Shown: positions 1-32,000, counted from the stretch's first letter. The stretch is DNA of 32,000 nt from Thermofilum pendens Hrk 5 (GCF_000015225.1 NC_008698.1:690001-722000); one strand, 5' to 3'. Translations and numbers: made by a program. Notes: generated from the sequence alone by a model not told the origin.

Positions 1-3000
1 TGTATACTTGCCTATGCTATAGGCACGACGGACTCCACCGGGAAGATAACACTCACAATCGCGCAGCCCGGCGGAGTGATAAACCAGCCGACTAGTGGTA
101 CATACAACATGTCCGTCTTCTGGCAGGCCTACGGTAGAACATTCCTGCTTTACACCACAGGAAGTGGTCAAAGTGGAAACACAGTCCTGGGGCTTTTGAA
201 TAGCACAATTACACTGAACTACATTTGGAACTTCACATTCCAAGCTGTAACCATGATTAACGGGCAAACGGTGCCTCTCTACTTCCAGGATCCTGAGGAT
301 GCTACGAGGGCGGACGTAGCATACTTCGAGGTATACCTCTACGGTAAGACGGGCGCGCCCATATTCACCTCTGTCGGCGACAGTCAAGGAAAGTCTCAGG
401 GCTGGGTTCTAGTTCCTATCTACGAGGTTAACATCAAGCCGACGCTTTCTCCTCAGTGCTACCACATTGAGAAGCAGTGGAACGTCGCGCTGTACAAGGA
501 GGTGTACTGGCTACTCGACCAGGGACAAGGACAGAAGTTAAAGGTGCTCGTTGGGAAGGAGAACGTCACCCTCAGCTACGACTCTGCTACTGACACCTTA
601 ACCGCGACTGTAAAGGACCTGGCAACAGGCACCACGTCCACCCAGACGTTCACGGATGCCGGCCATATAGGCACGCTTGTTGATAACGCGCACACGTTCC
701 TTCTCCAGGTCGCTGTCAAGGATATATGCGGTAATTCGCTGAACAACTGGCAGAACCCACCGATAAGCATAGAGCTGACCTCGCCGAGCCTAGGCAAGCT
801 CAGGGCAGGCAAAGCCAACCCGAGCGGAGTAGCGCCAGAGGAAGGCTATTCGTTTGGCGGTAGCGTCTACTTCTGGTTGCCGGACCTCACGCTGATCTAC
901 AAGGAGAAGATGGGCATCGCCGCCGAAATAGGCGGAATCCAGGTATTCTCCGAAGCATTTAACACGACAACGACGGGTAGCATTACCTACACTAAACCCG
1001 TATCCTTCACCCCGTTCACTCTAACCGGAAGCAACGGAGTATACACTGCTACGATAAAGGTAAGCATCGTACCAACAAAGATAACGATCAAGACGAGCGG
1101 CCTCATAGCCGTTCAGCCGCTCCAGGGCGCTATCGTGCAGATAAGCCCACTTGTCGGCGACCCCAACACCTACACCGACGCTAACGGAAACGTGGCCCTA
1201 ATGCCGTTCCAGATAGTTGGAGGAGGAACTGTCGGCGACGGATCCGGGAAGCCGATAATCGTACGCTCGGGAGCGACGAACCCAGGCTACCTGCCCGTAC
1301 CCTACGGGCTGTGGAGCACCGGTAAAGTCTTCACGTACACTGTCCGCGTGCTCTGGGCGCTACCCGGCACCGAGTACTACGTCGACGTAACGCCGGACGC
1401 TAACACAATAGAGCTCAACCTGACGAAGGCCATTGAAACCGGATGCACGGTGCAGAGCTTCGTGCTGTTCGCTAAGGTGTACGTGGTCAACATGAAGGCC
1501 GTTGACCTCTGCAACAGGCCGATAACGAGTGCAGACGACCCCAACGCGACGCTTATACTCACGTACACAACGCCGGACGGGCAGACAGTCCAGTTCCCCG
1601 CAGGGCTCGGTAGCAACGGTACAACGTTCGCTGCTTTCGTACCTGGAGGAAGCTTCGCCGTCAAGCTGTTCTTCAAGGGAGTCCTCCTGGACCCCGTCTC
1701 CGGTCCTAACCCGCTCGTAGTAAGCGGGAACATCGGTAACATCAGTAAGGCTACCTACACGTTCCCGATAGGCGACTTAACGCTGAGGATCACGCCGTGG
1801 GACGTCAAAGAGCCGCTAGTCAACGTATCCGTGCTCCTAGAGTACTTCAAGGCAGGCGCTAGGACCTATTATGAGAGCCATGTAACAGGCTGCGACGGCA
1901 CGGTCACGTTCACCAAGGTGCCCTTCAAGGTCGCCGCGAACAGCAAGATAACCGTGACTATAACCACTAGGCCCGATACCCCGTACATACGCCACCCCAA
2001 GGACGACGGCCTCGTCATCGGTAAGTGGGACCTGACGAGCCTCCTCAACACTACAACGCCCGCGTGCAACGTAGGACCTATCGACGTGCCGACCTGGGTG
2101 TTCAGCTTCACTCTTGAGGCCGTAGACCACAACGGCAACGTGCTGAAAGAGCTCCCGACCAGTAACGGCACAGCCCCCGTTATAGTCGCCATAAACGACA
2201 CCTACACGAAGAACGAGTACAACGTCACCCAGGTATGCCAGGCAGGGCCCGGCTGTCTCTGCTGGCCGCTCATAAACGTCAACTACCAGATATTCAACTC
2301 GACCAACTACCTCGGCACGCCGTGGGGCAACGGCATCTCCGAGGCAAGGTTCAAGATAACCGGTAGCCAGTGGATGAACAGCAACTACCCGCACCTCTTC
2401 ATAGCCGGCGCGTACTACAACTTCATAGTCTGGTACGGCGGAGTAATGGTCTACAACTACAACTTCACGCTACCGGCGCCCAGCGAGCCGCTCGACTACA
2501 GCAAGGTCGTAACGACGGTGGTACTCTTCAACGAGACGACGGGCGCGACGAGGACCGTTGAGACGGACAAGCTCGACTACACCTGGGTACTCGCGAATGG
2601 CGGCGCCGTCGAGCACCCGATAGCCAGGCTCTACGGAGCACCCGCGTGGAGCGGTAGGTACAGCGTCAAGCTCCAGCTGGTAACCTGGGTAGTCAACCTC
2701 GACGTCTACGCGCTCAGCAAGATAGGCGCGGGCCTCATACCTGGCCTCAACGTAACCCTCGCTAGGAACGACACCGTCAACTGGAAGAAGCTCGTAGGGA
2801 ACTATACCGCTATAACGAAGCCCACGATAACTCTGGGCGCTGTAGCGTGGAGCGCCGTCACCGGTAGCGACGGCAAGGCATCGCTACCCGTCGCGATCTG
2901 GCAGCCCAAGCTCAAGCTCGCTAATGTGAAGTTCGGAGCCAGCATAACCAACGTCACGGTGCTGGCCGGCAAGAAGTATGGGACGCCCAACGTTCCAGAC

Positions 3001-4959
3001 ACGCCGACCGCGGGCTCGCTCACTGTAGGCAATGTCAACTTAGGCACCCTCTACGGCTACATAGTAGGACCCTACAACGTTACCACGAACGCTATATTCA
3101 ACGACGTGAGCCAGAGCCCCGACTGGTACAAGTTCTACGGCGGGACCTGGAACAAGTTCCGCGGACCGCAGGCGTGGATCGGCGCCAACTGGAACATGAC
3201 GCTGTGGAGCGGCGCGGCTAAGGTCGTCTACACCGCCGCCATGGAGGGCTTCTGTGTCAGCGTGACAGGCCCAGACTTCAGGGACAACCTCGTGCCGCTC
3301 GCCAACCAGCCCGTAACGGTGACCGTCCTCGGTGCCTCGGGTGCCTCCGCGGCTTTCGCCTCCGCGGCTACCGGTAGCGACGGAACGGTGACTATTAGCC
3401 CCGACAAGGGCGCCGCCGTAGCGACGCCCGTTGGTAGCCTGCCGGTGTTCACAGGCAAGGTAGCCTTCCTCGGCGTTACAGGCCTCAAGTACACTCTGTC
3501 CACGAAGCTCAACCTCGACGACGCGCTCGGCCTCAAGAACTACGGTATAACCACGGGCCAGGCGTTCGACCCAGACACGTTGTCGACGACTGTTAGCTTC
3601 AACGTTACCAACAACATGCCCGGCGGTACGTGCGTGGCGCTGAAGTGGGACGCCATAAAGGTGACGGTCTTCGACTGGAGCGGTAAGCCTCTGAAGAACA
3701 TGATGGTAGCCGCCATACTCAGGGAGCCCAGGGCCAAGGCTATTCCGAGCACTGCCGGCTTCACCGCGGAGAACGGTAGCGTGATACTCTACGTGCCGCC
3801 AGGCACGCAGAAGTACCAGCTCATCGTCTACTGGCGCGACAGCTACCTGCTGAGGGTTGCCGGCAAGATTCCGAGGGAGATAGCGATATTCGACACCGTC
3901 ACCGACTACGATACTCCGAGAACCTACGCGCCCGGTAGCGGCACGACGCTCGAAACCTTCGTCTACGTCGGCATAATAATGCTCAGGAACGCGCAGGGCC
4001 AGGCCCTGTCGCCCGACATACTCAGCAAGATAACGGTCGAGATACAGTGGCCAGACCTCGTAGTGACCACTCACAAGCCCGAGAACGACGGTAGAGTACC
4101 CATAATACTCAACAAGGACACCGCTAAGAGCTGGCCGCTCGACGCCAGCGCCGCGAGGAGCCCAGACACGCCTGCCTCCACGATCAGCCAGGCGCCTCTC
4201 GGAGCCTACAAGGTAACCGTTAACCTCGCCGGCGTAGGGACACTCGCCGTGCAGACCATCAAGATCGAGAAAGGCAGGTTCGAGACCAGCACGCAGATAT
4301 TCGAGGTTAGGCTCGACATCTTCGACGTCAAGCTGACGTTCACCTCGCCGTTCGGCACGCCGCTCGCCGGAGCAACTGTCACCATAACCAAGCCCGACGG
4401 TACAAGCATCACCGACAGCCTCGACAGCTCTGGTAGCATAACCGTCAAGGAGGTGCCTCCGGGCAACCTCCAGTACACAGTGAAGGACTGGAAGGGCATA
4501 GCGATAGGCTACTCCGGTAGCGTTGCGCGCGCCCCAGCCGTGGGCATTACCGTGCCGAAGATCGGCAAGCTGACGGTCAAGGTGCTCGGAGCCAGGGGCC
4601 AGGGCATCGAAGGTGCCACCGTCGCCATCGAGAATGTCGGCACCTTCACGACCGACGCTAGCGGCATAGTAAGCCTCGAGCTACCCAGCGGCACCTACGC
4701 GGTAACGGCGAGCAAGGGCGGGAGGACTGCGAGCGCCACCGCCACCGTGAGTGACGGCAAGGAGACCGTCACCGAGCTGAAGCTCGACATCTTCCTCACC
4801 ATCGCCGGCTGGGAGATGAGCAGCAGCGAGTTCCTCGGACTCATACTGCTCGTAGTGCTCCTCGTCCTAGTGCTCTTCATAATCGCCCACGAGTACGCTG
4901 TCTACAGGCGCCGCCGCCTCGCCAAGGTAATCGCTCCGGCAGAAACGCAGGCAAAGTAA
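1..4959 (+). CDS. Giant N-glycosylated cell-surface (S-layer-like) protein with C-terminal membrane anchor; 5' end lies outside the window
   Basis: Frame 1 is open from base 1 (tgt ata ctt gcc ..., no stop before the GTG at 76), so the 1627-aa ORF-track product is cut by the window edge. There are dozens of N-x-S/T sequons. Transthyretin/CarboxypepD_reg-like modules recur, e.g. GATVTITKPDGTSITDSLDSSGSITVKEVPPGNLQYTV and GATVAIENVGTFTTDASGIVSLELPSGTYAVTA. A single C-terminal TM helix FLGLILLVVLLVLVLFIIA is followed by the basic tail YRRRRLAK. Stop TAA at 4957-4959. Confidence 0.85.
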   Translation, partial: CILAYAIGTTDSTGKITLTIAQPGGVINQPTSGTYNMSVFWQAYGRTFLLYTTGSGQSGNTVLGLLNSTITLNYIWNFTFQAVTMINGQTVPLYFQDPEDATRADVAYFEVYLYGKTGAPIFTSVGDSQGKSQGWVLVPIYEVNIKPTLSPQCYHIEKQWNVALYKEVYWLLDQGQGQKLKVLVGKENVTLSYDSATDTLTATVKDLATGTTSTQTFTDAGHIGTLVDNAHTFLLQVAVKDICGNSLNNWQNPPISIELTSPSLGKLRAGKANPSGVAPEEGYSFGGSVYFWLPDLTLIYKEKMGIAAEIGGIQVFSEAFNTTTTGSITYTKPVSFTPFTLTGSNGVYTATIKVSIVPTKITIKTSGLIAVQPLQGAIVQISPLVGDPNTYTDANGNVALMPFQIVGGGTVGDGSGKPIIVRSGATNPGYLPVPYGLWSTGKVFTYTVRVLWALPGTEYYVDVTPDANTIELNLTKAIETGCTVQSFVLFAKVYVVNMKAVDLCNRPITSADDPNATLILTYTTPDGQTVQFPAGLGSNGTTFAAFVPGGSFAVKLFFKGVLLDPVSGPNPLVVSGNIGNISKATYTFPIGDLTLRITPWDVKEPLVNVSVLLEYFKAGARTYYESHVTGCDGTVTFTKVPFKVAANSKITVTITTRPDTPYIRHPKDDGLVIGKWDLTSLLNTTTPACNVGPIDVPTWVFSFTLEAVDHNGNVLKELPTSNGTAPVIVAINDTYTKNEYNVTQVCQAGPGCLCWPLINVNYQIFNSTNYLGTPWGNGISEARFKITGSQWMNSNYPHLFIAGAYYNFIVWYGGVMVYNYNFTLPAPSEPLDYSKVVTTVVLFNETTGATRTVETDKLDYTWVLANGGAVEHPIARLYGAPAWSGRYSVKLQLVTWVVNLDVYALSKIGAGLIPGLNVTLARNDTVNWKKLVGNYTAITKPTITLGAVAWSAVTGSDGKASLPVAIWQPKLKLANVKFGASITNVTVLAGKKYGTPNVPDTPTAGSLTVGNVNLGTLYGYIVGPYNVTTNAIFNDVSQSPDWYKFYGGTWNKFRGPQAWIGANWNMTLWSGAAKVVYTAAMEGFCVSVTGPDFRDNLVPLANQPVTVTVLGASGASAAFASAATGSDGTVTISPDKGAAVATPVGSLPVFTGKVAFLGVTGLKYTLSTKLNLDDALGLKNYGITTGQAFDPDTLSTTVSFNVTNNMPGGTCVALKWDAIKVTVFDWSGKPLKNMMVAAILREPRAKAIPSTAGFTAENGSVILYVPPGTQKYQLIVYWRDSYLLRVAGKIPREIAIFDTVTDYDTPRTYAPGSGTTLETFVYVGIIMLRNAQGQALSPDILSKITVEIQWPDLVVTTHKPENDGRVPIILNKDTAKSWPLDASAARSPDTPASTISQAPLGAYKVTVNLAGVGTLAVQTIKIEKGRFETSTQIFEVRLDIFDVKLTFTSPFGTPLAGATVTITKPDGTSITDSLDSSGSITVKEVPPGNLQYTVKDWKGIAIGYSGSVARAPAVGITVPKIGKLTVKVLGARGQGIEGATVAIENVGTFTTDASGIVSLELPSGTYAVTASKGGRTASATATVSDGKETVTELKLDIFLTIAGWEMSSSEFLGLILLVVLLVLVLFIIAHEYAVYRRRRLAKVIAPAETQAK

Positions 4960-4985
4960 ACCTTTCCGAGACAAACTAAAAATTA

Positions 4986-5025
4986 TTTTTTTTTTTCTTT
5001 TTTGTTTTGTTTCTGTTTTACTTTT
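4986..5025 (+). terminator. Oligo-T archaeal terminator after the giant surface-protein gene
   Basis: An 11-T run (4986-4996) is followed by T6, T4, T3, T4 and T4 tracts, starting 27 nt after the stop codon. Confidence 0.7.
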
Positions 5026-5049
5026 CCTGAGCTTCCGCGAAGGGAAAAG

Positions 5050-5057
5050 CTATAAGG
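5050..5057 (+). promoter_or_regulatory. TATA box for the RadA-paralog unit
   Basis: ctataagg lies about 25 nt upstream of the GTG at 5079, which implies a leaderless or near-leaderless mRNA. Confidence 0.45.
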
Positions 5058-5078
5058 CTCTCCCCCGGCTTCTAGCCC

Positions 5079-5831
5079 GTGGAGGAGGTGCTTGCCTACC
5101 TGCTCGGAGTGGGGGTTCCGCGCGTCTCCAGGCCTGCGCGGCGGGTCTACGAGGAGTCGGCTAGAATCAGTACTGGTGTTCGTAGTCTTGATGATTTGCT
5201 TGAGGGTGGTATTGAGGTTGGTAGTATTACTGAGTTTATCGGGGAGTTTGGTGCTGGTAAGACTCAGATATGCCACCAGCTAAGCGTGATGGTTCAGCTG
5301 CCGAAGGATAAGGGAGGGCTCAACGCCAGGGCATTGTACGTGGACACAGAGGGGACGTTCAGGCCCGAGAGAATAGTACAGATAGCCAGGGCCAGAGGCC
5401 TAGACCCAGAAAAAACACTAGAAAACATAATATACGCGAGAGCGTACAGCCTAGGGGGCCTCGAGGAGCTTCTATCGAAGGCTCTCGCCGAGGTTGTGAA
5501 GGGCGACGTGGGGCTCGTGGTGCTGGACGAGGCTACGCGCTTGGTGAGGGCTTCGGGGCTCGGCGCGGGGGAGAGGGCCCGCGCGTACGCGGCTATTGTC
5601 TCCTCGCTCGAAGCCGTGGCGGAGGCTGGGTCGGCGGTCGTAGTTGCGAGGCAGGTGGTGTTCGGGGACGGCGTTAGGCCAGCGGGGGGCGCGGCGCTCG
5701 ACGGCTACGCCCACCTCAGCGTCTTCCTCTCGAAGAGGGGGTCGGCCCGTGAGGCGCGCGTGCTGAGTAGCCCTTGGAGGGGCGGCGTCGCCCTCTTCGC
5801 GGTTTCGGAGGAGGGGGTCGTGGATGTCTAG
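5079..5831 (+). CDS. RadA paralog (RecA-fold ATPase core only, no N-terminal HhH domain)
   Basis: ARISTGVRSLDDLLEGGIEVGSITEFIGEFGAGKTQICHQLSVMVQLPKDKGGLNARALYVDTEGTFRPERIVQIARARGLDPEKTLENIIYARAY aligns closely with archaeal RadA as I recall it. Walker A GEFGAGKT is at 5241-5264 and Walker B is LVVLDE. The C-terminal half is much more divergent. At 250 aa it lacks the roughly 60-aa HhH domain of true RadA. Confidence 0.8.
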   Translation: MEEVLAYLLGVGVPRVSRPARRVYEESARISTGVRSLDDLLEGGIEVGSITEFIGEFGAGKTQICHQLSVMVQLPKDKGGLNARALYVDTEGTFRPERIVQIARARGLDPEKTLENIIYARAYSLGGLEELLSKALAEVVKGDVGLVVLDEATRLVRASGLGAGERARAYAAIVSSLEAVAEAGSAVVVARQVVFGDGVRPAGGAALDGYAHLSVFLSKRGSAREARVLSSPWRGGVALFAVSEEGVVDV

Positions 5832-6345
5832 CCTTCTCCGCCTGTTGCCGAGGGGCTTCTCGCTCGAGGTGTCGGGGCCCCCGGGGTCAGGTAGGAGGCT
5901 CTTCGTCGCCAAGCTCGTTGAGTACGTCGTGGAGAGGGGAGGAAGCGTTCTCTACGTGGACCTCGCCGGGACCCAGTACAGGCTCTGCAGGTCGGGTAGC
6001 GGGCTCTGCTCCTCGGAGCGCGTCACGTTCACTAGGCCAGGCGACCCCGCGGAGGCCGCCCTCCTCTCCTTCGTGGACGACGACCTCGTAGTCCTGGACA
6101 GCGTGCCCAGGCTCTTCTTCGGCTTCCAGGCCGGCTACCGCGAGAGGTGGGGCTACGTTTCCTCTGCGCTGCTGGGAGGGCTCCGGAGGGCCTCCAGGGG
6201 GCTCGGCTTCGTCGTGGTGAACTACCGGTCAGGCGAGAAGAGCTTCGGAGAGAGGGTCTTCGCGAGCTACTTCACGCACCGCGTAGCGCTGGAGGCAGGG
6301 GGGAAGGCCAGGCTCGTATACCCGTACGAGACCCCGATAGCCTGA
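5824..6345 (+). CDS. Second, degenerate RecA/RadA-like protein with a non-canonical P-loop
   Basis: ATG 5824 overlaps the upstream stop (TAG 5829-5831) by 8 nt, suggesting translational coupling. The P-loop reads GPPGSGRR (5875-5898), so the invariant Lys-Thr/Ser is replaced by Arg-Arg. LVVLDS is Walker-B-like, followed by a hydrophobic strand GFVVVNY. Codon usage matches its neighbours. Confidence 0.6.
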   Translation: MSSLLRLLPRGFSLEVSGPPGSGRRLFVAKLVEYVVERGGSVLYVDLAGTQYRLCRSGSGLCSSERVTFTRPGDPAEAALLSFVDDDLVVLDSVPRLFFGFQAGYRERWGYVSSALLGGLRRASRGLGFVVVNYRSGEKSFGERVFASYFTHRVALEAGGKARLVYPYETPIA

Positions 6346-6376
6346 GGAACGCCGCGCGGCGCCCAGGTGCGCTACC

Positions 6377-6384
6377 CTTATATC
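6377..6384 (+). promoter_or_regulatory. TATA box for the NFACT gene
   Basis: cttatatc lies 25-30 nt upstream of ATG 6409. Confidence 0.45.
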
Positions 6385-6408
6385 TCTCGCGCGCGGAGTT
6401 TTCCAGCA

Positions 6409-8241
6409 ATGTCTCGTGGCGCGGGTAGTTCGAGGAAGGTCAGCGTCCTAGACCTGGCTAAGATGTGGAGGCTCCTGGCGGGCTTCGAGGGCGAGAGGGT
6501 TTCGCGGGTCGCGCAGAGCGGCGACGTCTTCCTTTTAAGGTTTAGGCGCGGCGCCCTGGTCTTCTCCGCGGCTAGGGGGGTCGCCCCGTGCGTGGAGGAG
6601 TGCACCCTCCCGGGTAGCTGGGAGAAGCCGAGGTGGGCGGGGGAGGTCGAGGGTAGGCGCGTGGAGGCAGTTGAGCAGGTGTCGGGCGACAGGGTCGTAG
6701 CCTTCGAGCTCGGCCCGCGGAGGCTGGTCTTGGAGTGGGTGCGCGAGGGCAACCTCTTGTTGCTGGACGGCGGGGGAAGGATCCTCCGTGCTCTGAGGCA
6801 GAGGGAGATGAGGGACAGGGCGCTGAAGCCGGGGCACCAGTACGTCCCCCCGCCGAGGGTAGGCGACGCCTTCTCGGACGACCCGGGCTACCTCTACGCC
6901 AAGCTGGGGGAGTATTCGGGGCGCGCGGCCGTTACTGCAGTCTCTCTCGTCGCATCGCTCCCGGCGGAGCTCGTGTACGAGGCTATGTACCGCCTAGGGC
7001 TCGACCCGTCCGCGAAGGCCCGGGCCCTCGGCGAGGACGCGTTCAGGCGGGTCCTCTCGAAGAGCGTGGAGATATTCGAGGAGGCCCTCGCGGACCCGGA
7101 CAGGGGCTTCAGGGTCTCCGGGGAGGTCTACGCGTTCAATCCGGAGCACCTGGGCGCGGGCGCCGAGGAGGTGTCCTTCGCCAGGGAGTTCCCGGCGTAC
7201 GTGCTCGGCCTAATCAAGCGGGACCTCCAGCCCGAGGAGGGAGCCGGGGCGCAGGAGGCCATCAGGAGGGCTGTCGAGGAGCTTTCCAGGAAGGCGGAGC
7301 TCCTGTCGAGGCACTCGGCAACCGTGGACGAGGTTCTGGCGGCGTACAGGGGGCTCGTCGCGTCGAGGCTCCAGTGGAGCCTGGTGGAGGCGCGCCTCAA
7401 GGAGGCCTACCCGATCGTCAAGTCCGTGGACCCGGCGCGGTCCAGGCTCGTCTTGGAGCTGGAGGGCGTGGAGGTAGAGGTCGACGCGTCCAGGAGCGCC
7501 CTCTCGAACGCCGCGAGCTACTTCGAGAAGGCGAAGTCGGCGAAGAGGAAGCTCGCAGAGGCCTCCGCGGCGGTTGAGCGGAGCGCCGAGCCGGCGCCGG
7601 CGAGGCCCGCCAAGCCGGCGGCGTGGTACGCGCAGTTCCGCTTCTTCTTCACCTCCAACGGCTTCCTCGTAGTCGCGGGGAGGTCTGCTGGGCAGAACGA
7701 GTTGCTCGTGCGCAGGTACATGGAGCCCGGGGACATATTCCTCCACGCCGACATCCACGGGGCGGCGGCCGTCGTGCTCAAGACCGGCGGAAAGCAGCCC
7801 GGGGAGGCAGACATAGCCGAGGCGGCCCAGTTCGCCGCGTGCTTCTCCAGTGCGTGGAAGGGCGGGCTCTACGCGGTCGACGTCTTCTGGGTCCCCGCGG
7901 AGCAGGTGTCGAAGAAGCCGCCGAGCGGCGAGTACCTGGCGAAGGGTAGCTTCATGGTCTACGGGAAGAAGAACTACGTGAGGGGGGTGAAGCTGGAGCT
8001 CCTCGTGGGGCTGTGCCCGGGCGGCGAGCTCTGCGTCCTCCCGGCGCTGGCGAACCCCCGCGGGGGGTGCTTCCTGAAGGTAACCCCGGGCGTGTACAGG
8101 AAGGACCTGGCGGCCAGGAAGATAGCGGAGTTCGTCAGGAGGGAGTGCGGCGCGAAGGTCGGCGAAGACGAGGTCGCCAGGCTCCTCCCGGACGGGGGGT
8201 TCCACCTGGAGAGGTGGCGTCCGTGGCCGGGGAGTACCTAG
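6409..8241 (+). CDS. NFACT-family protein (archaeal Rqc2/RqcH/FbpA homolog, ribosome quality control)
   Basis: The N-terminal region (VSVLDLAKMWRLLAGFEGERVSRVAQSGDVFLLRF) resembles NFACT-N. A long coiled-coil middle follows. FFFTSNGFLVVAGRSAGQNELLVRRYMEPGDIFLHADIHGAAAVVLK is the NFACT-R1/DUF814 signature. The ORF track starts at GTG 6367; I prefer ATG 6409 because of the TATA box at 6377. Confidence 0.8.
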   Translation: MSRGAGSSRKVSVLDLAKMWRLLAGFEGERVSRVAQSGDVFLLRFRRGALVFSAARGVAPCVEECTLPGSWEKPRWAGEVEGRRVEAVEQVSGDRVVAFELGPRRLVLEWVREGNLLLLDGGGRILRALRQREMRDRALKPGHQYVPPPRVGDAFSDDPGYLYAKLGEYSGRAAVTAVSLVASLPAELVYEAMYRLGLDPSAKARALGEDAFRRVLSKSVEIFEEALADPDRGFRVSGEVYAFNPEHLGAGAEEVSFAREFPAYVLGLIKRDLQPEEGAGAQEAIRRAVEELSRKAELLSRHSATVDEVLAAYRGLVASRLQWSLVEARLKEAYPIVKSVDPARSRLVLELEGVEVEVDASRSALSNAASYFEKAKSAKRKLAEASAAVERSAEPAPARPAKPAAWYAQFRFFFTSNGFLVVAGRSAGQNELLVRRYMEPGDIFLHADIHGAAAVVLKTGGKQPGEADIAEAAQFAACFSSAWKGGLYAVDVFWVPAEQVSKKPPSGEYLAKGSFMVYGKKNYVRGVKLELLVGLCPGGELCVLPALANPRGGCFLKVTPGVYRKDLAARKIAEFVRRECGAKVGEDEVARLLPDGGFHLERWRPWPGST

Positions 8242-8915
8242 AGGCGGTGGCGAGCTTCGCCTCTCTCGAGGAGCTCGTGAGGCGGGCTGCGGGCGGCGTG
8301 AGTCTCGTCGTCTCGCTAGACGGGAGGTTGCTCCCGCTAGCATCCCTGCTCGGGCGGAGCACCGGTGGGACGCCCGTAGTCCTAACGGCGGCGAGGCCCG
8401 GGGTCGAGAGGGCCCTCAGGGAGGCGGCGCGTGGGAGGTACCTGGTTGTGAGGGGCGAGATGCTCGCCGCAACTCCTAGGAGCGTGTTCGTGTACCTGGC
8501 CCGCAGGGGGCTCGTGGAGCCCTCCCTCGCGGTGGCCGAGGTAGCCGCGGCGGGGGCGCCCTCGGTGGCGCCGAACACCTCCGTCAAGAAGGCCGTCTCG
8601 CTCCTCGAGGAGAGCGGGGCCATAGCGGTGGGAGTGAGGTCTAGGGGCCGAATATCGAAGGTGCTCACCGTCGTCGACTTCGCGGGGTACGCCCTTGAGG
8701 CGGGGCTCTCGAGGAGGGATCTCCTCCTCGACCCGACGCCCGTGTCAAGGGTCGACCCCGTAGTGGTCGGCGACCCGGCGGACCTGAGGTCGGGCTTCCT
8801 GGACGGCGTCTCGCGGTACTCGATGGCTGTAGTAGAGCTTGGATGCGAGGTCCTGGTGGACGAGTCCTCTCTGAGAAAGTACCTCGCTGCCAGGGTTGTA
8901 ACCGGCCGGAAGTAG
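8214..8915 (+). CDS. Hypothetical protein (possible winged-helix segment), overlapping the NFACT 3' end
   Basis: In-frame GTG at 8214 or 8223, 19-28 nt before the NFACT stop; the ORF-track extension back to 8013 lies inside NFACT. Codon usage (AGG, CTC, GAG; GC-rich third positions) matches real genes, whereas the antisense ORF 8135-9073 is S/P/T/R-rich. NTSVKKAVSLLEESGAIAVGVRSRGR looks HTH-plus-wing-like; this is a weak inference. I recognise no family. Confidence 0.55.
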   Translation: MASVAGEYLEAVASFASLEELVRRAAGGVSLVVSLDGRLLPLASLLGRSTGGTPVVLTAARPGVERALREAARGRYLVVRGEMLAATPRSVFVYLARRGLVEPSLAVAEVAAAGAPSVAPNTSVKKAVSLLEESGAIAVGVRSRGRISKVLTVVDFAGYALEAGLSRRDLLLDPTPVSRVDPVVVGDPADLRSGFLDGVSRYSMAVVELGCEVLVDESSLRKYLAARVVTGRK

Positions 8916-9010
8916 GCTTTTCGGGCCGGGTTTTTGCCGGGCGCCGCGTTTTCTACGCCCGTGGCTTTTCCCGGGCTTCGCCCCGTCGCCGCTACGGCAA
9001 AGTTTTTCCG
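8916..9010 (+). terminator. Cluster of five oligo-T tracts ending the NFACT/unknown transcription unit
   Basis: T4 at 8918-8921, T5 at 8931-8935, T4 at 8949-8952, T4 at 8966-8969 and T5 at 9003-9007, all embedded in GC-rich sequence directly after the TAG at 8913-8915. Confidence 0.45.
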
Positions 9011-9071
9011 CACCGACGCCGCTACACCCGGGGGGTGTACGCTGGAGTACAGGGAGGTAGTCGCCGACGGC

Positions 9072-9539
9072 ATGCTCGGGAAGCTCGCGAAGTGGCTCAG
9101 GATCCTCGGGGTCAGGGCTCTCTACGTGCGCGGCGCCCCGGACTCCGACGTGGAGGAGCTTCTCTCGAGGCTCGAGGACCCCGTTTTCCTCACGAGGGAT
9201 AGGGCGCTCTACGCGCGGCTAGCCTCGAAGGGGTTCAAGGCTGTACTTGTCCCGGAGGCCCCGGCGGAGGCCCAGCTCGCGTTCGTCCTTCCGCGGCTTG
9301 GGGTCGAGCCAGTCCTAGACATGTCGAGGACCCTTTGCCCCCTCTGCGGTTCAAGCCTTAAGCGGGTGGACGTGCGGGAGGTCGAGGGACTGGTGCCCGA
9401 GGGCGTGCTGTCCGCCTACGACGAGTTCTACCGCTGCACGGGGTGTGGACAAGTTTATTGGCGGGGCACGCATTTCTACGAAATGAAGAGAAAGCTCGAG
9501 AAGGTGTGGTGGCTGATCCATGGGAAGGTTGTCTGCTGA
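9072..9539 (+). CDS. Mut7-C-type PIN-like RNase domain protein with C-terminal zinc ribbon
   Basis: MLGKLAKWLRILGVRALYV ... FLTRDRAL ... CPLCGSSL ... YRCTGCGQVYWRGTHFYEM matches the Mut7-C (PF01927/DUF82) pattern, including the CxxC...CxxC ribbon and the YW-G-H motif. The ORF-track start 8934 adds 46 poorly coding residues across the T-tract terminator region, so I prefer ATG 9072. Confidence 0.75.
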   Translation: MLGKLAKWLRILGVRALYVRGAPDSDVEELLSRLEDPVFLTRDRALYARLASKGFKAVLVPEAPAEAQLAFVLPRLGVEPVLDMSRTLCPLCGSSLKRVDVREVEGLVPEGVLSAYDEFYRCTGCGQVYWRGTHFYEMKRKLEKVWWLIHGKVVC

Positions 9540-10161
9540 GGAGGGAGCTCTCCTCGTTCGGCTCGCTAGGAGGGCTGTCGAGGAGTACCTGGAGAACGCC
9601 AGGGTGATAGAGCCTCCCAGGGACACCCCGCCGTCCCTGCGCGAGAAGAGCGGCGTGTTCGTGACGATAGAGAAGATACTCGTAGACCCCCTCGCGCGCA
9701 GGGCGAGGAGGGAGCTGAGGGGGTGCATAGGCTACCCGGAGCCAGTGCTACCCCTAGCGGAGGCGACGATCCACGCGGCTATAGCGGCCGCGACCGAGGA
9801 CCCGCGCTTCCCGCCCATGACCCCCAGGGAGCTCGACACCGTGGTATTCGAGGTAAGCGTTTTAACCAAGCCGGAGCCCGTCGACTACAGGTCTCCCGAG
9901 GAGCTGCCCGACAAGATAAAGGTCGGCAGGGACGGCTTGATAGTGGAGTACGGGGCTGCCCGCGGCCTCCTGCTACCGCAGGTCGCGGTGGACGAGGGGT
10001 GGGACCCGGAGGAGTTCCTGAGCTACGCCTGCCTGAAGGCGGGGCTGAGGGACGACGCGTGGAGGCATGGCGGCTTGAAGGTCTACCGCTTCCAGGCCCA
10101 GATATTCGTGGAGACAACGCCTAAGGGGGACGTCGTGGAGCGCTTCCTCGAGGTAGTCTAG
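9520..10161 (+). CDS. AMMECR1 domain protein
   Basis: GVFVTIEK ... LRGCIGYPEP ... AAIAAATEDPRFPPM ... GLLLPQVAVDEGWDPEEFL are the conserved AMMECR1 blocks. The start overlaps the Mut7-C gene by 20 nt. Confidence 0.85.
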   Translation: MGRLSAEEGALLVRLARRAVEEYLENARVIEPPRDTPPSLREKSGVFVTIEKILVDPLARRARRELRGCIGYPEPVLPLAEATIHAAIAAATEDPRFPPMTPRELDTVVFEVSVLTKPEPVDYRSPEELPDKIKVGRDGLIVEYGAARGLLLPQVAVDEGWDPEEFLSYACLKAGLRDDAWRHGGLKVYRFQAQIFVETTPKGDVVERFLEVV

Positions 10162-10200
10162 GAGCCCGGGTATACCGAATCGATAAGTTAATTATGTTCT

Positions 10201-11049
10201 TTGCTCTTTGTAGTAGCGAGGAAGTGGTGGGGGCTTTTGCCTAGGGAGGTCTTGCTCTTCATCTGCAGGGACGAGGCCTCGAAGAGCTTGATAAATGCTT
10301 TCAACAGCGAGCTCAGCGAGCTACCGAAGCCCGAGAGGCCCAAGCTCAAGGTAAAGCTCTTCAAGCTGAAAGACCCATCCAACTTCAAGAGCTACCTCGA
10401 GCAGCTAGAAGAGCTATACGGAGGAGTGTACACGCGGGAAGTAAAGGAGTACGGGATACAGAGCCTACCCGCCGTGGTCGTAGACGGCGAGAAAGTCCTG
10501 GAAGGCAGGTACCCCTCCAGGGAGGAGATAAGGAGGATACTCGGACTGCCGCCGAGGCCAGCTCCACGCGAAGAGCGACCCGCGCCCATCATTGCCCCGG
10601 AGGTCAAGGCTCCCGCAGTAGCGGCCCCTCCACCGGAGCGCCGGGAGCCCCCCAAACCCACGCGCGTACCGGAGCCGATAGAGATACCGGTAGAGCTCGA
10701 GGAGCCCGAGCTGGAGGAGCATAAGCCTCCGCCGGTACCCGAGGAGAAGCCTAGGGAGCAGCCCCCCAGGGAGGCACCAAGACCGGTGCAGCAGGCGCCC
10801 AGGCTACCCCCTCCCCCGCCGGCGCCGAAGCCGGAAGCCGTGCCAGCGAGGCCGCCGGTAGCCCAGCCGCCCAGACGCGAGCCGGCCCAACAGGTGCCTG
10901 CGCCTCCAAAGCCGGTAGCCACGGAGGACCTCAGGGGGACCTGCTTCACGTGCCTCTTCTTCGACAAGGAGCGCTCCAGGTGCAAATTGCTGCACATGAC
11001 GGTGCAGGATCCCTACAACCCGCCGTGCGGGAGGAGGCGCCCGAGGTAG
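10201..11049 (+). CDS. Thioredoxin-fold-like N-domain, ~130-aa proline-rich linker and C-terminal Cys4 motif protein
   Basis: The N-terminal ~110 aa (LLFICRDEASKS ... YGIQSLPAVVVDGEKVLEGRYPSREEIRRILG) resembles small thioredoxin/glutaredoxin-like proteins but keeps only one Cys of the CxxC. A P/E/A/R-rich low-complexity region follows. The C-terminus is CFTCLFFDKERSRCKLLHMTVQDPYNPPCGRR (C-x2-C-x9-C-x14-C). The start (TTG 10201) is uncertain; a TATA-like ataagttaatta lies at about 10175-10187. Confidence 0.6.
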   Translation: MLFVVARKWWGLLPREVLLFICRDEASKSLINAFNSELSELPKPERPKLKVKLFKLKDPSNFKSYLEQLEELYGGVYTREVKEYGIQSLPAVVVDGEKVLEGRYPSREEIRRILGLPPRPAPREERPAPIIAPEVKAPAVAAPPPERREPPKPTRVPEPIEIPVELEEPELEEHKPPPVPEEKPREQPPREAPRPVQQAPRLPPPPPAPKPEAVPARPPVAQPPRREPAQQVPAPPKPVATEDLRGTCFTCLFFDKERSRCKLLHMTVQDPYNPPCGRRRPR

Positions 11050-11064
11050 CTTCCCCGGGAAGCT
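11048..11064. repeat. 17-nt perfect palindrome agcttccc-c-gggaagct overlapping the stop codon, upstream of the lig promoter
   Basis: The 8-nt arms are exact reverse complements around a central C. It lies about 20 nt upstream of the cttataag TATA element at 11082-11089. Confidence 0.4.
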
Positions 11065-11122
11065 CGTACCGCGCGTATACTCTTATAAGCGTGTGTTGCG
11101 CCTATAAGGGTTGGTGGAGTGT

Positions 11123-12928
11123 ATGGGCGCGGCGGGAGACCTTCCCTACTCGGTCTTAGCGGATTTCTACGAGAGGATAGAGTCCACGTCTAGCCGCCTG
11201 GCGATGACAGACTACCTGGTGGCGCTCTTCAAGAAGACCCCGCCCGAGGTAATAGACAAGGTTGTATATCTGACTCAGGGCCAGCTGAGGCCCGACTACG
11301 AGGGCGTCGAGCTGGGGGTCGCTGAGAAGCTCGCCCTGAGGGCTCTCGCTAAGGCTTCGGGCAGGCACCTGAAGGACGTGGAGGATCTATACAAGAAGAC
11401 GGGCGACATAGGAGCGGTGGCCGAGAAGCTTCTCACCGCCCCGGGCGGCGGGCTTCTGGAGTTCTTCGGGACCCCTGTCCAGAAGAAGGAGCTGACGGTC
11501 TCTCAGGTGTACAGCGCGCTCATGAAGATAGCCCAGGCGTCCGGTGAGGGCGCCCAGGAGACCAAGGTCAACACGCTCGTAGCCTTGCTTCAGGACGCTA
11601 AGCCGAAGGAAGCCCGCTACATCCTGAGGACTGTGCTTGGGAGGCTCCGCCTCGGCATAGCCGACATGACGATACTCGACGCGCTCGCAGCGGCTTTCGC
11701 GGGCTCTAAGGCTGCGAGGGACGTAATCGAGAGGGCTTACACGAAGCACCCGGACCTCGGCTACATCGCGAAGTTGCTGGCCACGAAGGGCCTCGACGCC
11801 GTGGCGTCGCTGAAGATAGAGGTGGGGATCCCGGTTCTCCCAATGCTGGCCGAGAGGCTGAGCGACCCCGCGGAGATACTCGAGAAGCTGGGCGGGAAGT
11901 GCCTCGCGGAGTACAAGTACGACGGGGAGAGGGTTCAGGCTCACAAGAGCGGGGACAAGGTCCTGCTGTTCAGCAGGAGGCTGGAGAACATCACCCACCA
12001 CTACCCGGACGTCGTGGAGTACGTGAAGAGGCTGAAGGTGCGCGAGGCGATAGTGGAGGGGGAGATAGTCGCCTACAACCCGGACACCGGAGAGATGCTC
12101 CCATTCCAGGAGCTCATGCACAGGAGGCGTAAGTACGACGTGGAGAAAGCGATGAAGGAGTACCCGGTGAGGGTCTACCTCTTCGACGTGATATACATGG
12201 ACGGCGAGGAGCTGATCGAGAAGCCGCTGGACCAGAGGAGGCTCATCCTCGAGAAGATAGTCCCGGAGGGCGACGAGGACATCCTGCTGAGCACGGCGAA
12301 GGTCGTCGGCGACGCGAAGGACCTGCTACACTTCTTCGAGCAGGCGATAAGCGAGGGCTGCGAGGGGGTTATGTGCAAGTCGATAGGCCCCGGCAGCATA
12401 TACCAGATGGGCGCCAGGGGCTGGCTGTGGATAAAGTTCAAGAGGGACTACAGGATGGAGATGACCGACACCGTCGACCTCGTCGTGGTGGGCGGCTTCC
12501 ACGGCAGGGGCAAGCGTGCGGGCACATACGGCGCGCTCCTCATGGCCGCCTATGACCCGGAGACGGATACCTTCAAGACCGTCTGCAAGGTAGGCACCGG
12601 CTTCACGGACGAGGATCTCGCGAAGCTCCCGGAGCTCCTCGACCCCTACAAGATACCGCACAGGCACCCCAGGGTTTTCTCCAAGATAGAGGCGGACGTC
12701 TGGTTCGTGCCGGCGGTCGTGCTCGAAATCATAGGCGCCGAGATCACGCTCAGCCCGCTCCACACGTGTGCTCTCAACAAGCTGGAGGAGGGCGCGGGGC
12801 TGGCTATACGCTTCCCGAGGTTCACTGGGAGGTATAGGTTCGACAAGAAGCCGGAGCAGGCAACCACTGAGAGCGAGCTCATCGAGATGTACAAGTCTCA
12901 GAAGAAGACCGCCCTGCAGCAGTCCTAA
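11123..12928 (+). CDS. lig: ATP-dependent DNA ligase
   Basis: The adenylation motif I KYDG sits in [13 protein letters not shown]. The N-terminal DNA-binding domain start ([22 protein letters not shown]), the length (~600 aa) and the architecture are typical of archaeal Lig. The ORF track starts at TTG 11111; ATG 11123 sits behind TATA elements at 11082-11089 and 11101-11109. Confidence 0.93.
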
Positions 12929-13494
12929 CTGCGCTGAATCATCTTGTTCAGAGTCCACCTCAGCGCGCTCTTTATCTCCCTCACCCTCTCCTTGTCGCCG
13001 TAGTTCTCTATGACCACCCTTTTCAGCACGCCCCCCTCCTCCTCTATGCGGTAGTCGAACACCTCGTCGGGGCTTTTCTCGCCGCGCGCAACGAGGTCCT
13101 CGTCCTGCCTCTTGAACCCTTCGAGGAGCTTTTTTACGAAGAAGCTCTGAAACGGCGACGTACCGGAGCTCAAAGGCTTCAGGAAGACTATCTCGACCCT
13201 ACTAGGGTAGACGAGAACCCTCGCGAGGTGCTCTCCGCTAGCCGTAGCCGTAACCAGGGACTCCTCTGTGGGCTTTTCCTCGACGGTGTGCCTCGCCACG
13301 GCCTGCCTGGCTTCAGCCGCCTCGGGTTGCCGGGCAGCTACGAGCTCCGAGGCCTTCACGAAGCTAGCGGAGCTCAGCGCCTCGTCTACGAGCTTCAGCA
13401 TGGATTCTATAAGCCTCTCCTCTCTTCTCAGCTCCTCGAGCCTCTTCTCGAGGTACGATTTAACTTCTGCAAGCTCCTTCGCCGAATCCGCCAC
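12925..13494 (-). CDS. Hypothetical protein with N-terminal coiled coil
   Basis: GTG start at 13494. The heptad-like N-terminus is [36 protein letters not shown], and the C-terminal domain is alpha/beta-looking. It converges on lig with a 4-nt overlap. Codon usage is coding-like. I recognise no family. Confidence 0.6.
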
Positions 13495-13520
13495 GATTGC
13501 TCACACAAGACATTTACGTT

Positions 13521-13535
13521 TCGCATATATTTATC
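13521..13535. promoter_or_regulatory. Shared AT-rich TATA region for divergent genes 12925-13494(-) and 13548-14480(+)
   Basis: tcgcatatatttatc sits in a 47-nt divergent intergenic region, about 20-30 nt from each start codon. Confidence 0.5.
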
Positions 13536-13547
13536 TAGCGCGTGACT

Positions 13548-14480
13548 ATGGGTAAACCCAGGTTCGCCGTTTCGGGGAATGCCAACCTCGACGTGTACCT
13601 TGTAGTGGAACGCATACCGGGGCCGGACGAGGCTGTTGAAGCTGTTGAGACGAGGTCCTACGTTGGGGGCGCGGCTACTAACGTCGCGGTAGCGCTTGCA
13701 AGGCTCGGTGTCTACGCGCGTTTTCTGGGCTTTGTCGGCGGGGATGACGAGGGTGCAAGGGTTCTTAAGGAGCTCGGAGGCAACGGTGTCGACACCGGTT
13801 ACGTGCAGATGTCTAGCCTGCCTACTGGGCGCGTAATTGTACTGCTCGACAGGCAGGGGAGGAGGGCTATGGTAGCCCTCAGGGGTGCGAACACCGAGCT
13901 GAAGCCGGGTTGCTTCAACGCCGAAAGCGTTCTCGGAGGGGTAGACCACCTTCACCTGAGTAGCACGCACCCCGGCTACACCGCGTGGCTACTCCAGGAG
14001 GCTAAGAGGCTCGGGCTCTCCACCAGCTGGGATCCCGGGATGGCGGTCGTGTCCCGGTCGCCGCAAGAAGTGCTCAAAGCCGCTAGAAGCGCCGACGTAC
14101 TCTTCCTGAACGAGCGCGAGTACGAAGCCCTTAGGGGCGGCCTCGCCGAGCTCGGGGAGACTCTCGTGGTGGTGAAGAGGGGAGAAGAGGGGTCCGAGGC
14201 TCCCCGGCTCGGAGTCAAGGTGAAAGCCTTCAGGGTTTCACCCGTGGACACTACGGGTGCCGGCGACACCTTCGACGCCTCCTTCCTAGTAGCGTGGAAG
14301 CTGGGCCTCAGCGTTGAAGACTGCTTGCTCCTGGGCAACGCGGCAGGGGCTCTCAAAGTCACGCGCATGGGCGCGCACTCCTCTCCCACTCTGAGAGAGC
14401 TCTACGACTTCCTTTCGTCGAGGGTAGAGTCTGGGGAAGCACTACCTAGGCTAGCGGGGCTCTTCCGGGACCTCGCCTAG
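13548..14480 (+). CDS. PfkB-family (ribokinase-like) carbohydrate/nucleoside kinase
   Basis: An N-terminal GG motif (SYVGGAATNVAVALARLG) and the PfkB signature DTTGAGDTFDASF followed by NAAGALKVTRMGA. ORF-track start is GTG 13542; ATG 13548 is preferred. Confidence 0.85.
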   Translation: MGKPRFAVSGNANLDVYLVVERIPGPDEAVEAVETRSYVGGAATNVAVALARLGVYARFLGFVGGDDEGARVLKELGGNGVDTGYVQMSSLPTGRVIVLLDRQGRRAMVALRGANTELKPGCFNAESVLGGVDHLHLSSTHPGYTAWLLQEAKRLGLSTSWDPGMAVVSRSPQEVLKAARSADVLFLNEREYEALRGGLAELGETLVVVKRGEEGSEAPRLGVKVKAFRVSPVDTTGAGDTFDASFLVAWKLGLSVEDCLLLGNAAGALKVTRMGAHSSPTLRELYDFLSSRVESGEALPRLAGLFRDLA

Positions 14481-14591
14481 GCTCTCTGGGCCGTGACGCC
14501 TGGTAGGGCGAGGTGCGCGCCATCAAACTTAAATACCGGAGTTTCAAGAGGAAACGTGCCTACGGGGAAGGAGAGCTTGCTGGGGGGTTAG

Positions 14592-14933
14592 ATGCAGAGA
14601 GATGTGGCTTGTTCTCCTCTATGTCCCTTCAGGGCGTTCACCTGTTATAAAAACGCCCTCATATACAGGAGGACCAAGAGAGGCGTAGAGCCCTTCTGCA
14701 CGTGGACGGGGGAGCCGTGCATAGGATGGAAGTGCCAGTTCGCCGGGTGCTCCAAGCACGCGTTGTTGCCGGACGGTACGTGCAGGTTGAAGCTCGAGAA
14801 GGTTCAGGGGAGGAGGGAGGAGGAAGAGGAGTTCTCGATAGAAGAGGAGGCGAAGGCCCTCGAGAAAGAGGTTTACGGCAAGATAAGGGATAAGCTGAAG
14901 AAGCTGGGCGCTAGGGTTGACGACATTGAGTAG
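14592..14933 (+). CDS. Small cysteine-rich protein (8 Cys in the first 64 aa) with an acidic/lysine-rich helical tail
   Basis: The ATG is preceded by an in-frame TAG and a GGGGGGT Shine-Dalgarno-like run. The Cys pattern is C-x3-C-x6-C-x17-C-x6-C-x4-C-x4-C-x10-C. The C-terminal EEEEEFSIEEEAKALEKEVYGKIRDKLKKLG is predicted helical. I recognise no family. Confidence 0.55.
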   Translation: MQRDVACSPLCPFRAFTCYKNALIYRRTKRGVEPFCTWTGEPCIGWKCQFAGCSKHALLPDGTCRLKLEKVQGRREEEEEFSIEEEAKALEKEVYGKIRDKLKKLGARVDDIE

Positions 14934-14981
14934 CGATGGGTTGATTACTGGGCGCCGTTTTTCGAAGAGGGGGTGTAAAGC

Positions 14982-16808
14982 TTGAAAACCCTGTTGATAC
15001 ACGCGAAGCACTTCGAGTACGAAGCGCGCGAAAAGGCCCTCGATGCCGCCGAGAGCATTGACGGAAACCGGTCCGGGAGCTTCGAGAACGCCCTCGTGGT
15101 CTTCGTCACGGTCGAGAAGGGCGACGGCTCGTCTCAGGACGTCGTCGAGGAAGCGGCCGCCGACGTGCTAGACGTCTTCAGGCGCGTCGGGGCCTCCAGG
15201 GTCGTCGTGTACCCCTACGCGCATCTCTCGGACGACCTTGCCGACCCGGAGGAGGCTAAGAGGGTCCTGTCCCAGCTGGCGGAGAGGATTTCCAGCGCGG
15301 GTGTCCCGGTCTCCCGCGCCCCCTTCGGCTGGTACAAGAGGTTCTCGGTGGAGTGCTACGGGCACCCTCTCTCCGAGCTCTCCAGGACCATAAAGCCGGG
15401 TAGGAGGGTTAGGCCGGGCTACGCCGACTTCGCCGTTATGTTCCCCGACGGGAGGATAGTGGGGATCGAGGAGCTGAGAGCGGAGGAGCTCCCGGAGGAC
15501 TTCGTAGCCCTCCTGGAGGCCGAGGTCTTCAAGAAGAAGCGGGAAGGCGGGGAGCCGAAGTACCTGGAGTACTGCAGGAAGTTCGGCTTTGAGTGGGAGC
15601 CAATGAGCGACCTGGGCCACATGAGGTATGGTCCCGAGGCGACCATAATGCTCGACGCGGTGGCGGAGTACGCCTGGCAGTGTGCGAGAAGCCTCGGCAT
15701 ACCGGTCTACAAGGTGCGCGGAACGAACACGTTCAACCTTTCCTTCAAGCCTGTCGCGCAGCACGCTCAGCTCTTCGGAGACAGGCTGTACCAGATGGAG
15801 GTAGACGAGAAGAAGCTGATACTCAGGTACGCGGCCTGCCACCAGCAGTTCGCTATGGTGAAGGACTGGGAGATCAGCTACAGGGACCTACCCTTCGGCG
15901 CGTTCGAAGTCGCGGACAGCTACAGGCTTGAGCAACCAGGCGAGCTCCTGCTCTGCTTCAGGCTGAGGAAGTTCTACATGCCGGACCTCCACGTTTTCTG
16001 CAAGGACCTCGCCGAGGCGATGGAGGTATCCTTCAGGATCCACTCAAAGATATACGAGGAGATAAGGAAGCTGGGAAGGGACTACGTAAGCATCTACAAC
16101 CTGACGAGGTCCTTCCTGGAGCAGCACAGAGACTACCTGAAGAGGCTCGTAGAGATGGAGGGCAAGCCTGTACTGCTACACTTCGTACCGGAGGGTAAGT
16201 ACTACTGGGTGATAAACGTGGAGTACAACATAATAGACGAGCTCGGACGCCCAAGGGAGATAGGAACCTTCCAGATAGACGTGGGGAACGCGGAGAGGTT
16301 CGGGATAACCTACGTAGACGAGAATAACACCAGGAGGTACCCGGTGATAATCCACACGGCGATAATAGGCTCTCTCGAAAGGTACGTGTTCGCAGTCCTA
16401 GACACGGCGGCCAAGAAGGCCCGCGCCGGCGAGGTCCCCTCGCTACCGCTCTGGCTGTCGCCCGTTCAGGTGCGGGTAATACCTCACTCCTCCGAATACC
16501 TGAAGCTCGCCGACAGTATCGCGGACAAGCTGGAGGAGCAGGGGATCCGGGTAGACGTGGACGACAGGGAGGAAAGCCTCGCGAAGAGGATCAGGGACGC
16601 GGAAGTAAAGTGGATACCGTACGTGGTGGTCGTGGGTAAAAGGGAGGCCGAGTCGGGAAAACTCACCGTGAGGGTGAGGGGGCAGGGACAGTACGAGATG
16701 TCGCTAGAGGAGCTCGTAGGCCGCCTAGTCTCGGAGCTTAAAGGGTACCCAAGAGTTTCGGCGGCGCTCCCAAGGTACGTGAGCGCGCGCCCGAGGTACA
16801 GTCCTTGA
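14982..16808 (+). CDS. thrS: Threonyl-tRNA synthetase, full-length archaeal type (N-terminal archaeal editing domain, catalytic core, anticodon-binding domain)
   Basis: MKTLLIHAKHFEYEAREKA is the typical start of the archaea-specific ThrRS editing domain. A class II core follows, then a C-terminal anticodon-binding block PLWLSPVQVRVIP ... VDVDDREESLAKRIRDAEVKWIPYVVVVGKRE. TTG start with GGGGGTG 5 nt upstream. Confidence 0.9.
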   Translation: MKTLLIHAKHFEYEAREKALDAAESIDGNRSGSFENALVVFVTVEKGDGSSQDVVEEAAADVLDVFRRVGASRVVVYPYAHLSDDLADPEEAKRVLSQLAERISSAGVPVSRAPFGWYKRFSVECYGHPLSELSRTIKPGRRVRPGYADFAVMFPDGRIVGIEELRAEELPEDFVALLEAEVFKKKREGGEPKYLEYCRKFGFEWEPMSDLGHMRYGPEATIMLDAVAEYAWQCARSLGIPVYKVRGTNTFNLSFKPVAQHAQLFGDRLYQMEVDEKKLILRYAACHQQFAMVKDWEISYRDLPFGAFEVADSYRLEQPGELLLCFRLRKFYMPDLHVFCKDLAEAMEVSFRIHSKIYEEIRKLGRDYVSIYNLTRSFLEQHRDYLKRLVEMEGKPVLLHFVPEGKYYWVINVEYNIIDELGRPREIGTFQIDVGNAERFGITYVDENNTRRYPVIIHTAIIGSLERYVFAVLDTAAKKARAGEVPSLPLWLSPVQVRVIPHSSEYLKLADSIADKLEEQGIRVDVDDREESLAKRIRDAEVKWIPYVVVVGKREAESGKLTVRVRGQGQYEMSLEELVGRLVSELKGYPRVSAALPRYVSARPRYSP

Positions 16809-17998
16809 GCCTGAAGCTCTCGCTGAAAAACCTTCTTTACCAGAAGATCCTACTGGCTACGAAGCTAGAGGAGGCTCTCAGCGACGAGAGTAAGGCGAAG
16901 GCTCTCTCAGACCACCACGCCCGCAGACCTCCGAGGCCTTGCGGTTTCACTGTTCACAGCGCGGTGGGGTGTACCTACTCGTGTAGCTACTGCTACCTCC
17001 CGGACATGGGGATAAGCTTCAGAGAGGTCCACGTCTACGGCCTGACAGGCGAAGAGGTCTCCTACGCCCTCCTGAAGAACCCGTACTTCCTGCCCACGCG
17101 GTTTGGCTCCCAAATAGCGGTCGGCAGCGTAGGCGAACCCTTCGCCTCCCCCGAAGCGGCTTCGAAGACAATGGAGTACATAGCCTCCTTCGAGAAGTAC
17201 CTGGGAAACCCGGTGCAGTTCTCGACTAAGGCCGTTCTCGACGAGGAAACCGCGGGCTGGCTTGCCCAGAGAAAGGTGCCCGTAAACCCCCTAGTAACCG
17301 TGGTGACGTTGGACAAGTACAAAGAGCTCGAGCCGGGGGCACCGCCGCCATACGAGAGGCTAGAGTCGATGCGCAGGATGAGGAAGAAGGGTCTCCGCCC
17401 AATGCTCTTCCTACGACCTCTAATACCGGGGGTTACCTCGGAGGAAGCAGAAGAGATACTCGAAGAGGCGAAGAGGCACGGGGCAGTAGGCGTTGTTATC
17501 GGGGGGTTAAGGGTTACCCCCTCGATACTAGCACGCCTGGAGAAAGCAGGCGTCGACACGGGGCGTATACGCGGAATGCTGAAGGGTGTGCAGTTAACCG
17601 CCGGGAAGCAGGTCCCCCTACCACTCGGGGACCTGAAGAGGGAGGTCTTGGAAATCGCGCGAAGCAAGGGACTAGTCCCCTTCCTCTCAGCGTGCTGCGC
17701 CAACAACTTCAACGCATACCTTCACGACGGTAAAAGGGTTCCCTGCCCCGGCCTCGACTACATAGACGGCAAATACTGCACCGCGTGCCCCGTGGGCTGT
17801 CCCTCGTTGAAGACAGAGGTCGATCCGGACGAGGTGAGAGAGATCATCGAGAAGTTCACCGGGGTAAAGGGGGTCAAGGTCGAGGTGGATGACAGATACA
17901 TAAGGGTAACCGGCGGAAAGGTGAGGCTAAAGAAGCACCACGTCTACCTAATAGAGACGGGTTACCGCAGGAGGCTGAGAACATCGCGCAACGTTTAA
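16805..17998 (+). CDS. Radical SAM protein (SplB/COG1533-like by motif context) with an extra C-terminal Cys cluster
   Basis: The CxxxCxxC motif lies in HSAVGCTYSCSYCYLPD. A second cluster reads CPGLDYIDGKYCTACPVGCP. The TTG start overlaps the thrS stop by 4 nt (cTTGA). Confidence 0.75.
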   Translation: MSLKLSLKNLLYQKILLATKLEEALSDESKAKALSDHHARRPPRPCGFTVHSAVGCTYSCSYCYLPDMGISFREVHVYGLTGEEVSYALLKNPYFLPTRFGSQIAVGSVGEPFASPEAASKTMEYIASFEKYLGNPVQFSTKAVLDEETAGWLAQRKVPVNPLVTVVTLDKYKELEPGAPPPYERLESMRRMRKKGLRPMLFLRPLIPGVTSEEAEEILEEAKRHGAVGVVIGGLRVTPSILARLEKAGVDTGRIRGMLKGVQLTAGKQVPLPLGDLKREVLEIARSKGLVPFLSACCANNFNAYLHDGKRVPCPGLDYIDGKYCTACPVGCPSLKTEVDPDEVREIIEKFTGVKGVKVEVDDRYIRVTGGKVRLKKHHVYLIETGYRRRLRTSRNV

Positions 17999-18043
17999 AC
18001 CCCGGCGAAGTTATCCAAGAGGCGAACTACTTTGCAGAACCCT

Positions 18044-18295
18044 ATGAGGAACTACTTAAACAGGCTTCTCTGGGATAAAACGCTGGATAAAAGCTCCGTT
18101 GTAGTGAAATTCATCTCGAGAAGCGCGGTGAGCGACGAGGGCAGCTTCCTGGGGACTCAGGTGCTCAGGGTTACGAGGGACGGGGTAGTGATCTCTGTGG
18201 AGGGCTTTGAGAAGTTCATACCTTTTACGCGGATAACAGAGATAGAAGAAAATGGTAGGGTAGTATTCAGCAAGAAGCTCGGGGTATACTTCTAG
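18044..18295 (+). CDS. DUF504/UPF0248-like small protein (MJ1316-type RNA cyclic-end recognition domain family, from memory)
   Basis: YLNRLLWDK ... VVKFISR ... FIPFTRITEIEENGRVVFSKK matches the LN-x-ILWD ... IP-x-HRI pattern of the ~80-aa archaeal UPF0248 proteins. The ORF track starts at TTG 18032; ATG 18044 is preferred. Confidence 0.6.
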   Translation: MRNYLNRLLWDKTLDKSSVVVKFISRSAVSDEGSFLGTQVLRVTRDGVVISVEGFEKFIPFTRITEIEENGRVVFSKKLGVYF

Positions 18296-18305
18296 GGTCT
18301 GCACA

Positions 18306-18322
18306 CTTTCTCAGCGAGAAAG
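18306..18322. terminator. Hairpin between convergent genes (ctttctc-agc-gagaaag)
   Basis: A perfect 7-bp inverted repeat with a 3-nt loop sits in the 54-nt gap between the DUF504-like (+) and gap (-) 3' ends. It is flanked by A/T runs (aaaataaaaa). Confidence 0.35.
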
Positions 18323-18349
18323 CTCGGGAGAAAATAAAAACCTTTCTGC

Positions 18350-19390
<1,041 letters not shown>

Positions 19391-19406
19391 TTATGGCGCA
19401 GAAGAC

Positions 19407-19417
19407 CCTTAAAAAAC
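19407..19417 (-). promoter_or_regulatory. TATA box for gap
   Basis: The minus strand reads gttttttaagg about 30 nt upstream of ATG 19378. Confidence 0.45.
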
Positions 19418-19640
19418 AGTTTTAACAATCAGCTATATTACACCCGGTCTCCCAGCTCTACTTCTCTTCCAAGCCTTACGACTGCTCGCCCCCTTACTTA
19501 TCTCGTCGTTGCTGTTTAACGAGGCTTCTTCCAGTATACGTAGTCGTGCCTAACCCTCGGAGTTGACGCACATAGTATTCGCCTAGCATGCCGGTCGAGC
19601 TTTGCATGGTTTCGTGCGTAGCGGTTAAAAAGAGCTTTGT

Positions 19641-19694
19641 GCTCAGACCTGCACGAGTACGTCACGGCTCCAGCCTTCCGAGCGTCATCACAGC
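19641..19694 (-). ncRNA. Box C/D sRNA candidate (both guides complementary to tRNA-Glu)
   Basis: The minus strand reads GC-T-GTGATGA(box C, 19691-19685)-CGCTCGGAAGGC-TGGA(D')-GCC-GTGACGT(C')-ACTCGTGCAGGT-CTGA(box D, 19646-19643)-GC. The spacing 7+12+4+3+7+12+4 is the canonical archaeal geometry. A 2-bp terminal stem (GC/GC) leaves a 3-nt k-turn bulge. C'/D' keep the GA/GA sheared pairs. A TATA-like element lies ~30 nt upstream and a T5 tract ~10 nt downstream. Confidence 0.62.
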
Positions 19695-19717
19695 GGAGAC
19701 ACTACGGAGCGCGCGGA

Positions 19718-19729
19718 GATAAACCTTTT
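19718..19729 (-). promoter_or_regulatory. Possible BRE/TATA for the C/D sRNA
   Basis: The minus strand reads aaaaggtttatc, centred about 30 nt upstream of box C. Confidence 0.35.
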
Positions 19730-19789
19730 GCACAGTGCAATGCGTGAAAAGTGGGAGCTGGTGCCCCGGCCGGGATTTGAACCCGGGAT

Positions 19790-19818
19790 GTCCGCGCGTT
19801 GCGCCTGTCTGCGCCGCT
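19790..19818 (-). other. tRNA intron 2 (29 nt, variable loop, about position 45/46)
   Basis: Removing it leaves a 5-nt variable loop AGATC. The relaxed BHB has helix C60-G92, C61-G91, G62-C90 (A63/G89 mismatch), bulges AG|A and AC|A, and inner helix G67-C88, C68-G87, G69-C86. The alternative boundaries I tested pair worse. Confidence 0.5.
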
Positions 19819-19843
19819 CTTCGGCTCGAGAGGCCGATATCCT

Positions 19844-19860
19844 CTCAGCCTCGTGCAGGT
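19844..19860 (-). other. tRNA intron 1 (17 nt, D-loop, about position 20/21)
   Basis: Removing it joins the D loop to the GGAT 3' half of the D stem. A relaxed bulge-helix-bulge can be drawn: helix C18-G38, G19-U37, G20-C36, U21-G35; 3-nt bulges CA|A and AG|A; outer pairs C17-G42, C16-G43 (precursor numbering from the 5' end). Boundaries are good to about 1 nt. Confidence 0.55.
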
Positions 19861-19910
19861 TGACCGGGCTAGACGACCGGGGCTAGGAGGCGAGTAAGAA
19901 AGACAAGGCG

Positions 19911-19921
19911 TATTTAAAAAA
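19911..19921 (-). promoter_or_regulatory. TATA box for tRNA-Glu
   Basis: The minus strand reads ttttttaaata, centred ~33 nt upstream of the mature 5' end (19883). Confidence 0.6.
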
Positions 19922-20048
19922 TTTGCGTTGTGCGCCTTTGCGAGTACACTGGTTAGCACGTTGCGCTTCGCCACGCGCGATGCGCTTATAAGCTCGGTAC
20001 CTAGTATCTAGGTGTCAACACAGGGATGGCGTGCAAGGTGGTTGATGG

Positions 20049-21326
20049 GTGTCAAGGGTCAGGTTCCTAGCAGTGTCGGACGTGCACGGAAAAGAGGACC
20101 TGGTGGACAAGTTCATTGAGTGGGTGCAGAGGGACAGCCTGCCGTACGACTTCGTAGTGGCGGCTGGGGACATGGGGAACCCGCAGAGACCTGGCAGCAT
20201 GTGCCGCATACTCAAGAAGATTGCGTCGTCGCTGAAGAAAAACGTTTACTACGTGAAGGGGAACTGGGACATAGAGGGCAGTTGCGGGGATCCCGCGGTT
20301 CTCGACCTGGACGAAACGGGTCCCCTGTTCTTTGGAAACATAGTGCTGGTGGGGCACGGGCGGAGGGCAGAGCCCTACGATATCCCGAGAGCTAACAATG
20401 TAACGGTGCTCGTCACGCACTACCCGCCTTACAGCATACTCGACAGAGGCAAGGTGATAGACAGCAATCACCGCTCGCTCCACGCCGGGGTCGTGGACAT
20501 AAACTACCTCATCGACGTGTACAGGCCGCGGGTCCACATATTCGGGCATAGCCACAGCTACGGCGGGCTCGACGTGGAACACAACGGAGTCGTATACGTC
20601 AACGTGGCTAGGCTTGATAGGTTGCTCAAGAACGGGGAGTCCATAGGGAACTACGCGGTGATAGACGTGGGAGGCTCGGGGGACGTCCGCGTCGAGTGGA
20701 GGTTCATCAACGGTACTTGGAAGAGGTGCGCCGGGTGCGGGCGAGTAGTGCACATACCGGAGAAGTGGGCGCTATGCAGGAGGTGTGCCCATAAATCAGA
20801 GCTGAAGTTCACCAAGATCACGGGGGTTCCGTACAGGGCGAGGCTCGTCATAAAAGACCCGCTGACGCAGAAGCTCGTCTACTCCAAGGAGGTGAGGATC
20901 CCGTTCTACACCTTAAAGGACTACCAGACCCTAGAGGAATTCGTGGACGCCGTGGTCCTGAGAGAGGCGAAGAGCTTCCTCTCCGACGGGTCCTCCAAGG
21001 TACTGGAGCTACCGAAGGACAAGGTCCTCGAATTCTACAACTCGAGCTCCGCGAAACGCCTAACGCCGTTCAGCGAGTACCTGTTCGCATGCGACGAGTC
21101 CGTGAGCGGCTCGAAGCTGTGCCTACTGATGCGAGTCTTCTCGGCTGACAAGCAGGCACACGTCATGTGGAAAATAAGCGAGGAGGCGGAGACCGGTAGA
21201 AGGCTCCTAGAGCAATACGTACTTTTCAAGGAGGAACAGGCAAGCATGCTGAACTTCCTCGTTAGAAGGCTCTCGGAGGCAGGTTTCAGGGTTCTAGCCT
21301 ACAGCCTTGAGGCATTGCAGGGCTAG
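20049..21326 (+). CDS. Calcineurin-like metallophosphoesterase fused to a zinc ribbon and an uncharacterised ~170-aa C-terminal domain
   Basis: The phosphoesterase motifs appear in order: AVSDVHG, AAGDMGN, GNWD, LVTHYPP, GHSHS. Then comes CAGCGRVVHIPEKWALCRRCAHK (CxxC-x12-CxxC), followed by an unrecognised domain. GTG start. Confidence 0.75.
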   Translation: MSRVRFLAVSDVHGKEDLVDKFIEWVQRDSLPYDFVVAAGDMGNPQRPGSMCRILKKIASSLKKNVYYVKGNWDIEGSCGDPAVLDLDETGPLFFGNIVLVGHGRRAEPYDIPRANNVTVLVTHYPPYSILDRGKVIDSNHRSLHAGVVDINYLIDVYRPRVHIFGHSHSYGGLDVEHNGVVYVNVARLDRLLKNGESIGNYAVIDVGGSGDVRVEWRFINGTWKRCAGCGRVVHIPEKWALCRRCAHKSELKFTKITGVPYRARLVIKDPLTQKLVYSKEVRIPFYTLKDYQTLEEFVDAVVLREAKSFLSDGSSKVLELPKDKVLEFYNSSSAKRLTPFSEYLFACDESVSGSKLCLLMRVFSADKQAHVMWKISEEAETGRRLLEQYVLFKEEQASMLNFLVRRLSEAGFRVLAYSLEALQG

Positions 21327-21349
21327 CGCCCTCCGCGTTTTCGTCGTAG

Positions 21350-22060
21350 GTGTTAGGCGTGGGTACGATCAACAGAGTTAGGCGCGAGATCTACCGGAAA
21401 CTCGTGCACCTGGCTCTTTGCTCGGTGCTAGCGTTGCCCTACTTCGCCGCACTTCCGCCGCCGCTCACCGTCCAGGTTTACTACGCTCTGGGGCTTCTCT
21501 CGGCCTCCCTCCTGAACAGCGTGGTTGTCAAGCATGGTAAGCTATTGGCAGAGCTCGAGAAGCTCAGGAGGAACGTAGATTCCTTCGCGGGTTCTCTGAG
21601 CGAGGAGCTACGCCAGCCGCTAGTCCTAATGGAGCAAACGATCGCGAGGTTCTACGAGTTCGTTTCCAGCCAGATATCGATCCTCGAGCGAGACTACGAG
21701 AAGAGGGAGGGCTATGTAGGGCTCCTCTATGGGATGATAGGTGCCTCAGTAAGCCTTCTCTTGTCGCCCTGCCTCACTCTCTACGGTGTACTCGCGCTGG
21801 CGTTTGTCGACACGTCCGCGGCGCTAACGGACTTACTGCTGGGCACAGGTCAGAAAACAGCGAGAGGCTCGGCCGTTGCCTTCCTGGTCTACGCCTCAGT
21901 GCTCGTAGCGCTGGGAGTGGATCCTCTAAGAGCGGCGGTGTCCTCGCTTCTAACGTGCATAGCCGAGTACCTTTCCCCGGAGGATAACCTCACAGTTCCC
22001 GTCGTCGCAACTACTCTAGCTCTACTCCTGGGTCTACCTCCCCGCTGTCCTCTTTCCTAG
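21350..22060 (+). CDS. Integral membrane protein with a ~70-aa soluble helical insert (weak resemblance to CTP-dependent polyprenol/dolichol kinase family)
   Basis: Several hydrophobic helices are present. An N-terminal YRKLVH motif resembles the RK-x-x-H of phytol/dolichol kinase-type proteins (from memory, weak). The central region KLLAELEKLRRNVDSFAGSLSEELRQ ... ILERDYEKREG is soluble. GTG start; the 3' end overlaps the convergent gene by 50 nt. Confidence 0.5.
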   Translation: MLGVGTINRVRREIYRKLVHLALCSVLALPYFAALPPPLTVQVYYALGLLSASLLNSVVVKHGKLLAELEKLRRNVDSFAGSLSEELRQPLVLMEQTIARFYEFVSSQISILERDYEKREGYVGLLYGMIGASVSLLLSPCLTLYGVLALAFVDTSAALTDLLLGTGQKTARGSAVAFLVYASVLVALGVDPLRAAVSSLLTCIAEYLSPEDNLTVPVVATTLALLLGLPPRCPLS

Positions 22061-24635
22061 GGATCTCTAGGGCCTGAATGTAAGGGCTATATACGCTATC
22101 GCTGAGATTAAGAAGAGCGCTAGTATCACTATTGAGGCTGCTTTCTTTAGAGAGTTCCTCCTCATCCCTCCCACCTCCAAGCATCAACGCGGCAAGGGTT
22201 ATAAATCCTCCTACGGCCATGAGGGTCTCGGGGCTCAGTAGAGTTCCTGCTCGGAGCGGGTTAAGCAGGGCTGTGAGGTTCCAGGCGAGCGTCAGGGCTT
22301 TCTGCGCGGACTCTAGCTCTTCCTTAGCCCCCATGCCGACGAATACCACTCTGTCTCCGTCGATTACCACTACCGTGGGGAAAGCCGACACGTTGAACGC
22401 CTGCACGAGGTCATCGCCGGCCCTGCCCACGAGCCACGTCACGTTGTTCTCTTCGATGTACCTCCGTAGCACTTCGTTCGTGTCAAGTGGGGAAACGGAG
22501 AGTGACACAACGGTGGCGTTACCGCTTTCTGCGATGCGTTTAAGCACAGGTAACAAGTACTTACACCCTGTGCACTGAGTGTAGAAAAACTCTATCACGA
22601 GGATTCTTCCTCTCTGCACGTCACGCAGGCTCAGGGTAGATGAGTTGTAAAGGGTTACATCAAACCGTAGGTCTAGCGTCATGTTAAGCCTCCTCCCGGA
22701 GATAGTCTTGTTCGATAGGATGTTAACCACGGGCTCGGGGTTGAGCCTTGCCAAGGAGATTTTTCCGCAACGCAGAATGAGGGTCAAGTTGCTGCCCTCC
22801 GAGAGCGCGAAGACACTACCTGTGACGTTGCACACAGTGTCCCCGCTAGAGTTAACTAGCAAGCTGTAGGCGTCAAGCGGCAACGCTCGCGTCCCGTTCA
22901 GCGGTAGTTCGAACTTCTCCCCTGTAGACATCGAGACCGCGTACACCTTCACGCCTTGAACACCGTCCCCCACGGCGCGAAGCGACACCTCGGCTCTCTT
23001 TAGCTTAAGAGTAACTCTAATCGGGTCCGTGAAGTTTGCACCTACGGAGATCCTTCCCTCGTAGCGCTCGTACCTCCCCGCCTCAACTATTACCGTGTAG
23101 TTTCCAATGGGGACGTTGAAGCCCGCGTAACCCCTAGAATCCGTCCTGGTGCTTACAACCTCTGGTCCTACAAGCTTTACGTTTGCCTCCGGCAGAGGCT
23201 CTCCAGTTTCGCCGAAAACCGCGACGACAACGCTAACCCTTTTTGGAGCCTCCCGGGACAGCCTCAGCTCGAGAAACGTGTCCGACGTGAGGTTTAACGG
23301 GTAGTCTACTGGGCTGAACCCTTGCCTGGCTACGCTTACCTCGTAAACACCCGGGGGTAGCTCGAGTTGCACTACGCCTTGCTCGGCGTTCCTCAAAAGG
23401 GGCCCGCCCTTTCCCCTAATGATCAACTGGGCGCCCGGCAGGATGTTGCCCGCCTCGTCCAGCACCCTGATGGTAAGCTTCACGCTTGTGATCTTGAAGG
23501 CGGCGACTACCATGTTGTCGCCGTATAGGCACGCGTATGACCCTTTACGAGCTACTGCCGAGCTCGGAGGGCTTGGTGCGATGCTCCACGATACTTGCTG
23601 ACTTCCTGTTTTCGCTAGCGCTCCAGTGTAGCTGTATACATCGATGTTTCCTGCCGTGAATACGAGTAAGTCTTCGCCGTCGCTCGCGACGAGGGCTCTT
23701 TCGGGCACCGTTAGTAGGTCCCGGCAGTCCAGGTTAGGGTTGCACAGCTTCAATGCGCCGTTGGAGAAGAGCGCTAGGAAAGAGTCGTTTCCGAACGGGA
23801 TGAACGTCCTTACGCGCGGCAATTGTTTCTTCGCCACTATCTCTAAGTTGGGAAGCCTAAAGACGTACGTGAGGTGGTCCCCCGTCTGGTTCGCCTGCAC
23901 CCTCTGAGCTACGAGGAAGCCCCCGAATATAGCTTTTACAGTCATTCCGGACTGGAAGGAGGCCAGCTTGGTGGCTCCATTCTCGTCTACGCGGTAAACC
24001 TCTATTTTATTGTCAGTGTACTGGCACAACTCGCACTTAGTGTCAATAGTCTCGGTTACCAGGTAGTTGCCGGCGAACCCCAGGGAGAATATTTCGACCA
24101 GCTTGTCGTTCGCCGTAGATAGGTCGCGCTCGAACACCCTTTTCCTCAGCTGGAGGTCTACTACTGCAAGCCTAGCCTCGGAGTACTTGTTATTATTGTA
24201 GACCAAGGTGTACTTGACCTTAAGCGCTAAAAAGCGACCGTCCCGGCTTAAGGCGGCACCTTCGACATAGTTCTCGTCGCTTCTCGACGTGGTAAAGGAG
24301 TCTATAGGGTCGAGTGTTGAGGCGTTCAAGAAGTATACTATCCCTTTCTCGTCAACTCCTACCAGTACGTTTCTCTCGGGCAATAAGCGTAGAAAAATCA
24401 TCTCGTATACTGAGACGTGCCTTCTAAGAATTTCCGTACCATTCGTACTAACCAGGCTGCAGTCCCCGTTTACGAGGCAAGCCACGTAGCCTTTCCCCGG
24501 CAAAACCTCGTACGCGCTTACAGCCGGAAAGAACACCCTCTGCGAAAACGCGAACGTAGGCTCCGCGTAGAGCTTCACTGCCGCAAGCAACGCGCCGCTA
24601 AGCAGGAGAAACACTATCAGTCTGTGTGTCCTCAT
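22011..24635 (-). CDS. Secreted, membrane-anchored multidomain protein: signal peptide, propeller-like region, CarboxypepD_reg-like repeats, TlpA/ResA-like thioredoxin domain (CTGC), TM helix, acidic tail
   Basis: The signal sequence is MRTHRLIVFLLLSGALLAAVKLYA. About 330 aa of repetitive beta-rich blades follow (DGRFLALKV, DGEDLLVFTAG). The repeats include LTIRVLDEAGNILPGAQLIIRG ... LELPPGVYEVSVARQGF and EANVKLVGPEVVSTRTDSRGYAGFNVPIGNYTVIVEAGRY. The thioredoxin block is ILVIEFFYTQCTGCKYLLPVL ... AFPTVVVIDGDRVVFVG, with the CxxC encoded at 22563-22574 and a cis-Pro motif. The TM helix is LMAVGGFITLAALMLGGG. Many N-x-S/T sequons are present. Confidence 0.8.
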   Translation of the reverse strand: MRTHRLIVFLLLSGALLAAVKLYAEPTFAFSQRVFFPAVSAYEVLPGKGYVACLVNGDCSLVSTNGTEILRRHVSVYEMIFLRLLPERNVLVGVDEKGIVYFLNASTLDPIDSFTTSRSDENYVEGAALSRDGRFLALKVKYTLVYNNNKYSEARLAVVDLQLRKRVFERDLSTANDKLVEIFSLGFAGNYLVTETIDTKCELCQYTDNKIEVYRVDENGATKLASFQSGMTVKAIFGGFLVAQRVQANQTGDHLTYVFRLPNLEIVAKKQLPRVRTFIPFGNDSFLALFSNGALKLCNPNLDCRDLLTVPERALVASDGEDLLVFTAGNIDVYSYTGALAKTGSQQVSWSIAPSPPSSAVARKGSYACLYGDNMVVAAFKITSVKLTIRVLDEAGNILPGAQLIIRGKGGPLLRNAEQGVVQLELPPGVYEVSVARQGFSPVDYPLNLTSDTFLELRLSREAPKRVSVVVAVFGETGEPLPEANVKLVGPEVVSTRTDSRGYAGFNVPIGNYTVIVEAGRYERYEGRISVGANFTDPIRVTLKLKRAEVSLRAVGDGVQGVKVYAVSMSTGEKFELPLNGTRALPLDAYSLLVNSSGDTVCNVTGSVFALSEGSNLTLILRCGKISLARLNPEPVVNILSNKTISGRRLNMTLDLRFDVTLYNSSTLSLRDVQRGRILVIEFFYTQCTGCKYLLPVLKRIAESGNATVVSLSVSPLDTNEVLRRYIEENNVTWLVGRAGDDLVQAFNVSAFPTVVVIDGDRVVFVGMGAKEELESAQKALTLAWNLTALLNPLRAGTLLSPETLMAVGGFITLAALMLGGGRDEEELSKESSLNSDTSALLNLSDSVYSPYIQALEIPRKEDSGEVDPGVELE

Positions 24636-24636
24636 T

Positions 24637-25062
24637 CTACTCAGTCTCCTTCAAGAGTATTCTTACGGGAACGCCGTTCACCAGTTGCACAAGTATGGGT
24701 ATGCCGTCGTAGCCTTGAAGGTGCTCGCTGAGCTTCTGTATAGCGTCCCGCACGTTCACGAGCGAGTCCAAGATATCCCTCTGCGACTCTATAGTCTCCT
24801 CCAAGACCGCCAACTCGTCGATAGCCCTCGCGTTTATCACGAGCTTCAACCCCATGTAGTCAACCTCATTTAGAGGGCTTAGCTTCTCCCCCATCAGCTC
24901 CTCCAGGACTCGCTCGATCTCGCGCATCTTCTCGGCTCGCACCTTTACGGCCTCATACCTCTGCTCCAACTGCTCGAGAGTTTTCTGCAGGGACTCTATC
25001 TGCGAGTCCAGATACTTCAAAAGCTCGCCGAAACCGTTAAACTGGTAAAGACTGTAGGACAC
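24637..25062 (-). CDS. Coiled-coil protein, first gene of a two-gene unit with 22011-24635
   Basis: GTG start with aggtg 9 nt upstream. The coiled-coil segments are LDSQIESLQKTLEQLEQRYEAVKVRAEKMREIERVLEEL and ETIESQRDILDSLVNVRDAIQKLSEHL, with a central beta-like segment (prefoldin-like topology, unproven). The stop is 1 nt from the downstream ATG. Confidence 0.6.
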   Translation of the reverse strand: MSYSLYQFNGFGELLKYLDSQIESLQKTLEQLEQRYEAVKVRAEKMREIERVLEELMGEKLSPLNEVDYMGLKLVINARAIDELAVLEETIESQRDILDSLVNVRDAIQKLSEHLQGYDGIPILVQLVNGVPVRILLKETE

Positions 25063-25092
25063 GTCCTACACCTACCGATTCTTTGCTCAAGC

Positions 25093-25103
25093 TATATAAA
25101 AAA
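25093..25103 (-). promoter_or_regulatory. TATA box for the coiled-coil/thioredoxin-fusion unit
   Basis: The minus strand reads ttttttatata about 35 nt upstream of GTG 25062. Confidence 0.45.
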
Positions 25104-25190
25104 GCTATCGTACGGTAACGTTTTCTCTAAGGAGTTCGAGTGAAGCGTGAACCAAGGCTGTATAGGCGTGAAGATGCCTCCATGCGCGTG

Positions 25191-25976
25191 CTATGCTCCT
25201 TTTCTTCTCTGCCTGGACTGGTAAGTGCGGATAGCTCTGAGGAAGTCTATTCTCCTGAAGTCGGGCCAGTAGACATCGAGGAATACCAGCTCCGAGTAGG
25301 CTATCTGCCACAGTAGGAAGTTGCTTATTCTTACTTCCCCGCTAGTCCTGATCACGAGGTCGGGCTCTGGGTGTGGTTCGTCGCCCGTGTAGAGGTACTT
25401 CGCGAAGAGCTTTTCGTCTATTTCCTCCGGGCTGAGCCTACCTGAGCGGACTTCTACCGCTATCTGCCTCACAGCCTCGAGTATCTCGTGCCTACCGCCG
25501 TACGCCACTGCTATGTTGAGGTATCTCTTGTTGTAGGAACGGGTCCTCTCTTCGAGTTCCCTCATCTTCTCCTGTATGTCGACGGGTAGCCGTTTAATGT
25601 CCCCTATGAACTTAACCCTGACTTGCCGCCGGTGAAGCTCCTCCGAGCTCGCCAGCTCGTCAATCTTCTCCCTCAGTATCCCGAAGATGTTTTCGAGCTC
25701 CTCCTTGCTCCGCCTTTCAAGGTTCTCCGTGGACAACACGTAGAGAGTCACCGTGACAACCCCGAGGTCGTAGCACCAGTCGAGAACTTCGTCGACCTTC
25801 TCTGCCCCGAACCTGTGCCCCATCCAGGGCGGAAAGCCGCGTCGGCGCGCCCACCTCCTGTTGCCGTCGAGGATAAACGCTACGTGCCTTGGTATCTCTC
25901 CTCCTCTAACCTCGCGGTCCAACAGGTACTCGTATAGCCTGTATACGCCCAGCCTCTCGGCAAGCCTCCGCCACAT
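25191..25976 (-). CDS. uppS: cis-Prenyltransferase (undecaprenyl diphosphate synthase family)
   Basis: HVAFILDGNRRWARRRG, VTLYVLSTENLERR and IRTSGEVRISNFLLWQIAYSELVF are the UppS signature blocks. The ORF track starts at ATG 25997. The TATA at 26002-26011 is only ~5 nt from that ATG, so I prefer the leaderless ATG 25976 (MWRRLAERL). Confidence 0.9.
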   Translation of the reverse strand: MWRRLAERLGVYRLYEYLLDREVRGGEIPRHVAFILDGNRRWARRRGFPPWMGHRFGAEKVDEVLDWCYDLGVVTVTLYVLSTENLERRSKEELENIFGILREKIDELASSEELHRRQVRVKFIGDIKRLPVDIQEKMRELEERTRSYNKRYLNIAVAYGGRHEILEAVRQIAVEVRSGRLSPEEIDEKLFAKYLYTGDEPHPEPDLVIRTSGEVRISNFLLWQIAYSELVFLDVYWPDFRRIDFLRAIRTYQSRQRRKGA

Positions 25977-26001
25977 TCCTACCACTCGTGTACACATCGT
26001 T

Positions 26002-26011
26002 AACTATATAC
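26002..26011. promoter_or_regulatory. TATA element in the uppS/deoC divergent region
   Basis: aactatatac (minus strand gtatatagtt) lies ~26 nt upstream of ATG 25976 on the minus strand and ~40 nt upstream of GTG 26050 on the plus strand. A second tactataaaaat abuts 26050. Confidence 0.45.
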
Positions 26012-26049
26012 ACCCTCCTAGGCGGAAAAATACCGTGTACTATAAAAAT

Positions 26050-26763
26050 GTGATAGCGAGACCTTTCCCGGACCCCGAGAGCCTTGTAGAAGAGGTTTCT
26101 AGGATAATCGACCACACGAACCTTAGGCCCGAGGCTTCAGAAAAGGAGCTTGAGAAGACTTGTAGGGAGGCCGTTGACTACGGCTTCTACGCGTGCTGTG
26201 TACCCGGTTTCTTCGTAGAGAAGGCTGTGAAGATAGTCGACGGCGCTGCAAAGGTAGTGACTGTCGCCGGCTTCCCCCACGGGAACTCGCCCAGGGCCGT
26301 CAAAGTGGCTGAAGTGAAGGCGGCTTTCGAGAAGGGGGCCGACGAGGTAGACGTCGTCGTAAATATCTCCTTGGTGAAGAGTGGCCTCTTGGAGGAGGCG
26401 GTGTCCGAGGTGCAGGAGATACTCGACGTCGCTAACGAGTCCGGGGGAGTCTTGAAGGTGATTCTCGAGACGGGCTACTTAACAGCGGAGGAGGTGTACA
26501 GGCTGGGCAGGGAGCTTGCGAGGATAGGCGTCCACTTCCTGAAGACCTCCACAGGCTTCGGCCCACGGGGAGCAACACCGGAGGACATCCTGGTCATGAG
26601 GAGGGCTGTCGAGGGTACGCGTACAAAGCTAAAGGCCGCTGGGGGCATAAGGACCGGGCTTCAGGCGCTCTTCTTCTACCTACTCGGCGTCGAAAGGATA
26701 GGTACGAGTAGTAGCCTCCAGATAGTTAACGATCTCCGAGCCTTAAAGGAATTGTTGCACTGA
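26050..26763 (+). CDS. deoC: Deoxyribose-phosphate aldolase
   Basis: [28 protein letters not shown], the Schiff-base lysine block HFLKTSTGF and LKAAGGIRT are present. The ORF track extends to 25861 across the uppS start; GTG 26050 gives a typical 237-aa DeoC. Confidence 0.88.
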
Positions 26764-26801
26764 TTTTCGTTTATTGTCGTAGACGATTTGATCAAAAAAC
26801 G

Positions 26802-26808
26802 TTTTATA
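26802..26808 (+). promoter_or_regulatory. BRE/TATA for the HMGCS-thiolase-DUF35 operon
   Basis: caaaaaac-gttttata lies ~33 nt upstream of ATG 26841. The T-rich ttttcgtttatt right after the deoC stop would serve as its terminator. Confidence 0.45.
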
Positions 26809-26840
26809 CCAGAAGCGCTAAGAAGAGGGCACGAGGCGAG

Positions 26841-27881
26841 ATGCCCGGAATAGCGTCCATACTAGGCTACGGTGCGTACATCCCTGTCTACAGGATCGAG
26901 AGCGGGGAGATATCGAGGGTGCACACTAAGGGCGGAGAGAAGGCTCCCGTGAAGCAGAAGAGCGTGCCCGGGCCCGACGAGGACTCGCTAACGATGGCCT
27001 ACGAGGCGTCTAAGAACGCCTTGAAACGAGCTAGACTAGACCCCCGGGAGGTTCAGGCTTTGTACATCGGGTCGGAGAGCCCGCCCTACGCCGTCAAGCC
27101 GTCCGCGACTGTTGTGGCGGAGGCTCTTGGGCTGTCGAGGAAGCTCTACGGGATAGACATGGAGTTCGCGTGCAAGGCGGGGACTACCGCGCTTATAAGC
27201 GTGGCAGGGTTAGTCAAGTCGGGTATAATCACGTACGGGTTGGCGGTGGGCACGGACACGGCGCAGGGAAGACCCGGCGATGAGCTCGAGTACACCGCGG
27301 GTGCCGGGGCGGCGGCGTTCGTCGTGTCTCCTGTGCGCAGCGACGCGGTGGCAACGATCGAGCACGTCTACTCCTACGTTACCGATACGCCCGACTTCTG
27401 GCGGAGGGAGGGGGAGAGGTTCCCGATGCACACGTTCCGCTTCACCGGCGAGCCCGCGTACTTCCACCATATAGTCAGCGCGGCGAAGGGGCTCTTCGAG
27501 GAGACGGGGCTTAAGCCCTCGGACTTCGCCTACGCTGTTTTCCACCAGCCGAACGTAAAGTTCCCGCAGAGGGTGGGGGCGATGCTGGGCTTCAAGCCTG
27601 AGCAGCTAAAGCTGGGCTTGCTCTCGGGCGAGATCGGCAACACCTACGCAGCCGCCTCGCTGATAGGGTTGACCAACGTTTTGGACCACGCTAAGCCTGG
27701 CGAGAGAATACTTGTGGTATCCTTCGGTAGCGGCGCTGGCTCGGACGCGCTGAGTATAGTGGTCGAGGAGGGTATCGAGGACCGCCGCGGGCTGGCGCCT
27801 CTGACGATGCAGTACGTGAAGAGGGCCAAACTAGTCGATTACGCCGTTTACCTTAAGTACAAGGACTTCATAAAGAGGTGA
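26841..27881 (+). CDS. Archaeal hydroxymethylglutaryl-CoA synthase (UPF0219-type)
   Basis: [13 protein letters not shown] ... catalytic Cys in [12 protein letters not shown] ... FHQPNVKFP ... SFGSGAGSD. The size (~346 aa) and the operon with a thiolase and a DUF35 gene fit the archaeal enzyme. Confidence 0.88.
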
Positions 27882-27887
27882 GCATCC

Positions 27888-29054
27888 TTGACGGGGGTCT
27901 ACCTGGTAGGTATAGGGGCTACGAAGATAGACGAGCACTGGGAGAGGCCCCTCAGGGACCTCATGCTCGAAGCCTCCCTTAAGGCTCTGAGAGATGCCGG
28001 GCTCTCCAAGAGGGATGTCGAGGCTATATTCGTCGGGAACATGTCGTCGGGGTACCTCCAGGGGCAGGAGCACCTAGGCTCTCTTCTCGCGACGTGGCTC
28101 GGCGTACCCGGGGTTGCGGCAAACAAGGTGGAGGCGGCGTGCGGGAGCGGCGGGGCGGCTTTCCACAACGCTTTCCTGGCTGTGAAGTCGGGCCTCTACG
28201 ACTGCGTCTTGGCGGTGGGCGTTGAGAAGCTTACAGACGCGACGACGCCAGATGCTACGAGCGCGCTCATAATGGCGGAGGACCAGGAGTACGTGGCTTT
28301 CGCCGGCTTCTCCTTCGTGGCTCTAAACGCCCTCGTGTATAAGGCGTACATGAAGAAGTACGGCGCCAAGCAGGAAGACATAGCGCTCTTCGCGGTCCAC
28401 GACCACAAGTACGCTGTTAACAACCCCTTGGCGCAGTACCCGAGAGCAGTCACGCTCGAAGAGGTTCTCAGCTCGCCCATGGTAGCAGACCCGCTGAGGC
28501 TTCTGGAGAGCGCTCCGCTAGGCGACGGCGCGGCGGCTGCACTGTTGTGTTCAGAGAAGAAACTAAAAGAAGTTGAGAAGGACGTGGTGATAGAGGTTGT
28601 TGGGAGCGCGCTCGCAACGGACGTGCTGAGCCTACACGACAGGGCTGATCTGACAACGCTTTCCGCTACGGTGAAGGCCTCGAGGAAGGCTTACGCGATG
28701 GCTGGTATCGAGCCGAAAGACGTGGACGTGCTCGAAGTCCACGACGCTTTCACAGTACTCGGCGTGATACACCTCGAAGACCTCGGCTTCGCGGAGAAAG
28801 GGGCAGGCTGGAAGCTCCTCAAGGAGGGCCAGCTGGAGAAGGACGGGGATCTGCCGACGAACACTATGGGGGGTCTGAAGGCTCGCGGACACCCGGTTGG
28901 CGCCACGGGTATCTACCAGATATACGACATAGCGGTACAGCTGAGGGGGGAAGCCGGCAAGAACCAGGTTGACGGGGCGGAGGTGGGCCTCGCGCAGAAC
29001 GTGGGTGGTGTCGGGGGAACAGTCTCCGTTAATATCCTGAAGAGGGTGAGGTAA
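27888..29054 (+). CDS. Acetyl-CoA acetyltransferase (archaeal thiolase, SCP-x-like)
   Basis: VYLVGIGATK ... active-site VEAACGSGGAAF ... EVHDAFTV ... NTMGGLKARGHPVGATG ... NVGGVGGT. TTG start 6 nt after the HMGCS stop. Confidence 0.88.
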   Translation: MTGVYLVGIGATKIDEHWERPLRDLMLEASLKALRDAGLSKRDVEAIFVGNMSSGYLQGQEHLGSLLATWLGVPGVAANKVEAACGSGGAAFHNAFLAVKSGLYDCVLAVGVEKLTDATTPDATSALIMAEDQEYVAFAGFSFVALNALVYKAYMKKYGAKQEDIALFAVHDHKYAVNNPLAQYPRAVTLEEVLSSPMVADPLRLLESAPLGDGAAAALLCSEKKLKEVEKDVVIEVVGSALATDVLSLHDRADLTTLSATVKASRKAYAMAGIEPKDVDVLEVHDAFTVLGVIHLEDLGFAEKGAGWKLLKEGQLEKDGDLPTNTMGGLKARGHPVGATGIYQIYDIAVQLRGEAGKNQVDGAEVGLAQNVGGVGGTVSVNILKRVR

Positions 29055-29056
29055 AG

Positions 29057-29464
29057 ATGGCGTACATGAGGAGTGTTCCAAGGGCTTGGAGGGAGAGAAA
29101 GATCAAGTACCAGCTGATAGGGGGTAAGTGCAAGGATTGCGGCAAGAGCTTCTACCCCTACAGGCAGGTGTGCCCGGCTTGCGGGTCGGAGAACGTGGAG
29201 GAGGTAAAGCTTCCAGAGAGGGGTGTAGTGGAGGTTTTCACCGTGGTAAGGAGCCCTCCCTCGGACTTCGCCTGGCAGGCACCATACGTGGTAGCGCTCG
29301 TCCGGCTGGAGGACGGCACGCTCGTACCAGCGCAGATAACCGACGTGGATCCGGACGAGGTTCACGAGGGAATGGAGGTAGAGGCGGTTTTCAGGAAGTA
29401 CAGGGAGCAGGGGCAACAGGGGATAATAGAGTACGGCATCAAGTTCAGGCCGAGGACGTGGTAA
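29057..29464 (+). CDS. DUF35 OB-fold/zinc-ribbon protein (scaffold subunit of the thiolase/HMGCS complex)
   Basis: CKDCGKSFYPYRQVCPACGS is the rubredoxin-like ribbon, followed by an OB-fold block GVVEVFTVV ... VVALVRLEDG. It starts 2 nt after the thiolase stop. Confidence 0.85.
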   Translation: MAYMRSVPRAWRERKIKYQLIGGKCKDCGKSFYPYRQVCPACGSENVEEVKLPERGVVEVFTVVRSPPSDFAWQAPYVVALVRLEDGTLVPAQITDVDPDEVHEGMEVEAVFRKYREQGQQGIIEYGIKFRPRTW

Positions 29465-29467
29465 CCT

Positions 29468-29794
29468 TTGGGCTACGAGCTAACGACCCGTGAAAAATTG
29501 TTCAGGTTTTTCTTGGAGAACCCAGGCTCGGAGATCGACCTCTACCAGCTCACCAGAGAACTAGGGCTTAGGCCCTCCGACTACAAGGAGGTTCTGGAAA
29601 ACATAAACCATGTGGCAAAGACTATACGCAGGAAGAGCAACGGGAAAATGCTGCTGATGATGAAGCCTCCCATGTGTGCCAGTTGCGGGTATGTCTTCAG
29701 GGAGCTTGAGAAGGCACGTTTGCCGAGCAGGTGTCCAGTCTGCAAGAGCGAGAGGATACGCCCGCCGTCGTTTATGCTCGTAGTCCAGGAGTAG
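29468..29794 (+). CDS. HTH domain fused to a C-terminal zinc ribbon (COG3357-like putative transcriptional regulator)
   Basis: TTG start 3 nt after the DUF35 stop. The N-terminal REKLFRFFLENPGSEIDLYQLTRELGLRPSDYKEVLENINHVAKT is wHTH-like. The C-terminal ribbon is CASCGYVF ... CPVCKSERI (CxxC-x17-CxxC). Confidence 0.65.
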   Translation: MGYELTTREKLFRFFLENPGSEIDLYQLTRELGLRPSDYKEVLENINHVAKTIRRKSNGKMLLMMKPPMCASCGYVFRELEKARLPSRCPVCKSERIRPPSFMLVVQE

Positions 29795-29797
29795 TTG

Positions 29798-31129
29798 CTA
29801 CTTCTTTTCGAGAAGCGCTATGAAGAAGGCCTCGGACCTATGCTTATCTGGGAAAGTCCTCGTCGCAACCCCCCTCAAGCCGTACCTAGGGTAAGCCTCG
29901 TCGAAGAATAAGGGAGGTCTCAGCAGGGAGGACTCCCCGTCCGCGGCGACGTCCTTTACAACCTCCTCTCCCTCCTCCGGGAGGACTGAGCACGTGGAGT
30001 ATGCTACTCTACCTCCATGTTTCATGTGCCTAAGAACGTTCCTCAGTATTTCCCTCTGCCTGGTGGAGTACAGGGCTACCTCTTCCCTGTCGAGCTCCCA
30101 GAGGGATAGCCTCAGCCCCGGGTCCTTCCCTATTGCTCCGCTGTTCGTGCACGGAGCATCCACCAATCCCTCATCGAAGAGCGTACGAGTTGCTAGAAAC
30201 CTCGAGTCCGAGTTAACGATGTGGACAATCTTGCGGCAACCCAGTAGCACGCCTCTAGAGTCCCTTATACGGTTGAAAGAAATGTCGACCGCTAGTATCT
30301 CGTCGCAGCAACGCCTAGCATCGCAGTACAGGGATGTCTTCATGAAGGGAGCCGCCGCCGCGTCGATGCACGTAGAGACGCATGTCTCTCCCAGCTTTAC
30401 CAGCTCCATAACCACCGCTACGCTCGCCTTATCCTGGTACACCGCGAGCTCCGGGCTCACCTCGGGTAGGGGCTCGTAGCTTGGGAGGAGTAGCTCGTAG
30501 AGGCCGTCGATCTCGGGGTCTCGCCTAAACCTGATGCCGAGGCCTACTAGGAATTCCTCGAGTTTCTCCCGCCCCTTCTCGCCGACAGCCCTCAGCCACA
30601 CAAACCTCCTCTCGAAGGACCTGGCGACTTCTTCTGCCCTCGCGCACCCCAGGTTCTCGACGAGGACCTCTGAGACGAGGGGAGGTACCGAGTAGAGGTA
30701 CGCGATCCTGTCGCGACATCCGAGCTCCCTGGCTTCCTCGATCAGCCTTTCGAGAAAACGCGGAGTGATGCTCGACAGTAGCACGTTGCTCACTAGCCCG
30801 CCGCGCAGAGACTCTACCCTCTTCTCGAAGCCCGGGTACTTGAGTACGAGCGCTACAGCTACGTAGAAAGCGCTTTTTCTCCTCAGAGGGATTCCGGATC
30901 TCCCGAGCTTCTTCAAAGCCAGTATCGCTACGCCGACGTTGAGGAGAGTAAGCCTTGCCAACGCGTACACAGTCCTAGCCTCCGGCTTGCTCAGGTTGAA
31001 CTCTTTTCTCACAGACTGGAACGAGTAGTCGAGGGAAGCCTTCCAGCGCTGAACCCTCTCTACAACCAGGGAGGCCGCTCTGAACGTTTTAGGCGTGAGA
31101 TCCTCTAGAAAGGCTTCGGAGCTACTCAA
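29798..31129 (-). CDS. NOL1/NOP2/Sun (RsmB/Trm4-like) RNA cytosine-C5 methyltransferase
   Basis: Motif IV is DAPCTNSGAIGKDP and motif VI is RVAYSTCSVLPEEGE, giving both catalytic cysteines. The motif I region reads CIDAAAAPFMKT rather than the usual D-x-C/A-AAPGGKT. Confidence 0.8.
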   Translation of the reverse strand: MSSSEAFLEDLTPKTFRAASLVVERVQRWKASLDYSFQSVRKEFNLSKPEARTVYALARLTLLNVGVAILALKKLGRSGIPLRRKSAFYVAVALVLKYPGFEKRVESLRGGLVSNVLLSSITPRFLERLIEEARELGCRDRIAYLYSVPPLVSEVLVENLGCARAEEVARSFERRFVWLRAVGEKGREKLEEFLVGLGIRFRRDPEIDGLYELLLPSYEPLPEVSPELAVYQDKASVAVVMELVKLGETCVSTCIDAAAAPFMKTSLYCDARRCCDEILAVDISFNRIRDSRGVLLGCRKIVHIVNSDSRFLATRTLFDEGLVDAPCTNSGAIGKDPGLRLSLWELDREEVALYSTRQREILRNVLRHMKHGGRVAYSTCSVLPEEGEEVVKDVAADGESSLLRPPLFFDEAYPRYGLRGVATRTFPDKHRSEAFFIALLEKK

Positions 31130-31145
31130 AGCGGGTCTCCCACGC

Positions 31146-31988
31146 CTAGAGTATTCGTTGAAGCATCATTGAAGCCATGTAGCTAGAGTAGTATGCTACG
31201 AAGGAAGCTATGAACGCCCGGTCTCTGGGTAACCTCTTGTAAACGGCAAGGGTTGCTGTGAGAAGACCCAGCGTGGGCACCTGGACCAGCCTGTACAGCA
31301 AGCTGAGCGTGAAGGGATCCCAGGGTAGCGCAGCTTGAAGAACGTTGAAGGCGTAGACTGGGAGAAGGGACGCGAAAAAAGCTCCGAGGTAGTCAACGCT
31401 GTAGCCACCGTGGCCTCCGAGCACCCGTTGGACAAGCTCTACCACTAATAGGAGCACCAGCGCTCCGAGGACAAAGAAGAAAAAGCCGAGAGGTATCAAC
31501 CGATACGGCAACGCGAGCTGGTCCATCATGAACACTACCTGCGCGCCCAGCGCGGATGGCAACGCGCCGAGAAGTAGGGAGGCTCCAAGAATCACAAGGC
31601 TCAGCGAGCGCTCGTGGTAGAAGGCGGCGGCTAGGCTTTCCGGGACGATGACGGGCAAGAAATACTTCTCGACTAGCGCCGCGAAGCCCCTCTTTTCCGC
31701 GACTATGTTGCGGAGCCGAGCGTCTTCCTCCAGCATGAACCTGTAGAGGCGTATGCCCTTCTCCGTTAACGTGTACCTTCTCTTCTCGTTCTTGGTCACG
31801 AAACCCTCCATCCCGTCCAGGTTGTAGTAGAGGTTTCCGGTGCTCGTTTTAAGGGAAGATTTTAACTCCGTAAAAGAAGCCTCCCCCCTCTCTCCGAGAA
31901 TTCTAAGGATTGATCGCTTCAAGGGGTTACCGAGTATCTCGTATACCTTCTCGTACTCCAAAGCGTCGGTGGAAACATCGCCTCGCAT
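31146..31988 (-). CDS. ArsR-like winged-HTH domain fused to a multi-pass membrane domain
   Basis: The N-terminal ILGNPLKRSILRILGERGEASFTELKSSLKTSTGNLYYNLDGMEGFVTKNEKRRYTLTEKG is a classic ArsR/wHTH pattern. At least 5 hydrophobic helices follow (LSLVILGASLLLGALPSALG, LIPLGFFFFVLGALVLLLVV, LGAFFASLLPVYAFNVL ...). Confidence 0.7.
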   Translation of the reverse strand: MRGDVSTDALEYEKVYEILGNPLKRSILRILGERGEASFTELKSSLKTSTGNLYYNLDGMEGFVTKNEKRRYTLTEKGIRLYRFMLEEDARLRNIVAEKRGFAALVEKYFLPVIVPESLAAAFYHERSLSLVILGASLLLGALPSALGAQVVFMMDQLALPYRLIPLGFFFFVLGALVLLLVVELVQRVLGGHGGYSVDYLGAFFASLLPVYAFNVLQAALPWDPFTLSLLYRLVQVPTLGLLTATLAVYKRLPRDRAFIASFVAYYSSYMASMMLQRIL

Positions 31989-32000
31989 AGCTCACTAGAC

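Follow-up and report, generated by a model that had tools for sequence, protein, structure and literature searches.

A putative double-guide box C/D sRNA family from hot springs with complementarity to the anticodon arm and an intron of tRNA-Glu

The locus and its features

The window analysed here, a stretch of 32,000 nucleotides from Thermofilum pendens Hrk 5, carries on its minus strand a tRNA-Glu(CUC) gene with two introns and, beginning 64 nt downstream of it on the same strand, a sequence with the layout of an archaeal box C/D sRNA (table 1). Read from 19694 to 19641, the minus strand gives GC-(U)GUGAUGA-CGCUCGGAAGGC-UGGA-GCC-GUGACGU-ACUCGUGCAGGU-CUGA-GC, that is, box C, 12 nt, D', 3 nt, C', 12 nt and D, and this box-by-box reading is identical to the textbook layout claimed in the initial annotation. 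Boxes C (RUGAUGA) and D (CUGA) are situated near the ends, both spacers (C-D' and C'-D) have 12 nt where about 12 nt is typical of archaeal C/D sRNAs, and the ends form a terminal stem of two base pairs (GC/GC). A terminal stem of 3 bp or more, no further than 3 nt from the boxes, is present in 38 of 68 homologues, and the termini of archaeal sRNAs are frequently unpaired.

The TATA-like element and the T5 tract that had been proposed to flank the sRNA were both recovered, about 27 nt upstream and 10 nt downstream: the TTTAT core of the predicted promoter occupies 19723-19719 of the minus strand, and homologues have GGTTTATATT, AGTTTATATT or GGTATTTAAGG elements at an equivalent distance from the sRNA. 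The Rfam scan of the window detected no C/D family at the gathering threshold; the best C/D matches, both sub-threshold, were sR14 (13.1 bits) and sR30 (12.4 bits) against a threshold of 38.

Table 1. Features of the locus, in window coordinates
Feature	Position	Strand	Remarks
GAPDH gene	18350..19378	-	class I, bacterial-type enzyme; product 100% identical to a T. pendens protein
T5 run, possible terminator	19627..19631	-	10 nt 3' of the sRNA; not kept in every homologue
Putative box C/D sRNA	19641..19694	-	54 nt including the 2-bp terminal stem (GC...GC); from sequence reading
Box D	19643..19646	-	CUGA
D guide	19647..19658	-	ACUCGUGCAGGU; pairs with nt 1-11 of the D-loop intron, N+5 opposite intron G5
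Box C'	19659..19665	-	GUGACGU, degenerate; GUGAUGA in L121, GUGAAGA in L144
Box D'	19669..19672	-	UGGA
D' guide	19673..19684	-	CGCUCGGAAGGC; pairs with tRNA-Glu positions 30-41, N+5 opposite nucleotide 34
Box C	19685..19691	-	GUGAUGA
Promoter-like element	19719..19729	-	AAAAGGTTTAT; BRE/TATA-like, predicted from sequence, about 27 nt 5' of the sRNA start
tRNA-Glu(CUC) gene	19759..19883	-	two introns, encoded CCA; cloverleaf after in silico splicing
Intron 2	19790..19818	-	29 nt, variable loop at about 45/46; outside the sRNA interaction
D'-guide target	19823..19834	-	GCCUCUCGAGCC; tRNA positions 30-41, C34 at 19830 opposite a guide A
Intron 1	19844..19860	-	ACCUGCACGAGGCUGAG; 17 nt, D-loop at 20b/21; nt 1-11 (19860-19850) are the D-guide target

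The tRNA-Glu(CUC) gene and its introns

The tRNA-Glu gene was missed by ARAGORN and Rfam on the unspliced window, and removal of the 17-nt and 29-nt introns led ARAGORN to report tRNA-Glu(CUC). The same in silico splicing restored a tRNA-Glu(CUC) cloverleaf in nine loci. Orthologues of intron 1 occur in eight loci besides the window; after a first search of the family loci, further genes were reached through a conserved metallophosphoesterase neighbour. In the two loci L121 and L144 the tRNA-Glu exons are identical to those of the window. More distant metallophosphoesterase homologues (42-43% identity) were also followed by synteny, and their loci held a tRNA-Thr (L214) or no tRNA at all (L217) in place of tRNA-Glu.

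Direct reading of the sequence leaves the 5' splice site of intron 1 ambiguous by a single A, and the choice made in the initial annotation gives the better 4-bp central helix of the two options. This helix, as drawn by hand, pairs exon CGGU with intron GCUG (two G-C and two G-U pairs; GCCG in relatives), and the final six nucleotides of the intron make up its 3' strand together with a bulge. The bulges read CA/A and AG/A, and with its weak outer exon helix this hand-drawn fold is compatible with a relaxed HBh' structure. All tRNA-Glu(CUC) genes found have an intron that starts with (A/G)CCUG(C/U)(A/G)(C/U)(G/A)(A/G)G; the intron lengths in Thermofilaceae are 15, 17, 18 and 31 nt, and in all of them the 5' segment complementary to the guide and the 3' strand of the helix are retained. 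In the 18-nt introns the hairpin, a CCU/AGG stem with a GCACG loop, lies wholly under the D guide.

The other introns of these genes are less constant. Intron 2 is missing in L121, L144 and L207, and a different sequence occupies that site in L205 (Thermofilum sp. MAG), which suggests that position ~45/46 has seen recent and repeated intron gain. The tRNA-Glu(CUC) gene of L204 (Infirmifilum sp. NZ, CP094288.1) has, besides the intron at 20b/21, an additional one at about 26/27, and that of L209 has the 20b/21 intron together with one at about 38/39 that splits the D'-guide target and would therefore have to leave before the sRNA could bind both sites. A gene for tRNA-Glu(UUC) was sought in about 0.9 Mb of fetched loci and none was found there. 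In two Logan assemblies of the same species (L001 and L002) the contig breaks off within the T-arm of tRNA-Glu, probably because assembly stopped at sequence common to other tRNA genes, perhaps that of the UUC isoacceptor.

Pairing of the D guide with the intron

The D guide is an 11/11 Watson-Crick complement of 19860-19850, as originally reported and reproduced on recomputation, with a C-G pair at N+5, opposite intron G5 (19856); at least nine base pairs and a Watson-Crick pair at N+5 are expected of a functional guide. Apart from the guide itself, nothing on either strand of the 32 kb matches it better, and shuffled D guides equal the score of the real one on the window pre-tRNA in 0.015% of trials. 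The local scan for D targets over 82 family loci used a strict threshold and was positive for the window and L144 only; the targets of L121 and L167 emerged after their tRNA-Glu genes had been located directly. In the four loci tested (the window, L121, L144 and L167) the intron is the sole site in the locus at its score, the antisense of the guide itself excepted.

Six guide-intron pairs matched by genome are available (12, 11, 10, 10, 9 and 7+2 bp). The sRNAs of L144, the window and L121 pair with the intron of their own tRNA-Glu through 12 Watson-Crick pairs, 11 Watson-Crick pairs, and 9 Watson-Crick pairs plus one G-U, respectively; these three are close relatives and amount to about one observation. 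The L210 sRNA forms 10 Watson-Crick pairs with the tRNA of L207-L208 from the same organism, and the L211 sRNA, whose boxes are degenerate, pairs with the L213 tRNA on the same Infirmifilum MAG contig through 7 bp, a C:A mismatch and 2 bp. L167 represents another sub-family, with different tRNA exons and an intron at 27/28 instead of 20b/21; its sRNA pairs with its own tRNA-Glu intron through 8 Watson-Crick pairs and one G-U. Between the window and L167 both sides have changed at guide positions 7, 8 and 10, U-A becoming C-G, G-C becoming A-U and U-A becoming C-G. Co-variation of guide and intron in relatives, which had been named at the outset as a check on the proposal, is thus found in the form of matched pairs and of compensatory changes in a distant member.

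In about 75 family members, whose loci have no tRNA-Glu gene within reach, the D-guide target is a prediction. Part of the conservation of the 5' segment of the intron could reflect splicing structure, because the same segment forms the intron's own h' hairpin. Two other kinds of target for the D guide were examined and rejected. Comparison with the 31 tRNAs detected by ARAGORN in the loci gave nothing convincing. To helix 70/71 of 23S rRNA, which we take to read GACCUGCACGAAUGG in E. coli, the common family guide CCCGCGCAGG pairs by only about 8 bp, and the 3' 2.2 kb of 23S rRNA on the carrier contig L127 offers no convincing site.

The D' guide and the anticodon arm

The D' guide pairs with 19834-19823 through nine Watson-Crick pairs and one G-U, with an A:C mismatch at N+5, opposite C34; these values, too, are unchanged from those first given. 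Taken alone, this match is unremarkable, since many sites in the window score 9-10 of 12, and its weight comes from family conservation. The conserved core of the D' guide, GCUCG(A/G)AAGG, is complementary to CCUU(U)CGAGC. Against a presumed UUC isoacceptor with an identical stem the D' guide would form 10 Watson-Crick pairs and one G-U, and an A is found at N+5 in 65 of 65 homologues, which argues that the guide is tuned to U34 of tRNA-Glu(UUC). Assuming that the loop and stem of the UUC tRNA are the same as those of the CUC tRNA, we infer that the D' guide is built for U34 of tRNA-Glu(UUC). The only precursor seen with the D target is that of the CUC isoacceptor, which is mismatched at the N+5 position of the D' guide. 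Therefore the proposal that both guides target the adjacent tRNA-Glu stands for the D guide, which fits the intron, and only partly for the D' guide, whose N+5 base fits UUC and mismatches CUC, as the initial annotation had itself pointed out.

A family of homologues

The first homologue, L004 from an uncultured Thermofilaceae MAG, has both guides in recognisable form and came from a genome scan with the GAPDH protein, which otherwise returned mostly irrelevant loci, as the class I enzyme is common to many bacteria. A pattern that fixed only box C, the core of the D' guide, the GA of D' and the distal CUGA was then applied to hot-spring metagenomes and returned 120 loci with 91 distinct sequences, among them at least 65 distinct sRNA homologues. 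Because UGAUGA was part of the pattern, its presence as box C in the metagenome homologues is not independent evidence. The D guide was outside the pattern, so that the presence of its motif, ...CGNGCAGG, in all 65 sequences that combine a UUC-type D' guide with a canonically spaced C' box was not built in. The D guides of the family end in ...GCARRN, with the consensus nCCCGCGCAGGn, and their central positions vary by lineage: position 7 can be any of the four bases, and positions 2, 3, 8 and 10 are also variable.

The D' and C' boxes are related by tandem G-A/A-G pairs and by Watson-Crick pairing of C' position 5 with D' position 1. Across 66 homologues this combination is G-C in 30, A-U in 15, U-A in 12, C-G in one and G-U in one, the remaining seven being non-pairs, and the single G-U is that of the window sRNA. 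The suggestion that pairing is retained in the degenerate C'/D' of the window, by a C-G and a G-U pair, is correct, and at the second of these pairs the family covariation supports it. Spacers, C', D' and flanking sequence are otherwise strongly divergent among the members, and a C-to-D length of 48 nt is common to 40 of a subset of 62 distinct homologues.

The occurrence of the D motif in 65 of 65 sequences although it was not searched for, the C'/D' covariation and the variable spacers together establish that this C/D sRNA family is genuine and under selection, and that its two guides are coupled. The view that the window holds an unannotated C/D sRNA is upheld by the same pattern, in which boxes and both guides are kept while the spacers drift. 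The members that can be placed taxonomically are Thermofilaceae, and the locus adds a large unannotated sRNA family.

Two further groups of sequences were encountered beside the main set. Synteny led to Infirmifilum-type homologues at about 3810-3870 (+) in L210 and about 3870-3930 (+) in L211, in which both guides are kept and the boxes are off-consensus: box C is AUGAAGA, D' is CCGC or CCGA, C' is GUGAGGA or AUGGGGA, and in L211 box D is CGGA. Such degenerate boxes would escape pattern-based sRNA finders and raise the question of how much degeneracy is tolerated. A second, smaller C/D sRNA family (L117, L150 and L173, which are identical, L134 and L193) has the D' guide GCUCGAGAGG, which matches the CUC anticodon loop perfectly and puts C34 at N+5, and a D guide, ACGCAGGCCUUA, that also holds the complement of CCUGCG. 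From these complementarities it may be a sister of the main family with specificity for the other isoacceptor, possibly spanning the exon-intron junction.

Genomic context

The initial annotation described the sRNA as lying beside its substrate gene. As a general trait this does not hold: tRNA-Glu is next to the sRNA only in the T. pendens-like loci, that is, the window, L121 and L144, and in L167 the two are 11 kb apart, so that proximity is no part of the mechanism. The arrangement of the wider clade is a divergent HTH gene, the sRNA and GAPDH, and by this comparison of gene order the GAPDH gene appears to be the older neighbour of the sRNA, the adjacency to tRNA being specific to the T. pendens lineage. 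One sub-family (L088, L118, L127, L131, L140, L148, L154, L164, L190, L191 and L199) is located directly downstream of tRNA-Asn(GUU) with a gap of 8-90 nt. In the loci that reach far enough upstream (L127, L131 and L148) this tRNA-Asn follows the 23S rRNA gene, an order which suggests that rRNA, tRNA and sRNA may be co-transcribed there.

Functional interpretation

The reading that we favour, with a probability of roughly two in three (0.68), is that the window encodes an independently transcribed C/D sRNA of a widespread family, which would act as a double-guide sRNP on intron-containing pre-tRNA-Glu. The second guide matches an intron, which makes the precursor its necessary substrate. There the D target is located 5' of the D' target, 8-28 nt away and in cis, and the sRNA can consequently pair with both in one colinear antiparallel register. 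Double-guide sRNAs are reportedly most active when both targets are in cis (Ziesche, Omer and Dennis 2004).

According to this model the sRNA would be expressed from its predicted promoter and assembled into an sRNP, in which the D' guide would grip the anticodon stem-loop (30/31-40/41) with nucleotide 34 at N+5, the presumed catalytic target being U34 of the UUC isoacceptor. The gene for that isoacceptor would then be expected to carry the intron as well, and the neighbouring CUC precursor would be bound, yet left with C34 unmethylated. The D guide would pair with the first 9-12 nt of the intron, open the h' hairpin and cover the third nucleotide of the 5' splice-site bulge. Because the D guide covers this bulge nucleotide and the whole intron hairpin, the bound sRNP and the splice-competent fold look mutually exclusive. 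The intron could therefore serve as a docking handle that confers two-site avidity and specificity for the precursor, 2'-O-methylation of the wobble U34 would precede removal of the docking intron, and splicing would then strip the handle and free the tRNA. Intron G5 might be methylated as well, perhaps as a by-product; such a modification has no obvious value, as the nucleotide is discarded. In more general terms, the conservation of a guide together with an intron partner suggests intron-dependent wobble methylation at the precursor stage by a trans-acting RNP.

The same pairing could instead control splicing, the guide either masking the 5' splice-site bulge and h' or refolding a relaxed HBh' intron that is poorly spliced. 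The guide covers intron nucleotides 1-11, which include the third bulge nucleotide and the entire h' hairpin, and in Methanopyrus kandleri a tRNA-Glu intron at 20b/21 is cut inefficiently in vitro and is the last to be removed in vivo; both facts would suit a role in splicing. On the other hand, the D' guide of every one of the 65 homologues has at N+5 a base able to form a Watson-Crick pair with U34. This speaks for catalysis at position 34 as the function under selection, and we hold splicing control as the main function to be unlikely, bearing in mind that the two ideas are not mutually exclusive. For an rRNA or another stable RNA as the main target, with the intron match of Thermofilaceae secondary or coincidental, one can cite that double-guide sRNAs ordinarily aim at rRNA according to the literature, and that the D guide is conserved through very diverse lineages whose tRNA-Glu genes lay beyond the loci examined. 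The rRNA comparison covered the 3' 2.2 kb of 23S on the carrier contig L127, so that 16S rRNA and the 5' ~470 nt of 23S are where such a site might still lie; within the part compared, the best site reaches 8 Watson-Crick pairs plus 2 G-U. The variation of the central D guide positions by lineage is atypical for an invariant rRNA site and typical for a fast-evolving partner, the three compensatory changes in L167 speak against rRNA as the primary target, and the intron is the unique best site in all four loci tested. Taken together, this makes a conserved rRNA site quite unlikely to be what the guide serves.

The complementarity might also be a relic, the intron being derived from an sRNA-related or mobile sequence that no longer interacts with the sRNA. 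Introns with a similar 5' sequence do occur at two tRNA-Glu positions (20b/21 and 27/28), intron transposition has been reported in Thermoproteales, the D and D' guides are alike (CUCG...AGG), and on direct reading the 5' end of the intron resembles the anticodon arm. A relic, however, would decay, whereas the pairing persists where the neighbouring protein is only 58-65% identical, the changes are compensatory and the remainder of the intron diverges in length and sequence; a purely historical origin of the match is accordingly very improbable.

Relation to known systems

The double-guide sRNP proposed for pre-tRNA-Glu has several partial precedents. Pyrobaculum sR51 is listed as a tRNA-Glu wobble guide, sR27 and sR26 of the same genus are assigned to Gln U34 and Trp C34, and an sRNA of Sulfolobus acidocaldarius is aimed at U34 and G18 of tRNA-Gln. 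The window sRNA resembles these wobble guides in box architecture, 12-nt guides, the N+5 rule with nucleotide 34 at N+5, and a trans-acting gene with its own (here predicted) promoter; the resemblance to sR51 concerns its listed target. It differs in the second guide, which in Pyrobaculum and Sulfolobus is an orphan or matches the body of the mature tRNA and here matches an intron. In Pyrobaculum about 80% of the tRNA-targeting sRNAs have a second guide that lacks a target in mature RNAs, and targets had been sought solely in mature sequences.

The C/D RNA encoded in the intron of pre-tRNA-Trp (Haloferax volcanii, Pyrococcus), which guides Cm34 and Um39, likewise ties wobble methylation to an intron-containing precursor and directs two guides to one pre-tRNA. 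There the intron is itself the guide RNA; in the present case the guide has a gene of its own and targets the tRNA-Glu intron, which at 15-31 nt is much too small to accommodate a C/D RNA. The H/ACA sRNAs Sso1, Sto1, Sac1, Mse2 and Ape7 guide formation of pseudouridine 35 in pre-tRNA-Tyr(GUA), and they offer the example of a trans-acting guide that pairs with the anticodon stem-loop and an intron, the modification being intron-dependent (as we suppose it to be here). They belong to another RNP class, catalyse pseudouridylation next to a canonical 37/38 intron and use a single continuous guide pocket, unlike the two separate guides of the window sRNA.

The initial annotation considered a D-loop intron an unusual target for a guide; the D-loop intron in tRNA-Glu itself has a precedent, since both tRNA-Glu isoacceptors of M. 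kandleri carry one at 20b/21 that is removed after the canonical intron. The likeness to M. kandleri extends to the tRNA species, the insertion site and, going by the fold drawn by hand, the relaxed bulge-helix motif; the M. kandleri intron, present in both isoacceptors and removed late, has no described guide RNA partner. The order of events required in L209 follows the same logic, in that another intron has to be out before the step that involves the docking intron. No trans-acting C/D guide with complementarity to a tRNA intron came up in a literature search, several older papers being outside that search. C/D sRNAs that guide tRNA wobble methylation, including that of tRNA-Glu (sR51), are known already, and the intron-matched second guide appears new.

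Two old questions, why short archaeal tRNA introns occur at odd positions and what orphan C/D guides are for, are tied together by this locus. It is possible, although doubtful, that the tRNA-Glu intron owes its retention, and even its shift from one position to another, to its role as the place where the second guide of a wobble-methylation sRNP docks. If the docking idea generalises, many orphan guides of archaeal C/D sRNAs that target tRNAs would recognise pre-tRNA introns, leaders or the trailers of split tRNAs, and guide RNAs would be one of the selective forces that keep non-canonical tRNA introns, from Thermoproteota to Methanopyrus.

Additional observations

Two features of the window outside the sRNA and tRNA genes deserve mention. 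Positions 6001-10000 have a G+C content of 0.67-0.68, compared with 0.53-0.62 elsewhere, and are without a match to an RNA family. The GAPDH protein is 82-93% identical across lineages in which identity falls to 40-55% for the other proteins encoded nearby; for L121 and L144, the closest relatives, those neighbours are 73-80% identical. The nearest relatives of this GAPDH outside Thermofilaceae are scattered across many bacterial and archaeal phyla, which hints at horizontal transfer or unusually slow evolution.
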